A DNA stretch of 62,939 nt, filler included, from 7 parts of 7 records of this genome joined end to end with filler, not necessarily neighbours in it, one strand, 5' to 3'; positions 1 to 62,939 are shown, counted from the whole stretch's first letter. Notes: generated by a model not told the origin, from the letters alone. Numbers and translations are program-made.

Positions 1-1
1 C

Positions 2-1597
2 AAGGAAGGATACCCCGGCCGTCTTTACGCGGTTAACAATCGGGAAGAAGAAATACAGGGATATATGGCCTATGATAAGGTGACCGACATTCCCGACCAG
101 GTTGACCTTGTGGTGATTGTCGTGCCTCCGGAAATAGTGCCGTCGGTAATGGAAGATTGCGTGGCCAAAGGAGTCAGGGCTGCGGTCATAATCACCGCCG
201 GATTCGCAGAAGTTGGTCCTGAAGGGAAAGCCCTTCAGGACAAAGTCTGGGATATTGCCAATAAAGGAGGCATCCGGTTCGTCGGTCCCAATTGCATGGG
301 CATGTGGAGCGCTGCCGGGTCTTTGCCTGCATTTATGTTTCCCATGGCTATTAAAGACGGACCATTGGCCCTGATATCACAGGGAGGAAATATCGGCGGG
401 GCCCTGGTAGCGGATGCCATGGCCCGGGGCGTTGGCTACCGGTATTATGTGAGTTGCGGGTGCACCGCCGATATCCAGATAGAAGATTATATTGAATATC
501 TTGGAAATGACGATTCCGTCAAAATTATCCTTGTCTATATAGAAGGGCTCGGCGAGGCCAACCGTTTTGTTGAAAAAGTACGCCCGGTAACCGCTAAAAA
601 GCCGGTCGTCGTTCTTAAACCCGGTAAAACCGAAGCAGCGGCCAGGGCCATTTCCTCTCATTCAGGCGCCCTGTCAGGATCGGATCGGGTTTATGACGCC
701 GCTTTTAAAAAGGCAGGCGTAATCAGGACCGATACATCCGTGGAATTATTGGATGTGGCCATTGCCCTGATGACTCAGCCGCTCCCTCCGGGACGCAACG
801 TGGTTATAACCACCCCCGGCGGCAGCTACGGCGTCATGTGCGCGGAAGCCTGCGCCTTGAACGGCCTTAATGTCATAGACCTTCCCCCCGGCCCCATGGA
901 AGAGTTTAATAAAATGTTTCCTTCCCGGTGGAGCAGGGGCAATCCGGTCGACCCGGCCGGCGACCGCGATTTCGCCCAATATTTAAGAGCGCCCGAACTG
1001 CTCCTTCCCTGCCCTGAAGTCGACGCCCTGATATTCATGGGCTTTGGCTCCTTTTCTGCCCTGACTTCGGTGTTCGCCAGCGGTCGAAAAGATGTGGATA
1101 AGGACTCTTTCATGGCTTCATTGGGCAAGTTTACCGAATTCGCCGGGCCGGCCCTGGAAATAATCGAATCCGGAGACCAGTTACAAATCAAGGAAATCCT
1201 GAAAGCAGGACTCAAGGTGAGCTTTAAAAAAATAACGCTCTCCAGCCCCGAAGATACGGAAATTTTCCTCGACCTGCTCACGGAGGCATTGACTACCGAG
1301 GAAATGCTCGCCGGACCTTTTTTCGCCAAAATCAAGGAACTGCTCGCTCTCCTGGTAAAGGGAGAACTTGAAAATATTGCACTCGAAGACATAACCGGCT
1401 TGATGGATCCTATACTGGGGGCCTTAATCCAAAACTGGACCAAGAAATATAAAAAACCCGTAATCGCCACAACTTTTACAGAAGTCGCTTCAACGCTAAG
1501 CGACGAAGGACATTTTCCGTACCCTAACGCACAACGGGCCGCCAATGTTCTGGCCAAACTTGTCGAATACGGGGAATATAAAAATAAGTTGAATTAA
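2..1597 (+). CDS. ADP-forming acyl-CoA synthetase alpha subunit (CoA-binding + ligase domains), 5'-truncated
   Basis: Frame is open from base 2 (KEGYPGRLYAVN...). Motifs: GPNCMG, SQGG, phospho-His SHSGAL, NPVD. Long insertion in the C-terminal domain. Confidence 0.9.
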   Translation, partial: KEGYPGRLYAVNNREEEIQGYMAYDKVTDIPDQVDLVVIVVPPEIVPSVMEDCVAKGVRAAVIITAGFAEVGPEGKALQDKVWDIANKGGIRFVGPNCMGMWSAAGSLPAFMFPMAIKDGPLALISQGGNIGGALVADAMARGVGYRYYVSCGCTADIQIEDYIEYLGNDDSVKIILVYIEGLGEANRFVEKVRPVTAKKPVVVLKPGKTEAAARAISSHSGALSGSDRVYDAAFKKAGVIRTDTSVELLDVAIALMTQPLPPGRNVVITTPGGSYGVMCAEACALNGLNVIDLPPGPMEEFNKMFPSRWSRGNPVDPAGDRDFAQYLRAPELLLPCPEVDALIFMGFGSFSALTSVFASGRKDVDKDSFMASLGKFTEFAGPALEIIESGDQLQIKEILKAGLKVSFKKITLSSPEDTEIFLDLLTEALTTEEMLAGPFFAKIKELLALLVKGELENIALEDITGLMDPILGALIQNWTKKYKKPVIATTFTEVASTLSDEGHFPYPNAQRAANVLAKLVEYGEYKNKLN

Positions 1598-1644
1598 ATT
1601 CGAAACCGGAATTCCTCCCATAAAACAGGAGTTGTGTCAAGGAA

Positions 1645-3147
1645 ATGTCCACCAGCGGAAAAAGACCTGTAATCATAGGCGTGGGTCAGGCCGTAAACCG
1701 GCCCGGGGAAGGCTTTCATCCGACCCGGCCTGAAACAATTATTACAAAGGCTGTCAGACAAGCTGAAGAAGACTCGAGAATTAAAAGCCTCGCATCCAGG
1801 ATCGACGCCATGTGCCTGGTGAATTGCTTTTCCTGGCCGGCCGAAGATCCCGCATCAGAATTGGCGGGCATACTCGGGGCCTCGCCCGCTTTCAAGGCCT
1901 ATACCTGGGTCGGTGCGACCGCGCCCCAGTGGTTTGTTAATCAGACAGCCCAAAGGATTATCACGGGCGAGTCCCGCCTGGCTCTTATCTGCGGCGGCGA
2001 GGCCCTTTATTCCAGGAAAATGGCCGCGGATAAAAACAACCGAAAGAGCTTTCCCGATATACCGGTCAGAAAAGACTGGATGGCCGGGGATCTTAGGGAT
2101 CCCCTAACCGCCCTGGAGCTAAAATACGGGCTTATGCTGCCCATCAATATTTATCCCCTATATGAAAACGCCCTCAGATACAAAAAAGGCCTTTCACTTA
2201 CGGAACATCGGCAGGAGCTGGCCGACTTCTGCGCATCCATGTCCTCTATCGCTGCCTCCAATCCTTACTCGTGGTTCAGCGAACAAAAATCATCTGATGA
2301 AATCCTTGCGCCCGCCGGCGTCAACCGAATGGTTTCCTGGCCGTACACCAAGTTGATGTGCTCAATTATCGATGTGGACCAGGCCGCGGCTCTATTTATG
2401 ACAGACGAAAAAACAGCGGACGAACTCGGCGCGCCACAGGAAAACAGAGTATATTTATGCGGAGCCGGCGATGCATCAGGCGCCTGGTATGTTTCACATA
2501 AAAACAATTATTATTCATCTCCATCAGTAAAAATCGCAGCGGATTCAGCCCTCAGGGAAGCAAATACATCCCTGGATAAAATTGATTACCTGGATTATTA
2601 CAGTTGTTTCCCGGCTGCAACCAGAATTACGGCCGCCACTTTAGGACTTTTCCGGGATGACCGCCGAAACCTGACAGTTACCGGCGGCATGCCCTACTTT
2701 GGAGGCCCGGGCAACAATTATTCAATGCACGCCATCTGCCGCATGACGGAAATACTCCGTCGGGACCCGACAAAAACAGGCATGGTCCACGCCCTGAGTT
2801 GGTTTATCAGCAAACACTCCGTCGGCATTTACTCTGGCGCCCCCGCCTCGAACGAATGGATTCCCTTACCGGCGGAAGAAAACAATAAAAAAGACAATGC
2901 AACGCCCAGCCCGGAGTTAGCTGAAGAAGCAAGCGGTCCCGGCACGGTTGAAACATACACCCTTTTTCACGACCGTGAAGGAACGCCCAGAGATATCACC
3001 ATCATTGGAAGACTTAATAACAATAATAGATTCATCGCCAAATCTGAGGCGTCCGCTTCAACTCTGGAAAGTATAACCCGGGAAGAATTTATCGGAACTT
3101 CCGGCAGGCTGACCTGCCGGGATGGTATCAATTATTTTAACTGGTAA
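1645..3147 (+). CDS. Thiolase-like protein (acetyl-CoA acetyltransferase-like) with an extra C-terminal domain
   Basis: PVIIGVGQ start, DYYSCFP, TGGMPYFGGPGNNYSMH, SKHSVGIYS; C-terminal GTVETYT...IIGRL domain. Confidence 0.8.
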   Translation: MSTSGKRPVIIGVGQAVNRPGEGFHPTRPETIITKAVRQAEEDSRIKSLASRIDAMCLVNCFSWPAEDPASELAGILGASPAFKAYTWVGATAPQWFVNQTAQRIITGESRLALICGGEALYSRKMAADKNNRKSFPDIPVRKDWMAGDLRDPLTALELKYGLMLPINIYPLYENALRYKKGLSLTEHRQELADFCASMSSIAASNPYSWFSEQKSSDEILAPAGVNRMVSWPYTKLMCSIIDVDQAAALFMTDEKTADELGAPQENRVYLCGAGDASGAWYVSHKNNYYSSPSVKIAADSALREANTSLDKIDYLDYYSCFPAATRITAATLGLFRDDRRNLTVTGGMPYFGGPGNNYSMHAICRMTEILRRDPTKTGMVHALSWFISKHSVGIYSGAPASNEWIPLPAEENNKKDNATPSPELAEEASGPGTVETYTLFHDREGTPRDITIIGRLNNNNRFIAKSEASASTLESITREEFIGTSGRLTCRDGINYFNW

Positions 3148-3154
3148 CAATATT

Positions 3155-3820
3155 ATGGAAAAAAGCATCTCCTACAGGGAAATAAGATACAAGGAAAAAC
3201 GCCGTAAAATACTTGAAACAGCGGCCCGGCTCTTTGCCAATCGCGGGTACGAAAATGTTACCCTGGAAGAAATTGCCGCCAAACTGAAACTAACCAGGCC
3301 CGGTCTGTACTACTACATCAAAAGCAAGGAACAGATTTATTTTGAAATCCAGATGCAGGCGCTCGAACAGGGATTAAAAGCCGTCGAAGAAGTCATGGCC
3401 CAATCAACCGATCCGGTTGAAAGGCTGAGACACGCCATAATAAAACACGTGGATATCATCACCAAGGAACACATAGTCGGAACCTTCAGGCAAAAGGAAA
3501 TGCAACTGCCGCCCGAAATGATGAAGGAAGTCCTGGAGCGTCGGAACTACCTGGAAAACCAGTTTTTAAAATTGGTCGAAGACGGAGTTGAAAGCGGCGC
3601 CTATAAAGTCCGTCACGCGAAATTAGCCGTAAAAATGATTTTGGGGACCCTCAACACTATTCCCATGTGGTACTCGCCGCAAGGTGAATTGACTTCAGAT
3701 GAAATCGGCGAGTCCTTGGCCGAATTCATCCTTAAGGGGTTCGGTTGTGACAGCAAGAAACCAAAAAGCGTTCCTGAATCAACTCATTCAACTGATCATA
3801 AAGATGAATATTTTTCATAA
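3155..3820 (+). CDS. TetR/AcrR family transcriptional regulator (KstR2-like C-terminus)
   Basis: ILETAARLFANRGYENVTLEEIAAKLKLTRPGLYYYIKSKE HTH; WYSPQG C-terminal motif. ATG 3155 preferred over 3122, which overlaps the upstream gene. Confidence 0.9.
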   Translation: MEKSISYREIRYKEKRRKILETAARLFANRGYENVTLEEIAAKLKLTRPGLYYYIKSKEQIYFEIQMQALEQGLKAVEEVMAQSTDPVERLRHAIIKHVDIITKEHIVGTFRQKEMQLPPEMMKEVLERRNYLENQFLKLVEDGVESGAYKVRHAKLAVKMILGTLNTIPMWYSPQGELTSDEIGESLAEFILKGFGCDSKKPKSVPESTHSTDHKDEYFS

Positions 3821-3849
3821 ATAAATCTCATTTCTTCAGTGCGCGCATC

Positions 3850-3870
3850 CGTCCCGATTAATTCGGGACG
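3850..3870. repeat. Intergenic inverted repeat CGTCCCGA-TTAAT-TCGGGACG
   Basis: Perfect 8-bp arms read directly, just upstream of the AGGAGG RBS of the beta subunit. Confidence 0.6.
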
Positions 3871-3892
3871 CCGGAAAAACAGGAGGTGCAAT

Positions 3893-4585
3893 TTGAAATT
3901 GATAGCAGATGCCGTCAAGGCTGGTCGAAAAACCCTTTCCGAATACGAATCCAAACTGATCCTTAAGAAATACGGCATAAAAACATCGCCGGAAATCCAG
4001 GTCGATAATATCGGCGACCTTAAAAAGGCCGTCGAAGAAATCGGCTGCCCGCTTGTCCTGAAAGGATGCTCATCCGACCTTGCCCACAAAACCGAACAAA
4101 ACATGATCAGGCTCGACATTCGCAGCCTTGATGAAGCAACAGCAGCATTTGAGGACATCATGAAAAAGATGCCTGGTCAGGAAGCCGGCGTGCTGGTGCA
4201 AAAAATGATCAAAGGTCAAAGGGAGCTCATGGTGGGCATGACCAGGGACCCGCAGTTCGGACCCAGCGTCATGTTCGGCCTGGGCGGCATTTTCACTGAA
4301 ATACTCCGCGACGTCACTTTCAGAATTGCTCCGTTGGAAAAAGTAGACGCTCTTGAAATGATGCGGGAAATCAGGGGCGAAAAAATTCTGGACGCGGTCA
4401 GGGGAATGGAAGCCGCCGATCTCGATCAGTTGGCTGAAATTCTTATTTCTGTAGGTAAAATCGGACTTGAAAACGAAGAAATAATGGAAATTGACATTAA
4501 TCCGCTCATCATCAGCGGGTCGGAAAGCATAGCGGTTGACGCCCTGGTGGTTTTAGACGCCAAGGCGGCCAGGGAGGCGGCATGA
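3893..4585 (+). CDS. ADP-forming acyl-CoA synthetase beta subunit (ATP-grasp)
   Basis: LSEYESKLIL, AHKTE, RDPQFGPSVMFGLGGIFTE, EIDINPL. AGGAGG at 3881 precedes an in-frame TTG at 3893. Confidence 0.9.
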   Translation: MKLIADAVKAGRKTLSEYESKLILKKYGIKTSPEIQVDNIGDLKKAVEEIGCPLVLKGCSSDLAHKTEQNMIRLDIRSLDEATAAFEDIMKKMPGQEAGVLVQKMIKGQRELMVGMTRDPQFGPSVMFGLGGIFTEILRDVTFRIAPLEKVDALEMMREIRGEKILDAVRGMEAADLDQLAEILISVGKIGLENEEIMEIDINPLIISGSESIAVDALVVLDAKAAREAA

Positions 4586-5241
4586 TTAAAATAATAGGGC
4601 TCTGCGCCAGCAGGGTCAAAAACGGAAATATGGAAGCGCTTTTGGCGGAATCATTTGCCCATGCCAATGCGAAAGAAGACGTTGAAGCTGAAATTATCAA
4701 CCTGGTAGGCAAGAAAATAGGTCCGTGCATACATTGCAACTGGTGTTTGAAAAATCAGGAGCCGGGCAAACCCTGCGTCCAGGAAGACGATATGGGGCCC
4801 ATTTATTCAAAGCTGCTGGAAGCTGACGGCATAGTGGTGGCTTCGCCCGCGCACTTCGGGCGCCTCTCCGGCCTGGCCGCGGACATGATAGACCGGACCA
4901 GGGCCTTTATCCACGGTAATGTATATAAGTTTCCTCTTAAAAATAAAGTCGGCGGCGCCTTGACCGTGGCATTTTTCAGGGGCGCCGGATTTGAAACCAC
5001 GCTTTTCAGTATTGACCTGTTTTTCAAAATCCAGCAGATGGTTGCCGCCAACAGCGGCATGGTCATGCTGGGCGCCGGCGCTTACGCCAGCAGGGACGGA
5101 AAGGGTCAATTCGAAAAGGATACGCGCCACATGACCCTGGAAGACGATTTCGGCCTTCTGTCTTCCAAGCTGCTTATGGACAGGATAGTGGAATTGAGCC
5201 GAATCATGAAAGCCGGAACCAAAGCCCTGGCCGGGGAATAG
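4582..5241 (+). CDS. Iron-sulfur flavoprotein / flavodoxin-family NAD(P)H-dependent FMN reductase
   Basis: ASRVKNGN FMN loop, CIHCNWC...C cluster motif, ASPAHFG. ATGA overlap with the beta subunit. Confidence 0.85.
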   Translation: MIKIIGLCASRVKNGNMEALLAESFAHANAKEDVEAEIINLVGKKIGPCIHCNWCLKNQEPGKPCVQEDDMGPIYSKLLEADGIVVASPAHFGRLSGLAADMIDRTRAFIHGNVYKFPLKNKVGGALTVAFFRGAGFETTLFSIDLFFKIQQMVAANSGMVMLGAGAYASRDGKGQFEKDTRHMTLEDDFGLLSSKLLMDRIVELSRIMKAGTKALAGE

Positions 5242-5349
5242 ACGACCTGTCGCGACAGACCGAGGGACTTCAACCGGGCCAGACCGATCCGGAGGCGCAG
5301 CAATTATCAGGAATAAATCTACATTTGTATTCCAGCAGGGAGCTTGAAA

Positions 5350-6267
5350 ATGCATATAGGTGTTTTCGCCGATATAGAAGGCGCTTTCGGCATCTGGAGG
5401 ATGCGTCAGTGTAGAATGGGCGCCGAGGAATGGCAATACGGCCGGCACTGCCTGACCGCGGATGTCAACGCCGTCATTGCCGGTGCATTTGACGGAGGCG
5501 CGGATAAGGTCACGGTCAAGGACACCCACGAAGTGGGCTTTAATTGTATTATTAACAAACTTGATAAAAGGGCCGCCTACCTCGGCGGCCACTTTTCCGG
5601 CCCTACTTTTTTCGGCCCGGTCGATGACTACGACCTGATAATGTACGTGGCCATCCACGCGGCCTCTGGAACGGAACAAGCCTTTTTCCCACATACCCAC
5701 TATGGCGTTTTCGCCGAGCTTTCGATCAACGGCCGTAAAGTCAGTGAAATGGATGTGTACGGCGGATACCTGGGCGAATATGGAAAACCGGTTGGCTTCG
5801 TTTCCGGCGAAGCCGTCGCAATTGAACAGGCCCTTGACGCCCTTCCCTGGGCCAGGTCGGTCACTGTTGATAAAAACAGGGAAACATATATAGATGGTGA
5901 AGAAAGCCGGAAATACCTGGCCGAAGGTCGACAGCGCCTGCGGGATGAGGCCTGCGAGGCAGTAAAAAATATCAGTTCCATGAAACCTCTCGTCATGCAC
6001 GGCCCGCTTGAATTTGAAGCCGTGTTCCGAAACCGGAAACTGGCCGACCAATATAACACCTGGGATTTTCAACAGGACGGGCCAAAGGTCTCCTGGCGGG
6101 CCGATAATATGATTGAAGGATTTGATCTGCTTAACAAGCTGACGTTCTTCCCAAAGAAAGTATACCCGTTCAGAAAGCTCATGTTATTCACCATGAGAAA
6201 ATACTACTATGTCAAAAGCACTTATTTCGCTCCAAAACCTAATCCCGAAGGAGCCGCGCTGGTTTGA
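5350..6267 (+). CDS. M55 family (DppA-like) D-aminopeptidase / zinc amidohydrolase
   Basis: DIEG, DTH, IHAASG, HT, SE metal-ligand pattern of DppA. AGGGAG RBS precedes ATG 5350. Confidence 0.8.
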   Translation: MHIGVFADIEGAFGIWRMRQCRMGAEEWQYGRHCLTADVNAVIAGAFDGGADKVTVKDTHEVGFNCIINKLDKRAAYLGGHFSGPTFFGPVDDYDLIMYVAIHAASGTEQAFFPHTHYGVFAELSINGRKVSEMDVYGGYLGEYGKPVGFVSGEAVAIEQALDALPWARSVTVDKNRETYIDGEESRKYLAEGRQRLRDEACEAVKNISSMKPLVMHGPLEFEAVFRNRKLADQYNTWDFQQDGPKVSWRADNMIEGFDLLNKLTFFPKKVYPFRKLMLFTMRKYYYVKSTYFAPKPNPEGAALV

Positions 6268-6300
6268 CGCTCCACTGGCTTCTAACTGGAGAACTGTTAA

Positions 6301-7722
6301 ATGAATGATAATTTGGATGCATTCATAAATCCCGGATCGGTCGCCGTGATCGGCGCCACTGAAAGGCCGGGTTCCTGGGGTTCATTTATTATGAGTTGTC
6401 TGACCACGATGAACTACCAGGGCGGGATATACCCGGTTAATCCCCATGCTCAAAAAGTTTACGGAATCAAGGCCTATCAAAACATAGAAGATATCAGCGA
6501 ACCGGTCGACCTGGCCGTTCTGACCATCCCCTCGGAATATGTTGAACAGGCTGTCTCCGCCTGCGGCCGCAAAGGCGTTAAAGGTATAACCATTATAACC
6601 GCCGGGTACGGCGAAGTTTCATCAGAGGGAAAAAGCGGTCAGACCAGGATAGTTGAAATGGCCGCGTCACACGGCATGCGTGTGCTCGGCCCTAATGTCA
6701 GCGGCACTTTCAACCTGCACACCGGCTTTAACGCCTCTTCAACCCCGGGCGAAAAGCTTCTGCCCACGCCCGTGGCCGCGGTCTGCCAGGGCGGGTACGC
6801 CTTCTATGACATGCTTTCAACCGGGTGGGAAATTGGATACGGCGCTGGTTGGTTCATACACACAGGTAATGAATCCGATCTCACCATATCCGATTTTCTG
6901 CTTCACTTCTCACTTCAAGATGAAGTCAAGTCCATTTTAATGTATATCGAAGCCGTCCGGGACGGCGACCGGTTCAGGCAGGCCGCACGCCAGGCCGCTT
7001 CCCGAAAGCCCGTTATAATATACAAAGCCGGCCGAACTCCGGGGTCGGCCAGGGCGGCCAACAGCCATACCGGCGCCATGGCCGGAACCAGGGAAATCTA
7101 CCAGGGGCTCTTTTCACAACTCGGTTTGGTCATGTGTCCTTCCATGGAACTGCTGCTGCCGGTCTCTCACGCCATGATCGAACGTCCGCCCATGAAAGGT
7201 CTGCGCGTCGGCATCATCACGGTCGGCGGTTCCTGGGGCGTGTCATTGTCCGACGCTCTGGAAGAAAACGGGCTTGTTGTCCCGGAATTCAGCCTCGAAG
7301 TACAAGCAGAAATGAGACGCATCGGTATGCCGGAAAGGGCTTCCGTAAAAAACCCCGTGGACTTCGGCGCATCAGGCCTTTTCCTTTCCCTGGAAACTCC
7401 GGTCGAACTGGCCGAGGCCATGTTATCCTCAAATGAAGTCGACGCCCTGGTCGTCCATGGCATCGGCCGCCCGGGCATGCACGATGATACGACTCCCGAA
7501 GAAATGAAGTTTTTCCTGGAAATTGAAAAAAAACAGATAAAAGATATAAGCGCACTCGAAACGAAATATCAGAAGCCGATAATGATCGGCAGCCATTGCA
7601 CTCCCTGGCAAAGCCAGGTAGTTGCCGATCTCAACAGGGAAGGCTTCCGAATATACAACCGTCTTGACGACATTGCCAAAATTTTATTCTTAATGCGGGA
7701 GTATTGGAAAAATAATGACTGA
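6301..7722 (+). CDS. ADP-forming acyl-CoA synthetase alpha subunit
   Basis: PGSVAVIGAT, YPVNP, GPNVSG, SHTGAMAG phospho-His, NPVD. Confidence 0.9.
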   Translation: MNDNLDAFINPGSVAVIGATERPGSWGSFIMSCLTTMNYQGGIYPVNPHAQKVYGIKAYQNIEDISEPVDLAVLTIPSEYVEQAVSACGRKGVKGITIITAGYGEVSSEGKSGQTRIVEMAASHGMRVLGPNVSGTFNLHTGFNASSTPGEKLLPTPVAAVCQGGYAFYDMLSTGWEIGYGAGWFIHTGNESDLTISDFLLHFSLQDEVKSILMYIEAVRDGDRFRQAARQAASRKPVIIYKAGRTPGSARAANSHTGAMAGTREIYQGLFSQLGLVMCPSMELLLPVSHAMIERPPMKGLRVGIITVGGSWGVSLSDALEENGLVVPEFSLEVQAEMRRIGMPERASVKNPVDFGASGLFLSLETPVELAEAMLSSNEVDALVVHGIGRPGMHDDTTPEEMKFFLEIEKKQIKDISALETKYQKPIMIGSHCTPWQSQVVADLNREGFRIYNRLDDIAKILFLMREYWKNND

Positions 7723-9163
7723 TTTCGATTTATTGTTTAATCCAAGAAACATCGCCTTGATCGGAGCATCAGGTACGCCCGGAAAATGGGGCTTTATCAT
7801 ACTGCTCAACATTCTTAAATCCGATTACCAGGGAAAAGTATTTCCCGTAAATCCCAACCAGGATAAAGTACTTGGGCTCAAATGTTACAAAACCGTTGAA
7901 GACATACCGGAAAAAGTGGATGTGGCCTTCATCGCCACCCCGGCCCGGTTCGTCGCCCCACTAGTGGATGCTTGCGGCGGAGTTAAAATACCCTATCTGG
8001 TCGTAATTACCTCCGACTTCAGCGAAAGCGGGCCCGAAGGCGCGGCCCGGGAAAAGGAAATAGTCGAAAAAGCCGCCAAATACGGCATTCGTATAGTCGG
8101 ACCAAACACCATGGGCATATTCAGCTCGGATATGAAGCTGCATGCACTCATGCCCCCGGTTATGCCATTAGAAGGCCCTGTTTCAATGTTTTCCCAAAGC
8201 GGCAACATGGGAACCCAGATGCTGTTCTGGGGAAAAAGGGAAGGTCTTGGCTTTCAAAAATTCGTTTCCAGCGGCAACGAAGGCGATCTCGATTGCGAGG
8301 ACTACCTTGGCTATTTTGCTGAAGATGAAAAAACAAAGGTCATTATGGCCTATCTCGAAGGCGTCGGCGTCAATTCCAAACTATTATCAACAGCCAAAGC
8401 CGCTTCCGTAAAAAAACCCGTCGTCGTTTTCAAGGGAGGACGGACCAATGTCGGCCAGAAAGCAGCAGCCTCCCACAGCGGGGCCATGGCCGGTGAATCC
8501 GCCATCTATAGCGCTGCTTTTAAACAATCCGGCATGATTGAAGTTTCCTCAAGCCAGGAAATGATGGATTGCACCAAAGCCCTGGCCATCTACCCTCCCC
8601 CGCGCGGCAAGAACGTAGCCATTTTGACCAGGGGCGGCGGATGGGGCGTTATCACTGCTGATTCATGCGAGGAAAACGGGCTTTCCGTTCCAAGCCTGCC
8701 TGAAGATATAATTGAAAAGTTCAGCCAAATCCTGCCCAAATTCTGGAGCAAGGCCAATCCGGTGGACATGGTCGCCACCATAGCCCACAAACCATATATC
8801 ACCTGCCTGGAAACATTGGCCCAGTGGGAAGGCGTGGACAGCATAATCGCCCTGGGCGGCGGCGCCGGCATGGACTACGAATACGCCCAAAACCTGGAAG
8901 GTCCCAAGGAACTGCTGGATACACTGGCTTATATCGATAAAAGAAATAAGGAAAGGGACGGACAGCCGGACGTCATTTCCAGTTCCATAGGCGACCTTGT
9001 CAAAAAAACCGGTAAGCCGATCATTTTCGTAAGTATCGGCTCGGCGGAAATTCACAGCCGTCTTTTAAAGGAACATGATGTAGTCGCAGTGCCTACACCG
9101 GAACGCGCCGTAAGAATTCTGAAACTTATGGCCGATTACAACGATTTTCTGCAATCGGTTTAA
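7715..9163 (+). CDS. ADP-forming acyl-CoA synthetase alpha subunit
   Basis: PRNIALIGAS, FPVNP, GPNTMG, SQSG, SHSGAMAG, NPVD. Overlaps the previous gene by 8 bp. Confidence 0.9.
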   Translation: MTDFDLLFNPRNIALIGASGTPGKWGFIILLNILKSDYQGKVFPVNPNQDKVLGLKCYKTVEDIPEKVDVAFIATPARFVAPLVDACGGVKIPYLVVITSDFSESGPEGAAREKEIVEKAAKYGIRIVGPNTMGIFSSDMKLHALMPPVMPLEGPVSMFSQSGNMGTQMLFWGKREGLGFQKFVSSGNEGDLDCEDYLGYFAEDEKTKVIMAYLEGVGVNSKLLSTAKAASVKKPVVVFKGGRTNVGQKAAASHSGAMAGESAIYSAAFKQSGMIEVSSSQEMMDCTKALAIYPPPRGKNVAILTRGGGWGVITADSCEENGLSVPSLPEDIIEKFSQILPKFWSKANPVDMVATIAHKPYITCLETLAQWEGVDSIIALGGGAGMDYEYAQNLEGPKELLDTLAYIDKRNKERDGQPDVISSSIGDLVKKTGKPIIFVSIGSAEIHSRLLKEHDVVAVPTPERAVRILKLMADYNDFLQSV

Positions 9164-9167
9164 ACAC

Positions 9168-9200
9168 AAACCCGCCGGGAATCGCACCCGGCGGGTTTTT
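9168..9200. terminator. Intrinsic terminator between convergent genes, probably bidirectional
   Basis: AAACCCGCCGGG-aatcgca-CCCGGCGGGTTT followed by TT. Confidence 0.85.
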
Positions 9201-9213
9201 CATATCATGCGCC

Positions 9214-9957
9214 TTATTCTGATAAAGCGCTGGTCCACTTGGTCAAAACTCCAGGGTATTCCAAAACTCCTGAATCTACATACAGCGGAACTCCGTAAAC
9301 CGCCATATCGCGAATTGCCGTTACCTCCGCCAGTTTGCCATTGGCCTTCTTAAACTCGGCCAAAGCCTTTTGAACGGCAAAAACATCCCCGGCAATGAGG
9401 ATTACATCAGGATTTGCCGTAATCAGAGGATCCAAAACCAACCCGCCCTTTTTCTTGCGCACGGCAAAGTGACCCTTGGAAGGTTTTTTACCCTGCGAGT
9501 TGAAGGCGTCTCCCGCATTGACGCATCCCAGCGGCTTTAATAAAAACCGGTCGCTGTATCCTCCAGGCGCCTCGACGCGCAGCATGGTTTTGCCCGTGCT
9601 TGCCTGGTAAGTTCCATTAAAAATAATTACTTTTTTGCCCAAAGGCTTTTCCGGCAATTTCTTTTGCGCCGCGGCCAATCTTTTATTATACAGCGCAATC
9701 ACTTTGTCGGCTCGCTCTTCCTTGCCAAGCAAAGATGCGATTTGACGAACAGCGGCTTCAAGACCCTTGGTAAAATCCACATATTCGACAGTAACGTCCA
9801 TGTCCTTAAGCAACGTGGAAACTGTATCCAGGTTCACTTCTTTCTTGTAAATGCAAAACGGATCGCTTTTCTCGACTATAACCCGCTTCACGCCGAATTT
9901 TTTAAGCGCGTTGGGTATGGCTTCCTTGTTTTTTACCGTTGTGTGCATCGGACACCC
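9214..9957 (-). CDS. ABC transporter substrate-binding protein (Fe-siderophore/cobalamin type), 5'-truncated
   Basis: Open to the contig end. VRQIASLLGKEERA helical backbone, ANPDVILI, AIRDMAVYGVP resemble class III periplasmic binding proteins. Confidence 0.6.
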   Translation of the reverse strand, partial: GCPMHTTVKNKEAIPNALKKFGVKRVIVEKSDPFCIYKKEVNLDTVSTLLKDMDVTVEYVDFTKGLEAAVRQIASLLGKEERADKVIALYNKRLAAAQKKLPEKPLGKKVIIFNGTYQASTGKTMLRVEAPGGYSDRFLLKPLGCVNAGDAFNSQGKKPSKGHFAVRKKKGGLVLDPLITANPDVILIAGDVFAVQKALAEFKKANGKLAEVTAIRDMAVYGVPLYVDSGVLEYPGVLTKWTSALSE

Positions 9958-9958
9958 G

Positions 9959-10058
9959 NNNNNNNNNNNNNNNNNNNNNNNNNNNNNNNNNNNNNNNNNN
10001 NNTTAATTAATTAANNNNNNNNNNNNNNNNNNNNNNNNNNNNNNNNNNNNNNNNNNNN
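9959..10058. other. Artificial contig spacer
   Basis: 44 N + TTAATTAATTAA (stops in all six frames) + 44 N; abrupt GC shift. Confidence 0.98.
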
Positions 10059-10059
10059 T

Positions 10060-10461
10060 GATTATTTTGATGGAACTTATGATGAGTTTTTAGAAAAAAT
10101 TGGTTGGGATGAAGAAGAAGTAGAAGAGAAGGTTAAAAAAGAGCCTAAAGTAAATAAAAAAGAGAACAAAAAACTAAGAGCTTCTATAATCCAAGAAAGA
10201 AACAAAATAACAAATCCTCTTAAAAAAGCTGTTGAGAAATATGAAGCAGAGATTATTGAACTTGAAGATTATATTGAAAAAGAGCAAGCAGAGCTTATAC
10301 AAGCTTCAAATGCAGGAGATAACAGCAAAGTAATTGAGCTTTCAAAAAATGTAACTACAAGTGAGAAAAAAGTTGAAGAGTTGTTTGAAAAGTTAGAAGA
10401 AAATCAACTTAAACTAGATGAGATAATAGAAGACTATGATAAAAAGTTAGAAGAGTTATAA
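10060..10461 (+). CDS. ABC-F family ATPase, C-terminal fragment
   Basis: Not in the ORF track. Manual translation gives DYFDGTYDEFLEKIGW..., then a charged coiled coil ending DYDKKLEEL*, typical of ABC-F tails. Confidence 0.75.
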   Translation, partial: DYFDGTYDEFLEKIGWDEEEVEEKVKKEPKVNKKENKKLRASIIQERNKITNPLKKAVEKYEAEIIELEDYIEKEQAELIQASNAGDNSKVIELSKNVTTSEKKVEELFEKLEENQLKLDEIIEDYDKKLEEL

Positions 10462-10468
10462 TCCTCTT

Positions 10469-10816
10469 CTACTTTTTAACTATACATCTAACTCCATATC
10501 TGTCAGCTTTATAATACCAATCCTCTTTGCCTTCCATAAAATAAAAAGGATAAGCGGCATTTTTATTCTCTTTTACTTCATCTTTTGTCCAATAAGATAC
10601 AGAGATATCAAAACCTTTTATATTTGATGATTTATTATGTCTAAGCCATACCTCTTTGAAGTCTTCTCTTGTAGGAAGTTCAGCTCCCACTTCAAGACAA
10701 AACTTTACTGCTTCATCCCATTTCATTCTATATGGTGCTTCATTTAGCCAAGCTTTCATTGCAAAAGAGTTAGTAACAAACAGTCCTACTATCAATATTT
10801 TAGCTAAAAGTTTCAT
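10469..10816 (-). CDS. Secreted DUF1566 / C-type-lectin-like small protein
   Basis: Signal peptide; WDEAVKFC...LPT...YWT...GVRCI pattern. Confidence 0.65.
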   Translation of the reverse strand: MKLLAKILIVGLFVTNSFAMKAWLNEAPYRMKWDEAVKFCLEVGAELPTREDFKEVWLRHNKSSNIKGFDISVSYWTKDEVKENKNAAYPFYFMEGKEDWYYKADRYGVRCIVKK

Positions 10817-11290
10817 TTATGATACTCCGTTTTCTTTTAGATATTTTTGCCAATCTTTTGTGTCATATTTACCTTCATGTAAACCTTTTACAAAGTTCAT
10901 AAATGTAGTCATTTGAGAAGGATCTGCATATCCAGGGATTTGAAAGATTCTATTAAAGTGTTTATCAAAAATCACAATATTTGGAGTGTTCTTTGCTGCA
11001 AATGCCATTCTAAGTGTAGTTGTTGTTTCTTTTTTCTTTTTTACACCTACAATATAATCTTGTTCATGGTTTTGATTTATAAGATAGATATTGAACTCTT
11101 TTGCTAAAGTATTCATTTTTTGATTCTCTTTGAAGTCATTTTTTAATATTTTACAATAAGGACAAGAGTCACTTTCAAAAATCATTATAATACCTTTTCC
11201 ATCTGTAACAATTTCATTACCTGCTTTAAATAAATCATTTGCAAATAAACTTATTACATTTAAACAAAGTACTAATAGTAGTTTTCTCAT
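10817..11290 (-). CDS. Periplasmic thioredoxin-fold protein (SoxW-like), CPYC active site
   Basis: Signal peptide; FESDSCPYC; TPNIVIFD; PGY. Confidence 0.85.
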   Translation of the reverse strand: MRKLLLVLCLNVISLFANDLFKAGNEIVTDGKGIIMIFESDSCPYCKILKNDFKENQKMNTLAKEFNIYLINQNHEQDYIVGVKKKKETTTTLRMAFAAKNTPNIVIFDKHFNRIFQIPGYADPSQMTTFMNFVKGLHEGKYDTKDWQKYLKENGVS

Positions 11291-11955
11291 TATTTATCCT
11301 TTTTTGTTACATCAATTCCATTTTCCATATAGAAAGTTTTTAAAGCCTCATAAACTTCACCATTTTTTCTATTTTTGTTTTTCCATTTTCCACTTTGCAT
11401 AAAGTCCATAGTTACCAAGAATTGCTTTGCAGGCATATAACCAGGAACTACAATTACTGCTTTTCCTTCTATGTCTGTAAATATAATTGTTGGAGTTGCA
11501 TCAATTCCATATACAACAATCATTGTTTTTGTGTCAACATCCATAAGTTGACCCTCATGGTATTGTTTGTGTCTTAGATTTTCGTGTGCTTTTAAGTAGT
11601 ATGATGAAAACTCATTTCTAAGTCTTTCTTGTAACTCTTTTGTATTTTTTATATCTGCTTTTAATCTATCAGAATATGGATCTGTATTTGTCCCAAAAAC
11701 TAATATCATCTGTTTACCATCTGGAGCAATTTTTGCAACATCTTTAAAAACTTCACCTACAACAGAGTTATACTTTGTATAAACTACTTTTGGTTCTTCA
11801 TCTTTAACTTCTTTTTTAACTTCCTCTTTTACAACCATTTTAGGAGTGTTTTTAATAACTTCTGCTTCACTTGAACTCTCATTACATCCTACAAATAGTG
11901 TAGCAGCTGCAACTAGCCATAAAAAAGATAGATTTTTAAATATTGTTTTAACCAT
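11290..11955 (-). CDS. Thioredoxin-fold lipoprotein (SoxW-like) lacking CXXC
   Basis: Lipobox LFVGC; FGTNTDPYS in place of CPYC; ATPTIIF; VPGYMP. Confidence 0.75.
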   Translation of the reverse strand: MVKTIFKNLSFLWLVAAATLFVGCNESSSEAEVIKNTPKMVVKEEVKKEVKDEEPKVVYTKYNSVVGEVFKDVAKIAPDGKQMILVFGTNTDPYSDRLKADIKNTKELQERLRNEFSSYYLKAHENLRHKQYHEGQLMDVDTKTMIVVYGIDATPTIIFTDIEGKAVIVVPGYMPAKQFLVTMDFMQSGKWKNKNRKNGEVYEALKTFYMENGIDVTKKDK

Positions 11956-11970
11956 AATGTTTCCTTTTGA

Positions 11971-12015
11971 TATTATTTATATTTATGTTAAAACTTAACA
12001 CAAATATAAATAATA
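11971..12015. repeat. Long AT-rich inverted repeat
   Basis: TATTATTTATATTT-a-TGTTAA aac TTAACA-c-AAATATAAATAATA. Confidence 0.6.
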
Positions 12016-12016
12016 A

Positions 12017-12042
12017 CTAAAAGAGGAAGAATCCTCTTTTAG
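12017..12042 (-). terminator. Hairpin immediately after the cytochrome stop (attenuating terminator or mRNA stabiliser)
   Basis: CTAAAAGAGGA-agaa-TCCTCTTTTAG, 11-bp perfect stem; AT-rich but imperfect U tract on the minus strand. Confidence 0.6.
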
Positions 12043-12048
12043 CTTGGT

Positions 12049-14418
12049 TTATTTAGCTGCTTTATGGAAAATCTCATTCATTTTTTTAACATGCTCATCA
12101 GCATTTAATTTTTTATCAGAATTTAATTTGTTCCATAATTTTTCATCACTCATATTTTGGTGACAACCCATACATAAACCTGTTTTTTCCATTCTTTCTC
12201 TTTGGTCTTGATCAAGTGGTCTTGAATCAGGCCAGTGAGTACCTACAGTTTGTAATTGTTTTCCATCTCTAGTTACAACTTGTGACCAGTCATAATCCAT
12301 ACCAGGAATTCCTCTCATTTGAGGTTGTTTATTTTTTGGAATAAATTTACCAGTTCTTAGGTCTTGTAAATCCATATAAATATCTTCACCTTGGTCTGTC
12401 ATAAATTGTCCATCTTGAATACCATAACCTAAAGTTTTAGGGTTAGAGTGGCAAGATTCACAAGATCTAGCTTTTCTACCAGATGTGTGAGGTTGAACAG
12501 GAGACATATCAATTCCATTTACTAAAGAACCATTTGGTCCATCTGGAACTTGTGCTTGTTTGTTAAGAATTAATGTTTTCCCATCAGGTCCAATAACTGT
12601 ATAAGTTACTTGACAACCAGGCATAATAGGAGTAACAAGTCCTTCACCATTTATTCCTAAGATTGGGTCTTCCCATCTTAAGTAAGATCTAGTCTCACTA
12701 GCTTTACCAAAAAGTTTTTTACCTTTTGTTCCTAAAATTGATTCTGAAGTTTCACCATTTTTGAAATGTGTTGAACCAGATGCAACCCAGTCAGTTTTAG
12801 ATTTTCCAGGAGTATAATCAACTTTAATATGACAACCATAACACTGTGGAGCCCAATCAGAGTGGCAAGAATAGCACTCTAAGTTATCCATATGTGCTTG
12901 AATTTTACCCATAGCAACATCTGCTTCTTGAGATTTCCATGAGTTTGTTTCAGCTTTTTGTTTTAGTAATGGAACTTCTAAATCTTTACCTGAAGCTAAA
13001 TGAGCGATAACTTTGTTTTTACCTTCCATTTTAACTACATTTCCTAAAGGATTTCCTCTAGTAGATAATAGATAACCACCTTCTTTATCATAAACAGTAC
13101 CTTGAGTCATCCAGTATGGTAAGTCGCTAGCCATTCCTCTAGGACCTTCAGGAGTTTCTATATCAAAGTTTTCTCCATATCCAATTTTTAATTCCCAAGG
13201 ATATTTATCATTTGTACCATGGCAGTCAGAACACTCAATTTCAACTTGACCTAAAGTAGTACCAAATAATGTACCATCACCATGCATATCCACTGAAGTG
13301 TGACAATCTTGACAAGTCATTCCAGCTTCAAAGTGTAAGTCTTCTTTTATGTGTTTATATTTTTTACCATGAGATTTAGGTTGCGATGAACCTCCCATAT
13401 CAAATGGTGAACCATAAGGTTGTTCCATTAAACCAACATAAGATACACCAATTCTTTTACCTCTATTGTGGCAAGAATTACATGTTTCTGGGTGGATTCC
13501 ACTAAACTCTGCACCACTAGGTGTTTTAACTTTAGCTTCTCTTGTACCTTGAATCATGTGTACCAATAAGTGTCCATTTTGAGATTTATCAATTGTAGGG
13601 TCATTACCTTCATAGATACCTTCATTTCCATAAGGAATATGACATGCAGAACAACCCATTCCTCTCCAGTCACCTCTACCTTTTCTACCTCTAACACCAA
13701 TATGGCATCTTTGACAGTCTGATCTTTGGTAAGTAATACTTGCCATATATCCAATCTCTTCATCAGATTTACCTACAAAATCTTCTGGCCCAGTTGCAGG
13801 AAGAGGAACTTGTTTAAGTTCTGTTGGAAATTGATCAGGATATTTATCAATCATTTTAACCATATAGTCTTTGTACACTTTTGTACCCCATGCTGGAGTT
13901 TTACCATCTTCATCTTTTACATCATAGTTAGCGTATTGAACTTTTTTAGTTGGTTCACTTCCCCATGAGTGCAGATTTCCTTGAATTTTACCAGCTTCTG
14001 TTTGCATCAATGCTTTTTTCATGTTTTGAACAGTATCAGCATGACAGATACCACATGTTTTATCAGCTACCCAGATAGAACCTGGATCTCTAACAAATTC
14101 AGCTAATCCACCTGCATGTGCTTTTGGAGCACCTTTATGTGCACCAGATACAGTACCATCTTCAGGGTTTCCCCCGTGACAGATTACACATCCAGCTGTA
14201 TCACCCAAACCTTGACCCATTGCAATGATTTGCTGCATCATGTCAGATTTAGTATCTCTAATAGATTCGATACCTGTATGACACTTGATACATGAATCAC
14301 CACCTTCTACTGCAGCCATTTCTACTTTTCCTTTTGTGTGTTCAGCACCATAAGCAAAAGCAGAAAAAGCAAACAATAAAAAGACAATTTTGGCAATTTT
14401 TAAGATCGAGCTTTTCAT
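12049..14418 (-). CDS. Exported multiheme c-type cytochrome, 12 CXXCH motifs
   Basis: Sec signal (...AFAYG). CIKCH, CVICH, CGICH, CQRCH, CSACH, CNSCH, CQDCH, CSDCH, CYSCH, CYGCH, CESCH, CMGCH. Confidence 0.92.
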   Translation of the reverse strand: MKSSILKIAKIVFLLFAFSAFAYGAEHTKGKVEMAAVEGGDSCIKCHTGIESIRDTKSDMMQQIIAMGQGLGDTAGCVICHGGNPEDGTVSGAHKGAPKAHAGGLAEFVRDPGSIWVADKTCGICHADTVQNMKKALMQTEAGKIQGNLHSWGSEPTKKVQYANYDVKDEDGKTPAWGTKVYKDYMVKMIDKYPDQFPTELKQVPLPATGPEDFVGKSDEEIGYMASITYQRSDCQRCHIGVRGRKGRGDWRGMGCSACHIPYGNEGIYEGNDPTIDKSQNGHLLVHMIQGTREAKVKTPSGAEFSGIHPETCNSCHNRGKRIGVSYVGLMEQPYGSPFDMGGSSQPKSHGKKYKHIKEDLHFEAGMTCQDCHTSVDMHGDGTLFGTTLGQVEIECSDCHGTNDKYPWELKIGYGENFDIETPEGPRGMASDLPYWMTQGTVYDKEGGYLLSTRGNPLGNVVKMEGKNKVIAHLASGKDLEVPLLKQKAETNSWKSQEADVAMGKIQAHMDNLECYSCHSDWAPQCYGCHIKVDYTPGKSKTDWVASGSTHFKNGETSESILGTKGKKLFGKASETRSYLRWEDPILGINGEGLVTPIMPGCQVTYTVIGPDGKTLILNKQAQVPDGPNGSLVNGIDMSPVQPHTSGRKARSCESCHSNPKTLGYGIQDGQFMTDQGEDIYMDLQDLRTGKFIPKNKQPQMRGIPGMDYDWSQVVTRDGKQLQTVGTHWPDSRPLDQDQRERMEKTGLCMGCHQNMSDEKLWNKLNSDKKLNADEHVKKMNEIFHKAAK

Positions 14419-14460
14419 TTTCTTCTCCTTCTTTTTGTTGGATTACCCAACTAACTAAGA

Positions 14461-14491
14461 ATATTAACAGAGTAAAGTGCTTCTAAAGTGC
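14461..14491 (-). promoter_or_regulatory. Putative promoter of the cytochrome operon with a tandem direct repeat (OmpR-type site)
   Basis: TAAAGTGC at 14473 and 14484 (11-bp period), just upstream of minus-strand TGtTAATAT (-10-like). Confidence 0.55.
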
Positions 14492-14652
14492 CAAACTTAT
14501 TTTTTTATATTATTTTTTTAATTTTATGAAAATTTTATAAATCTATCTGTTTATTACTTTATAATATTTTAATAATAATTAAATATAATAATTTTGACTT
14601 GTACATTTATATGAAATATATAAAGTAATTGATTGATATTAGGAATTTATTT

Positions 14653-15303
14653 ATGAAAATATTATTATTGGAAGATGATGAGTTTATATGCCAAGAGGTT
14701 AAAAATTATTTTGAATTAGAAGACAATAAAGTTGATTTTTACCATAATGGAGTAGAACTATTAGAAAATGCAAACTTAAACTTATATGATATATTTTTAC
14801 TAGATATTAATACACCTTTAAAAAATGGTATTGAAACATTAAAAGAGATAAGAATAACTTCATTTGCACCTGTGATTTATATCACAGCAATGAATGATTT
14901 GGAACATGTAAAAAAAGGTTATGAAGCTGGCTGTAATGATTATGTTAGAAAACCTTTTCTCTTTGAAGAATTAGCGTTGAGAATCAATCAGCTTGTTCAT
15001 AAAGATGTTCATGACAAAGTTAGAATTAGTGAAAATTATTACTTTGATCTATTTACTTTAACTTTGTTTTTTAAAGAAAAAGAAGTGGATTTAAATACTC
15101 AAGAAAAAGAGCTATTATACCTCTTGGTTAAAAATATAGGAAGAGCGATTGAGCCAAATGTTTTAATCAACTATGTATGGGAAGAAAAAATAGTATCTGA
15201 CAATACATTAAGAACTTCTATCAAAAAACTGAGAAATAAATTAGATGAGAACTTTATAACTAATATTAGAGGAATAGGGTACAAAATTGAAAAATTTGAT
15301 TGA
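14653..15303 (+). CDS. OmpR-family response regulator
   Basis: ILLLEDD, LLDIN, DYVRKPF, winged-helix end IRGIGYK. AGGA RBS precedes ATG 14653. Confidence 0.92.
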   Translation: MKILLLEDDEFICQEVKNYFELEDNKVDFYHNGVELLENANLNLYDIFLLDINTPLKNGIETLKEIRITSFAPVIYITAMNDLEHVKKGYEAGCNDYVRKPFLFEELALRINQLVHKDVHDKVRISENYYFDLFTLTLFFKEKEVDLNTQEKELLYLLVKNIGRAIEPNVLINYVWEEKIVSDNTLRTSIKKLRNKLDENFITNIRGIGYKIEKFD

Positions 15304-17092
15304 TATAGAAGAATTAGAAAAAGAGAGAAAAACCTTTGGTTTTAAACTATTTTTTTCTTATATAACATTTACGCTCCTTTTATTAACATCTATTACAATT
15401 ATTCATATTTATTTATCTGAAGATTTAAAATTAAAGAAATTTGAAAGAGAAGTAACTTTACAAAGTGCTGAAAAAAAGAAAGAGTTTACATCTTTTTTAA
15501 AGAAAAGTAAAGATGCAATTCTTGCAATCGAAAAAAATGATTATTTTATTAAATATGTTCAAGATGGTTCATATAATTACTATATAGACTTACTTTTTTT
15601 AACTATTATGGAAGCAAACAAAGATTATATGCAAGTTAGATTTATAGATAAAACTGGAATGGAAAACTTGCGATTTGAAAGAGAAAAAAAGTCTAAAGAA
15701 CCTTTTAAAACTTTGATGCTTCAAGACAAATCTAATAGGTACTATTTTAAAGAAGCTAAGAAGATACAAAGTGGGAAAGTTTGGTTTTCATCTATAGATT
15801 TAAATGTGGAACATGGAAAAGTAGAAGTGCCTAATAAGTCTGTTGTTAGAGTTGCAACACCTATTTATATTGATGATAAATTTGAGGGAATTCTTATAAT
15901 AAATGTTTTTATGAGAGAACTATTTAATAGTTTAACAAATTCATCAATTTATGATATATATGTAATTACAGATGATGGCTATTATATAAGACATAAAAAC
16001 AGTGACAATAATTGGTCTTTTTATAATTCAAAGCATAAAATAGAAGACGATTTTGAAAGTGAAGTACTAGAAGAATTAAAGAAAGTTAATTTTGGTGCGA
16101 AAGCTTTAACTTCAAATATATATTTACAACCTTTGAAGATTGGTAATCAAGTTTTAAAAATGATTTTTGTAGAGAAAGATAAATCTTTAAAAGAGATACA
16201 AGAAAACAACAATAAAATGGTAATAGCAATATTAATTTTCTCATTTTTTATGTCAGTTTTATTTAGTATTATATTTTCTAATCCTTTAAAAAAGATGTAT
16301 GAAATTGTTGTTTTACAAGCTGAAAAATTGCATGATTTAGCAAAAAATCTTGACAAAAAAGTACAAATTGAAACTTTAAAAAATGCAAAAAAAGATAGAC
16401 TTTTACAAAACCAAAGTAAGCTTGCAGAACTTGGAGATATGATTGGTAATATTGCACATCAATGGAGACATCCTTTAACAAGACTATCTTTAACCCTTCA
16501 AAATTTAAAAGCATATAGAAATAAAGGGAAATTAAGTAATGAAATACTAGATAATAGTTTAGAAAGTTCACTGGAACAAATCGAGTTTATGTCTAATACA
16601 ATCGATAATTTTAAAAGTTTTTATAGAAAAGACACAGAAAAAAGTGAGTTTTTCATACAAGATGCATATGAATCTATTTTAAATATTATTGGTCATGCGA
16701 TAGAACATAAGAATATAAAAATTGATTTTATTGATGAACAAAAAGTTTCAGTATTTGGAAATAAAAATGAATTTTCTCAAGTTTTAATGAATATTATTGT
16801 TAATGCTAAAGATGCATTTGATGAGAACACAGTATCTACTCCTAGAATAAAAATAAATGTAAAGTCCCAGGAGCAGATAGTTAATATATCAATACAAGAT
16901 AATGCAGGTGGGATACCTAATAATATAATAAATAATATATTTGACCCATATTTTACAACAAAAGAAGATAAAGGTACAGGAATAGGTTTATACTTGTCTA
17001 AAGCAATTATTGAAGAAAAGATGAAAGGTAAAATAAAGGTTGAAAATAAAAATAGTGGTGCTTTATTTAGTATTCAACTAAATAAGTCTTAA
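15287..17092 (+). CDS. Sensor histidine kinase with a periplasmic Cache-like domain
   Basis: Two TM segments, RYYFKEA Cache motif, IAHQWRHPL H-box, DNAGG, GTGIGL. Confidence 0.9.
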   Translation: MKNLIDIEELEKERKTFGFKLFFSYITFTLLLLTSITIIHIYLSEDLKLKKFEREVTLQSAEKKKEFTSFLKKSKDAILAIEKNDYFIKYVQDGSYNYYIDLLFLTIMEANKDYMQVRFIDKTGMENLRFEREKKSKEPFKTLMLQDKSNRYYFKEAKKIQSGKVWFSSIDLNVEHGKVEVPNKSVVRVATPIYIDDKFEGILIINVFMRELFNSLTNSSIYDIYVITDDGYYIRHKNSDNNWSFYNSKHKIEDDFESEVLEELKKVNFGAKALTSNIYLQPLKIGNQVLKMIFVEKDKSLKEIQENNNKMVIAILIFSFFMSVLFSIIFSNPLKKMYEIVVLQAEKLHDLAKNLDKKVQIETLKNAKKDRLLQNQSKLAELGDMIGNIAHQWRHPLTRLSLTLQNLKAYRNKGKLSNEILDNSLESSLEQIEFMSNTIDNFKSFYRKDTEKSEFFIQDAYESILNIIGHAIEHKNIKIDFIDEQKVSVFGNKNEFSQVLMNIIVNAKDAFDENTVSTPRIKINVKSQEQIVNISIQDNAGGIPNNIINNIFDPYFTTKEDKGTGIGLYLSKAIIEEKMKGKIKVENKNSGALFSIQLNKS

Positions 17093-18057
17093 AAAACTCT
17101 ATTTTTACCACTACTTTTTGCTTTATAAAGGTTTGTATCTGCTTTATGAATAAGACTTTGTATCGTATCATCACTTTTATAACTAGCGACACCAAAACTT
17201 GCTGTTAAGTTATCCACTTCTACAAAGTGGTGTTTTTCTATAATAATTCTTATTTTTTCTGCTAGTTTTAATGCTTTTTGTGTTTCTAGATTGTCGCATA
17301 TTATTATAAACTCTTCACCACCCCATCTTCCTAAGACTTCATCTGCTCTTATATTTCTTTTTATCAGGTTTGAAAATTCAACTAATATTTTGTCTCCAGT
17401 TATATGCCCATAGTTGTCATTAATACATTTAAAATTATCTAAATCAATAAATATTACAGACAAATCTCTTTGTCTATAAGAATCAAGTTTTTCAAAGCTT
17501 TCATAAAGTTTATTGTCTATAAATCTTCTATTATAGACATTAGTGAGCTTATCAGTTAATGCTAGCTTGTTTAGTATTAAGTTGTCATTTTTAAACACTT
17601 TTACTTTTTCCTGTAGTTCAAAAAATGTTTTTTCCCTTTTTACTTTTGATATTGCTGCAGTTAATGTTTCTAGTAAATCAGAATAAACTACAGGTTTCTC
17701 TAAAAATTTGTAAATTCCTATATCAATCAAATCCAAAAGTTTTTCTGATTCTGTATGCGCAGATACTATTATAATTAGTTGGTTAGGATTTTTTTCTATT
17801 AGTATCCTTGAAAACTCTATACCATCAATTTTTGGCATACTTATATCAGTAATAATCAAATCATAGTACGAGCCTGTTTTTGTTTTAAAGTCTTCAAATT
17901 TATTTAAAGCTTCTTCTCCATCATTACATGAATCTAAGTGTAAAAAAAAGTTGTGTAAAAGCTTTGTAAGTTGGGCTTTTACTTCTTTATTATCTTCAAC
18001 AAATAAAACATTTAAAGTTTGACTGTAGTTTATTAATTCTTTTAGACTATTAGACAT
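17089..18057 (-). CDS. Response regulator diguanylate cyclase (REC-GGDEF)
   Basis: LFVED, ITDISMP, DLDNFK..NDNYGH, RWGGEEF. Confidence 0.92.
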   Translation of the reverse strand: MSNSLKELINYSQTLNVLFVEDNKEVKAQLTKLLHNFFLHLDSCNDGEEALNKFEDFKTKTGSYYDLIITDISMPKIDGIEFSRILIEKNPNQLIIIVSAHTESEKLLDLIDIGIYKFLEKPVVYSDLLETLTAAISKVKREKTFFELQEKVKVFKNDNLILNKLALTDKLTNVYNRRFIDNKLYESFEKLDSYRQRDLSVIFIDLDNFKCINDNYGHITGDKILVEFSNLIKRNIRADEVLGRWGGEEFIIICDNLETQKALKLAEKIRIIIEKHHFVEVDNLTASFGVASYKSDDTIQSLIHKADTNLYKAKSSGKNRVF

Positions 18058-18058
18058 A

Positions 18059-20893
18059 TTATTTCTCTTTTATTTTGCTAATAGGAAGTTCAATAGTAAA
18101 TATTGAACCATTAGCAGTATTTTGGACTCTTAAATTTCCTTCACAATGTTCATTAATGATGATTCGACTCATATATAAACCTAAACCAGTACCATCTTTT
18201 TTATTTTTTGTTGAAAAGTATGGGTCAAAGATTTTATCTATGATAGATTCATCTATTCCTCCACCGTTGTCAGAAATATGTATTAAGACTTTAGATTTTT
18301 CAATAACTGTAGAAATTGAAATTTCTCGTTTTTCTTTTTGCTTTTCTACTAAAGCATCTTCTGCATTTTTTAATATATTTAATATAACTTGTTGCAATTC
18401 ACTTGGATATGTAAATAAAACTATCTCTTTATGGACATTTTTATTTAATATAATAGATTTTGAGTCCATAGAAGTTTTAATAATAGATAAAGACCTTTCA
18501 ATTATGTCATATAAAATAAATTCTGTTTTTTCTTTGTCTGATTTAAAAAAGTTTCTAAAATCATCGATTGTTGAAGATAAGTATTGAGAATAATCTGTAA
18601 TCAATTTTAATTCATGCTCAAATAAATCTTTATCAACTTTTTCTTCAATCATCATTTTTAAAATAAGATTATTGGTTGTTGCTGAAATAGCAGAAAGTGG
18701 CTGTCGCCATTGATGTGCTATCATAGATATCATCTCTCCCATTTGTGCTAGTCTACTTTGTTGTACTAGTTGTTGAGTATTTATTTCATTTTTCCTAATC
18801 TCTTCTTTTACCTTTTTCTCAAGGTTGATATTCAAATCTTCAAGTTTTTGTTCAAGGTTCTTTCTGTTTGTAATATCTCTTAATACAGCATGGACAACTT
18901 TTTCCTTATCCATTTCAATAGCAGTAAATACAATCTCAACCCAGATGCTGTAACCATTTCCGTTTGTTAAAATCCATTCAAATGAAAATGTTCCTCTTTT
19001 AATGGCAAAATTTAAATACTCTTTTGCAAGTTTTTCAGATAAAAGACCATTTTGTTGCCTTAAAGGAGAGATTGAGCCTAAAGTTCTGTTTAATAGCTCA
19101 TTCTCTTCATATCTTAGTATTTTGAGTGTAGATTCATTACAATCTGAGAAAACTCCATTTGTAATCAAAATAACACCATCTGCTGATTTATTATAAAGGT
19201 TTTCAAAAAGAAGTTTTTGAGTTGCAAGTTCAATTGTCTTTTTTTCAATCTCTTCATTTGCACGAGTAAGCTCTTTATTTAGCTTATCCAAGATGTAATG
19301 TCTATAAGCAAATATACCAATCAGAAGTATCAAAATTACCGCAATTTCCCAAAAGTAAGTAAAATCAAAAATAGTTTCAAAAGATACAGTTGACCATTTA
19401 TTGTTGATATTTCTATATTCACTTTGAGTAATCATATTTAATGATTTGTTTAAAATACTCAAAAGCTTTTCATTGTCTTTGTTTACAGCCATATTAACGC
19501 TATAAGACATATTTGTATATCTTGATATATAAATATTTTTCATTGCATACTTAGACATAAAATATGAAGCAATAGGCAATGGTTCCAGAGCATAATATGC
19601 TTTTCCTAAACTAACTGCTTCTAAAGCTTTTCTGTCAGATTCTGTTTGAATAATAGTTATATCGGGATTTCTTGATTTTAGTAAAGGAATTAAATAGGAA
19701 TCATATTTAATTGCAATTGTTTTATCAAGTATATTTTCTAAACTAGAAACAACGGGTTTGTTTTTTTGTGTGATAATTGCAAGTTTATAGTTTAGATAAG
19801 GGTTTGTAGTATTTGCAAAGTCTATAATTTCATTACTATTTGTTACAGTTGAAATGAAATCACATTTTCCATTTTTTAGATAATATTTTGATTCTAGCCA
19901 AGAGTTTGTATCTATAAAATCAAATTGAATTCCTGTAAATTCAGATATTTTAAAAAGAGTATCTACAACAATCCCTTTATATAAACCATTTTCTTTAAAC
20001 TCGATTGGTGTTAAATCTTTTCTTGCACAAACTCTAAACACTTTTCTTGATGCTATGTATTTAAGTTCATCGTAGCTTAAAAAGTTATTTACTTCCTTTG
20101 GTTCAATGTCTTTAGTCCCAAACCATTTTCTTTTCAGTTTGAGAATCTCTTCATCATCGACACCTTTTTGTGCTTTTTCAATAATAGATTTTAATAAAAT
20201 ATTGTGTTTTGCTACACCAATTCTTATCAAACTAACCATTCTGTTATCATCAATATAATTAGTAGGTACAATTCCAGATATATTATTTTGTGCAATTATA
20301 AAATCTATAACATTCTTTTTTCCAATAGTTGCATCACCTTTGCCTAAAGATAACTCTTTTAATGCTTCAAGGTTATCTTTTACAAGTATTTGTTTTATAT
20401 TTGGGTAGTATTTTTCGATTGCTCTTTGAGCAAAAAAACCTCTTGGCATGATAATTGTTTTATTTTTTAGTTCTTCAAGGGAATCAAGGTTTTCATTGCC
20501 ATTTCTTACATATATGGCATTTGCAGCAGTGTGAAAAATTGAAGAAAAAGCAATGGTTTTTGCTCTTTCTTCATTTTTTGAGATATTAATCATTGCATCG
20601 ATTTCACCAGTTTGCAACATTTTCATAAATTCATTCCATGATGGACCAGTTACATAAGTAACATCTACACCTAATTTTTTTGCGAGTAGATTCATATAAT
20701 CAATAGAGAAACCTTTTGGTACACCATTTTCATTGTAGTTAAAAGGTGGCCAGTTTAATTCGTTGTGTAGTTTTAAAGGAGAGTGTTTCTTTAAAAAATC
20801 TTTTTCTTCTGGTGTAAGATTGATTTTGTCGCTAGAATAAAGAGTAATTGTAAATAGTAAAGTATATATAATAAATAATATTATTTTCAACAT
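18059..20893 (-). CDS. Sensor histidine kinase with two periplasmic solute-binding (family 3) domains and PAS
   Basis: NWPPFNY...GFSIDY and a second SBP repeat, TM, PAS (...RDITNRK), IAHQWRQPL, DNGGG, GTGLGL. Confidence 0.9.
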   Translation of the reverse strand: MLKIILFIIYTLLFTITLYSSDKINLTPEEKDFLKKHSPLKLHNELNWPPFNYNENGVPKGFSIDYMNLLAKKLGVDVTYVTGPSWNEFMKMLQTGEIDAMINISKNEERAKTIAFSSIFHTAANAIYVRNGNENLDSLEELKNKTIIMPRGFFAQRAIEKYYPNIKQILVKDNLEALKELSLGKGDATIGKKNVIDFIIAQNNISGIVPTNYIDDNRMVSLIRIGVAKHNILLKSIIEKAQKGVDDEEILKLKRKWFGTKDIEPKEVNNFLSYDELKYIASRKVFRVCARKDLTPIEFKENGLYKGIVVDTLFKISEFTGIQFDFIDTNSWLESKYYLKNGKCDFISTVTNSNEIIDFANTTNPYLNYKLAIITQKNKPVVSSLENILDKTIAIKYDSYLIPLLKSRNPDITIIQTESDRKALEAVSLGKAYYALEPLPIASYFMSKYAMKNIYISRYTNMSYSVNMAVNKDNEKLLSILNKSLNMITQSEYRNINNKWSTVSFETIFDFTYFWEIAVILILLIGIFAYRHYILDKLNKELTRANEEIEKKTIELATQKLLFENLYNKSADGVILITNGVFSDCNESTLKILRYEENELLNRTLGSISPLRQQNGLLSEKLAKEYLNFAIKRGTFSFEWILTNGNGYSIWVEIVFTAIEMDKEKVVHAVLRDITNRKNLEQKLEDLNINLEKKVKEEIRKNEINTQQLVQQSRLAQMGEMISMIAHQWRQPLSAISATTNNLILKMMIEEKVDKDLFEHELKLITDYSQYLSSTIDDFRNFFKSDKEKTEFILYDIIERSLSIIKTSMDSKSIILNKNVHKEIVLFTYPSELQQVILNILKNAEDALVEKQKEKREISISTVIEKSKVLIHISDNGGGIDESIIDKIFDPYFSTKNKKDGTGLGLYMSRIIINEHCEGNLRVQNTANGSIFTIELPISKIKEK

Positions 20894-20917
20894 AATCCCT
20901 TCAATTTAAAATTAAAG

Positions 20918-20948
20918 ATTATAACTAAAGATTGTCTAATTTTTGTCT
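20918..20948 (-). promoter_or_regulatory. Putative internal promoter for the kinase-GGDEF genes with an 11-bp-period direct repeat
   Basis: Minus strand AGACAA-aaatt-AGACAA, 8 nt, then TATAAT (20918-20923). Confidence 0.5.
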
Positions 20949-20961
20949 CAAAAAAAGAAAA

Positions 20962-21702
20962 TTAATCTTTTTTTTGTTTTAGTTTATATCCGTGTCCATA
21001 GATAGATTCAAAAAGATCAAAATCTAATTTAGTTTTTAGCCTAGACATAAGGTTTCTAACCCTTTTACTATTTGAAGTGATATCATCAAAAATGAAAGAC
21101 TCAATGTCATCATAGGACTTTAAAGCACTTTTAGAGCGAGCAAAAAGTTTAAATAGTTTTAATTCTGATTTTGTTAGTTTTAGTACTTTTTCATTTTTAT
21201 AAAGTGCATTTTCTTCATCATTCCAGATGAAATCATTTTCAAGGATTAGTATATTTTCTACTTCATCATTATTTTTTAAATCCTCTTTTTGAATTAGTTT
21301 CATTAATGAATTAGAAATTTGTTCAATGCTATATGGTTTTAGAATATAACCAACAATTCCAGCATCAATTGTTTTTAGAAAATAGTCAGTTCTACTATGT
21401 GCAGTGAATATTAAAATAGGAATTTTATTGTCTATCTCTCTAATCTTATTAATCATAGTTATACCATCAATTTCTGGCATTTCAATGTCTGTTATGATTA
21501 AATCAAAAATTGATTCAGCATCTTTATTTTTCTCTTTAAATAGTGTTAAACCCTCTTGTCCATTTGTTCCAACTTCAATATTGTCGAAAAAAAGATTTAA
21601 CATTTTTAAAGTTTGTTCTCTAACATCAATGTTATCTTCAATATATAAAACATGCAGTTTTTTAGTAATTGAAATAATCTTCTTTATCTGTTCTTGGTTC
21701 AA
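20962..21702 (-). CDS. OmpR-family response regulator
   Basis: LYIED, ITDIEMP, YILKP, C-terminal SIYGHGYKL. Confidence 0.9.
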   Translation of the reverse strand: MNQEQIKKIISITKKLHVLYIEDNIDVREQTLKMLNLFFDNIEVGTNGQEGLTLFKEKNKDAESIFDLIITDIEMPEIDGITMINKIREIDNKIPILIFTAHSRTDYFLKTIDAGIVGYILKPYSIEQISNSLMKLIQKEDLKNNDEVENILILENDFIWNDEENALYKNEKVLKLTKSELKLFKLFARSKSALKSYDDIESFIFDDITSNSKRVRNLMSRLKTKLDFDLFESIYGHGYKLKQKKD

Positions 21703-21746
21703 TTTGCAACCTCAATTTAAGTTTTTTTATTAAGTAAATTAAAAGA

Positions 21747-21755
21747 ATTATAACA
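21747..21755 (-). promoter_or_regulatory. Extended -10 promoter (TGnTATAAT)
   Basis: Minus strand TGTTATAAT about 45 bp upstream of the response regulator start. Confidence 0.5.
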
Positions 21756-21794
21756 GAAACAAGTAAATAATAACATTAAATATAGAAAAGTAAT

Positions 21795-21828
21795 AAAAAA
21801 GGTCAAGGAGTGAGTCCCCTTGACCTTT
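21795..21828 (-). terminator. Intrinsic terminator after ccsA
   Basis: AAAGGTCAAGG / CCTTGACCTTT stem ending in a T run on the minus strand. Confidence 0.8.
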
Positions 21829-21840
21829 AATAGTGAGAAG

Positions 21841-22155
21841 TTAATTTTTAGAAGTAATATCTCTATTTTTATATGCTAAAGCAATAGTTATAAATACAGT
21901 TGCTGTAACATAATATACCCACATAGGGATTGGTACAGGATCACCTGTAGCATAAGAGTGCATTCCTGATAAGTAGAAGTTAACACCAAAATATGTCATT
22001 AAGATTGTACTAAATGCTAATAATGAAGCTACAGAGAATACAAATGGGGTACTTAAAGGTTTAACAAATCTTAAGTGTACAACTATAGCATATACTACAA
22101 TTGATACATAAGCCCAAGTTTCTTTAGGATCCCATCCCCAATATCTACCCCAAGA
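21841..22155 (-). CDS. ccsA: Cytochrome c biogenesis protein CcsA/CcsBA (system II), C-terminal fragment
   Basis: Not in the ORF track. Manual translation gives SWGRYWGWDPKETW (WWD domain) ...GVNFYLSGMHSYA... Confidence 0.92.
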   Translation of the reverse strand, partial: SWGRYWGWDPKETWAYVSIVVYAIVVHLRFVKPLSTPFVFSVASLLAFSTILMTYFGVNFYLSGMHSYATGDPVPIPMWVYYVTATVFITIALAYKNRDITSKN

Positions 22156-22156
22156 T

Positions 22157-22256
22157 NNNNNNNNNNNNNNNNNNNNNNNNNNNNNNNNNNNNNNNNNNNN
22201 TTAATTAATTAANNNNNNNNNNNNNNNNNNNNNNNNNNNNNNNNNNNNNNNNNNNN
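22157..22256. other. Artificial contig spacer
   Basis: 44 N + TTAATTAATTAA + 44 N. Confidence 0.98.
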
Positions 22257-22257
22257 A

Positions 22258-22314
22258 TTACGTATTGAAAAAGATGGTAAAGTGCTAACTAAGCCAATTA
22301 TTATTAAGAAATAA
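22258..22314 (+). CDS. C-terminal tail of a probable T9SS type A sorting domain protein
   Basis: LRIEKDGKVLTKPIIIKK* resembles the end of Bacteroidota T9SS CTDs. Only 18 aa are visible. Confidence 0.45.
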   Translation, partial: LRIEKDGKVLTKPIIIKK

Positions 22315-22358
22315 AGGAGATATAAAATAAATGAGAATGAGGTGTCAGAAATGATGCC

Positions 22359-23009
22359 TCATTTTTCATTTGTACCTTTAAGCATGGGTACAAAGGAGAA
22401 GCTACCATATTTTTCTTCAGTTAAACTACCATCTTCGTTTTTGATGTAACGATACATTTCCTGCACTCTTCCTCCACCAATAGGAGCTACTAAAAATCCA
22501 CCTGGTTTTAATTGTTCAATAAGCACTTCTGGAAGTGATGGAGCGCCACATGTGATCAAAATTTTATCGTATGGTCCGTAGGCAGGTTGTCCTTTGTAAC
22601 CATCGCCATAGAAAAAGTGAATGCGTTTGTAATCCATTCTACGCAAGGTCTTTTGTGAAAAGTGGAAGAGCTCTTTTTGACGTTCTATGGTGTATACTTT
22701 AGCTTTGAGTACCGATAATATAGCGGCTTGATAGCCTGACCCTGTGCCAATTTCTAAAATCTTATCTCCCGGCTGTACTTCCAGCAATTCTGTTTGAAAT
22801 GCTACTGTAAACGGTTGTGAAATGGTTTGTCCACTACCTATCGGGAAAGGTTTGTCATCATATGCTTGTTCTGTAAATGCACTGTCGAAAAAAAAGTGGC
22901 GAGGTACCTGGTTTACTGCATCAAGTACCTTGGGATCAGATATACCTTTTCTCTCGATTTCATAAACCAATTGTTGTCTTAGCCCCTTATGTCTGAAAGT
23001 ATCTTCCAT
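22359..23009 (-). CDS. pcm: Protein-L-isoaspartate O-methyltransferase
   Basis: VPRHFF, GQTISQP, LEIGTGSGYQAA, FVPML. Confidence 0.95.
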   Translation of the reverse strand: MEDTFRHKGLRQQLVYEIERKGISDPKVLDAVNQVPRHFFFDSAFTEQAYDDKPFPIGSGQTISQPFTVAFQTELLEVQPGDKILEIGTGSGYQAAILSVLKAKVYTIERQKELFHFSQKTLRRMDYKRIHFFYGDGYKGQPAYGPYDKILITCGAPSLPEVLIEQLKPGGFLVAPIGGGRVQEMYRYIKNEDGSLTEEKYGSFSFVPMLKGTNEK

Positions 23010-23027
23010 CCATTAAAAATTGGATAA

Positions 23028-23035
23028 CGAAGATA
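23028..23035 (-). promoter_or_regulatory. Bacteroidota -7 promoter element for pcm (TATCTTCG)
   Basis: Near match to TAnnTTTG, about 19 bp upstream of the ATG. Confidence 0.45.
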
Positions 23036-23314
23036 GTAAAATATGCTTAAAATTGACCTTAAAATTAACCAGATATAATAGTGGATTTGTTCCTTCGGGA
23101 TCAGGTTTTAGTTGATTTCACTGAGGGTGAAATAGTTGCTGGAAATGGTGCATAGGTTACAATTCGCCAAATGTTTAACATTGCTTTAACAATTATCATA
23201 CACCTTGTTTTTATTATATGTATCTCATTGCTAATTGTTTGGGGTTTGTTTTGTTATAAAAGTGGAGCTGGAAAATAATTGGTCGTTTAGGACATTAATA
23301 CAAGCATAATTTCA

Positions 23315-23322
23315 TAAATTTG
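23315..23322 (+). promoter_or_regulatory. Bacteroidota -7 promoter element (TAAATTTG) for the five-gene operon
   Basis: Exact TAnnTTTG, 21 bp upstream of ATG 23344. Confidence 0.55.
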
Positions 23323-23343
23323 AGATAATTACTGCAAAAGCCT

Positions 23344-24123
23344 ATGTTTCAATCCTACGAAAAACTAGACAAGTACGCCAAGCGGCGTGAAGTTGTCTTT
23401 GTAATTTTAGCTGGTCTATTTCTCGGAACACTTGCTATGCTAAATATTCTGGGTATTTCCAGACAGCTTGATTTGACCTTCGAAATTTTTAACTTAAAAA
23501 TACCTGTTTATTTATTTGTGGGTGTGCTACCCTATCCTATAACATTTTTATGTACAGACTTTATAAGCGAGCTTTATGGAAAAGAGCGTGCACGAGCTGT
23601 AGTTATAACAGGTTTAATAATTAACATTTGGGTGCTTTTTATTTTGTATATAGGAGGGGTGCTTCCTATAGTTCCACCAATGGAAGCTGGAGAGGTTGTT
23701 CCTGCCGTGGATGATCCAAGTTATGCCTTTTATGAAATACGCCGTCTGACTTTTGGTGCTACAATGGCTTCCATGATAGCTTACCTTACAGCTCAATTTG
23801 TGGATGTTCATGTTTTTCATTTCCTAAAACGACTCACTAAAGGAAAGCACTTATGGTTGAGAAATAATGGTTCTACTTTAATAAGTCAGTTGGTTGATAG
23901 TGTATCAGTTACCTTAATTACATACTATTATGCTCAAGCTATTCAGATAAAAGAAGATAGCGTGTATCATACCTTAATGGTTTTGATTATTTCCGGTTAT
24001 GTTTTTAAATTAATATCAGCATTGTTGGATACTATTCCATTTTATATTGGGGTGAAAATCTTTTCAAAATACCTTAATATCGACCCTAATGAAAAGTATA
24101 AAGAAAATCCTAAAGAAGACTAA
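23344..24123 (+). CDS. yhhQ: Queuosine precursor transporter (YhhQ/QPTR, Vut_1 family)
   Basis: PYPITFLCTDFISELYG, ASMIAYLTAQFVDV, WLRNNGSTLISQLVDS, DTIPFY. Confidence 0.88.
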   Translation: MFQSYEKLDKYAKRREVVFVILAGLFLGTLAMLNILGISRQLDLTFEIFNLKIPVYLFVGVLPYPITFLCTDFISELYGKERARAVVITGLIINIWVLFILYIGGVLPIVPPMEAGEVVPAVDDPSYAFYEIRRLTFGATMASMIAYLTAQFVDVHVFHFLKRLTKGKHLWLRNNGSTLISQLVDSVSVTLITYYYAQAIQIKEDSVYHTLMVLIISGYVFKLISALLDTIPFYIGVKIFSKYLNIDPNEKYKENPKED

Positions 24124-27100
24124 ATGGCAAGATCATTAAACATATCGAAAGCACTGAGTATTCGCAAAGAGGAGCAGGCATCAGTTTATCTATTGCTTTC
24201 ACAAACTGTGTTTTTAGGTATTTTTTTAGCTCTTTTTGATATTTCAACTACTTCGCTGTTTATTAATGCCTACGGAGAATCAATGATTTCCAAAGCATTT
24301 CTTTTGTCTGGTGTTTTAGGTTTTATTATGTCTGCCATTTATTACAGGGCTCAAAATTCATGGTCTTTCTCCAAATTGGTTGTAAATAATCTGTTATTTA
24401 TTTCTGTCGTTACAGTGTTGATACGGGTTTCTTTTTATTTCAGCGATAGTAATGTTCTCATTTTTACGGCTTTTATATTAATGGGGCCATTGAATTTGTT
24501 AGGAATTGTTGGTTTCTGGGGTATGGCTGGCCGATTGTTTACTTTGCGTCAGGGTAAAAGATTATTTAGTTTAATTGATGCTGGTCAGACCTTTGGAATG
24601 ATTTTAATTAGTTTTTTGATTCCGATTCTTTTAAATGTTCTAGCCAACAATAAAGACTTACTTTTCATTAGTGCCGCATCAATCCTGGTTGCATTATTTA
24701 TTCAGGTGATTATTGTCCGTCGATTTGATCTAAATAAGGAGCAGAGAGCGATGGATGAGGATAAGGAGAAAGTAGCGGTTAAAAAATTGAAGCTAGCCGA
24801 CATTTACAATAACAGATACCTAAGGTCAATGTCATCATACGTAGTGCTTTCTATGTTAGCTGCCTTTTACATGTTTTATATTTTCTTACCCACAACAAAG
24901 AATCTTTATCCGGGAGAGAATGAATATACTGTATTTCTCGGTATGTTCACCGGTACGTTGATGATATTTACATTCCTTATTAAAACACTTGCTTACGATA
25001 AAATCACTAAGAATTATGGAATAAAAGTTAATCTGCTATTACCACCTTTCTTATTGGGAATCTTTGTAATACTTGCCACACTTACCGGTTTTTTCTTTGG
25101 AACTTCACCCGGTGTCACCAGCTATGTTTTGTTTTTCTTATTTGTTGCTTTGGGCCGGTTGTTTTCTGTATCGCTAAAAAATGCTATTGAAATACCATCC
25201 CAGAAAATTCTTTATCAATCATTGGACATTTCCATTAGACATAAGGTGCAAGTGGCTCTTGATGGAATGGTAAATGAAATTGCAACCATTACGGCGGGTA
25301 TATTGCTTTTTATAATGGGACTTTTCGATTTTTTCACCATTATTCATTATGCAGTCTTCCTGGTAGCTATAGCAGTTATCTGGATCTTTACAGCCCTACA
25401 CGTTCATAGGGAATATAAAAATTCTTTAGGAGCTGTCTTAGAGAGTGATAGTTTATTTTTAGAAGAGCAAGTCAAACAATTAACATATAAAGATTTTGAT
25501 CCTGAAATTGATGATGAGCGTAATTTCAAGAGAATGAAAATCAATCATGGTTTAAGCCATGTACGAAATGATAATTTCTGTCGATCAATCTTTAATAAGT
25601 ATAATGATGCTGTTAATGAGGATATTGTTAGGTTTATAACAGAAAATCATGTTTTTGGGGCTTTAAAACCAATGAATCAGTTTATTGAACAAACAAAAAA
25701 TGAGATTCATAAGAACATTGTTGGCAAGGCTGCTGAAGTGCTTGAAAGTGAGTTAGATGTATGTAGTTCTGAAAGCAAAATTCGTGAATTGGTTGCTTCT
25801 CCATACCCAGCTGATAGAGCAAAAGCAGCCAAGATAATTGGCCATACTGAAAATAGCACACTTTCACATTTGATTATTACTTTACTTCGCGATTATGATC
25901 CACAAGTAAAATTATCAGCGATTTATGCTGCGGCACTTTTAAAGGACAAGAGTAGTCGTACAATTTTAATCGATTTATTGCAAGACAATCAATATAACGC
26001 TGCATGCTATGATGCATTAAAGCTTTATGGCTATGATGTGCTTGATCAACTTGAGCAGCTGTTCTACAAATCGGGGTTATCTATTTCAATTCAACTTCAA
26101 ATTATTTCGTTGTATGCATACATCGGCATTATGGCTGAAAAATTCCTTGTAAACAAACTTGAATATAGTACACATAAGGTTGTAACAGCTGCTATAAAGT
26201 CCTTGCTTAGAATTGGGTATAAGCCAAAAGTTGAAGCCTATAAGCAAAAGGTAATTCAATTATTGACTGAAGAAATTAATAATTATGCATGGAATCTGAA
26301 TATTTCAACTCAAATTTCAAAAAAAATCCATGGCCTGGAAATATTTGAAGCTTTTGAGGTTGAAAAAAACAATACCATTGAGCGTATTTATGATATTTTA
26401 ATGCTTGTATACAATAGCCAAAGCGTTGAGCAAGTTCAAAAGAATTTGAATATCGGGACATCTGAAAGTATAAGCTATGGTTTGGAGCTCTTGGATTTAT
26501 TTGTAGATGATGAAATAAAAAATATTCTGTTTATTGCTTTTGAAGATGTCTCCAATAGCGAAAAAGTTCGTCGATATCAAGATCATTTCCCTCTCCCTAA
26601 ATTAGAAGATATTGAATTACTCAACGATGTTATTAACCGAGATATAAATTATATATCCAGGTTTACAAAAGCATGTGCACTTGAAGCATTATCTCAAATT
26701 CCCGAATCAGCTATATCAGATACAACAATTGCACAGCTATTTAATAAAGATAAAATGTTGAGGCAAGAAGCTGTGCAGGCTGTAGCGAAAACTTCTCAGA
26801 CTGGTTTTGAGGAAATTATTAAACGCCTCGACCAAAAGGATCGTATTTTATTGGAAGATTTATATGATAAATCAAAGCAGAACTCTCTTTACCAGATGGT
26901 GATGCTAGCAAAAAAGATTGAAATATTCAATGATTTAGATTATAATGAGTTAACATCTTTAATAGAAGCAGCACAGATTATATATCTCAATCAGGGAAAT
27001 AACATTGAATTTACTAATAATGAGCTTGATGTCATTTTATTGCTTGACGGAGCATTAAATGTGCAGGCAAATGGTACAGATAAGAAACAAATTGAAGCTC

Positions 27101-27255
27101 CGGCAATAATTGATTTACATAGTAAGCAATATGAAGGAAATGATCAGTTTGTTGCATTACAGACCTCTCTCTTATTAATGCTACCCTATAAAAGAGTATT
27201 ACAATTTACCAATGATTTTCAACAACAGGAATTAGTTTTATCCAGAATAATTTAA
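24124..27255 (+). CDS. Fusion of NTP-translocase-like MFS domain, HEAT repeats and a degenerate cNMP-binding-like C-terminus
   Basis: About 12 hydrophobic segments in the first ~430 aa with FWGMAGRLFTLRQGKRLFSLI (Npt/TLC-like). HEAT-type LLRDYDPQVKLSAIYAA repeats. C-terminal IEIFNDL...LLDGAL cNMP-like segment. Confidence 0.7.
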   Translation: MARSLNISKALSIRKEEQASVYLLLSQTVFLGIFLALFDISTTSLFINAYGESMISKAFLLSGVLGFIMSAIYYRAQNSWSFSKLVVNNLLFISVVTVLIRVSFYFSDSNVLIFTAFILMGPLNLLGIVGFWGMAGRLFTLRQGKRLFSLIDAGQTFGMILISFLIPILLNVLANNKDLLFISAASILVALFIQVIIVRRFDLNKEQRAMDEDKEKVAVKKLKLADIYNNRYLRSMSSYVVLSMLAAFYMFYIFLPTTKNLYPGENEYTVFLGMFTGTLMIFTFLIKTLAYDKITKNYGIKVNLLLPPFLLGIFVILATLTGFFFGTSPGVTSYVLFFLFVALGRLFSVSLKNAIEIPSQKILYQSLDISIRHKVQVALDGMVNEIATITAGILLFIMGLFDFFTIIHYAVFLVAIAVIWIFTALHVHREYKNSLGAVLESDSLFLEEQVKQLTYKDFDPEIDDERNFKRMKINHGLSHVRNDNFCRSIFNKYNDAVNEDIVRFITENHVFGALKPMNQFIEQTKNEIHKNIVGKAAEVLESELDVCSSESKIRELVASPYPADRAKAAKIIGHTENSTLSHLIITLLRDYDPQVKLSAIYAAALLKDKSSRTILIDLLQDNQYNAACYDALKLYGYDVLDQLEQLFYKSGLSISIQLQIISLYAYIGIMAEKFLVNKLEYSTHKVVTAAIKSLLRIGYKPKVEAYKQKVIQLLTEEINNYAWNLNISTQISKKIHGLEIFEAFEVEKNNTIERIYDILMLVYNSQSVEQVQKNLNIGTSESISYGLELLDLFVDDEIKNILFIAFEDVSNSEKVRRYQDHFPLPKLEDIELLNDVINRDINYISRFTKACALEALSQIPESAISDTTIAQLFNKDKMLRQEAVQAVAKTSQTGFEEIIKRLDQKDRILLEDLYDKSKQNSLYQMVMLAKKIEIFNDLDYNELTSLIEAAQIIYLNQGNNIEFTNNELDVILLLDGALNVQANGTDKKQIEAPAIIDLHSKQYEGNDQFVALQTSLLLMLPYKRVLQFTNDFQQQELVLSRII

Positions 27256-27259
27256 AATA

Positions 27260-29302
27260 ATGAACGCAGAAAAAACCAATAAGAAAAGAAAATACACAAC
27301 CATATTCAAGCAACTGATCTTGAATGTGATTTTCCCAGTTGTACTCGCACTTTTGCTTCTGGCAACTTTGAACTATATACAAACCAGTCGCATCTTAACT
27401 GAATCAAATCAGACAAAGAATTATATCATATCTAATGAGATTAAGCATATAATGGAACTTCAGGATATTGCGCTTGAAACCATTGAAGATCAGAAAAACC
27501 TGGTAATGGAAAGATATAGTTCTGAATTGGTTGATAACTATTTTTCCGATACGAAATTGATAGAAGATGCTGATTTAAATGCTATTCGTGATGAGCTGGG
27601 AATGGATACTAATTATTACGATATCTATGTGATAAATCGTGATGGAATAGTAGTGAATACAACGTTTAAATCAGATATGGGCAAGAACTTCTTCGATTTT
27701 GGAGAATCTCATAAGAATTTTTTGTTAAGAGTCTTTGATGAAGGAAAATTGTTTGCTGAGCGTTTTGGAATAGAATCATCAACGAAACGATTGAAAAAAT
27801 ATACATATCAAAGAACACTTGACAGTAATTATATTATTGAGCTTGGATCTTATTCTCCTAAAGCAGATGAGTTGCTGGCAGAAATTCGCAAAATATTATT
27901 AACCATTGCTGAGAAAGAAGCAAATATTATTTCTGTTGACTTATTTATTGGAGAGGAGCATCCGTTTACATTAACTACCAATGAGGTAATTACCCCAAAA
28001 GATTTTGAAATCCTGTCTAAAACGTTTTCTTCAAAAGATACTAATCTGCAGGTTTTACCAACAGATAGTATGAAGCTATATCGGGAATTCATTTATATGG
28101 AACGTGAGAATACAGACTTATACAAAAAGTCTGTTATACGAATAGTTTCCGACCGTTCTGCTGATAAAAAGATTTTGTTGAATGAGTTAATAAAATCGTT
28201 GATTATATCAATTATCACAATTTTAATAGTAGTTGTAATCATTTATTACAAAACAAAAGTTATAACCAAACCAATTAAACGATTGGTTGAAAATGTAAAT
28301 CGTATTGCCAAGGGTAACTTAAAAGACCGCGCATTAATTGAAGGTAGTAATGAGATTGCAACCCTTTCGAAGCATTTTAATACTATGATTGAAAGAATTG
28401 AAGAGTATTATAATGTGCTTGAACAGAGAGTACGAGACCGTACAAAAGAAATTGAACAACAAAAAGAGGAAATTACCTCTCAGCGTGATGCTTTGGCCGA
28501 TCGGAATAAACAAATTGAGGCTGCTTATAAAAAGATTGAGGAGCAGAATGTACATATTACAGATAGTATCAGGTATGCTGAGCAAATTCAAAAAGCATTG
28601 TTACCACCTGATAAACAGGTTCAGGAATTATTCCCTGAGTCATTTGTATTATTCCATCCTAAGGATATAGTTAGTGGAGATTTCTATTGGATTAGAGAAA
28701 TTGATGGTAATAAGGCATTTGTTGCTGCAGATTGCACAGGTCACGGTGTTCCCGGTGCATTTATGAGTTTGCTAGGTATGTCATCATTGAATGAGATTGT
28801 CGATAAAGATTCGATAAGTAAAGCCGGGCCTATCCTTGATCGTTTACGAAAGTATATTAAAAAATCTCTGCGTCAAACCGGTAAAGAACGTGAACAGAAA
28901 GATGGCATTGATATGAGTATTGCCATTTATAACCCAGAACAAAACAAAGTAATTTGCGCAGGAGCAAATAATTCAATTGTATTAATAAGTGATGGCGAAG
29001 TGAGTGTGATAAAAGCTGATAGAATGCCTATTGGTATTTATCGAAAAGAGGAGCCATTTACAAATCATGAAATCGAAGTTAAAGAGGGTGATTTATTATA
29101 TATGTTCTCAGATGGTTATCCTGACCAGTTTGGTGGTGAGAACGGACGGAAGTTTTTAGCAAAGAATTTCAGGAAATTACTTTATGAGGTTCACAAGGAG
29201 CCTATTAATGATCAAAAGAAATTACTTGATAAACGCCTCAAACAATGGATGCGCGAAGAAGAGCAAGTAGATGATATTCTAGTAGTTGGAATCAAATTTT
29301 AA
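27260..29302 (+). CDS. Membrane sensor HAMP-SpoIIE/PP2C serine phosphatase
   Basis: Two TMs, HAMP (PIKRL...EIATLSKHFNTM), PKDIVSGDFYW, ADCTGHGVPGAFMS, SDGYPDQFGG, DDIL. Confidence 0.92.
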   Translation: MNAEKTNKKRKYTTIFKQLILNVIFPVVLALLLLATLNYIQTSRILTESNQTKNYIISNEIKHIMELQDIALETIEDQKNLVMERYSSELVDNYFSDTKLIEDADLNAIRDELGMDTNYYDIYVINRDGIVVNTTFKSDMGKNFFDFGESHKNFLLRVFDEGKLFAERFGIESSTKRLKKYTYQRTLDSNYIIELGSYSPKADELLAEIRKILLTIAEKEANIISVDLFIGEEHPFTLTTNEVITPKDFEILSKTFSSKDTNLQVLPTDSMKLYREFIYMERENTDLYKKSVIRIVSDRSADKKILLNELIKSLIISIITILIVVVIIYYKTKVITKPIKRLVENVNRIAKGNLKDRALIEGSNEIATLSKHFNTMIERIEEYYNVLEQRVRDRTKEIEQQKEEITSQRDALADRNKQIEAAYKKIEEQNVHITDSIRYAEQIQKALLPPDKQVQELFPESFVLFHPKDIVSGDFYWIREIDGNKAFVAADCTGHGVPGAFMSLLGMSSLNEIVDKDSISKAGPILDRLRKYIKKSLRQTGKEREQKDGIDMSIAIYNPEQNKVICAGANNSIVLISDGEVSVIKADRMPIGIYRKEEPFTNHEIEVKEGDLLYMFSDGYPDQFGGENGRKFLAKNFRKLLYEVHKEPINDQKKLLDKRLKQWMREEEQVDDILVVGIKF

Positions 29303-29310
29303 AACAAATA

Positions 29311-30642
29311 GTGATGGATTCATTACAGATTTATATTAGTTGCCATACCCAGAGTAAAATTATTTCCAAAACCTGGGTAGATATGTTTGCTCAGACTTTT
29401 CAGAGCTTAATGGCAGCAAAATCAAATGCGGATATTAAAACCCTTACAAGTTTCGATAAATCTGATTCCAATACTGTTTCAAAAAGCGATTTTGCATTAA
29501 TGATTGTATCTTCTGATTATTATGCTTCACCTAATTTGTCTGACGAACTGGAAGTAATTAAAAATATTAATCAGAAAGAAGGCGAAAACGTGTTTAAACT
29601 CATTTTTACTTCAGATGAAACAGGAGTTAAGAATGATGGAATAACTGCACTTAACCATAAATTCTTTCTGGATGATCCATTTACAAATATTGATTTACAA
29701 ACAGAGGAAGGATATTTTACGGAAAAATCTTTTTGGCTAAAACTAGTTGATCTTTCAAATTTAATTCTGCCTAAGGCTGTTCATAATGAACACTTCCAAT
29801 ATAAGATCTTTATGGCAGAACCATCACCGGATATTATTCAGGAATGGGAATCTGTAAAACGCGAATTAGAGTTTATGGGTCATGAAGTTATTGCCATTTC
29901 AGATGTTTCCAACAAAACAGAGTTAAATCAACAAACAATGGAAGGGTTTGAGAAAACAAACCTCATATTGCATATGATTGGGGGTGAGATTGGTGAACAA
30001 ATGGATGGTGTAGATAAAGTAATGGAACAAATTTCATTGGCAGCTTCATACTGCGAAAGAACCGGAATGGAACGTCGTTTAATATGGCTACCTGATAGTA
30101 TCATTATTCGGGATGAATTGCAAAGATTGGCAATTGAAAAAATGAAACGTGATAACAAAGCACTCACAGGAGCGGAGATTATTCAGACTCCAATTGAATC
30201 CTTCAAAGCTATATTACAGCAGCGTATTCATAAATCTGAAGAGAAGGTAGAAACTACAAAATCAGGCAAGGAAGTTTATTTGCTTTATACTCCACAAATG
30301 CAAAATGAAGGTAAGAAACTGGAGAAGATTATTGATAAATCAAATTTAGAGACTATCCATCCTTTGCTTTCGGGCGATAAAAGTGAATTGCTTAAACATC
30401 ATTGGGATTCATTATTGTCAAGTGACATTGTTGTCCTTTTTTATAACGCTGATCAACAAGATTGGGTAAATAGTAAGCGAAAAGATATCATCAAAGCTTC
30501 TGGATTTGGAAGAACTGAACCCATAGAGAAAAAGATATTGATTAAAAACACCAAAGAAAATATTGATCACCTTGAATTGAAAGATTTTCAAGTAGTCGAT
30601 ATTGAGAAAATGACCGAAATAGAAAAGTTTTTAAGTGACTAA
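29311..30642 (+). CDS. Protein with three TIR/DUF4062-like alpha/beta modules
   Basis: N-module QIYISCH..WVD..VSSDYYASPNLSDEL (TIR-like). Middle KIFMAEPSPD..VKRELEFMG..LHMIGG. C-module VYLLY..SDIVVLFY..W. Confidence 0.55.
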   Translation: MMDSLQIYISCHTQSKIISKTWVDMFAQTFQSLMAAKSNADIKTLTSFDKSDSNTVSKSDFALMIVSSDYYASPNLSDELEVIKNINQKEGENVFKLIFTSDETGVKNDGITALNHKFFLDDPFTNIDLQTEEGYFTEKSFWLKLVDLSNLILPKAVHNEHFQYKIFMAEPSPDIIQEWESVKRELEFMGHEVIAISDVSNKTELNQQTMEGFEKTNLILHMIGGEIGEQMDGVDKVMEQISLAASYCERTGMERRLIWLPDSIIIRDELQRLAIEKMKRDNKALTGAEIIQTPIESFKAILQQRIHKSEEKVETTKSGKEVYLLYTPQMQNEGKKLEKIIDKSNLETIHPLLSGDKSELLKHHWDSLLSSDIVVLFYNADQQDWVNSKRKDIIKASGFGRTEPIEKKILIKNTKENIDHLELKDFQVVDIEKMTEIEKFLSD

Positions 30643-30655
30643 ATAGAATCATTAT

Positions 30656-31840
30656 ATGTGTCCGCAAACCAATACAAAAAGTCGTAAGCTTTTTAATCCT
30701 TTTCCGGGATTGAGGCCTTTTACAATTGCTGAAAGTCACCTGTTTTTTGGACGTGAAGGACAAAGTGAAGAAGTACTAAGTAATTTGTCGAAAAATAGGT
30801 TTGTTGCAGTTGTCGGATCATCCGGTAGCGGTAAATCTTCACTGATGTATTGTGGAGTTGTACCTATCTTACACGGAGGATTTATCACTGAAGCAGGGTC
30901 AAAATGGAAAATTATTCCATCCAGACCTGGTAATGACCCCATCGGAAATCTTGCCAAAGGAATTGCAGAAGCCACAAATGCTGAAGATGGTCAGAAAGTT
31001 AACACCAAGCTTATAAGGGCTATTCTGAATAGTAATTCACAGGGCCTTACAGAAGCAATTAAACATACGCAAAAAGATTCTGATCAGAACTACCTCATTC
31101 TTGCGGACCAGTTTGAGGAGTTGTTCAGGTTCAGGAAAAAACAAGATGACCTCGATGCAGCAAATGAAGCTTTTGCTTATGTTCGACTAATTTTAAATGC
31201 AGTACAACAATCCGAAGTTCCAATATACGTAATTATGACCATGCGCTCTGATTTTATCGGAGAGTGTGCTCAATACCAGGAGCTTACGGAGTTGATTAAT
31301 ACCAGTCACTATTTGATCCCACAAATGAACCGTGATAATTTCAGGTTAGCGATTACCGGACCGGTTGCTGTGGGAGGTGGAAAAATTACAGACAAGCTGG
31401 TCAATGAGTTGCTGAATGATTTAGGTGATAATCCCGATCAATTGCCTATTCTGCAGCATTCACTCATGCGGACCTGGAATTTCTGGATAGAACATACTGC
31501 CGGAAATGAAGCCATGGATGTAGAGCATTATGAGGCTATTGGTCGCATGGAAAAAGCACTTTCAAACCACGCCAATGAAGCTTTTAATGAACTCACCCCT
31601 GAAGAAAAAGATATTTGTGAGAACATGTTTAAAACGCTCACTGAGCGTGGTAATGATAACAGAGGTATAAGGCATCCAACATCATTAGAAATCATTGCAA
31701 AAATTGCTAGTGCAAGTGAAAAAAATGTAGCAAAAATTGTTGAGCATTTTAGAGCTCAGGGAAGATCATTCCTCACCTCTGCTGATAAAACACTTGATAA
31801 GCATTCAATTATTGATATTTCTCATGAGAGTTTAATGCGG
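30656..31840 (+). CDS. nSTAND1-type P-loop NTPase, 3'-truncated
   Basis: NPFPGLRPF, FFGRE, Walker A GSSGSGKSS, Walker B LADQFEELF, TMRSDF, LPILQHSL, SHESL. Confidence 0.88.
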
Positions 31841-31940
31841 NNNNNNNNNNNNNNNNNNNNNNNNNNNNNNNNNNNNNNNNNNNNTTAATTAATTAANNNN
31901 NNNNNNNNNNNNNNNNNNNNNNNNNNNNNNNNNNNNNNNN
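31841..31940. other. Artificial contig spacer
   Basis: 44 N + TTAATTAATTAA + 44 N. Confidence 0.98.
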
Positions 31941-32549
31941 GACCATAACATTATTTTTCACAGGATTGAATTTGATCCCCCTAAAAAGACAGCCGATGAA
32001 TTTACACAGGAAGATTATACATTAGACAAAAACAGCAAAATTGTTCGTGGGATGCAGTTGATTAAAAATAAGGGTGCTTCTTACTGGTTTACGCTTGATG
32101 CAGATGACTTGATTGATCGCCATTTTGTGGAAATCATAGTCAACATGGATCTTAAGTCCGGATGCATTCTGGATGGCGGGTATGTTATTTATAAAAGCAG
32201 AAAAAGGGCTATCCCTCATGACAATATTTCATTGTTGTGTGGATCCACCTCTATCCTTTGCAACAAATATATAGAAATACCTGAAACGCTGGACATAGAA
32301 ACAATGAAAATAATTCCATGGTGCAGATATTCACATACGAATATGGCTAAGTATTTTGAAAATGAATTAAATGCCCCTTATACAAGAATTTCTGATCAGC
32401 TCATCGGCTATGTAATGGGGCACGGAGACAACTGCAGTGATGGATACAGAATGAATATTATCCAAAAAGTTAAATCTTATCTGAAGCCTCTGATTACAGG
32501 ACAGCGACTTACTAAAAAGGTGAGAAAGAAATATTCCTTAACGGTATAA
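31941..32549 (+). CDS. GT-A fold glycosyltransferase-like protein, 5'-truncated
   Basis: Open from the contig start; LDADDL DxD motif; CGSTSI; GHGDN. Confidence 0.6.
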   Translation, partial: DHNIIFHRIEFDPPKKTADEFTQEDYTLDKNSKIVRGMQLIKNKGASYWFTLDADDLIDRHFVEIIVNMDLKSGCILDGGYVIYKSRKRAIPHDNISLLCGSTSILCNKYIEIPETLDIETMKIIPWCRYSHTNMAKYFENELNAPYTRISDQLIGYVMGHGDNCSDGYRMNIIQKVKSYLKPLITGQRLTKKVRKKYSLTV

Positions 32550-32553
32550 GGTT

Positions 32554-33843
32554 ATGGGTAAATTCTTTTTAATGCTTTTCTTTGGAGGGGTTGGGCTGTC
32601 TTCGCTTAAAAGGCCTTGGATTGGTATTGTCGCTTGCTATCTTTTGGTAATTTTGGCCCCACAGCATATCTGGTGGTGGACATTTGAAGGCACAAGACCA
32701 TTTCTTATAGTTGCCTGTTGCACCATTATAGGATTTTTATTTGCTCTTTTTTCCGGTAGAATTCAACTTACCAATCTCCAGACAAAAATAAATTTTTTCT
32801 TTTTGGTCTGGTTTATTATGATTACCTTATCTTATCTTTTTGGGGCTTACATCGACTATGGACCAGGCCCAAGATTCTTTGATCCTGAGGTTATCTATCC
32901 AAGTTATGTCAAAATGTTTTTCTTTTATTTTCTATCTGTAATGTGCATTGATGAGAAAATTAAAATAAAGTATCTGGCCTGGGTGATGGTTGTTTCCATT
33001 ATCTATCTGGTTTACTGGGCAAATGATCAATACCTGAGTGGGTATTATTGGGGCAGATTATCTGGTCCAAAATCATTGACCGGGGGGCAGTATGTTGATG
33101 AAAACAGCTTTGCCATGCTTTTCGTGACAGGGTTGCCCTTTCTTTTTTATATGGGATTTCTTATAAAACGGCGTCTAATACGATATTGTCTCTGGCTGGT
33201 CATACCTTTTGGCTGGCATGCGGTTTTTCTTACCGGCTCTCGGGGAGGGCTTCTTAGTTTAGGTGCGATAGTAGCAATGACGGCCTTCAGATCCCCCAAG
33301 AAAATGTATGCCCTTTTTCTGATACCGATTTTCTTATTTGCTTTTGTATGGCAGGCTGGTGATGTTATGAAAAATCGAGCCAATACCATTGAAGACTATC
33401 AAGAAGAAGATTCTGCACGGACAAGACTTGAGGCATGGGCCGCAGCCTTGGGAATGATGAAAGCTTATCCTTTTCTCGGTGTTGGCCTGTCGTCTTTTGG
33501 GCCAGCGTTTCCTGATTTTTCGGATAAAAAACCAAGGGTTGCCCATAATACTTTTTTCCAAATAGGGGGGGAAAGCGGGATAATTGCATTATTTGCCTAT
33601 ATCTCTATTTTGTTTACTGCTGGCATAAATCTCTGGAGAAATAAATTTGATTCAACAGGAAAGGACAGCGAAAGTTATCTATACTATCTGTTAAATGAAG
33701 CTGTCTTGATATCACTTTCAGGATTTGTTGTTTCTGCTTTGTTTTTATCTCTTAATCAATTTGAAATTTTTTTTTATATAGCTGTGTTGTTTAATTTTCT
33801 GGTTCAAAAGAAAAAAGAACCTCAGTTCCTCAGATCCAAATGA
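32554..33843 (+). CDS. O-antigen ligase family / putative O-glycosylation ligase (exosortase-associated type)
   Basis: Multi-TM; RPWIG..PQHIWWW, DENSFA, TGSRGG, R..AW, AHNTFFQ. Confidence 0.85.
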   Translation: MGKFFLMLFFGGVGLSSLKRPWIGIVACYLLVILAPQHIWWWTFEGTRPFLIVACCTIIGFLFALFSGRIQLTNLQTKINFFFLVWFIMITLSYLFGAYIDYGPGPRFFDPEVIYPSYVKMFFFYFLSVMCIDEKIKIKYLAWVMVVSIIYLVYWANDQYLSGYYWGRLSGPKSLTGGQYVDENSFAMLFVTGLPFLFYMGFLIKRRLIRYCLWLVIPFGWHAVFLTGSRGGLLSLGAIVAMTAFRSPKKMYALFLIPIFLFAFVWQAGDVMKNRANTIEDYQEEDSARTRLEAWAAALGMMKAYPFLGVGLSSFGPAFPDFSDKKPRVAHNTFFQIGGESGIIALFAYISILFTAGINLWRNKFDSTGKDSESYLYYLLNEAVLISLSGFVVSALFLSLNQFEIFFYIAVLFNFLVQKKKEPQFLRSK

Positions 33844-34892
33844 ATTTAATTAAAAAAATAATGAAATACCCTGGATACAAAATGGTTGACTATATAGTCA
33901 ATACTTCATATTTCAGGGAATCCTTGTGGCATACAATAAAAGATATGCGCCAATCGACTATAAAATCCGATATAAAATATTTTCCACCCCAACCACATGG
34001 TGATTCTGTTCAAAAGTCGACATCAAAGTCACTCGTGGAAAGAAAACCTATTTTTATAACTGCAAGATTTCGATCTGGTTCAACTTTCCTCTGGCATCTA
34101 TTCAGAGCCTTAGAGGATACCACAGCCTACTATGAGCCATTGAATGAAAATATGTGGTTCTTGGAAAAAGACTATAAGACTGATCCAACTCACATAGGGG
34201 TTAATGACTATTGGGCAGAGTATAAAAACCTTCATCGTTTGAAATCATTATTTCACTGTAGTTGGAACGTGAAAAATCTTTATATGGATGAGCGCCACTA
34301 TGAACCAGATTTATATTGCTATATAAACGAATTAATTAAAAATGCGAATAGTCGGCCTGTTCTACAATTTAACCGAGTGGATCTTCGGCTGCCATGGCTA
34401 AAAGCAAATTTCCCTGAGGCCTCAATAGTTTTCTTATACAGACACCCTAGAGAGCAATGGATGTCTCTTCAAAAGGATGGGCCATTTATTCCAAGTGACT
34501 TTAAATTATCAGCTTCATCTAAAGTTGAGTTATTCTATTTAATTCATTGGGCAAAAGATTTGCGGAAAATTTTCCCATTCCTTGAGCCTGAAAGTCAGCA
34601 TCCGTATTCATTGCATTATTATATTTGGAGATTATCATACTTATTTGCACAGTCCTATTCAGATTTATTTATTAGCTATGAAGCCCTTATTAAAGATTTT
34701 GAAAATACATTTACAAATCTTTTAGCCGGTTTGAAAATCGAAATCCAGTTAAAAACTATTGAAAAACTTAAAGTCCTTAGCAAAGGGACAACAAGTTCTA
34801 GATGGCAGGACTATGCATCTCAGGAATGGTTCGAGGAAAAAGAACAATGTTGCGAAAGAGTATTAAAAATTTTTTTTTCAAGTTGCAGTTGA
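33840..34892 (+). CDS. Sulfotransferase (PAPS-dependent)
   Basis: PIFITARFRSGSTFLW 5'-PSB loop, YYEPLN, YRHPREQWMS, SYE. Confidence 0.85.
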   Translation: MNLIKKIMKYPGYKMVDYIVNTSYFRESLWHTIKDMRQSTIKSDIKYFPPQPHGDSVQKSTSKSLVERKPIFITARFRSGSTFLWHLFRALEDTTAYYEPLNENMWFLEKDYKTDPTHIGVNDYWAEYKNLHRLKSLFHCSWNVKNLYMDERHYEPDLYCYINELIKNANSRPVLQFNRVDLRLPWLKANFPEASIVFLYRHPREQWMSLQKDGPFIPSDFKLSASSKVELFYLIHWAKDLRKIFPFLEPESQHPYSLHYYIWRLSYLFAQSYSDLFISYEALIKDFENTFTNLLAGLKIEIQLKTIEKLKVLSKGTTSSRWQDYASQEWFEEKEQCCERVLKIFFSSCS

Positions 34893-34931
34893 AATGGTAT
34901 ATAGCAGCTTCTTACTATACAGGAGTAGAGA

Positions 34932-36461
34932 TTGTCATCTAACCTATACAAATTAGTCAAAAATATAGGAGTCAATCAGATAGGGTTTTTGGTCTCAGTC
35001 TGTGTTGCTTTTTTATTATCACCATTTGTTGTTCACTCTCTTGGTGATAAATACTATGGAATTTGGTCTTTAATTGTATCATTTGCAGGGCACTACGGTC
35101 TGCTTACGTTTGGTATTCAGGGGGCGCTGACAAGATATGTTTCGTACTCTATAGCCAAAGGAGATAATAATGCGGCTTCGGCTTATCTAAGCTGTGCATT
35201 TTTTTTTCTGATCATAACGGCCATGCTTTGTATGGTTGTCGGTCTTTTGTTATCAAAGTATTCAACTACCTTGTTTCATTTTGCGGATCAAGCCGTTTTT
35301 GAAACAAGAGTTTCAATATTAATTGTTTCACTTACAGTCGCGGTCACCTTTGTCTTCGCGTGCTTCCAATGTAATCTTGTCGCAAATCAACGCTTTGATC
35401 TAATCAATACAGTTGGTATCGCCTCAACTCTTATTCGGGCCGGGTTAACGGTATATCTTCTAAAAAGTGGCCATGGTATCGTATCTCTTGCTCTTTTAGG
35501 GTTTTGTGTAACAACAGCTGTTGGCTGTATTAATTTTATTCTATCAAAGGTTTTTTGTCCCAATATCGTCATTTCAGTTCAATTCTTTAAAATTAAATAT
35601 TTTAAAGAATTGTTAAATTTCGGTTCAAAATCGTTTGTGATATCAATTGCTGTAACCCTAGTCTATCAGTGCGACTTACTTGTGATAGGTATTTATTTGC
35701 CGCCTGATAAGATTACATTGTATAGCTTGGCTTCAACTTTAATTTCCTACTATATTCAATTTGTTGCCTCAATCACAAATGTATTTGCGCCATTTGTTAC
35801 AGAAAAATTTGTTATTGGCGGCACAACCGAAATGAAAAAATTTTGCATTGAAGCCGGTCAAATCATGTATATGCTTGCAGGAATTGCCGTTTCAGGCTGT
35901 ATTGTTTTTGGGAAATCGTTTTTTAATCTTTGGGTTGGACAAGGATATTCGAACTCTGCTGTAGTACTTAGCTTATTAATTTTACCCCAATTTTTTGCTA
36001 CCGGTAATCGCGTCAGCACTTCTATTTTGGGAGCTATGAATAAAATGACAATAATGGCCTCTTTATCTATATTCGAGGGAATTTTAAACTTAGCATTAAG
36101 TATATTATTAGTTCGGAATTATGGAATTTTTGGAGTCGCTTTGGGGACATTAATACCTCTGATTCTAACCAATGGCATACTATTCCCACTTTACGTGGTT
36201 AACGTATTAAAAATTAATATTTTTAATATTTTTATCAACGCCATGCTTCCAGGTGTATTAATAGCACTGACTACTTATTTTAGTGGAAGTTTTTTAATTA
36301 GTATAATTTCACCGTTGCATTGGGCTGCATTTATTTTTGATGTCTTTGCCGTGATTGTTATCAATGTAACCAGCTGTTTAATAATTTTAATGTTTACAAA
36401 AAATTCAAAAATTAATTTTAAGAGCGTTGCTTTGATAATAAATAGATCCGGCATTTTATAA
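34932..36461 (+). CDS. Oligosaccharide flippase (Wzx/MOP family)
   Basis: Highly hydrophobic; SPFVVHSLG..YGIW; LNLALSILLV..GIFGVALGT. Confidence 0.85.
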   Translation: MSSNLYKLVKNIGVNQIGFLVSVCVAFLLSPFVVHSLGDKYYGIWSLIVSFAGHYGLLTFGIQGALTRYVSYSIAKGDNNAASAYLSCAFFFLIITAMLCMVVGLLLSKYSTTLFHFADQAVFETRVSILIVSLTVAVTFVFACFQCNLVANQRFDLINTVGIASTLIRAGLTVYLLKSGHGIVSLALLGFCVTTAVGCINFILSKVFCPNIVISVQFFKIKYFKELLNFGSKSFVISIAVTLVYQCDLLVIGIYLPPDKITLYSLASTLISYYIQFVASITNVFAPFVTEKFVIGGTTEMKKFCIEAGQIMYMLAGIAVSGCIVFGKSFFNLWVGQGYSNSAVVLSLLILPQFFATGNRVSTSILGAMNKMTIMASLSIFEGILNLALSILLVRNYGIFGVALGTLIPLILTNGILFPLYVVNVLKINIFNIFINAMLPGVLIALTTYFSGSFLISIISPLHWAAFIFDVFAVIVINVTSCLIILMFTKNSKINFKSVALIINRSGIL

Positions 36462-36536
36462 AAGTTGTTATGATGATATCATCTTCTTTATCGGCAAACC
36501 AAAAATAAAAATTTCATGTAAGAGTAAGGGGGAATA

Positions 36537-37487
36537 GTGGGAAAAAATAACTCTGTACTAGTTAGTGTTATTATTCCGGTATATAATGGTGAAAAATATA
36601 TTTCTCAGACAATTCAATCTGTTTTAAAACAGACTTATAAACCAATTGAAATTATTGTTGTTGATGACGGATCGAAGGACCGAACTGTAAAGATTCTAAA
36701 AAAATTTGGTTCATCAATTCGATGGGTATCACAACCAAACAAGGGTGTTGCCGGAGCTAGAAATACTGCCTTGAACATGTGTAAAGGCAGATATGTGGCC
36801 CTAATTGATGCAGACGATTTATGGTTGCCTGATAAAATATCAAATCAGATGAAGGCATTTGAAAAAAATCCACAAGCCCAGTTAGTTTGGGGGGGAACGG
36901 TTAGGTCAAAAACTGGTTGGACTAACGCTACTAACAGCTGTGCTTATCATAATGAAAGAATGCAGTACACTAAACGGGATCTTTTAATATTTAATAAAGT
37001 TGCTGCCTCGACCGCAGTCTTTAAAAGAAAAACAGCTTGGGAAATAGGAGGCTTTGATGAAAAGGTACCTCCATGCGACGATTGGGATATGTGGATAAGA
37101 CTGGCACAAACCGGCCCAATTATTTATGTGAATGAAACAGTTGCAATCTATCGGGTTCATGATGAGCAGATAAGCCACAATCATTATAGTTCAACAAATG
37201 GAGAGTTGTATGTGGTAAAAAAACATGAAAACCTATATCGCTCCTTCAAAAAAGGCCATGCTTTTTATCGATCAGAATTGGCTAAAAGGTTGAGTGTTGC
37301 TGCGATGGAAACCATTAAGGCTGGGCATCCAAAACAAGCAAGGAGTTTGGCACTCCAATCTCTTTTTCTGTTTAAAAAAAAATGGTGGCCTATGTGTTTA
37401 AAAATTTGTTTAGAATCAATTATAGGCGAAAAATTTTATTCTTCTCTCATGATGGTTTTAAAAAATAAAAAAACCAATGAGCTATGA
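36537..37487 (+). CDS. Glycosyltransferase family 2
   Basis: VSVIIPVYN, VDDGSKD, ARN, IDADD, DDWDMWIR. Confidence 0.92.
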   Translation: MGKNNSVLVSVIIPVYNGEKYISQTIQSVLKQTYKPIEIIVVDDGSKDRTVKILKKFGSSIRWVSQPNKGVAGARNTALNMCKGRYVALIDADDLWLPDKISNQMKAFEKNPQAQLVWGGTVRSKTGWTNATNSCAYHNERMQYTKRDLLIFNKVAASTAVFKRKTAWEIGGFDEKVPPCDDWDMWIRLAQTGPIIYVNETVAIYRVHDEQISHNHYSSTNGELYVVKKHENLYRSFKKGHAFYRSELAKRLSVAAMETIKAGHPKQARSLALQSLFLFKKKWWPMCLKICLESIIGEKFYSSLMMVLKNKKTNEL

Positions 37488-38422
37488 TATGGACAATAAT
37501 CCAAAAATTTCTGTGATAATAACGTATCATAACGAAGGATCATTGGTTAATAAGGCCGTAGATAGCGTGGTTTCGCAGTTATATGATCAATTGATTCAGA
37601 TTATTATCGTTGATGATGCCTCCACTATACCACCTATATTGTCCCATGAGAATCTGGAAAAAGTTGAAATTATTCAATCTAAATTGAATATACGACTACC
37701 TGCTGCCAGAAATTTGGGGGTATCTATAGCTAAAGCGCCATATATCACGTTTCTGGATGCTGACGATATTTATCTACCTTTAAAATTAAAATTGCAGTTT
37801 GAGTATTTGGATGCACACGATGATGTCAGTTTGGTTGGAAGTGGAGGGATAATTGAGAGAGGCGGAAAAACTAACGAATATATTCCTCAAATAGTCAGAT
37901 TGCTTTTTAATAAAAATTTACCTGAGGAAGGAGTGATGTTACCCGAAGTGAAAACCGCTGAGTTGTTGGGGGTAGATTATGGATTTCACTCTTGCGGGTT
38001 TATGGTAAGGAAAACAGCTTTTGATTCAATTGATGGTTTCAATGTTGCTTTAAGGTGGGGGGAAGAGTGGGATTTTGTAACTCGACTGGCTCAGGGACAT
38101 CAATTGGCTTATGTCCCAGGAAATGTATATAAATACATTGCCAGGGAAAATAGCATGACAACATCGTTAACACCGGAAAAATTTGAAAGCATGGCTTGGA
38201 TTTATAGAAGAAATAGACTGAATATAGTCCAATTTAATCAAAAATCAAAAGACATATTAAAAAAAAAAGAACAACAGGCCTATTTGTTGGCGTCACAAAC
38301 ATTCATTGAAAAAGGGAAGCCTTTAAACGCAATATCGAATGGGCTTAAATCTTTAATGGTTTTTCCTTCTTTTTGGGGATTTAGAAGCACAATCAAAGCG
38401 ATATGGGTTTTTATTCAAAACC
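37477..38422 (+). CDS. Glycosyltransferase family 2, runs off the contig end
   Basis: ISVIITYHN, VDDAS, AARN, LDADD, EEWDF. Confidence 0.9.
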
Positions 38423-38522
38423 NNNNNNNNNNNNNNNNNNNNNNNNNNNNNNNNNNNNNNNNNNNNTTAATTAATTAANNNNNNNNNNNNNNNNNNNNNN
38501 NNNNNNNNNNNNNNNNNNNNNN
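38423..38522. other. Artificial contig spacer
   Basis: 44 N + TTAATTAATTAA + 44 N. Confidence 0.98.
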
Positions 38523-38523
38523 A

Positions 38524-39447
38524 TTTCGGATTGACGTATTCGATGTTTCCGTCGGTGTTGGTTATCAATACCGATGACGGGCTTTGTTCGACCGCGACGG
38601 ACAATTTGCGGACGTCCTGTTCGGCCTGAACCCGTTCGGTGATATCGAGCGAAACCGTCACCACCAGATCGACCGAACCGCTGCCGCCGCGCAACGGCGC
38701 CTTGGTTGTCAGAAGGCGGCGCTGGGCGCCGCTGCGATCCTGCACATGGTCTTCCTGCCCGAAGATGAGTTGGCCGCTGACAATGACGGTGCGGTCGAGT
38801 TCGACCTGCCGGGCCCCGTAATCGGCGCCGAGAATTTCGATCATCGGCCGGCCGATCGCCTTGATCGGTTCGACCTCGAAATAGGCCCGGTGGTGGTTGT
38901 TGAGGAAGGCGCAGTTGCCGTCGCGGTCGCTTGCCCGAACCAGGGCGGGAACCGTGTTGATGACGTTGCGCAGCCTTTCCTCGCTTTTGCGTTCGTCATC
39001 GGCATGTTTGTCGATGGCGGCTTGCAGTTCGTGTTCCAGCGATACGGCGCGGTCCTGAATGATCTGTTTCTGCCGCCACATGGTCAGCAGGTTGATCGCC
39101 CGGGTCCTGAATTCGTGATGGTCGATCGGGCTTCGCAGGAAATCCGTGGCGCCGGCTTCGAGCGCGCTGTAGCGGTAGTCGCGGTCTTCGTAGGCGGTAA
39201 TGACGATGATCGGGACATCGAAGCATTTCAGTTTTCGTCGGCATTCGGCGACGAATTCGGCGCCGTTCATCTCGGGCATCTGAAAATCGGTGATGATCAG
39301 ATCGACGTCCTGGTCCAGCATCCAGTCGAAAGCCGCCCTCGGATTATCGAATGGATGAACCTCCGCCCCGGCTTCCAGCGATCGTGCGAGCTGCGCAAGG
39401 ATGTTGCGATTCGTGACACGATCATCGACGACGACGATGACTGACAT
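38524..39447 (-). CDS. REC-PAS-PAS response regulator (RpfG-like receiver; output domain not in window)
   Basis: VVVDD, ITDFQMP, DFLRSP; PAS ending DITERV; second PAS begins AVEQSPSSVLITN..IEYVNP. Confidence 0.85.
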
Positions 39448-39959
39448 GATCTTTGTTTTGTTCCCCCCAGCTAACTTGAACGTTCACAGTTTCTTATTGT
39501 CGGCGGAAAATAAACCGAAAATTGGGTTCAAGTTCGAACGCACCCGCAACTTCCACCCCCCAATTGGCGAAGTGGGGCCGAAAAAAAAAGATCAGGGCCC
39601 CGGACGCAGCAGATTCCAGATGGGCTGTTTTACATGCGAAATCGTGGATACAGAAGGTGGATTTTTTCCCGACGGCAAAAAATACGATCATGGAGTGCCG
39701 TTTTTCGGCCCGGTTGAGGGCGATGACAATTGTCGGATTTTGACCGCGCGCACGGTTTGGTTAGTCACAATTGTGAAAAATTCAACCGCATTGACGAACC
39801 ATCTCGCCAGTCGGCTCGGAAAAAGTTACTCTTTTGACGGTTGTGCCAGACGATTGAGGAGGGGCAATCGGAGCGACCGGAACCGGAGACTGCGCCCGGA
39901 CTTTGTCTGTCGACAAGAAAAACGATACGGCAGGCCGGCGTAATAAATTGGAGGAGAAT

Positions 39960-40982
39960 ATGTCTAAACTAATGGTATCCAAGGTGCACGACACCCACGG
40001 TTTTGGCCTTCGAGAAGAAGAGCCGACCAAGGCGCTTCGACCGAATAGAATCAAAGCCCTTTACGACGCCGTTGCCGACGACGTGCCGTCGAAGGAGGGG
40101 GTGCCGCCATTCGATCTTGAATGGTGGTTGCGAACGACGCCGTTCCGCGAAGTCGAGGTTGAATTCGACACCTCGGCGAAGGTGGTGTGGCAGTTCATGA
40201 AATTCAGGCGGCGTCCGAGCGTCACGCTCGAACTTCTGCGTGAAATCAAGCAGATCCTGGAAATGATCGGGAAAGCCTTCGAGCAACCCGGGGCTCAGGA
40301 AAACCCGCCGGTGCATTATGTGGTGCTGGCGTCGAAACTGCCGGGCGTTTTCAACATGGGCGGCGACCTTCCGTTGTTCGTCGATCTGATTCGCAGCGGC
40401 GACGCCGAAGGGTTGCGGCATTATGCCCACGCCTGCGTCGACGTGCAGTATCTGCGCTGGAGCAAGCAAAGGCTTCCGATCCAGACCGTGTCGCTGGTAC
40501 AGGGCGATGCCCTTGGCGGCGGTTTCGAGGCGGCCTTGGCCGACGACATCATCATCGCCGAGGAAAGCGCCAAATTCGCCCTGCCGGAAATCCTGTTCAA
40601 CCTGTTTCCGGGGATGGGGGCTTACAGTTTCCTGGCCCGCCGCCTGAACGCGGCGACGACGGAACGCCTGATGCTCAGCGGCAAGATCTATTCGGCCGGC
40701 GAGCTTTATGAACTGGGCGTCGTCGACCGGGTCGTCCCCGACGGATCGGGTGTCGAAGGCTTCTACGGATTTGTCGACGACAACCAACGGTCCTACGCCG
40801 CACGAAGCGCGGTTCTGGATGCGCGGCGAACCGTCAATCCGCTGGCGCCGGCCGAGTTGACCGAGATCACCGACCGCTGGGTTGACGCGGCGTTGACTCT
40901 GTCGCCTCTGGACTTGCGCAAGATGGAACGCCTCGCAAAAGCCCAGGACCGGCGCCGGACCCGGGCACGCGAGGTGGCCTAG
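39960..40982 (+). CDS. rpfF: DSF synthase RpfF-like crotonase
   Basis: VLAS..PGVFNMGGDL, VQGDALGGGFEAAL, LPEILFNLFPGMGAYS (both catalytic Glu), W..AAL.L...DLRKMERL. GGAG RBS precedes ATG 39960. Confidence 0.85.
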   Translation: MSKLMVSKVHDTHGFGLREEEPTKALRPNRIKALYDAVADDVPSKEGVPPFDLEWWLRTTPFREVEVEFDTSAKVVWQFMKFRRRPSVTLELLREIKQILEMIGKAFEQPGAQENPPVHYVVLASKLPGVFNMGGDLPLFVDLIRSGDAEGLRHYAHACVDVQYLRWSKQRLPIQTVSLVQGDALGGGFEAALADDIIIAEESAKFALPEILFNLFPGMGAYSFLARRLNAATTERLMLSGKIYSAGELYELGVVDRVVPDGSGVEGFYGFVDDNQRSYAARSAVLDARRTVNPLAPAELTEITDRWVDAALTLSPLDLRKMERLAKAQDRRRTRAREVA

Positions 40983-41116
40983 GGACGTTTATTCGGAAGC
41001 GTGACGCGACGTCCAATCGCGGCCTGCGGAATCGGTTCCGTGGGCCGGCGGGATTCCTTGTGGTGCCCGGGCCGATCGGTCCGGACGCCGGAGTCTGTCA
41101 AATGATCGGAAGGTTG

Positions 41117-43690
41117 TCAGATCAGTTCCGTTTTCCCGGCCCGTTCCGCCATGTAGTTGCCGATGGCACGGCGGAAACGCTTCAGTTCGTCGGCGACCTG
41201 AAGCATGTGGGCATCGCCGCGGTTGGCCAGTTGTTCGGGCGTGATGCCGCTCATCTTGTGGCACTGCTGATGAAGCATCTTGGCGCCGACATTGGCCGAA
41301 CTGCTGCGAAGGGCGTGGCCGAGTTCGCGGAACTTGAGCGCATCGCCGGCGGTTTTCGCTTCATACATCGCCTCGATCAACCGTTCGGCGTCGACAAGGT
41401 ATTCGCGAATGAGTTCGACTAGGAACCCCTCGTCCGGTCCCAGGTTCTCGACATCCTGGAGCACACCCCAATCGATAACCGAGGTGGGTTCGCCCTTGAA
41501 TCGGGGATGGGTGTAGATCTCGGTCACCGAAGACGGCCCGGAAGCAGCCTCCTCCAACTTTCGGGCCGGATCTTCGGCCTCAACCAGGCCTTCGATTTCA
41601 ACCAGGAGTTTCCGCGCCGCGACCGGTTTCGTCAGATAGATATCCATGCCCGCTTCGAGGCACGCGTGCTTCGTTTCATCGGTGGCGTCCGCACTCAGGC
41701 CGATGATCGGCATGTGGGGCTCGCCCATGCTGGCGATACGATAAAGCTTGACCGCCTCGATGCCGCTCATGCCCGGCATGTTGACGTCCATGATGGCAAG
41801 ATCGAATTTCTGCGATTCCAACAGGTCGAGGGCTTCATCGCCGCTTGTTGCCAGCGTTGCAACATGGCCGGCCCGCGTCAGGATTTTCTCGGTGACCTTG
41901 CGGTTGACCAGATTGTCTTCGGCGACCAGGACCGATAGCGGCCGATGTGTTTCCGATACCGGCAGATCGGGTTCCTCGGTGCCTTCCCCCGACCGGGTCG
42001 CCAGGAATGCCGCGGCGAGGTGAACGACGTTTTCCAGATCGCCGGAATCGAACGGGATGTCGAGCGAGGCAAGGAATGTACTGTCGTTGACGGGGCCCTG
42101 CATCGGGTTTTGGACCTGGATGAAGGCGAAGCTGCTGGCAGGACGGAAGGTTTCCAGACCGCGTGCCACTTCGCTCGCCCGCCAGCCGGCGTCGCGGGAA
42201 TCGATCAGGGTAATCGGGAAGGAGCTGCCGCGAATGGCGCCGCCGACGGCGTTCTGGGCTTCAAGCGGCGAGCGCACGCCGATCACGTCCAGATGCATGT
42301 GAACCAGTCCGTGTCGGATCGAATCGACCATTGACGAATCGCGCGATACCACCAGCACAGCGGCATCGGGCATGCTTTGGGCGGTGACGGTCGTCGATTG
42401 TTGGGCGAACGGGACCTCGGTCCAGAAGGTGCTGCCGTGGCCCGGATTGCTGATGACGCCGATCTTCCCGCCGAGAAGTTCTATGAGATGCTTTGAAATC
42501 GCCAAGCCGAGGCCGACGCCGTCGTTGCGCCGGCTGATGCCGTCGTCGGCCTGGGTGAAGCTGTCGAAAATCCGTTCGATGTGGGACGGAGCGATGCCGA
42601 TTCCGGAATCCGTTACCTCGAACCGGAGCACGGCGCCCCCGGTGTCGGGCGATTGCGACACCAGACCGACGTGCAGGTTGACGTGTCCCGTTTCGGTGAA
42701 TTTGATCGCGTTGCCGATCAGGTTGGCCAAGACCTGTTGCAGGTGCGGCCAGTCGCCGCGAAGGCGATAGGGCGCCTTCGGCGAAACGTCGATACCCAGG
42801 CTCAGGCCTTTGCGGTCGGCCTGGACCCGCAGGATCGAAACCAGATCGATGATCGATTTGTGCAGGTCGAAATCGTCGGCCGCGACGGAAATCTTGTTGG
42901 CCTCGATCCTCGAGAAATCGAGGATGCCTTCGATCAACGACAGCAGGGTGCGTCCCGACGTTTTGATGGTGCCCAGCATCTCGCGTTGGTCGCGGTCGAT
43001 CTGGGTGCTGCGAAGAAGGTCGCTCATGCCGATGATGGCGTTTAACGGCGTGCGCAGCTCGTGGCTCATGCGGGCAAGGAAGCGGTTTTTCGCCTGGTTG
43101 GCTTCCTCGGCCTGCGCTTTCGCTTCGGTCAGTTTTTTGATCAGGGTGCCGGAATAGGCGGGGATCGCAACCAAAGCGGCCAGAAGGCCGATGCCCAGCC
43201 ACAGATTGCCGGACCACCACTCGGTCGTTGCCAAAACGACCGAGAAACTGATGAACGAGACGACCACCGAAGCGGCAAGGAATTTCAGGCCGTAGCGGAA
43301 GCCCATTCCCAGCGTCACCCAAAGATAGATCGGATAGAGCGGCGCCGTGAATTCGCTGCCGAGCTTGAGAACCGAAAGCATGGCCGTGAAATCGGTGACC
43401 ATGGCGAAAAACCGCCGCGTCACCGATTGGGCCGGGTAGATTGCGATGAGGGCCAGATAAAGAAATGACAAAGCCAGGTAAATGATCGCGGTAACCAGGA
43501 GACCCGATTCCTGGCTCGGTTCAAGCGGCGTATCGAAGGCATGAAGCAGAGCGAAATAGGCAAGCAATAAGGCGACGATGACCACTCGGACCAGCGCCTG
43601 TTCGTGCTCACTGTCGGGGCGGTTACGGAATCTTTCCTTCAGGCCGGATAATCCCGCGCCGACCGCTCCGGTCCTTTCGATCTCTGACAT
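41117..43690 (-). CDS. rpfC: RpfC-like hybrid sensor kinase (TM-HisKA-HATPase-REC-HPt)
   Basis: [13 protein letters not shown]-terminus, [38 protein letters not shown], HPt [12 protein letters not shown]. Convergent with rpfF. Confidence 0.85.
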
Positions 43691-43933
43691 GCGATTCCTC
43701 TGTGCGCGATTACCTTTCCAGACCGGTTCGAAAGGCGCGCGCCTATTTCAACCCATCGAATATCCGTCGATCGGGTTTTTCTCGACGAATGATGAAGGGT
43801 TTGGCGCGAATATGCAATTCTGACGATTAATTATCGTTTCACAGCGTGAATTGCGTTGTGGGCCGGTTTTCTCCAGAAATGACACCTTTTGACCCCCATC
43901 GGCGGTATAGTCGTTTTCGGGGAGTAACACCTG

Positions 43934-44335
43934 ATGGCTCGATTTATCGGCAGACTTGCCATTTTTTACTGTATCGCCACGCTTTTGTCGGTGCCGGCCG
44001 TCACAGCCGAGGCCGCTTCCGAGCAATTGCGGGGAACGCAGTTTCTTTACGTTCTCAACGGCAATACCCTGACCGGAACCGATGAAAAAGGTGTTTTTTT
44101 CTTTGCCTATTTCCTCGCCGGCGGCACGGCCACCTATGAGGACGCGACCGGTTTTCGCGACGTCGGCAAATGGACCGTTCGGAACGACATCTTCCTTTGC
44201 ATCCGATGGCAGAATAGGGGCGACAACGCCGAACACTGCGGGACGGGCAGCCTGTCGGGCAAAACGCTGACCCTGCGGGGCGGATCGCTGCCGACCCCGC
44301 TTCGGGTGATCGGCACCATTGCCGGCGGACGTTAG
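43934..44335 (+). CDS. Small secreted hypothetical protein (beta-rich, two mature Cys)
   Basis: GGGGAG RBS, signal peptide, GNTLTG..GKWTV..LCIRW pattern. Confidence 0.6.
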   Translation: MARFIGRLAIFYCIATLLSVPAVTAEAASEQLRGTQFLYVLNGNTLTGTDEKGVFFFAYFLAGGTATYEDATGFRDVGKWTVRNDIFLCIRWQNRGDNAEHCGTGSLSGKTLTLRGGSLPTPLRVIGTIAGGR

Positions 44336-44365
44336 AACGCCTCTTCAGACCGAGTTCAGCAATCG

Positions 44366-45697
44366 TCAATCCAACGGCAAACCGCTGGGGACCCGATCGG
44401 GCGCGCCAAGTCGGCCTTCGAGACTGTGCCGATCGGTCAGGGATTCAAGAAAAGCCAGCAGATCGGCGATTTCCCGATCCGACAGGTCGACCGGATCGAG
44501 TTCGTTGGCGGCCAGGATCGCCGCCTGTTCGGTGCGATTGTCGAAGACCAGAAAGTCCCCCTTCGCGACGATGGCGTCGGCCGGAAGAATCAACTGGCCC
44601 GGGTCATAGGCGCGGAAGGCGGCCTCGGGGTTCAGGTGATGGCGGACGACAGCTTCCAGGCTGCGATAGGCGCCGGTGTGGCCATAGGGCGCCGTCGCCG
44701 CAACATTGCGCAGACTGGGGGTGCGGAATTTGTAGGCGTCTTCGCGCCGGTCGCTTTCGTTCAGGCGACCGCGGTCGCGGGCGACCGGATCGAACAAACG
44801 TGTCCGGCCGGGGCCGAGTTGGGGCATGGCGATGGCGTGGAATTCGTGGTCGGTCTGGAACTTACCGGCATGGCAGACGGCGCAGCCGGCCTTGCCGTAG
44901 AACAGATCGAGGCCGCGTTTCTGTTGCCCGTTCAGCGCCGCTGTGTCGCCGCGCAGATAGGCATCGAAGGGGCTGCGATCAGCCCGCCATTCCGAATTGA
45001 CGAAGGCGCCGATGGCGTTGCCGATATGGACGATGGTTATATCGGTCGGCTTTTCGACTTCCGGAAAGGCGTCCCGAAAAAGTGGCAGATAGCCGTCGAC
45101 GGCATGGATGCGTTCGACCAGAATGTCCCAGGCATAATCCTGGCGCCGCCGGACGGCGCCGGCGACTTGGTTTTCGCCGATCTGCCCGGTCATCTCCACC
45201 TCCGACAGCACCGGGAACAGGGCCTGGGCGGCGGCGACCGAGTCGAGCCCCGCCGGCAAGAATTCCTCGGCCGGGGTGTTGAAACCGGTCGGGTCTTCGG
45301 GATCTTCGAAAACCCGGCCGTCGTGAAACAGGCGCGTGAATTCCCGTGCTCCCAGATTGAACAGTACCGGCGAATGACGCGGCACCCGGCGGTTCGGCGT
45401 GATGCCGCCGTCGCCGAACGTCCGGGTCGGTCCCAGGCCGGTTCCGCCTTCGCCGATGCCGAGCGACAGTCCGTCGGACCCCCGATGATCGTGATGATGG
45501 CAGGTGGCGCAGGCGATGTTTTGATTGCCGCTGAGGATGCGGTCGTAGAACAGCAGCCGCCCGAGGGCCGCCTGGGCCGGAACGACCGGACGATAGTCGG
45601 CGTCGGCAACCGGCGGGGGCAGGTCGATGGATGGGGCCGATGCGGCCGGTGCCAACGGCGCGAAAAAAGCGACCAATAGAAGGATGATTCGCATCAT
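44366..45697 (-). CDS. Diheme cytochrome c peroxidase/MauG superfamily protein (non-canonical)
   Basis: Signal peptide; LGRLLFYDRILS, CATCH, CAVCH, FRTPSLRNVAATAPYGH, LLAFLESLT. Confidence 0.9.
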   Translation of the reverse strand: MMRIILLLVAFFAPLAPAASAPSIDLPPPVADADYRPVVPAQAALGRLLFYDRILSGNQNIACATCHHHDHRGSDGLSLGIGEGGTGLGPTRTFGDGGITPNRRVPRHSPVLFNLGAREFTRLFHDGRVFEDPEDPTGFNTPAEEFLPAGLDSVAAAQALFPVLSEVEMTGQIGENQVAGAVRRRQDYAWDILVERIHAVDGYLPLFRDAFPEVEKPTDITIVHIGNAIGAFVNSEWRADRSPFDAYLRGDTAALNGQQKRGLDLFYGKAGCAVCHAGKFQTDHEFHAIAMPQLGPGRTRLFDPVARDRGRLNESDRREDAYKFRTPSLRNVAATAPYGHTGAYRSLEAVVRHHLNPEAAFRAYDPGQLILPADAIVAKGDFLVFDNRTEQAAILAANELDPVDLSDREIADLLAFLESLTDRHSLEGRLGAPDRVPSGLPLD

Positions 45698-45786
45698 CGG
45701 ATCGCATCCGCCGCGTCAAATCCCATATGTGGTGCAGCCGGGCAACTATACTCCGGCCGGAGCTTAGCCGTATGGGGAGCCGAACC

Positions 45787-46275
45787 ATGCCCAAACCCGG
45801 ATTGGCCGCGATGATCCTGATGATCGGGTTGTGCGTTACGGTGCCGGCCGCGGCCGACATCCAGAAAGCCCGCGACCTGATGGACGCCAGCCGGTTCGAA
45901 GAAGCGATGGTCGAACTGCTGCCGGCGGCGCAAAGCGGCAACGCCGACGCCGAGGAACTGATCGGCGTCATGTACGCCATGGGCCTGGGGGTTCCGCGCG
46001 ACGACGAGCGGGCCTTCGAATGGTATCTGCGGTCCGCCCTGCGCGGCCATCCCGGCGCCCAGTCCGGCGTCGGCTGGTATTATGAGATCGGCCGCGGCAT
46101 GCCGGCACCCGACCTGGTGCGGGGATACATGTGGTACGTGCTGTCGGCGATCGGCGGCGATCCCGACGCCGCCATCTCGCAGGAAGAGATCGTCAAGAAG
46201 ATGACGCCGGAACAGATCCGGCGGGCCCACATCCTGATCGACGACTACAAGGGCCATCTCTATCCCTTCGACTGA
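45787..46275 (+). CDS. Secreted Sel1-repeat protein
   Basis: GGGGAG RBS, signal peptide, IGVMYAMGLGV..AFEWY..AQSGVGWYYEIGRG. Confidence 0.85.
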   Translation: MPKPGLAAMILMIGLCVTVPAAADIQKARDLMDASRFEEAMVELLPAAQSGNADAEELIGVMYAMGLGVPRDDERAFEWYLRSALRGHPGAQSGVGWYYEIGRGMPAPDLVRGYMWYVLSAIGGDPDAAISQEEIVKKMTPEQIRRAHILIDDYKGHLYPFD

Positions 46276-46314
46276 AACGAAAAAGGGCCGCCAATGACGG
46301 CGGCCCTTCGTTTC
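46274..46314. terminator. Bidirectional intrinsic terminator
   Basis: AAGGGCCGCC-aatgac-GGCGGCCCTT between the convergent sel1 and dctP genes; T run on the minus strand. Confidence 0.85.
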
Positions 46315-46337
46315 GATCAATTTAAACCGGCCGCGAG

Positions 46338-47405
46338 CTACTGGATTTCTTTCGTCAACTCGGCGTCCATGAACGCCTCGGCGTCGGCAGCGGCTTTGAC
46401 CAGGGCGTCGTAAACTTCCGGGCCGTTTCTGACGTTTTTCTTGAACCAGTCGTATACCGGAGCCGCTGCCTTCTTGAATTCAGCCTTTTCGGCCGGAGTC
46501 GGCACATACAGCGTGCCGCCACCCTTGACGAAGTCGGTATAGGCTTTGATCGACTTGCGCTTCGGCGAAGCAAACGTCGCCTGTTGCAGTTCGGCAAAGC
46601 CGTCGACGATCACCTTTTGCAGGTCCTTCGACATGCCCGTGAAGCGGTCGTTGTTCATCATCCACAGGGCGCCCATGTAGGCATGACCGTCGAGGGTGAC
46701 GTATTTCAGGCCGGCATCCGGGAATTTCATTCCCATGATGTCGGTGATGCCGTTCTTGGATCCTTCGACGACACCGGTCTGGAACGAGGTGAACAGTTCC
46801 GGCCACGGAATCGGGGTCGGGCTGGCGCCCAGGGCCTTGACCAGTTCCTGCGGCAGGTCGGCGACAACGGTGCGGATTTTCAAACCGGCCATGTCGGCGG
46901 GCGTTTTCACGACCCGCTTGGTGTTGGCAAAGTTGCGCCAACCGCCGGTGTTGCCGATGGTCATCAGACGGATCATGCCGCCGGAGTCATCCAGGACCAT
47001 CTTGCGGATCATCCGGGTGAAGTCGCCGCTCAATGCGATTTCGGCCACGCGGTCGTCGCGCAACAGGTACGGCAGGTCGAGAACCTGGATGTACGGGAAG
47101 GCCCCGGCGGCGCCGCCGGAAGTCGTGATGTAGATGTCGATGGTGCCGTCGGCGATACCCTGCAGGCATTCCGCGCCTTTCCCGCAAAGCTGGGTGCCGA
47201 TGAAAAGTTCGACCGAGATTTCACCGTTCGAGCGGGATTCGACGAAATCCTTGAAGACGATCAGTCCGTCGTAATCTTCGTCGTTTTCGTTCGAATTGGC
47301 GGTTGCCCGAAGATTGTATTTGGCGGCATCGGCGGAGACAGCCCCGAAGGCAATCGAACCGATGACGGCTAGTGCGACGGCTGTCGATTTACGAAAGGAT
47401 AACAT
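46338..47405 (-). CDS. dctP: TRAP transporter substrate-binding protein DctP
   Basis: Signal peptide; GWRNFAN, GLKIRT (conserved Arg), LGASPTPIPWPELFTSFQTGVVEG. Confidence 0.92.
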   Translation of the reverse strand: MLSFRKSTAVALAVIGSIAFGAVSADAAKYNLRATANSNENDEDYDGLIVFKDFVESRSNGEISVELFIGTQLCGKGAECLQGIADGTIDIYITTSGGAAGAFPYIQVLDLPYLLRDDRVAEIALSGDFTRMIRKMVLDDSGGMIRLMTIGNTGGWRNFANTKRVVKTPADMAGLKIRTVVADLPQELVKALGASPTPIPWPELFTSFQTGVVEGSKNGITDIMGMKFPDAGLKYVTLDGHAYMGALWMMNNDRFTGMSKDLQKVIVDGFAELQQATFASPKRKSIKAYTDFVKGGGTLYVPTPAEKAEFKKAAAPVYDWFKKNVRNGPEVYDALVKAAADAEAFMDAELTKEIQ

Positions 47406-47493
47406 TGCGTAACTCCTCCTTGTTTTCGTGGTTTGTGCGTATTCAGTAACTTCGTTGTGCTTGGTCGGTCGCCTTTCTGGCGACGGTTTATGG

Positions 47494-48783
47494 CTAATTG
47501 GCGAGTCCCATCAATCGCGGCATGAACATCGAAATCGCCGGTATGTAGGTGATCAGGAAGATGACCACGATTTCGACCGCCAGGAACGGCAGGATCGCCT
47601 TCGATATGGATTCCACCTTTTCCCCCGATACAGAGGACGCGACGAATAGAACGAGACCCATCGGCGGCGTTGCCAGGCCGACCGTCAGATTGACGCTCAT
47701 GATGATCGCAAAGTGGATCGGATCGACGCCGATGCTGATGAAGATCGGTCCCAGGATTGGGCCGAGGATGATGATCGCCGGCCCGGCGTCGAGGAACATA
47801 CCGACGAGAAACAATAGCAGGTTGATCAGCAGCAAAAGCAGCAGCGGATCCGCGGTCAAGGCGAGGATCCAGATGGCCAGCTCTTCGGCGACGTGCGACA
47901 GGCTGACCACGGTCTTGAAGGCCATGGCGGCACCGACCAGCAACAGGACCACCGACGAGACCAAGGCCGATTTCATGAAGATACGCGGCAGGTCGCTGAA
48001 TTTCAGCGAGCGCAGGACGAACAGGCCGATGACCATGGCATAGCCGGCGGCGACGGCCGAGGCTTCGGTCGGCGTGAACAGGCCGCCCAGGATGCCACCG
48101 AGGATGATTACGGGCGTCATCAGCGGCAGGATCGCCTTGGTGAAAGCCTGCCAGCGCTGCAACCAGGTGGCCTTGTCGCCAGCGACCGGGAAATCCTTGG
48201 CCCGGGCCATGGCGGCGACCACCGCCATCAGGCCGAAACCGACCAGGATGCCGGGAACGATGCCACCGGCGAACAGCGCGGCAACCGACACTTCCATGAC
48301 ATAGGCATAGATGATCATGATTCCGGACGGCGGGATGATCGGCCCGATGACCGAACTGGCGGCGGTCACGGCAGTGGCGAATTTCCGCGTATAGCCGTTC
48401 TTCACCATCGCGGGAATCAACATTGAACCGAGGGCCGAGGTATCGGCCACGGCCGAACCCGACAGGCCGGCGAACAGCATCGAGGAAAGGATATTCACAT
48501 GGGCCAGGCCACCGCGTAAGTGCCCGATCAGGGCCTGCGAGAACCGCACAAGGCGGATCGTGATGCCGCCCTGGTTCATCAGTTCGCCGGCCAACATGAA
48601 GAAGGGAATGGCCATCAACGGAAAGCTGTCGACGCCGTTATAGACGTTGCGGTACATCAGCGCCGCGTCGCGTTCCATGCCCTCGACGAACAGCATGATC
48701 CCGGGCGCGCCCAGCATCGCGAAAAAGACCGGCGTGCCGAGCATCAGCAAAACCAGGAACAGCGGCAGGAAGATCATCAACAT
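47494..48783 (-). CDS. dctM: TRAP transporter large permease DctM
   Basis: AIPFFMLAG, SGSAVAD, IIPPS, TPTEA, TPPMG. Confidence 0.95.
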   Translation of the reverse strand: MLMIFLPLFLVLLMLGTPVFFAMLGAPGIMLFVEGMERDAALMYRNVYNGVDSFPLMAIPFFMLAGELMNQGGITIRLVRFSQALIGHLRGGLAHVNILSSMLFAGLSGSAVADTSALGSMLIPAMVKNGYTRKFATAVTAASSVIGPIIPPSGIMIIYAYVMEVSVAALFAGGIVPGILVGFGLMAVVAAMARAKDFPVAGDKATWLQRWQAFTKAILPLMTPVIILGGILGGLFTPTEASAVAAGYAMVIGLFVLRSLKFSDLPRIFMKSALVSSVVLLLVGAAMAFKTVVSLSHVAEELAIWILALTADPLLLLLLINLLLFLVGMFLDAGPAIIILGPILGPIFISIGVDPIHFAIIMSVNLTVGLATPPMGLVLFVASSVSGEKVESISKAILPFLAVEIVVIFLITYIPAISMFMPRLMGLAN

Positions 48784-48787
48784 GCGA

Positions 48788-49339
48788 TCATCCCTCCGAC
48801 ATGAAACTGGGGGCTGCCGGTTTCGGGAAATCGTCCTTGTTCCCGAACATCCGACCCAGGGTGCGGAGGATCATTTCGATGTTGACGCTCAACATCAGGC
48901 CGAAACAGACCGTCATCGCCAGGTAGATCCAGGCCAGCGGAATTTTCAGGCTGGAGGACCTGAAGATGAACCCGGAATTGAAATGCTTGACCGAATGCTG
49001 CAGCAGGACGAACAGAATGATCGTCGCCAGGGCGAAGATTGCCAGGGTCAGCGCCCGGCGTGCATTGGCCGGCATGTTGTCGACCACCATGTTGATGCTG
49101 ACAAAGGCGCCCCAGCGGTAACCCGACGGTGCCATGAAGGCCATCATCCAGATCATCAGGGCGCGTGCCGCTTCTTCCGGCCATGGCAGGGCGTTGTTGA
49201 GGGCGTAGCGGAAGAAAACCTGAATGAGGATGATGAGGACCATCAGGATCAACGCCAGCCAGGCGATCTGACGGCCGACCGCCAGGATTGCCGAGTTCAC
49301 CGTGCCCAAAAGGGCGGTCGCTTTCGCCATCACCCGCAT
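48788..49339 (-). CDS. dctQ: TRAP transporter small permease DctQ
   Basis: QVFFRY..WPEEAAR, four TMs. ATG 49339 has an AGGGA RBS and avoids overlap with the GH31 gene. Confidence 0.9.
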   Translation of the reverse strand: MRVMAKATALLGTVNSAILAVGRQIAWLALILMVLIILIQVFFRYALNNALPWPEEAARALMIWMMAFMAPSGYRWGAFVSINMVVDNMPANARRALTLAIFALATIILFVLLQHSVKHFNSGFIFRSSSLKIPLAWIYLAMTVCFGLMLSVNIEMILRTLGRMFGNKDDFPKPAAPSFMSEG

Positions 49340-49358
49340 ATGTGACTTCCCTTTGTTG

Positions 49359-51530
49359 TCATTGTTGTGCCTCCCGGGGGTCGAGCCCGTCGCCGGCGCG
49401 GCGGCGTTTGACGGCTTTCCCAACACCGTCGTCGCCGTTCCTTAGCAGTGGCGGCGTTTTGCCGTCGCCGTAGCGCCAGATTTCCTCGATCACGGGTTTT
49501 TCGCCCAACTCGCCGGTGTGATTGACCGTAGGCCCGAGGGCAATTGCCGCGCCGTCGCGCACGAAAACGGGGATTTCTTCCAACGGAACGGTTTCGGCGA
49601 AGACCCGCCCGCCTTCAATCGGCTCGCCGGTAAAGAGATTCCACCAGCGGCCCGGAGGCAGATAGTAGGAAACCTTCCCATCCGGGCGCAGCACCGGCGC
49701 GACCAGCAGATCGGGGCCGAACATGAACTGGTTTTCGAAGGCCCAGGCGGCCCGGTCGTCCGGGAAGGCCAGGGGCATCGCCCGCATGACCGGTAGCCCG
49801 GTTTTCTCGGCCGTAGCGATGATCGCGTCGATATAGGGCAGCAGCCGGTAACGCAGGGTCATGTAGCGTCGGGCGACGGCCTCGGTCTCGGCGCCGAAGG
49901 CGTAGGGTTCGCGTTCGCCGATGCCGTGAAAGCGCATGTGGCTGGTGAAGACACAGGCCTGGGTCCAGCGGACGAAAAGCTCGGCCGACGGCTGGGTGCC
50001 GTAATAGCCGCCGATGTCGCTGGTGTGGCAGGGCACGCCGGACAGGCCCCAGCTTTGACCGCCGCGCAGGCTGCCGGCCAAGCCTTCCCAGTCGGACTGC
50101 GGATCGCCGCCCCACTGGATGGGATAACGCTGGCTGCCGGCCCAGCCGCTGCGGCTGTAGACCAGGGCGTTGCCCATTCCGAAGGCGGCCTCGGTGGCCT
50201 CGAAGACGCAGCGGTTGTAGAGCAGGGCGTAGGCGTTGTGCAGTTCCGCGCCGGTCGAGCCGTCGGCGGCCATCATGTCGTCGGTGACCTGTTCGCCGAA
50301 GTCCGGCTTGATGACGTCGACGCCGAGATCGAAGAGTTTCTTGTGTTCGTCGCGCCAATATTCGTAGGCGTCCTGGTGGGTGAAATCGATCAGACCGCTT
50401 TCCGGCAGCGGCGTCAGGACCTTGCCGAAAGGCTCGGTATCGAAGGCATAGCGCGCCGCGGCGCCGGTCTTGTCCTTGAGCAGCCAGCCCTTGTCTTCCA
50501 GTTCCGAAAACAGCGCGCCCTGCACTGAGACCAGGGGATATTCCCAGACGCAAAGTTTCATATCGAGGTCGTGCACGGCGTCGCAGAAGGCTTTCGGATC
50601 GTCGAAACGCTTCGGGTCGAAGGCGAAAGCGAAGCGGGTGTCGGTATCCTGCCAGGCCCGCCCGTCGAGGCAGATGACGTCGGTCGGCAGGCCCTTGTCG
50701 CGCAGGGTGCGGGCTACCGAAAGCAGTTCGTCCGGGGTGTGGTAGTAGGCCCGCGACACCCAGATGCCCAAGCTCCACAGCGGGATTTCCGGCATGCGGC
50801 CGGTCAGTCCGGTATAGCGTTCGATGATGTCGGCGCCGTCTTGTCCGGCGATCAGGAAGAGGTCGATGGCCGGTTGTTCGATACTGGCGACATACGAGCG
50901 CTGTGACCACGGCGCGAAACCGACGCCGTGATCGCTCGGCGCGCCCGACAATACGAACAGGCCCCAGCCTTCCGGGCTCCAGGCGAAGGGGCAGTTCTTG
51001 TAGCTGACCTCGGCATTGACGCCCAAGGCATCGGTGTTGTCCGAGCGGATCAGCTGGCCGCGGTGATCGAGCCCGCCCCATTTTTCGCCGAGCCCGTAGA
51101 CCGGTTCGCCCGAATGCAGGGCAAGGGCGACCGACAGGCGATCTCCCAGCCGCGAAAACGGGGGTATGCGCCGGGCCCGCACGAAGTGGCCGTCGTCAGC
51201 CGATGTCAGAACTTCGGTGCCGTCGCGTTTCAAGGACAGGGACAGGTCGTCCATGTCGACGCGCAGTGTTGCCGTACCGGCCGATAGGGTCGCCTTGCCG
51301 TCGGCGATGATCGCCGTGTCGGTGGCCGTCGGTGCATTCGCCACCAAAATGCCGTAGGGATCTTCAGGCTCGGCGCCGAGGGTCAGTCGGAAAACGCCAT
51401 CGGTCCATGGCTGCAGGATCAGCGGCCCGGCTTCGGTTTCAACGACGACGGAATTGCCGATAACTTGCGCCGGTGCGATTGCCGTCAACGCCTCGGCCCG
51501 GTTCCAGTTGATGGTGGTCAGCGGATTCAT
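49359..51530 (-). CDS. Glycoside hydrolase family 31 (YicI-like scaffold), cytoplasmic
   Basis: YGLGE, YKNCPF, KPDFGE nucleophile, WGGD acid/base region, SDIGGY, RFHG, FGPDLLVAPV. No signal peptide. Confidence 0.9.
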   Translation of the reverse strand: MNPLTTINWNRAEALTAIAPAQVIGNSVVVETEAGPLILQPWTDGVFRLTLGAEPEDPYGILVANAPTATDTAIIADGKATLSAGTATLRVDMDDLSLSLKRDGTEVLTSADDGHFVRARRIPPFSRLGDRLSVALALHSGEPVYGLGEKWGGLDHRGQLIRSDNTDALGVNAEVSYKNCPFAWSPEGWGLFVLSGAPSDHGVGFAPWSQRSYVASIEQPAIDLFLIAGQDGADIIERYTGLTGRMPEIPLWSLGIWVSRAYYHTPDELLSVARTLRDKGLPTDVICLDGRAWQDTDTRFAFAFDPKRFDDPKAFCDAVHDLDMKLCVWEYPLVSVQGALFSELEDKGWLLKDKTGAAARYAFDTEPFGKVLTPLPESGLIDFTHQDAYEYWRDEHKKLFDLGVDVIKPDFGEQVTDDMMAADGSTGAELHNAYALLYNRCVFEATEAAFGMGNALVYSRSGWAGSQRYPIQWGGDPQSDWEGLAGSLRGGQSWGLSGVPCHTSDIGGYYGTQPSAELFVRWTQACVFTSHMRFHGIGEREPYAFGAETEAVARRYMTLRYRLLPYIDAIIATAEKTGLPVMRAMPLAFPDDRAAWAFENQFMFGPDLLVAPVLRPDGKVSYYLPPGRWWNLFTGEPIEGGRVFAETVPLEEIPVFVRDGAAIALGPTVNHTGELGEKPVIEEIWRYGDGKTPPLLRNGDDGVGKAVKRRRAGDGLDPREAQQ

Positions 51531-51550
51531 GGCTTACTGCCTTCGATCCT

Positions 51551-52168
51551 TCACGTCAGCTCGACGACGGGAATGTTCAGCGCCTTAGCGGCGGCCCGCA
51601 ATGCCGGCCGGTGTTCGCCGTAGGCGAAACTGTAATGGTGTTCGAGCCCCTCGGTCATGACGCCGGCGAGAATTTCCGAGGCGGCACGGTCGAACCTGAC
51701 GACGCCGCAGGTTCCGGAAAAGCTTTGCGGCCGTTTGATCATCTCGCCGCCGGCCAGGATCAGACGGACCCGGTTGCGCGACTGGCTCAAGCGGGCGACG
51801 GTGATGCGCCCCGGTTTCAGCGGAAATTCGTGCAGCAGCGGTTTTTTGCGGTTTGAATGGATGCCGACGCGAACGCCGGTATCCGGATCGGCCATGGATT
51901 CGGGCGCCAACCCGCAATGCCACAGCACGGCCGTATCGTCAGCGACATCGACATCGACCAGGTCGGCCATGAACACCGGTTCGGCGGTCAGGCTTTGCAG
52001 GATCTGGCTGGAAAGATTGCCGAAGACATCGGCTTCGCAGGCGCACGGAATGCCGCTGCCGCTGACCATCGCCATGGCGCCACAGGCGGCACAGCCGTAA
52101 TCGGTGAAAAATTCCGGCCAGCAGCGCACCGCCAGGCCCGTATAGCCGCCTTCTTCGGCAAGATCCGA
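51551..52168 (-). CDS. L-fucose/L-arabinose isomerase-like protein, 5'-truncated (SftI/SqvD-like)
   Basis: Open to the contig end (SDLAEEGGYTGLAV). RCWPEFF, ACEAD, WHCG, HSNRK, LKPG..T..R, EHH. Confidence 0.8.
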   Translation of the reverse strand, partial: SDLAEEGGYTGLAVRCWPEFFTDYGCAACGAMAMVSGSGIPCACEADVFGNLSSQILQSLTAEPVFMADLVDVDVADDTAVLWHCGLAPESMADPDTGVRVGIHSNRKKPLLHEFPLKPGRITVARLSQSRNRVRLILAGGEMIKRPQSFSGTCGVVRFDRAASEILAGVMTEGLEHHYSFAYGEHRPALRAAAKALNIPVVELT

Positions 52169-52268
52169 NNNNNNNNNNNNNNNNNNNNNNNNNNNNNNNN
52201 NNNNNNNNNNNNTTAATTAATTAANNNNNNNNNNNNNNNNNNNNNNNNNNNNNNNNNNNNNNNNNNNN
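52169..52268. other. Artificial contig spacer
   Basis: 44 N + TTAATTAATTAA + 44 N. Confidence 0.98.
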
Positions 52269-52363
52269 AGCCCTCTTCCACCATGGCCGGCCCAGTCCGC
52301 AGGCACATCCTCAATGGAAGTGCTCAAATCGGTCATGTTTACACGAAAAATTTTGTCTGCCAT
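52269..52363 (-). CDS. aor: Aldehyde:ferredoxin oxidoreductase family, N-terminal fragment
   Basis: Not in the ORF track. Manual translation gives MADKIFRVNMTDLSTSIEDVPADWAGHGGRG, matching the AOR N-terminal RVN..GGRG pattern; GGAG RBS. Confidence 0.7.
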
Positions 52364-52495
52364 GCTAATTCTCCAAATAAATTGATTGATTGTACCGTAT
52401 ATCGTTTAAGAAAAATATCGCACATCCTAAGCCGTTTTTATATTGAGATTTTATTCGAATTTGCTCAGGATCTGTAGTTGCAAAGTGGCAAGCAC

Positions 52496-52837
52496 TTATG
52501 ACTCACTGCCAAGTACTTTGCTTATAATCATTTGTTTTGTATGGGTATCCGGTTCAGGATCCTGCCAACTGATGAACTGGTTGCTAACACGCATAAAATC
52601 GCCGTTATCTTTCTTGCACTGCTCACAAATTGATTCGGCATTATCCCTGTACATTATCACCTTACTGGCAGGGTCTCCGGATTTATCAACCGCAGCCATT
52701 TTTACACAACCGCAATCAAGCCGGATAACGGCAACGCCTATGCCTTCCGGGCTTCCTTCGAGTATCGCTTCTATCATAGCCTGCTCGCCTTTGTTAGACT
52801 GCAACAGGTTGTTTTGTTTGTTTATTTTTGTGGCCAT
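52496..52837 (-). CDS. Small hypothetical protein with CGC and CEQC (possible metal binding)
   Basis: RLDCGC...SICEQC; coding-like composition. Confidence 0.6.
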   Translation of the reverse strand: MATKINKQNNLLQSNKGEQAMIEAILEGSPEGIGVAVIRLDCGCVKMAAVDKSGDPASKVIMYRDNAESICEQCKKDNGDFMRVSNQFISWQDPEPDTHTKQMIISKVLGSES

Positions 52838-53065
52838 TATAATTAGCTTTCCTGTTTGGATGGGTAATCGTTGGTTATTCTATTCATTAATACCTGGTTG
52901 AGCAATAAGAAAGAGAATAGTTGAGAAGAAGAAGAGCTGCAACTGTAGACTCAATAATGTGATTTTGCATCTTTTGGCAGCTAAAAAGAGTACGATGCAG
53001 GGTGCCTTTAATCTTGACAAAGTCTTATCGGTCAGGTAGAGGGGAAGCACTTTTTTTAAGTTTTA

Positions 53066-53083
53066 AATCTTGCACACAAGATT
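53066..53083. promoter_or_regulatory. Palindrome upstream of ferredoxin (candidate operator)
   Basis: AATCTTG-caca-CAAGATT, downstream of a TTGACA at 53014. Confidence 0.35.
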
Positions 53084-53140
53084 AAAAGTATCAGTACTAT
53101 TAAACGTTGTATATTAATTTTTTTTTAGGAGGTTTTTATC

Positions 53141-53326
53141 ATGTGGGAAATCGTAATTGACAAAGACAAATGTTCTGGTGATGAAGAGTGTGTAGCAGCT
53201 TGTCCAGCACAGGTATTTGAGATGGTAGACGGCAAAGCTGAAGCAGTAGAAGCTGATGAATGTCTCGGTTGCGAAACCTGTGTTGAGGTTTGCCCTGAAG
53301 ATGCTATCACTGTAACTGAAGTATAA
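53141..53326 (+). CDS. Dicluster ferredoxin (CxxDxxC + CxxCxxC; 7Fe/8Fe type)
   Basis: AGGAGG RBS; CSGDEECVAACP and CLGCETCVEVCP. Confidence 0.95.
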   Translation: MWEIVIDKDKCSGDEECVAACPAQVFEMVDGKAEAVEADECLGCETCVEVCPEDAITVTEV

Positions 53327-53353
53327 GTTACGCTTTTCGATAGTTTGCTTTAT

Positions 53354-53392
53354 GATAAGCCCATCCCTGACGGGGTGGGCTTATCCTGTTTT
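53354..53392 (+). terminator. Intrinsic terminator after ferredoxin
   Basis: GATAAGCCCATCCC-tgac-GGGGTGGGCTTATC followed by CTGTTTT. Confidence 0.75.
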
Positions 53393-53430
53393 TAAAGGGA
53401 CTTGCAGCAATCATACTGTAAGTCCCTTTA
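53393..53430. repeat. Second hairpin directly after the terminator
   Basis: TAAAGGGACTTGCAG-caatcata-CTGTAAGTCCCTTTA (one G-U pair). Confidence 0.6.
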
Positions 53431-53448
53431 CTACGTCTAGAGAGTCCT

Positions 53449-53865
53449 TTGTTTAAGCCTGGCGTTCATCGATCGGTTCATCTTTTTGCTGCCCCATTTT
53501 TGTGGACAATTATCGGGGGTATGCTTATTTATCGAGGCTACGGGTGGATAGAACAAGACAGCCGTATTCTCTTTCTGTCCCTGGCTTTTTTAATCGGTTT
53601 ATTTAAATCATTGTTTGTCCTTGATAAGGTTGCTGCTAAGACTATCAGGCGGATTGTCACTTTTCAGGACGACACCTGCCTTGGTGCCGTGTTTTCCTGG
53701 AAGACATGGCTGCTGGTAGGCGTGATGATGTCTTGCGGAGTGTTGTTGAGAACGTTTTTTACCCCAGGAACCATATTGGGGGCTGGATACTGTGCTATTG
53801 GGTGGGCCCTTTTACTCTCCAGTCGTCAGGGGTGGTTGGCATGGTTTAGAAAAGGATTTTTGTAA
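53449..53865 (+). CDS. Hypothetical membrane protein (about four TMs)
   Basis: Hydrophobic segments; stop overlaps the alr start (TAATG). Confidence 0.7.
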   Translation: MFKPGVHRSVHLFAAPFLWTIIGGMLIYRGYGWIEQDSRILFLSLAFLIGLFKSLFVLDKVAAKTIRRIVTFQDDTCLGAVFSWKTWLLVGVMMSCGVLLRTFFTPGTILGAGYCAIGWALLLSSRQGWLAWFRKGFL

Positions 53866-54989
53866 TGGAGTCGCTGAACAAAATAACCATCAGTACCGGA
53901 GCTCTCAGGCACAATTTTTGTGTTTGTCGTCATCATGCTGGTGATGCGGATATTATTGCCATGGTTAAGGCTGATGCCTATGGACACGGTATGATCGAAT
54001 GTGCCCGGGTGTTTGTTGAAGAAGGTGCCGCCGGCCTTGGCGTAGCGGAAGTTGTTGAGGGAATAAAGCTGCGTGAAGCTGGTTTTACTATCCCTGTTTT
54101 TATCCTTGCTGGGATTATTCCACAAACAGCGCAAGCAGCGGTGGAAAACAATCTTACACCTGTTGTTGCAGACAACCTGGCTCTCTCTGAGCTTAATGAT
54201 CACGCCCAGAGGGCTGGCAAAAATATCGATATCCATGTAAAGGTGGATGCTGGTATGGGGAGACAGGGAACTTTTCCCGAAGGGACCGTTGCTTTAATCC
54301 AGGAGATAGATGATCATTGCAACCTGAACACCAAGGGAGTCCTTGCCCACTTTCCCATGGCGGATGACCCGGATTCCTCCAATTCAGACCATGTTCTGGC
54401 AACGTTTTCGAATACAGCCAGACAAATTAAGGAAAGCATTCCCCATCCCTGCATGTATCATATTGCCAATTCCGGAGGATTGTTTTATGTGCGCGGTTCG
54501 CAATTTGATATGGTACGACCAGGTATTTCCCTTTACGGTTGTTATCCTGACGGAGAAAACGCGAGTCATGCAGCTGTCGAGAGTCGGCTTAAACCCGCCA
54601 TGTGTTTCGCCAGCAGAGTCATTCAGGTGAGAAATGTAGGGGCTGGTATAGGATTAGGCTATGGGCACAGTTTTGTCACAACCAGACCTACTACTGTAGC
54701 AGTGTTACCTGTAGGATATGAAGACGGATATTTGAGGAAATTATCTAACCTTGCTCAAGTGCTTGTCAATGGCTGCCGGGCACCCGTTATCGGTAGAATA
54801 TCCATGAACTTAACCTTGATTGATGCTACAGACGTAGGACCAGTAAGCGTTGGTGATGAAGTTGTTTTAATGGGGCCGCAGGGAACCGATAAGATAACAG
54901 CCGACGATATTGCCGGATGGATGGATACGATTAATTACGAAGTACTCTGCCTTTTCGGACATATGAATGATCGCGTATTTACTGACTGA
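53865..54989 (+). CDS. alr: Alanine racemase
   Basis: MVKADAYGHG (PLP Lys), KVDAGMGRQG, ANSGG, VRPGISLYG, PVGYEDG. Confidence 0.95.
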   Translation: MESLNKITISTGALRHNFCVCRHHAGDADIIAMVKADAYGHGMIECARVFVEEGAAGLGVAEVVEGIKLREAGFTIPVFILAGIIPQTAQAAVENNLTPVVADNLALSELNDHAQRAGKNIDIHVKVDAGMGRQGTFPEGTVALIQEIDDHCNLNTKGVLAHFPMADDPDSSNSDHVLATFSNTARQIKESIPHPCMYHIANSGGLFYVRGSQFDMVRPGISLYGCYPDGENASHAAVESRLKPAMCFASRVIQVRNVGAGIGLGYGHSFVTTRPTTVAVLPVGYEDGYLRKLSNLAQVLVNGCRAPVIGRISMNLTLIDATDVGPVSVGDEVVLMGPQGTDKITADDIAGWMDTINYEVLCLFGHMNDRVFTD

Positions 54990-55131
54990 ACCGCTGGCTG
55001 AAAAGAGCCTGTCGGTGCCGGTCCGTTGCACGTTGCTTTTCTCGGTATTAGTTGTACGTACTTATTTTTCTTTCTGTTAGTTTGTAAATCACAGGAAGCT
55101 ATAGAACTCGCAATTCTTTCCATATATTAAA

Positions 55132-56787
55132 ATGATAAAGTCACAAGTTAAAGCCGTTGTTGATCGTTGTTTTGAAAAAGGTCTCAGTCTGTCACTGTGG
55201 AGTGAAAAACTTCGTGATCGATATACGGTCGAGGTACCCAAGCATGAAGGGCAAGGCGATTTTGCCACTAATTTTGCCATGGTTGCCGCTGGTGTTGAAA
55301 AGAAGAATCCTCGCGAGATTGCAGCCCGTTTTGCCGAGTTGGCAGCAGAAGAAAAGGCCGTTGTCGATCGTTGGGAAATCGCAGGGCCAGGTTTTATAAA
55401 TATTTTTTTAAAGGAAGATGTCTGGACATCCGTCCTTCCTGTAGTTGAAGAACAGGGAGAAAGGTTTGGCTTAAGTGATGATGGAAAAGGAAAAAAAGTC
55501 CTGGTCGAATTTGTCAGTGCTAATCCCACGGGCCCCCTTTCCGTCGGCCATGGTCGGAATGCTGTTATCGGTGACTCTGTAGCCCGCCTCCTTGAAGCAA
55601 CAGGATTCAATGTTCATCGCGAATATTATTTTAATGATGCCGGGCGACAGATGCGAGTTCTTGGCGAGTCAACCCGGGCAAGATATTTTGAGCGCCTGGG
55701 GTTGGAGAACGATTTTCCTGAAGATGGGTACCAGGGCAGCTATATTTATGATATTGCTCAAGCAATGATCGACAAGGGTGGTGACACATTTAAAGATGCA
55801 GCGGTTGAGGTGTTTAAAGAGCATGCAAAAGACGCCATCTTTAAAGAAATTGATGCAACACTCAAGCGGATTGGTATTCGCTTTGACAGCTATTATAACG
55901 AACATACCCTGTATGAAGAAGGGATGATTGATGATGTTGTCAGCATTTTTAAAGAGAAAGATTTGGTTTACGAGAAAGATGAGGCACTATGGTTTAAGAC
56001 AAGTGAGTTCGGTCAGGAACAAGACCGGGTCATTATCAAGAGCACGGGTGAACCCACGTACAGGCTGCCGGATATTGCCTACCACCGGGAAAAATTCAAA
56101 CGTGACTTTGACTGGATGATTAACGTTTTCGGTGCGGATCATATTGCCACTGTACCCGATGTGCTTGCCGGTGTCCGTGCCCTTGGCTACGACGATGAGC
56201 TGATAACCGTGATTCTCTACCAGTTCGTCACGTTGCTGCGTGGTGGAAAACAGGTTAAGATGTCAACCCGCAAGGCAACCTTCGTCACGATTGATGAACT
56301 GGTTGATGAGGTAGGAACAGATGCTTTACGCTTCTTTTTTCTGCAGCGTAAAGCAGACAGCCAGCTTGAATTTGATTTGGACCTTGCTACCAAACAGAGC
56401 TCCGAAAATCCCGTCTATTATGTGCAGTATGCCCATGCCCGTTTATGCAGTATTGAAAGACAGGCAAAAGAGCAAGGGGTGGAATGTGTTGCCGGAGGCG
56501 GTATTGATTTGAGCATGCTGCAAGAGGCGGAAGAGTATGGATTGCTCAAAACTATGGCTGATTACCCACAGTTGGTTGCAGGGGCGGCAATGGACTTGGC
56601 ACCCCATAGGCTTATTTTCTATTTGATGGAATTGGCTGGACAATTCCATAGCTTTTATAATAAACATAAAGTGTTAACTGATGATGCGGGCCGCAGTCAG
56701 GCCAGGCTGTATCTCTGCCGATGTCTAAAAACAGTGTTGTGCAATGGACTAACACTGGCAGGTCTTAGTGCGCCAGAGCGCATGTAG
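55132..56787 (+). CDS. argS: Arginine--tRNA ligase
   Basis: GDFATN, EFVSANPTGPLSVGHGR, GADH, KMSTRK, YYVQYAHAR, APERM end. Confidence 0.97.
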   Translation: MIKSQVKAVVDRCFEKGLSLSLWSEKLRDRYTVEVPKHEGQGDFATNFAMVAAGVEKKNPREIAARFAELAAEEKAVVDRWEIAGPGFINIFLKEDVWTSVLPVVEEQGERFGLSDDGKGKKVLVEFVSANPTGPLSVGHGRNAVIGDSVARLLEATGFNVHREYYFNDAGRQMRVLGESTRARYFERLGLENDFPEDGYQGSYIYDIAQAMIDKGGDTFKDAAVEVFKEHAKDAIFKEIDATLKRIGIRFDSYYNEHTLYEEGMIDDVVSIFKEKDLVYEKDEALWFKTSEFGQEQDRVIIKSTGEPTYRLPDIAYHREKFKRDFDWMINVFGADHIATVPDVLAGVRALGYDDELITVILYQFVTLLRGGKQVKMSTRKATFVTIDELVDEVGTDALRFFFLQRKADSQLEFDLDLATKQSSENPVYYVQYAHARLCSIERQAKEQGVECVAGGGIDLSMLQEAEEYGLLKTMADYPQLVAGAAMDLAPHRLIFYLMELAGQFHSFYNKHKVLTDDAGRSQARLYLCRCLKTVLCNGLTLAGLSAPERM

Positions 56788-56801
56788 CCTTTTTAAAGTT
56801 T

Positions 56802-57080
56802 ATGGCGTCAAAAAAGCAACCTCGAACCAGGAAAAAGCCCGCTCGCAGGTTTCAGTTTCAACTGGGCTGGTCTGGTTTTTTCGGGGTAATTGTTGTTGTC
56901 TTGTGCCTCTTTCTTTGGATGTTTATGCTGGGTGTGTGGGCTGGTCAGACTATTCTTTTGCCACATGTTGGTATGAAGCCGGTTGCGGTATCAACAAAGG
57001 GGCACCAGTCCAATCGCTTGTCACCGGTTTTGCCAAAAATTTATCCGCAAGGCAGGAAAAAACAATTAGGTAATCAGTGA
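56802..57080 (+). CDS. Short single-TM protein after argS (resembles the N-terminus of SPOR/FtsN-like proteins)
   Basis: Basic N-terminus, one TM (FLWMFMLGVWAG), short tail. Confidence 0.55.
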   Translation: MASKKQPRTRKKPARRFQFQLGWSGFFGVIVVVLCLFLWMFMLGVWAGQTILLPHVGMKPVAVSTKGHQSNRLSPVLPKIYPQGRKKQLGNQ

Positions 57081-57269
57081 GGGAGTTTGACAGCGCTGCT
57101 AATTGGAGCAGAGTAGTGTGGATTACTTATGATTATTGTGAAAATATGTAACTCCTCTTGAATAGTGACAATATAAGGAAATTGTTGACAATTGAGCAGG
57201 TTACCCCCCTGTTTATAACGAATCCGGGCGAAACCAATAAGTCCACGTAGTAAAATCAGTCTAACAGTA

Positions 57270-57767
57270 ATGGAAAAGAATAATTGCAGCAGTTTGACTG
57301 GCAGAATCCGTCCCGCGAGAATGAGTGATGTCAGGGCCATCCATAAGTTACTCATGTTTTTTGCCAGCAGGGACCTCATGCTGCCAAAGTCGATCAGCGC
57401 CCTGTATGACTACTTGCGAGATTTTGTAGTTTATGAGGAGGCGGGTGAAATACAAGGCATCTGCTCACTTCACATTTGTTGGGATGATCTGGCTGAAATA
57501 CGCTCCTTGGCAGTAATGGAAGAGAAGCAGGGGAGCGGAATTGGGAGAGAATTGGTTCAGTCTTGTCTTGACGAGGCAAAGAGCCTGGAAATATCACAGG
57601 TTTTCGTGCTCACCTATCAGGCTGATTTTTTTAAAGGCTTTGGTTTTGTAGATAAGAATAAACAGGAACTTCCCCACAAGATTTGGAGTGATTGTATCCA
57701 CTGTTCCAAGTTTCCGGACTGCGATGAGGATGCACTGGTTCACATAACCACACCCCACCACTGTTAA
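57270..57767 (+). CDS. argA: Short GNAT N-acetylglutamate synthase-like N-acetyltransferase
   Basis: IRPARMSDV, LAEIRSLAV, GSGIG, VFVLTY, LPHKIWSDCIHCSKFPDCDE. Confidence 0.8.
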   Translation: MEKNNCSSLTGRIRPARMSDVRAIHKLLMFFASRDLMLPKSISALYDYLRDFVVYEEAGEIQGICSLHICWDDLAEIRSLAVMEEKQGSGIGRELVQSCLDEAKSLEISQVFVLTYQADFFKGFGFVDKNKQELPHKIWSDCIHCSKFPDCDEDALVHITTPHHC

Positions 57768-57822
57768 ACGTAATATCGTAACTATCCAGCAGACCCCACG
57801 GAGTCTGCGCTTACCTCTGCGC

Positions 57823-57922
57823 NNNNNNNNNNNNNNNNNNNNNNNNNNNNNNNNNNNNNNNNNNNNTTAATTAATTAANNNNNNNNNNNNNNNNNNNNNN
57901 NNNNNNNNNNNNNNNNNNNNNN
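57823..57922. other. Artificial contig spacer
   Basis: 44 N + TTAATTAATTAA + 44 N. Confidence 0.98.
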
Positions 57923-59179
57923 GCTTTTGGCTTTACGCCTGAGTGAATCATCCGCGCTGCTGTAAGGGTTGTCATCAAAATAGGCATTCAAGACGCGCTC
58001 CCAGGCTTTAGCCTTATTACCAGGCGAAAGACGGGAGTCGCGTCCCAATCGCTCAGCCTCCTTGAATGCTTTTTCCATCTCCTGCTGCCACTTTCTCCAC
58101 TTATCTTTAGCTTCCGCTTCCTGTTTAAGGTCGCCAAAATCAATTCGGGCGACCGAAGGCGGAGCAACAGGCGCTGAAGGGGATGGTGCAGAGGGCGGCG
58201 GAACCGGCGCGGTAGAAGAAGATGATACAGAGGCGCCCGACGATGCCGCGCCGGGTATAAAGTAAAACGGTGCACTGATGGATTGGTTAACCCAGGGCTC
58301 CTGTTCTCCCCCGGACGCCGCCACTACTTCGTTACGCGTGTTTATAAACACATCTGTAAGACGAAGACCGGGCGTCCTCATATTTTTAAGCAAACTGGAC
58401 GTAAACAGCCCGTTTCGGCCGAAGCCGTCAGCGGCAAAGGAATTCGGTTGAGTTGAAAATGCTACAAAGGAACCGCTGGGTGCACTCATACCGGCCAGGC
58501 CTCCACGCCCCGCTCCTCGAAATGCGGATCGAAACGGGTTTTCACGGCAGGCGTCCAGAATAATGATGTTCATGGGGTTGCCTGCGTCTCTCATGGCGTC
58601 CAATATGTACGAAGCGGACAGGCACTTGTGTTTCACATCAAATTGACGCCGGACCTCCGCATCCACCGGAACCAGGTAGTTTTCGCCATTAATTTGCAAA
58701 CCGTGACCGGCAAAAAACAAAAGACCAACGCTTTTCGGCCCCTTTTTTATTTCATCGGAAAACCGGACAACGGATTCCTCCATTTGGGCAAGACCCACAT
58801 TGATTTTTTTAATGACCTTGAAACCGCATGCCTGGAGGGCGCTCGCCATATCCTCGGCATCATGGGCGGGATTTCGCAACGACTTGAAATCGCCGTTTCG
58901 GTATTCCCCATTACCAATAATCAGTGCTATACGTCTGCCTTTGCCGGACGTCGATGTATTACGGACAATTCCTCGCCTGTCCTGCCCGCTTCCCTGCCCA
59001 CGTACTGAAGCGGCATCCTGCCTTTGTTGCGAGCCGGACGGAAGGCATGCCGGCATCAGCATCAAGACAAATACAAGTATGGCGGCCAATGTCAGGCCGG
59101 CTCGTAATTTTCGCAGGAAAACTTGATCAAATTGTTTTTTAAAACAGGATGTTTCGCGCAATCCGATGAACTTTTTCAT
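57923..59179 (-). CDS. Caspase-family (peptidase C14) protein, probably exported, 3'-truncated
   Basis: GGAGGA RBS; hydrophobic leader ending MPAC; ALIIGN..Y, L.NP.HDA, FAGHG, ILDACR catalytic dyad; Ser/Pro/Ala linker. Confidence 0.9.
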
Positions 59180-59673
59180 TACTGTTATTCCTCCGCAACT
59201 TCCGATAAACCAGCCAACAAGCGGTCATAAACATGAGAATCCCGGATGATTTATATATGCACCTGCTTATTTAGACGGACGCCAAGCGGGCGGAGAACGC
59301 ATTTAAGCAATTTAATAACTTTATGGATCGTTAACCGCGCCGGATTATAAACGCCCCGTCCAACTCCCCCGCTTCAGACGGCCCTTATATTGATATATGC
59401 AAATAATTAAACAAGCTACGCCCCCACCAGCTTTTCATTTCATCTTTTACCTTGAAGTATATTTCGGTTTTTCCGATATCTTGTCAATAGTTTAAGAAAA
59501 TAGAGACGAAAAATATGAAAGAGAGGTGAAATGATCTAAATTGTTTCCCTTCTGAAGCGTAACATATTATTATACTGGTGGAACAAGCCTCGGTTAAGGA
59601 CGCCGTGCCGTTAGTTTCAATTCTGGCATGGCAGAGCAAATGGGCGCTAAGAATTCTATTGGTGGTACGTTGT

Positions 59674-62600
59674 ATGATGCGAATCCTATTTGACAAGCAG
59701 GACCATGAGTTACTCAACCTGGTAAATGACGTCCTTGACAAACAGTCATCAAGCACTTATTTAAAAACGCTGTTTGATCCTTACCTTCATCCCAACGGCA
59801 TTAAGGAACTGGCCGCGGCCAAGGACCTGCGCATTGCGTACGCCATGATACACCTTCTCGATTCCCTGGAAGTCGGCATGTCGGAAGAGCGATTGATGGC
59901 GTTAAGATCGGTCAGGGACGAGGTTATGCATTGTTCCAGCAGCACCCTGATATACAATACGGGCAGGGTTTTGCTTCAAATAATGAAGGAATTGGTCAGA
60001 GCCAAGGGGGATTATCGACGCCAGCTCGAACTGGCCCATGATTTTAGAAGGGCCACATCGGGCAACCCCAGGATTATCCGGTCGCAGCTAAAGCGTTACG
60101 ATCTTTTGGAAATGCCGGAGAGCTGGAATCAGATTACTTTTGACGATCATGTCCACGACGCCAACACAAAAGGCAGGAAATCCGCGACCCACCTGGTAAT
60201 GGACGCCTGGATAAAGGGCATCCGCTCTTTGACCATTATTCATTACAATTACGTGAAACCGGAAGCGGCCGAGGAATTATTGGAAGCGGCTGAAATAATG
60301 GGGATAAAAGTCCGCATCGGCGTGGAATATTCAGCCAGGTTCAGGGACGGCAGAATACACCTGATCTGGATACCCCGTTACCTTGTTGATTCGAACGATT
60401 ACCTTAATTTTTTGGCCCAACCGGATGTGGCCGGCCTTTTTGTTCATGGAAAAAAAGCTTCGGATTACCAGCAGAAGGTAATTTACAAAGCACTGGATGA
60501 TTTCAATCAGAGAGACCTGCCCGCGTTAAATGAATCCTATGGATTGAAGCTAAGCCCCATTTCGCTGGAGGGATTCAGGGAATACGTCGGAAAGGGCCAG
60601 GCTTCCATGCTTCACCTGGCCATGTACATCCACCAGGTCATGATGCCAGCGATGGAAAAAAGAACCAAGCAACTCAGGGCGGAGTATGAAGACGCCGAAC
60701 CGGAACGCAGGACGGAAATCGAGAATACGATAAAATCCATGAACGAATTGGTTTCCGATGTTATTTTGGAAAATTATCTGCCCAAGGTCGGAAAAGCCCA
60801 ATCTGATTATATTTTGAATTCAAACGACGGTTCTCCTCCGGATATCTTGAATCTTTCCCCGCCGGATCTGATAAAGAGCGTTGCCGATTTACACACGGCT
60901 TTCAGTATCACCCTGAACCTGAGCCACCTAAGCCTGGTTGACGTTCTGGAACTTTTATACGACTGCCAGGGCCGTATTTCTCACCTCGAAATATTCAATT
61001 TAAAGGATTTCGCGGGCGGTGAAACAGAGGAAGTATTAAAGATAAATGAATTAAGGCTGGCGCTTAACCATGGCAATGTTTTAATCCTGAAACGTTTTAT
61101 CCGGGAAATAATAGACCAACAGGCCGAACCCACAGATCCGGACGCTCATGCCCGACTGGAAAAACTGAAGCTGATACTGCACAATGTCGGCCTCTTTCAC
61201 AGTTATTACCGCAAGACGCCGCTTAAAGTCCGCATGGGCAGCGATTCCACAGGGCGGGCGGATCGCAAGCCGGGCATGGGGCTGGCCATTATGGATACGC
61301 TTGGCCGCAGGGCGCAAAAGGATCTGGACCGGACGACCAACCCCTGGCGGCGGGGAATTCCAATTCGCATTGATGCATTTTTAAGAACCACGCACGTGTT
61401 TACCGCCAATAAAAATCCCGTCATTGCCAAAATAGCCGGGGTGATGAGGAGAATCCCGGTTATACGGTCCCTGGTGACCACAAAGCAGGAAGACTGGGTG
61501 GCGCCCAAGCCGTCAACAAGGATATCCGATAACGGCAATGTGGTTTCCCTGAGCGCGGTCAGCAATATCAAGGACAATGGGCTCAAGCTGTCCGAAGAAG
61601 AAGAACCGATAAGAAAACCAACGTTTTCGTGGAGTTATCTTAACAGCGGTTTAAAAATATTCTTAAAAATATTAATAGGCTTTATACCCGCCTTTTTAAC
61701 TTTCATGCTGACCAAGCAGTGGTGGGTGCTGGCTTACCTGGGCGCTTTTATCTGGTTCGGCATAACCGGTTTGCGCAACATTCTGCAATCCGTATTGGGC
61801 GGCGGCGGTTTGCACCGTTCCCCGGTGTTAAGGTGGAACAATTATGTAAGCTGGGACCGTTTGGCGGATTCGCTCTTTTATACCGGCTTTTCAGTCCCTC
61901 TTTTGGACTATATAGTTAAAACCCTGTTTCTCGACGGGCTCTTGAATATCACGACCGCCACCAACCCCCTGGCCCTGTATACAATCATGGCCCTGGCCAA
62001 CGGCGTATACATATCCGGACACAATATTTTCCGAGGCTTGCCCAAGGAAGCGATATACGGAAACTTTTTTCGCAGCATATTATCGATTCCCCTGGCCGTG
62101 GCTTTCAACGGCCTGATAGGAGGCATCCTGGTCGCCTATGGAGTAAAGGGGACCGATGTCATTCTGCAGAAATGGGCCGCGGTTATATCCAAGGCCGCAT
62201 CCGACTGTGTAGCCGGCATAATAGAGGGAACCGCGGACCGCCGCCACAATATGCGCATGCGGTATCTGGATTACATGGGCAAGCTCAACCAGCTTTTTGA
62301 CGCCATTTCCAGGCTGGCGCTGTATTTCCCGGATGAAGATGTAATGGAAATGCTTGAATCTCCGAAGGAATTCATGGCCGCGGTCAGCAGCGAAGCCAGG
62401 CAGCTGGAAAAGGTCGTGATAATAAACGCTCTGGATTTATTATATTTCTGGATGTACCAACCCCGGGCCAGAAGCGTCTTGACCGACCTGCTTGAGGACA
62501 TGTCTGAACTGGAAAGGCTATTAATAGAAAGGACCCAATCGGTTCTTTGCCGGCAGAGAGAAATAAGTCAGATGTTTGTAGACGGCCTTGTCGGAAGGAA

Positions 62601-62763
62601 TTTTTCCCGGCCGCTGTCATTTTATCTGGACCGTTCAGACCAGTATCTAAAATCAATGGTCAAGGCGTTCGGCAGCCTGCCGGTATCGCCCGGTTCCGAA
62701 CGCGATATAAATTTCAGTTGCCTTATGCGGACCGATTTTAATCAATTGCTGGATAAGAGGTAA
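59674..62763 (+). CDS. Large hypothetical protein: degenerate PHP-like metallohydrolase domain plus C-terminal membrane domain
   Basis: DDHVHD, GIRSLTIIHYN, IGVEYS, GSDSTG; several TMs in the C-terminal third. Start ATG 59674 preferred (track gives 59578). Confidence 0.7.
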   Translation: MMRILFDKQDHELLNLVNDVLDKQSSSTYLKTLFDPYLHPNGIKELAAAKDLRIAYAMIHLLDSLEVGMSEERLMALRSVRDEVMHCSSSTLIYNTGRVLLQIMKELVRAKGDYRRQLELAHDFRRATSGNPRIIRSQLKRYDLLEMPESWNQITFDDHVHDANTKGRKSATHLVMDAWIKGIRSLTIIHYNYVKPEAAEELLEAAEIMGIKVRIGVEYSARFRDGRIHLIWIPRYLVDSNDYLNFLAQPDVAGLFVHGKKASDYQQKVIYKALDDFNQRDLPALNESYGLKLSPISLEGFREYVGKGQASMLHLAMYIHQVMMPAMEKRTKQLRAEYEDAEPERRTEIENTIKSMNELVSDVILENYLPKVGKAQSDYILNSNDGSPPDILNLSPPDLIKSVADLHTAFSITLNLSHLSLVDVLELLYDCQGRISHLEIFNLKDFAGGETEEVLKINELRLALNHGNVLILKRFIREIIDQQAEPTDPDAHARLEKLKLILHNVGLFHSYYRKTPLKVRMGSDSTGRADRKPGMGLAIMDTLGRRAQKDLDRTTNPWRRGIPIRIDAFLRTTHVFTANKNPVIAKIAGVMRRIPVIRSLVTTKQEDWVAPKPSTRISDNGNVVSLSAVSNIKDNGLKLSEEEEPIRKPTFSWSYLNSGLKIFLKILIGFIPAFLTFMLTKQWWVLAYLGAFIWFGITGLRNILQSVLGGGGLHRSPVLRWNNYVSWDRLADSLFYTGFSVPLLDYIVKTLFLDGLLNITTATNPLALYTIMALANGVYISGHNIFRGLPKEAIYGNFFRSILSIPLAVAFNGLIGGILVAYGVKGTDVILQKWAAVISKAASDCVAGIIEGTADRRHNMRMRYLDYMGKLNQLFDAISRLALYFPDEDVMEMLESPKEFMAAVSSEARQLEKVVIINALDLLYFWMYQPRARSVLTDLLEDMSELERLLIERTQSVLCRQREISQMFVDGLVGRNFSRPLSFYLDRSDQYLKSMVKAFGSLPVSPGSERDINFSCLMRTDFNQLLDKR

Positions 62764-62798
62764 GATTAAGCCCTTATAAGAAATTGTTTATTTTTATA

Positions 62799-62939
62799 TT
62801 ACGAATCCGTCTTATCCTCTTGAAGGGCTGAATTGCCCCGATAGGCGATTACTCTCATTTTTTCAAGGGTTATAAGGCCTTCGGTTATCAGTTCGTCCAA
62901 TAACGGTAAAAAACCCTCTATTCGATCCGGAGTATCCAC
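62799..62939 (-). CDS. DUF190 (PII-like) protein, C-terminal fragment
   Basis: Not in the ORF track. Manual translation gives [34 protein letters not shown]...*. Confidence 0.75.

Follow-up and report, generated by a model that had tools for sequence, protein, structure and literature searches.

A putative sulfoquinovosyl-glycerol operon pairing an SqgH-like GH31 glycosidase with a TRAP transporter on an alphaproteobacterial contig

Results

A co-oriented string of isomerase, glycosidase and TRAP transporter genes

The DNA analysed in this study (the window; 62,939 nucleotides, with positions counted from its first letter) is a composite of seven contigs, with GC contents of 0.28-0.61, joined by N spacers. 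The genes described here lie on one of these, a 13.6-kb contig at 38523-52168, the host of which is most likely a Rhodospirillales-like alphaproteobacterium. This contig ends at an artificial junction (52169..52268, no strand; N runs around ttaattaattaa) that is not biology, and the DNA past 52268 belongs to another contig and is therefore uninformative on the operon. Using a simple ORF heuristic together with tblastn maps to call genes, we identified five minus-strand ORFs in one orientation, which encode an isomerase fragment, a GH31 glycosidase and the DctQ, DctM and DctP components of a TRAP transporter, and which are followed by a terminator-like hairpin. This is the arrangement that a first-pass annotation of the same DNA had described, and ORF calls and Pfam matches place it at the coordinates given below. 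The annotation was also right that the upstream genes are cut off: the isomerase stops at the contig end (52168), with the N/ttaattaattaa/N spacer beyond. No kinase, aldolase, sulfolactaldehyde enzyme or sulfonate exporter was found in the 13.6-kb contig. The gene order and orientation are repeated in two related loci, L001 and L002, at 73-92% amino-acid identity.

The hairpin (46282..46309, minus strand) lies 29 nt past the dctP stop and has a 12-pair stem with 8 G-C pairs, a 4-nt loop and a T-rich tail; it is a consensus match only, and a terminator scan of the whole region gave no excess over shuffles (4 sites versus 5.5). It also faces a convergent Sel1-repeat gene (45727-46275, plus strand).

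A distant relative of the SqvD and SftI isomerases

The isomerase fragment (51551..52168, minus strand) comprises the C-terminal 205 codons of a FucI-fold aldose-ketose isomerase cut by the contig end. It matches PF02952 (Fucose_iso_C; E = 1.3e-9, above the gathering score), the family to which SqvD has been assigned (review PMC9594981), and its only NCBIfam match is to NF048012, 'sulfoquinovose isomerase SftI', at 181 bits against a cut-off of 700 and across profile positions 246-440 of 443 (44%). On both counts, its earlier placement in the FucI-fold family to which SqvD and SftI belong stands. Because full-length orthologues (from L001, L002, L006, L067 and L099) score 252-292 bits on this model, below the equivalog cut-off of 700, the isomerase is, as judged by profile score, a distant SftI relative. 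The fragment is 87% identical to the L029 isomerase, which is itself identical to that of L002, and contains the motifs RCWPEFF, WHCG and HSNRK, whose core residues are invariant in 96/96 aligned homologous fragments. We propose that the enzyme would convert sulfoquinovose (SQ) to sulfofructose. SqvD and SftI, as described in PMC7491151 and PMC9594981, share its Pfam family and likewise stand beside an SQ glycosidase; the window isomerase differs from them in forming a distant branch, drawn from Gram-negative lineages.

A GH31 glycosidase with SqgH-type residues

The GH31 glycosidase (49359..51530, minus strand; 723 aa, no signal peptide) carries three GH31 domains (PF01055, 5e-83). It scores 445 bits on NF007940 (YicI alpha-xylosidase) and 235 bits on NF007746 (YihQ; cut-off 553), below the cut-off in both cases, and its closest solved-structure match is 5F7C, an 'alpha-glucosidase'. 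The nucleophile D410 and acid/base D476 align with D405/D472 of YihQ and with D416/D482 of YicI. At the columns of the YihQ Q/E-RWY motif, the protein has R291 at Q288, a gap at R301, F300 at W304 and Y509 at Y508; there is no R-x-x-W, and in the alignment the loop that holds R301 and W304 in YihQ is 4 residues shorter. With the RW of Q/E-RWY absent and the YicI model scoring higher, we rejected a YihQ-type (GH31_13) sulfoquinovosidase.

Over 673 residues, the protein shares 50% identity with a GH31 glycosidase from another locus, L111, whose gene is flanked by a TauE exporter on one side and an SSF symporter on the other, with a GntR regulator, an aldo-keto reductase, a TauD-family dioxygenase, a YeiH-type exporter and a sulfite-oxidase-like gene nearby; to judge from its gene content, this neighbourhood is a sulfo-SDO layout. 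The residues R302, T377, K412 and F513, predicted to bind sulfoquinovosyl-glycerol (SQGro) in AmSqgH, the assayed sulfoquinovosidase of Alteromonas (PMC12780224), occur in the L111 protein at exactly the published numbers, and their counterparts in the window protein are R299, T373, K408 and Y509. R, T, K and F/Y are kept, together with both catalytic Asp residues, in 57/57 clade members (F in 56, Y only in the window protein), whereas E. coli YicI has W, a gap, K and F at these four columns. The link to AmSqgH is drawn from the gene context of L111 and the exact match of the four residue numbers, the sequences being compared via L111. In a quick maximum-likelihood tree limited to this clade and the two outgroups YicI and YihQ, L111 is nested in the clade (SH-aLRT 99), with both outgroups falling outside it.

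We propose from these residues that the protein may be an SqgH-type sulfoquinovosidase that frees SQ from SQGro. The sulfoquinovosidase first suggested for this gene is thereby kept in its SqgH form, with the YihQ type set aside. Like the SqgH of Alteromonas macleodii ATCC 27126 (Ma et al., Nat Commun 2025, PMC12780224), the window protein is near GH31_3 without having Q/E-RWY, keeps the four SQGro residues (with Tyr in place of Phe at F513) and both Asp, and has no signal peptide. Unlike SqgH, it is encoded on an alphaproteobacterial contig, beside a FucI-fold isomerase and a TRAP importer, and its relatives occur in sulfo-EMP- or sulfo-TAL-type clusters, not with an SQ dioxygenase as in A. 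macleodii; PMC12780224 describes the SqgH clade from marine Gammaproteobacteria.

A TRAP transporter with a conserved anion site

The solute-binding protein DctP (46338..47405, minus strand; 355 aa, with a signal-peptide-like N-terminus) matches PF03480 (1e-54) and, above cut-off, NCBIfam TRAP_S1. The large permease DctM (47494..48783, minus strand; 429 aa) matches PF06808 (4e-117) and TIGR00786 (421 bits, above cut-off), and is 91% identical to its L001 orthologue. The small permease DctQ (48788..49339, minus strand; 183 aa) matches PF04290 (1e-24); its ORF extends to 49426, the start is probably the ATG at 49339, and the L002 orthologue has 184 aa.

The best solved relatives of DctP are 4P47 (1e-34) and the isethionate-binding IseP (8T9T, 2.5e-33). 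The arginine of its 'KIRT' motif, R178, aligns with Arg173 of 4P47 and with the 'LKVRT' of IseP, and occupies the position of the salt-bridge Arg177 of IseP (PMC11668362). This alignment bears out the first-pass remark that DctP keeps the anion-binding arginine, and R157 and N218 complete the triad: R157/R178/N218 correspond to R152/R173/N213 of 4P47, and the triad is kept in 9/9 GH31-linked DctPs. The likely importer is a DctP-type TRAP system with an intact anion site, for which we propose SQGro or SQ as candidate ligand. IseP has the same Arg/Arg/Asn site, which is reported there to bind a sulfonate (PMC11668362), but identity between the two proteins is low and IseP (E 2.5e-33) is one of many similar matches. 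DctP-family binding proteins also belong to the SQ gene cluster of Marinomonas (SqoKLM; PMC10507154) and to the sulfo-SMO/GH188 cluster of R. denitrificans (RD1_2315; PMC12780224), both likened to the present system by description. In contrast to SqoKLM, RD1_2315 and IseP, the window TRAP genes directly adjoin a cytoplasmic glycosidase gene, an arrangement that implies import of the glycoside.

Sulfonate-linked gene neighbourhoods in relatives

We compared two sets of related loci, gathered by GH31 or isomerase similarity, so that the mutual co-occurrence of these genes is partly built in: the 22 genome loci of the GH31 clade hold an isomerase in 18, a TRAP transporter in 14, an ABC binding protein in 5, a kinase in 12, an aldolase in 13, a kinase and/or LacD-type aldolase in 13 and a transaldolase in 4 (L008, L015, L016 and L018, from Desulfobacterales and Anaerolineae only), while among the 80 metagenome loci of the isomerase, this GH31 clade is present in 29 of the 48 with at least 3 kb downstream, and TRAP genes without the GH31 in 12 more. 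A kinase and/or aldolase occurs in all 44 metagenome loci with at least 2.2 kb upstream (either being found in 68/80 overall), a SuyB-like gene in 30/80 and a transaldolase in 0/80. A YihS-type isomerase had no match in the 102 loci, and no YihQ-type GH31 above the model cut-off was found in the three genomes tested. When 400 further Pseudomonadota species genomes were sampled, one further carrier was found.

Immediately upstream of the isomerase in L002 and L029, the closest relatives, is a class I aldolase of the LacD type, and L013 repeats the E. coli yih set with a YihU-like reductase, a YihV-like kinase, a DeoR regulator and an aldolase. Kinases from the relatives share 40-48% identity with E. 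coli YihV and, within the YihV sulfonate triad K27-N109-R138, keep K27 and R138 in 6/6 and N109 in 3/6. The relatives' aldolase is only 26% identical to YihT, with the equivalents of the Schiff-base Lys and R253 kept, and it passes the NCBI 'tagatose 1,6-diphosphate aldolase' subfamily cut-off. Two loci, L099 and L067, contain a D-2-hydroxyacid dehydrogenase, an L-sulfolactate-dehydrogenase-like gene (about 200 bits; its best match, below cut-off) and a split gene pair scoring only 131-143 bits on the NCBIfam galactarate dehydratase model, which we take to be SuyA/SuyB-like in view of its family and its split architecture. Only L099 has, in addition, glycerol-3-phosphate dehydrogenase and GlpK; each scores above its cut-off, and their presence is consistent with uptake of SQGro. 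The sulfonate-linked genes of the homologous clusters are the YihV-like kinase, the YihU-like reductase, the SuyAB-like pair and the sulfolactate-dehydrogenase-like gene, these last two being frequent companions of the kinase and aldolase, and, in L111, TauE and TauD.

Discussion

Sulfoquinovose is the sulfosugar of plants and algae. We consider it probable that the region represents the front end of an SQ catabolic operon, in which import of SQ-glycerol, its hydrolysis and the isomerisation of SQ would lead into a hybrid sulfo-EMP pathway. Periplasmic DctP would bind SQGro, and possibly free SQ too, via its Arg/Arg/Asn site; DctQM would import SQGro; the cytoplasmic SqgH-type GH31 would split it into SQ and glycerol; and the FucI-fold isomerase, predicted to be metal-dependent, would turn SQ into sulfofructose. 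Judging from the nearest relatives, a class I aldolase of the LacD type is most likely among the upstream genes that the contig lacks, and together with a YihV-like sulfofructose kinase it would yield DHAP and sulfolactaldehyde. We infer these substrates and activities, as well as the organism's whole lower pathway, from gene identities at the family level, the conservation of catalytic and ligand-binding residues and the conserved neighbourhoods of relatives. SQ or an SQ glycoside, the substrate originally suggested, is the most likely one in view of the residues, the SftI-model match and the sulfonate-linked neighbourhoods in relatives.

The SftI-type transaldolase/transketolase route favoured by the first-pass annotation does not hold up in the same way, since the nearest relatives carry a LacD-type aldolase and usually a YihV-like kinase. 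Nor is the route a new one: hybrid sulfo-EMP1/2 clusters, which in Proteobacteria combine a PF02952 isomerase, a PF00294 kinase and a PF01791 aldolase, have already been published (PMC10665668). The loci examined here share that set in Proteobacteria (PF02952, a YihV-type PF00294 and a class I PF01791), but their gateway is SqgH-type, not YihQ-type or GH188, their importer is a TRAP system and their aldolase falls in a LacD-like branch, with the kinase and aldolase seen in relatives and not on the window contig. The E. coli yihOPQRSTUV sulfo-EMP cluster follows the same logic of import, glycosidase, isomerase, kinase and aldolase, and the likeness extends to the YihV-like kinases of relatives and to the YihU-like and DeoR (CsqR-like) genes of L013; it differs in that the isomerase here is not YihS-type, the glycosidase is not GH31_13, and a TRAP transporter takes the place of the YihO/YihP MFS proteins. 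Hybrid sulfo-EMP clusters, SqgH and SQ-linked TRAP systems having all been published, what we describe is a new combination, not a new pathway.

That the same functions instead feed sulfo-TAL or sulfo-TK, with transaldolase or transketolase genes in the missing upstream DNA, seems to us unlikely. Members of the GH31 and isomerase clades, with a TRAP or ABC importer, do adjoin a 220-aa TAL/FSA-type transaldolase in L008, L015, L016 and L018, the first of which also carries a GabD-like aldehyde dehydrogenase, and in the nearest genome, G002, YihV-like kinases lie outside the GH31 locus, beside a distant transketolase-like gene of 789 aa. However, the GH31 proteins of those four loci, all from Desulfobacterales or Anaerolineae, are only 48-52% identical, and the metagenome loci, which lack a transaldolase in every case and have a kinase and/or LacD-type aldolase in all 44 that extend far enough upstream, argue for an aldolase route, as does the position of the aldolase directly upstream of the isomerase in L002 and L029. 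Far less credible still is the reading of these genes as an inactive relic or a product of misassembly. The contigs joined in the window are indeed unrelated, only part of the isomerase gene is present, and the closest MAG contig, L001, likewise stops at this gene; but the four complete ORFs are intact, their catalytic and binding residues are conserved, L001 and L002 repeat the order and orientation, and the break is a contig end, not a mutation.

It is also rather improbable that the genes serve another alpha-glycoside, whether a xyloside or glucoside, a carboxylated one (for example a glucuronide or glucosylglycerate), or a glycoside of sulfofucose, the 4-epimer of SQ, degraded via sulfotagatose and a tagatose-type aldolase. 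The highest scores of the GH31 protein are indeed those on the YicI alpha-xylosidase model (445 bits) and on 5F7C, the aldolase lies above the tagatose 1,6-diphosphate aldolase cut-off, DctP-type proteins are described in PMC11668362 as binding mostly carboxylates, and an EMP-like sulfotagatose route for sulfofucose is discussed, but was not found, in PMC12421959. Against this, the four SQGro residues of AmSqgH are kept, at two of which YicI differs, and, in the assays reported in PMC12780224, AmSqgH was inactive on PNP-Xyl and PNP-Glc while an E. coli GH31_3 enzyme was inactive on PNPSQ. The sulfonate-linked neighbours (YihV-like kinases with K27/R138, YihU-like, SuyAB-like and sulfolactate-dehydrogenase-like genes, and TauE/TauD in L111) likewise argue for a sulfonated substrate.

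A broader reading, which we offer tentatively and regard as doubtful, is that an SqgH-type glycosidase, a distant SqvD-like isomerase and a TRAP transporter together make up a portable SQ-glycerol front-end module that could be plugged into at least three lower pathways, with the SqgH type as a major gateway and TRAP as its dedicated importer. These pathways would be the LacD-aldolase sulfo-EMP, the transaldolase route and, for the glycosidase alone, SQ dioxygenase, and the module would range over Alphaproteobacteria, Desulfobacterales and Chloroflexota. If so, the SqgH type would be an SQ gateway missed by YihQ-based surveys, and no marine gammaproteobacterial speciality, and TRAP transporters would import an intact sulfonated glycoside. 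Surveys of SQ degraders mostly seek YihQ-type or GH188 glycosidases and YihS-type or close SftI-type isomerases. Automatic annotation would label the present genes an alpha-xylosidase-like GH31, a fucose-isomerase-like protein and a 'dicarboxylate' TRAP transporter, and such surveys would therefore miss them. Across three phyla, the comparative data associate these genes with others for sulfoglycolysis and for the mineralisation of sulfolactate; should assays agree, marker sets for SQ cycling ought to add the SqgH-type clade and this isomerase branch, and the window DctP would lend itself well to working out the recognition of sulfonated glycosides by TRAP binding proteins.

The locus of the Rhodospirillales lineage also carries GH116, Gfo/Idh/MocA and EamA genes. 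Because of these, and because the kinase stands beside a transketolase-like gene, the lower pathway of this lineage might differ from any described.

A glycosidase-TRAP operon at the end of a GC-rich contig

The window consists of seven contigs with 100-base N/ttaattaattaa/N spacers between them. Their GC contents are, in order, 0.51, 0.28, 0.35, 0.36, 0.61, 0.45 and 0.49, which suggests a record of mixed or loosely binned origin. Because spacers join contigs of differing GC, genes that lie across a spacer from one another are not informative as neighbours, and we did not take the other six contigs, with their very different GC, to represent the same organism as the fifth (38523-52168, GC 0.61). 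The operon lies on the minus strand at the right-hand end of this fifth contig. Of its first gene, which codes for a Fucose_iso_C protein and is interrupted by the contig end, the C-terminal 205 codons are left (52168-51551), followed by a GH31 glycosidase of 723 aa (51530-49359), DctQ (ORF 49426-48788, probable start 49339), DctM (48783-47494) and DctP (47405-46338), with a strong hairpin and T run on the same strand 3' of DctP (46309-46282). The sequence confirms the first-pass annotation on its coordinates, the order of the genes, the terminator, the 'KIRT' arginine and the motifs of the isomerase. The same contig carries an enoyl-CoA hydratase-like gene (39903-40982), a hybrid histidine kinase with receiver and Hpt domains (41117-43690), a di-haem cytochrome c peroxidase/MauG-like gene (44366-45697), a Sel1-repeat gene (45727-46275) and a response-regulator/PAS fragment interrupted by a spacer. 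Synteny of DctP, Sel1 and the peroxidase is found at four loci of relatives (L001, L002, L056 and L059).

The GH31 enzyme is a candidate SqgH-type sulfoquinovosidase

In an alignment with YihQ and the alpha-xylosidase YicI from E. coli K-12, the catalytic Asp pair (D410, D476) is conserved in the window GH31, and the YihQ sulfonate loop R301/W304 is absent. On the NCBIfam models the protein scores 445 bits for YicI and 235 for YihQ, in neither case reaching the cut-off, and its PDB matches are 5F7C (4e-108), YicI (7e-96) and YihQ (1e-43). Judged by sequence, the enzyme is nearer the YicI alpha-xylosidase type than the classical sulfoquinovosidase YihQ. The missing loop and the model score rule out a YihQ-type sulfoquinovosidase.

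A different precedent is SqgH of Alteromonas macleodii (AmSqgH, WP_014951134.1), described in PMC12780224 as a GH31 enzyme close to subfamily 3 that lacks the Q/E-RWY motif, cleaves PNPSQ and SQ-glycerol, is inactive on PNP-Glc and PNP-Xyl, and has R302, T377, K412 and F513 as predicted binding residues. With the window GH31 as query, a search of G001 and 400 sampled genomes from its phylum, 401 in all, yielded one further carrier, G022, in which the gene neighbours a TauE exporter, a GntR regulator, an aldo-keto reductase, a TauD-family dioxygenase, a YeiH-type exporter and a sulfite-oxidase-like gene. The layout is that of a sulfo-SDO cluster of the SqgH type, and residues 302/377/412/513 of its GH31 are R/T/K/F, exactly as in the published numbering for SqgH; the comparison with AmSqgH was made indirectly, through these residue numbers and the G022 enzyme. 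The window and G022 enzymes are 50% identical, and R299, T373, K408 and Y509 of the former align with the predicted binding positions. Across the 57 clade members extracted, the R, T and K and both catalytic Asp are invariant (57/57), and the position of AmSqgH F513 is F in 56, with Y in the window GH31 only; in E. coli YicI the four positions are W, gap, K and F. In a quick maximum-likelihood tree with only two outgroups, the G022 GH31 is nested within the clade, and YicI and YihQ fall outside. Because of the G022 match, the residue conservation and the quick tree, we file the window GH31 as a candidate SqgH-type sulfoquinovosidase. At the residue aligned with Y509 of the window GH31, YihQ likewise has Tyr (Y508).

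Predicted uptake of an anionic glycoside

Since no signal peptide was found on the window GH31, the glycoside must enter intact. DctP has a signal-peptide-like N-terminus, and the Arg152/Arg173/Asn213 triad of 4P47 corresponds in the alignment to its R157, R178 and N218, the two Arg also aligning with the Arg pair that holds the isethionate sulfonate in IseP. The three residues, conserved in 9/9 GH31-linked DctPs, point to an anionic ligand and are informative on its charge, not on which anion is bound.

At two relatives' loci, a TonB-dependent outer-membrane receptor lies directly 3' of GH31 (L099:12670-15060 and L067:12991-15456), in L099 between the GH31 and TRAP genes; TRAP genes were not found in L067. 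These receptors suggest that the two relatives take up the SQ glycoside actively across the outer membrane.

The isomerase belongs to a distant branch of the SftI family

The first-pass annotation's placement of SqvD/SftI in this isomerase family is confirmed by the review PMC9594981, which assigns them to PF02952. Among NCBIfam models the isomerase fragment matches SftI alone, with 181 bits over profile positions 246-440 of 443; full-length orthologs, that at L001:3-1403 among them, score 252-292 bits where the cut-off is 700, so that by model score the protein is a distant SftI branch and not an equivalog. The motif cores RCWPExF, CEAD, WHCG and HxNR are invariant in 96/96 aligned isomerase fragments. 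A PDB sequence search with the fragment found no solved relative (one chance match, E 0.4).

Recurrent sulfonate-specific genes surround the relatives

We mapped, by Pfam, NCBIfam and tblastn, 22 genome loci collected by GH31 search and 80 metagenome loci collected with the isomerase fragment (the best 80 of 155 relatives). As the loci were gathered through one gene or the other, the pairing of GH31 with the isomerase is to some degree built into the sampling; what is independent of it is that sulfonate-specific genes recur around them. Among the 22 genome loci, the isomerase is present in 18, TRAP genes in 14, an ABC binding protein in 5, a YihV-like kinase in 12 and a LacD-type aldolase in 13, and none (0/22) has a best match to YihQ or YihS. 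Within the best 80 of 155 metagenome loci, a kinase and/or aldolase is found in all 44 whose upstream DNA spans 2.2 kb or more, a SuyB-like gene occurs in 30/80, and the 48 that extend 3 kb or more downstream comprise 29 with GH31 of the clade, 12 with TRAP and no GH31, and 7 with neither. A YihS-type isomerase had no match in any of the 102 mapped loci.

One locus, L013, shares with the E. coli yih set a YihU-like reductase, YihV-like kinase, DeoR regulator and aldolase, but differs from it in having a FucI-fold isomerase and a GH31 of the window enzyme's clade. The relatives' kinases share 40-48% identity with E. coli YihV, and of its sulfonate triad (K27-N109-R138; PMC8006165), K27 and R138 are invariant in the six kinases compared and N109 is present in three. 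L099 and L067 additionally carry a split SuyA/SuyB-like pair, an L-sulfolactate-dehydrogenase-like gene and a D-2-hydroxyacid dehydrogenase, which matches the SlcC/ComC-SuyAB mineralisation scheme published in PMC12421959. Glycerol-3-phosphate dehydrogenase and glycerol kinase, both above cut-off, occur together in L099 alone and fit SQ-glycerol as substrate.

The lower pathway in the closest relatives

L001, whose GH31, DctM and DctP are 76%, 91% and 87% identical to those of the window, is syntenic with it through DctP, Sel1 and cytochrome c peroxidase and also breaks at the isomerase. L002, from the same MAG, reads NagB-like, Gfo/Idh/MocA, EamA, GH116, LacD-type aldolase, isomerase, GH31, DctQMP; its isomerase and that of L029 are identical, and the L029 isomerase matches the window fragment at 87% identity. 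As relatives of the L002/L029 type carry the aldolase directly upstream of the isomerase, our best guess is that the window's missing upstream gene would be a LacD-type aldolase and the route a hybrid sulfo-EMP pathway.

The transaldolase/transketolase route put forward in the first-pass annotation fits the relatives poorly, transaldolase occurring in 4/22 genome loci and 0/80 metagenome loci (best 80 of 155). A small door is open to some other lower route by a transketolase-like gene in the nearest MAG, G002, where on each of two near-duplicate syntenic contigs (L115:9315-12668 and L116:1-2729) a YihV-like kinase with 48% identity to E. coli YihV precedes the gene for a 789-aa protein; the transketolase similarity of this protein is weak (106 bits against a cut-off of 488). 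These near-duplicates suggest that G002, the MAG of L001 and L002, comprises two co-binned strains, and its YihV-like kinases sit outside the GH31 locus. Sulfofucose glycoside is a minor rival as substrate: the relatives' aldolase, only 26% identical to YihT, is named tagatose-bisphosphate aldolase by NCBI models, but the published sulfofucose pathway is of the ED type, and isomerase activity was looked for by its authors and not found (PMC12421959). Of the original interpretation, the assignments to sulfoquinovose, to this isomerase family and to uptake by TRAP hold up, whereas its likely lower route and GH31 subtype do not.

Relation to published systems and further observations

The components of the operon are all in print. 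Hybrid sulfo-EMP1/2 clusters with PF02952, PF00294 and PF01791 are reported from Proteobacteria (PMC10665668) and hybrid clusters from Vibrio (PMC13372026), and TRAP systems in SQ clusters are described in PMC10507154 and PMC12780224, the latter also the source for SqgH. SqgH-type enzymes outside Gammaproteobacteria, or with sulfo-EMP- or sulfo-TAL-type clusters, were not found in the literature searched, which for PMC12780224 comprised text and text supplements. On this literature, the operon as a whole would be a combination not described before, belonging to an established kind of system.

LarA-like genes (nickel-pincer hydroxyacid racemase family) are found repeatedly at loci with a GH31 of the clade (L012:8255-9556, L013:2803-4233, L016:13708-15009 and L018, about 20869) and may encode a sulfolactate or DHPS racemase; that of L013, the one scored, gives 184 bits on the NCBIfam LarAH14/15/16 model, below cut-off. 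A GH116 glycosidase adjoins 5/22 GH31 loci, all alphaproteobacterial (L002:5231-7564 and the start of L006, L007, L009 and L022). In the 12 of 48 isomerase loci with TRAP and no GH31, among them L040, L042, L047-L049, L054, L055, L061, L074, L080 and L084, the isomerase is followed by DctQMP, most of these loci also having a kinase upstream, and in six of the 12 (L042, L047, L048, L049, L054, L080) a Gfo/Idh/MocA match lies 3' of DctP; some such loci may use GH188-type NAD-dependent sulfoquinovosidases in place of GH31. In sulfo-TAL-like loci of Desulfobacterales, a Peptidase_M24-fold gene is kept between transaldolase and GH31 (L008:7609-8718 and L015:1027-2121).
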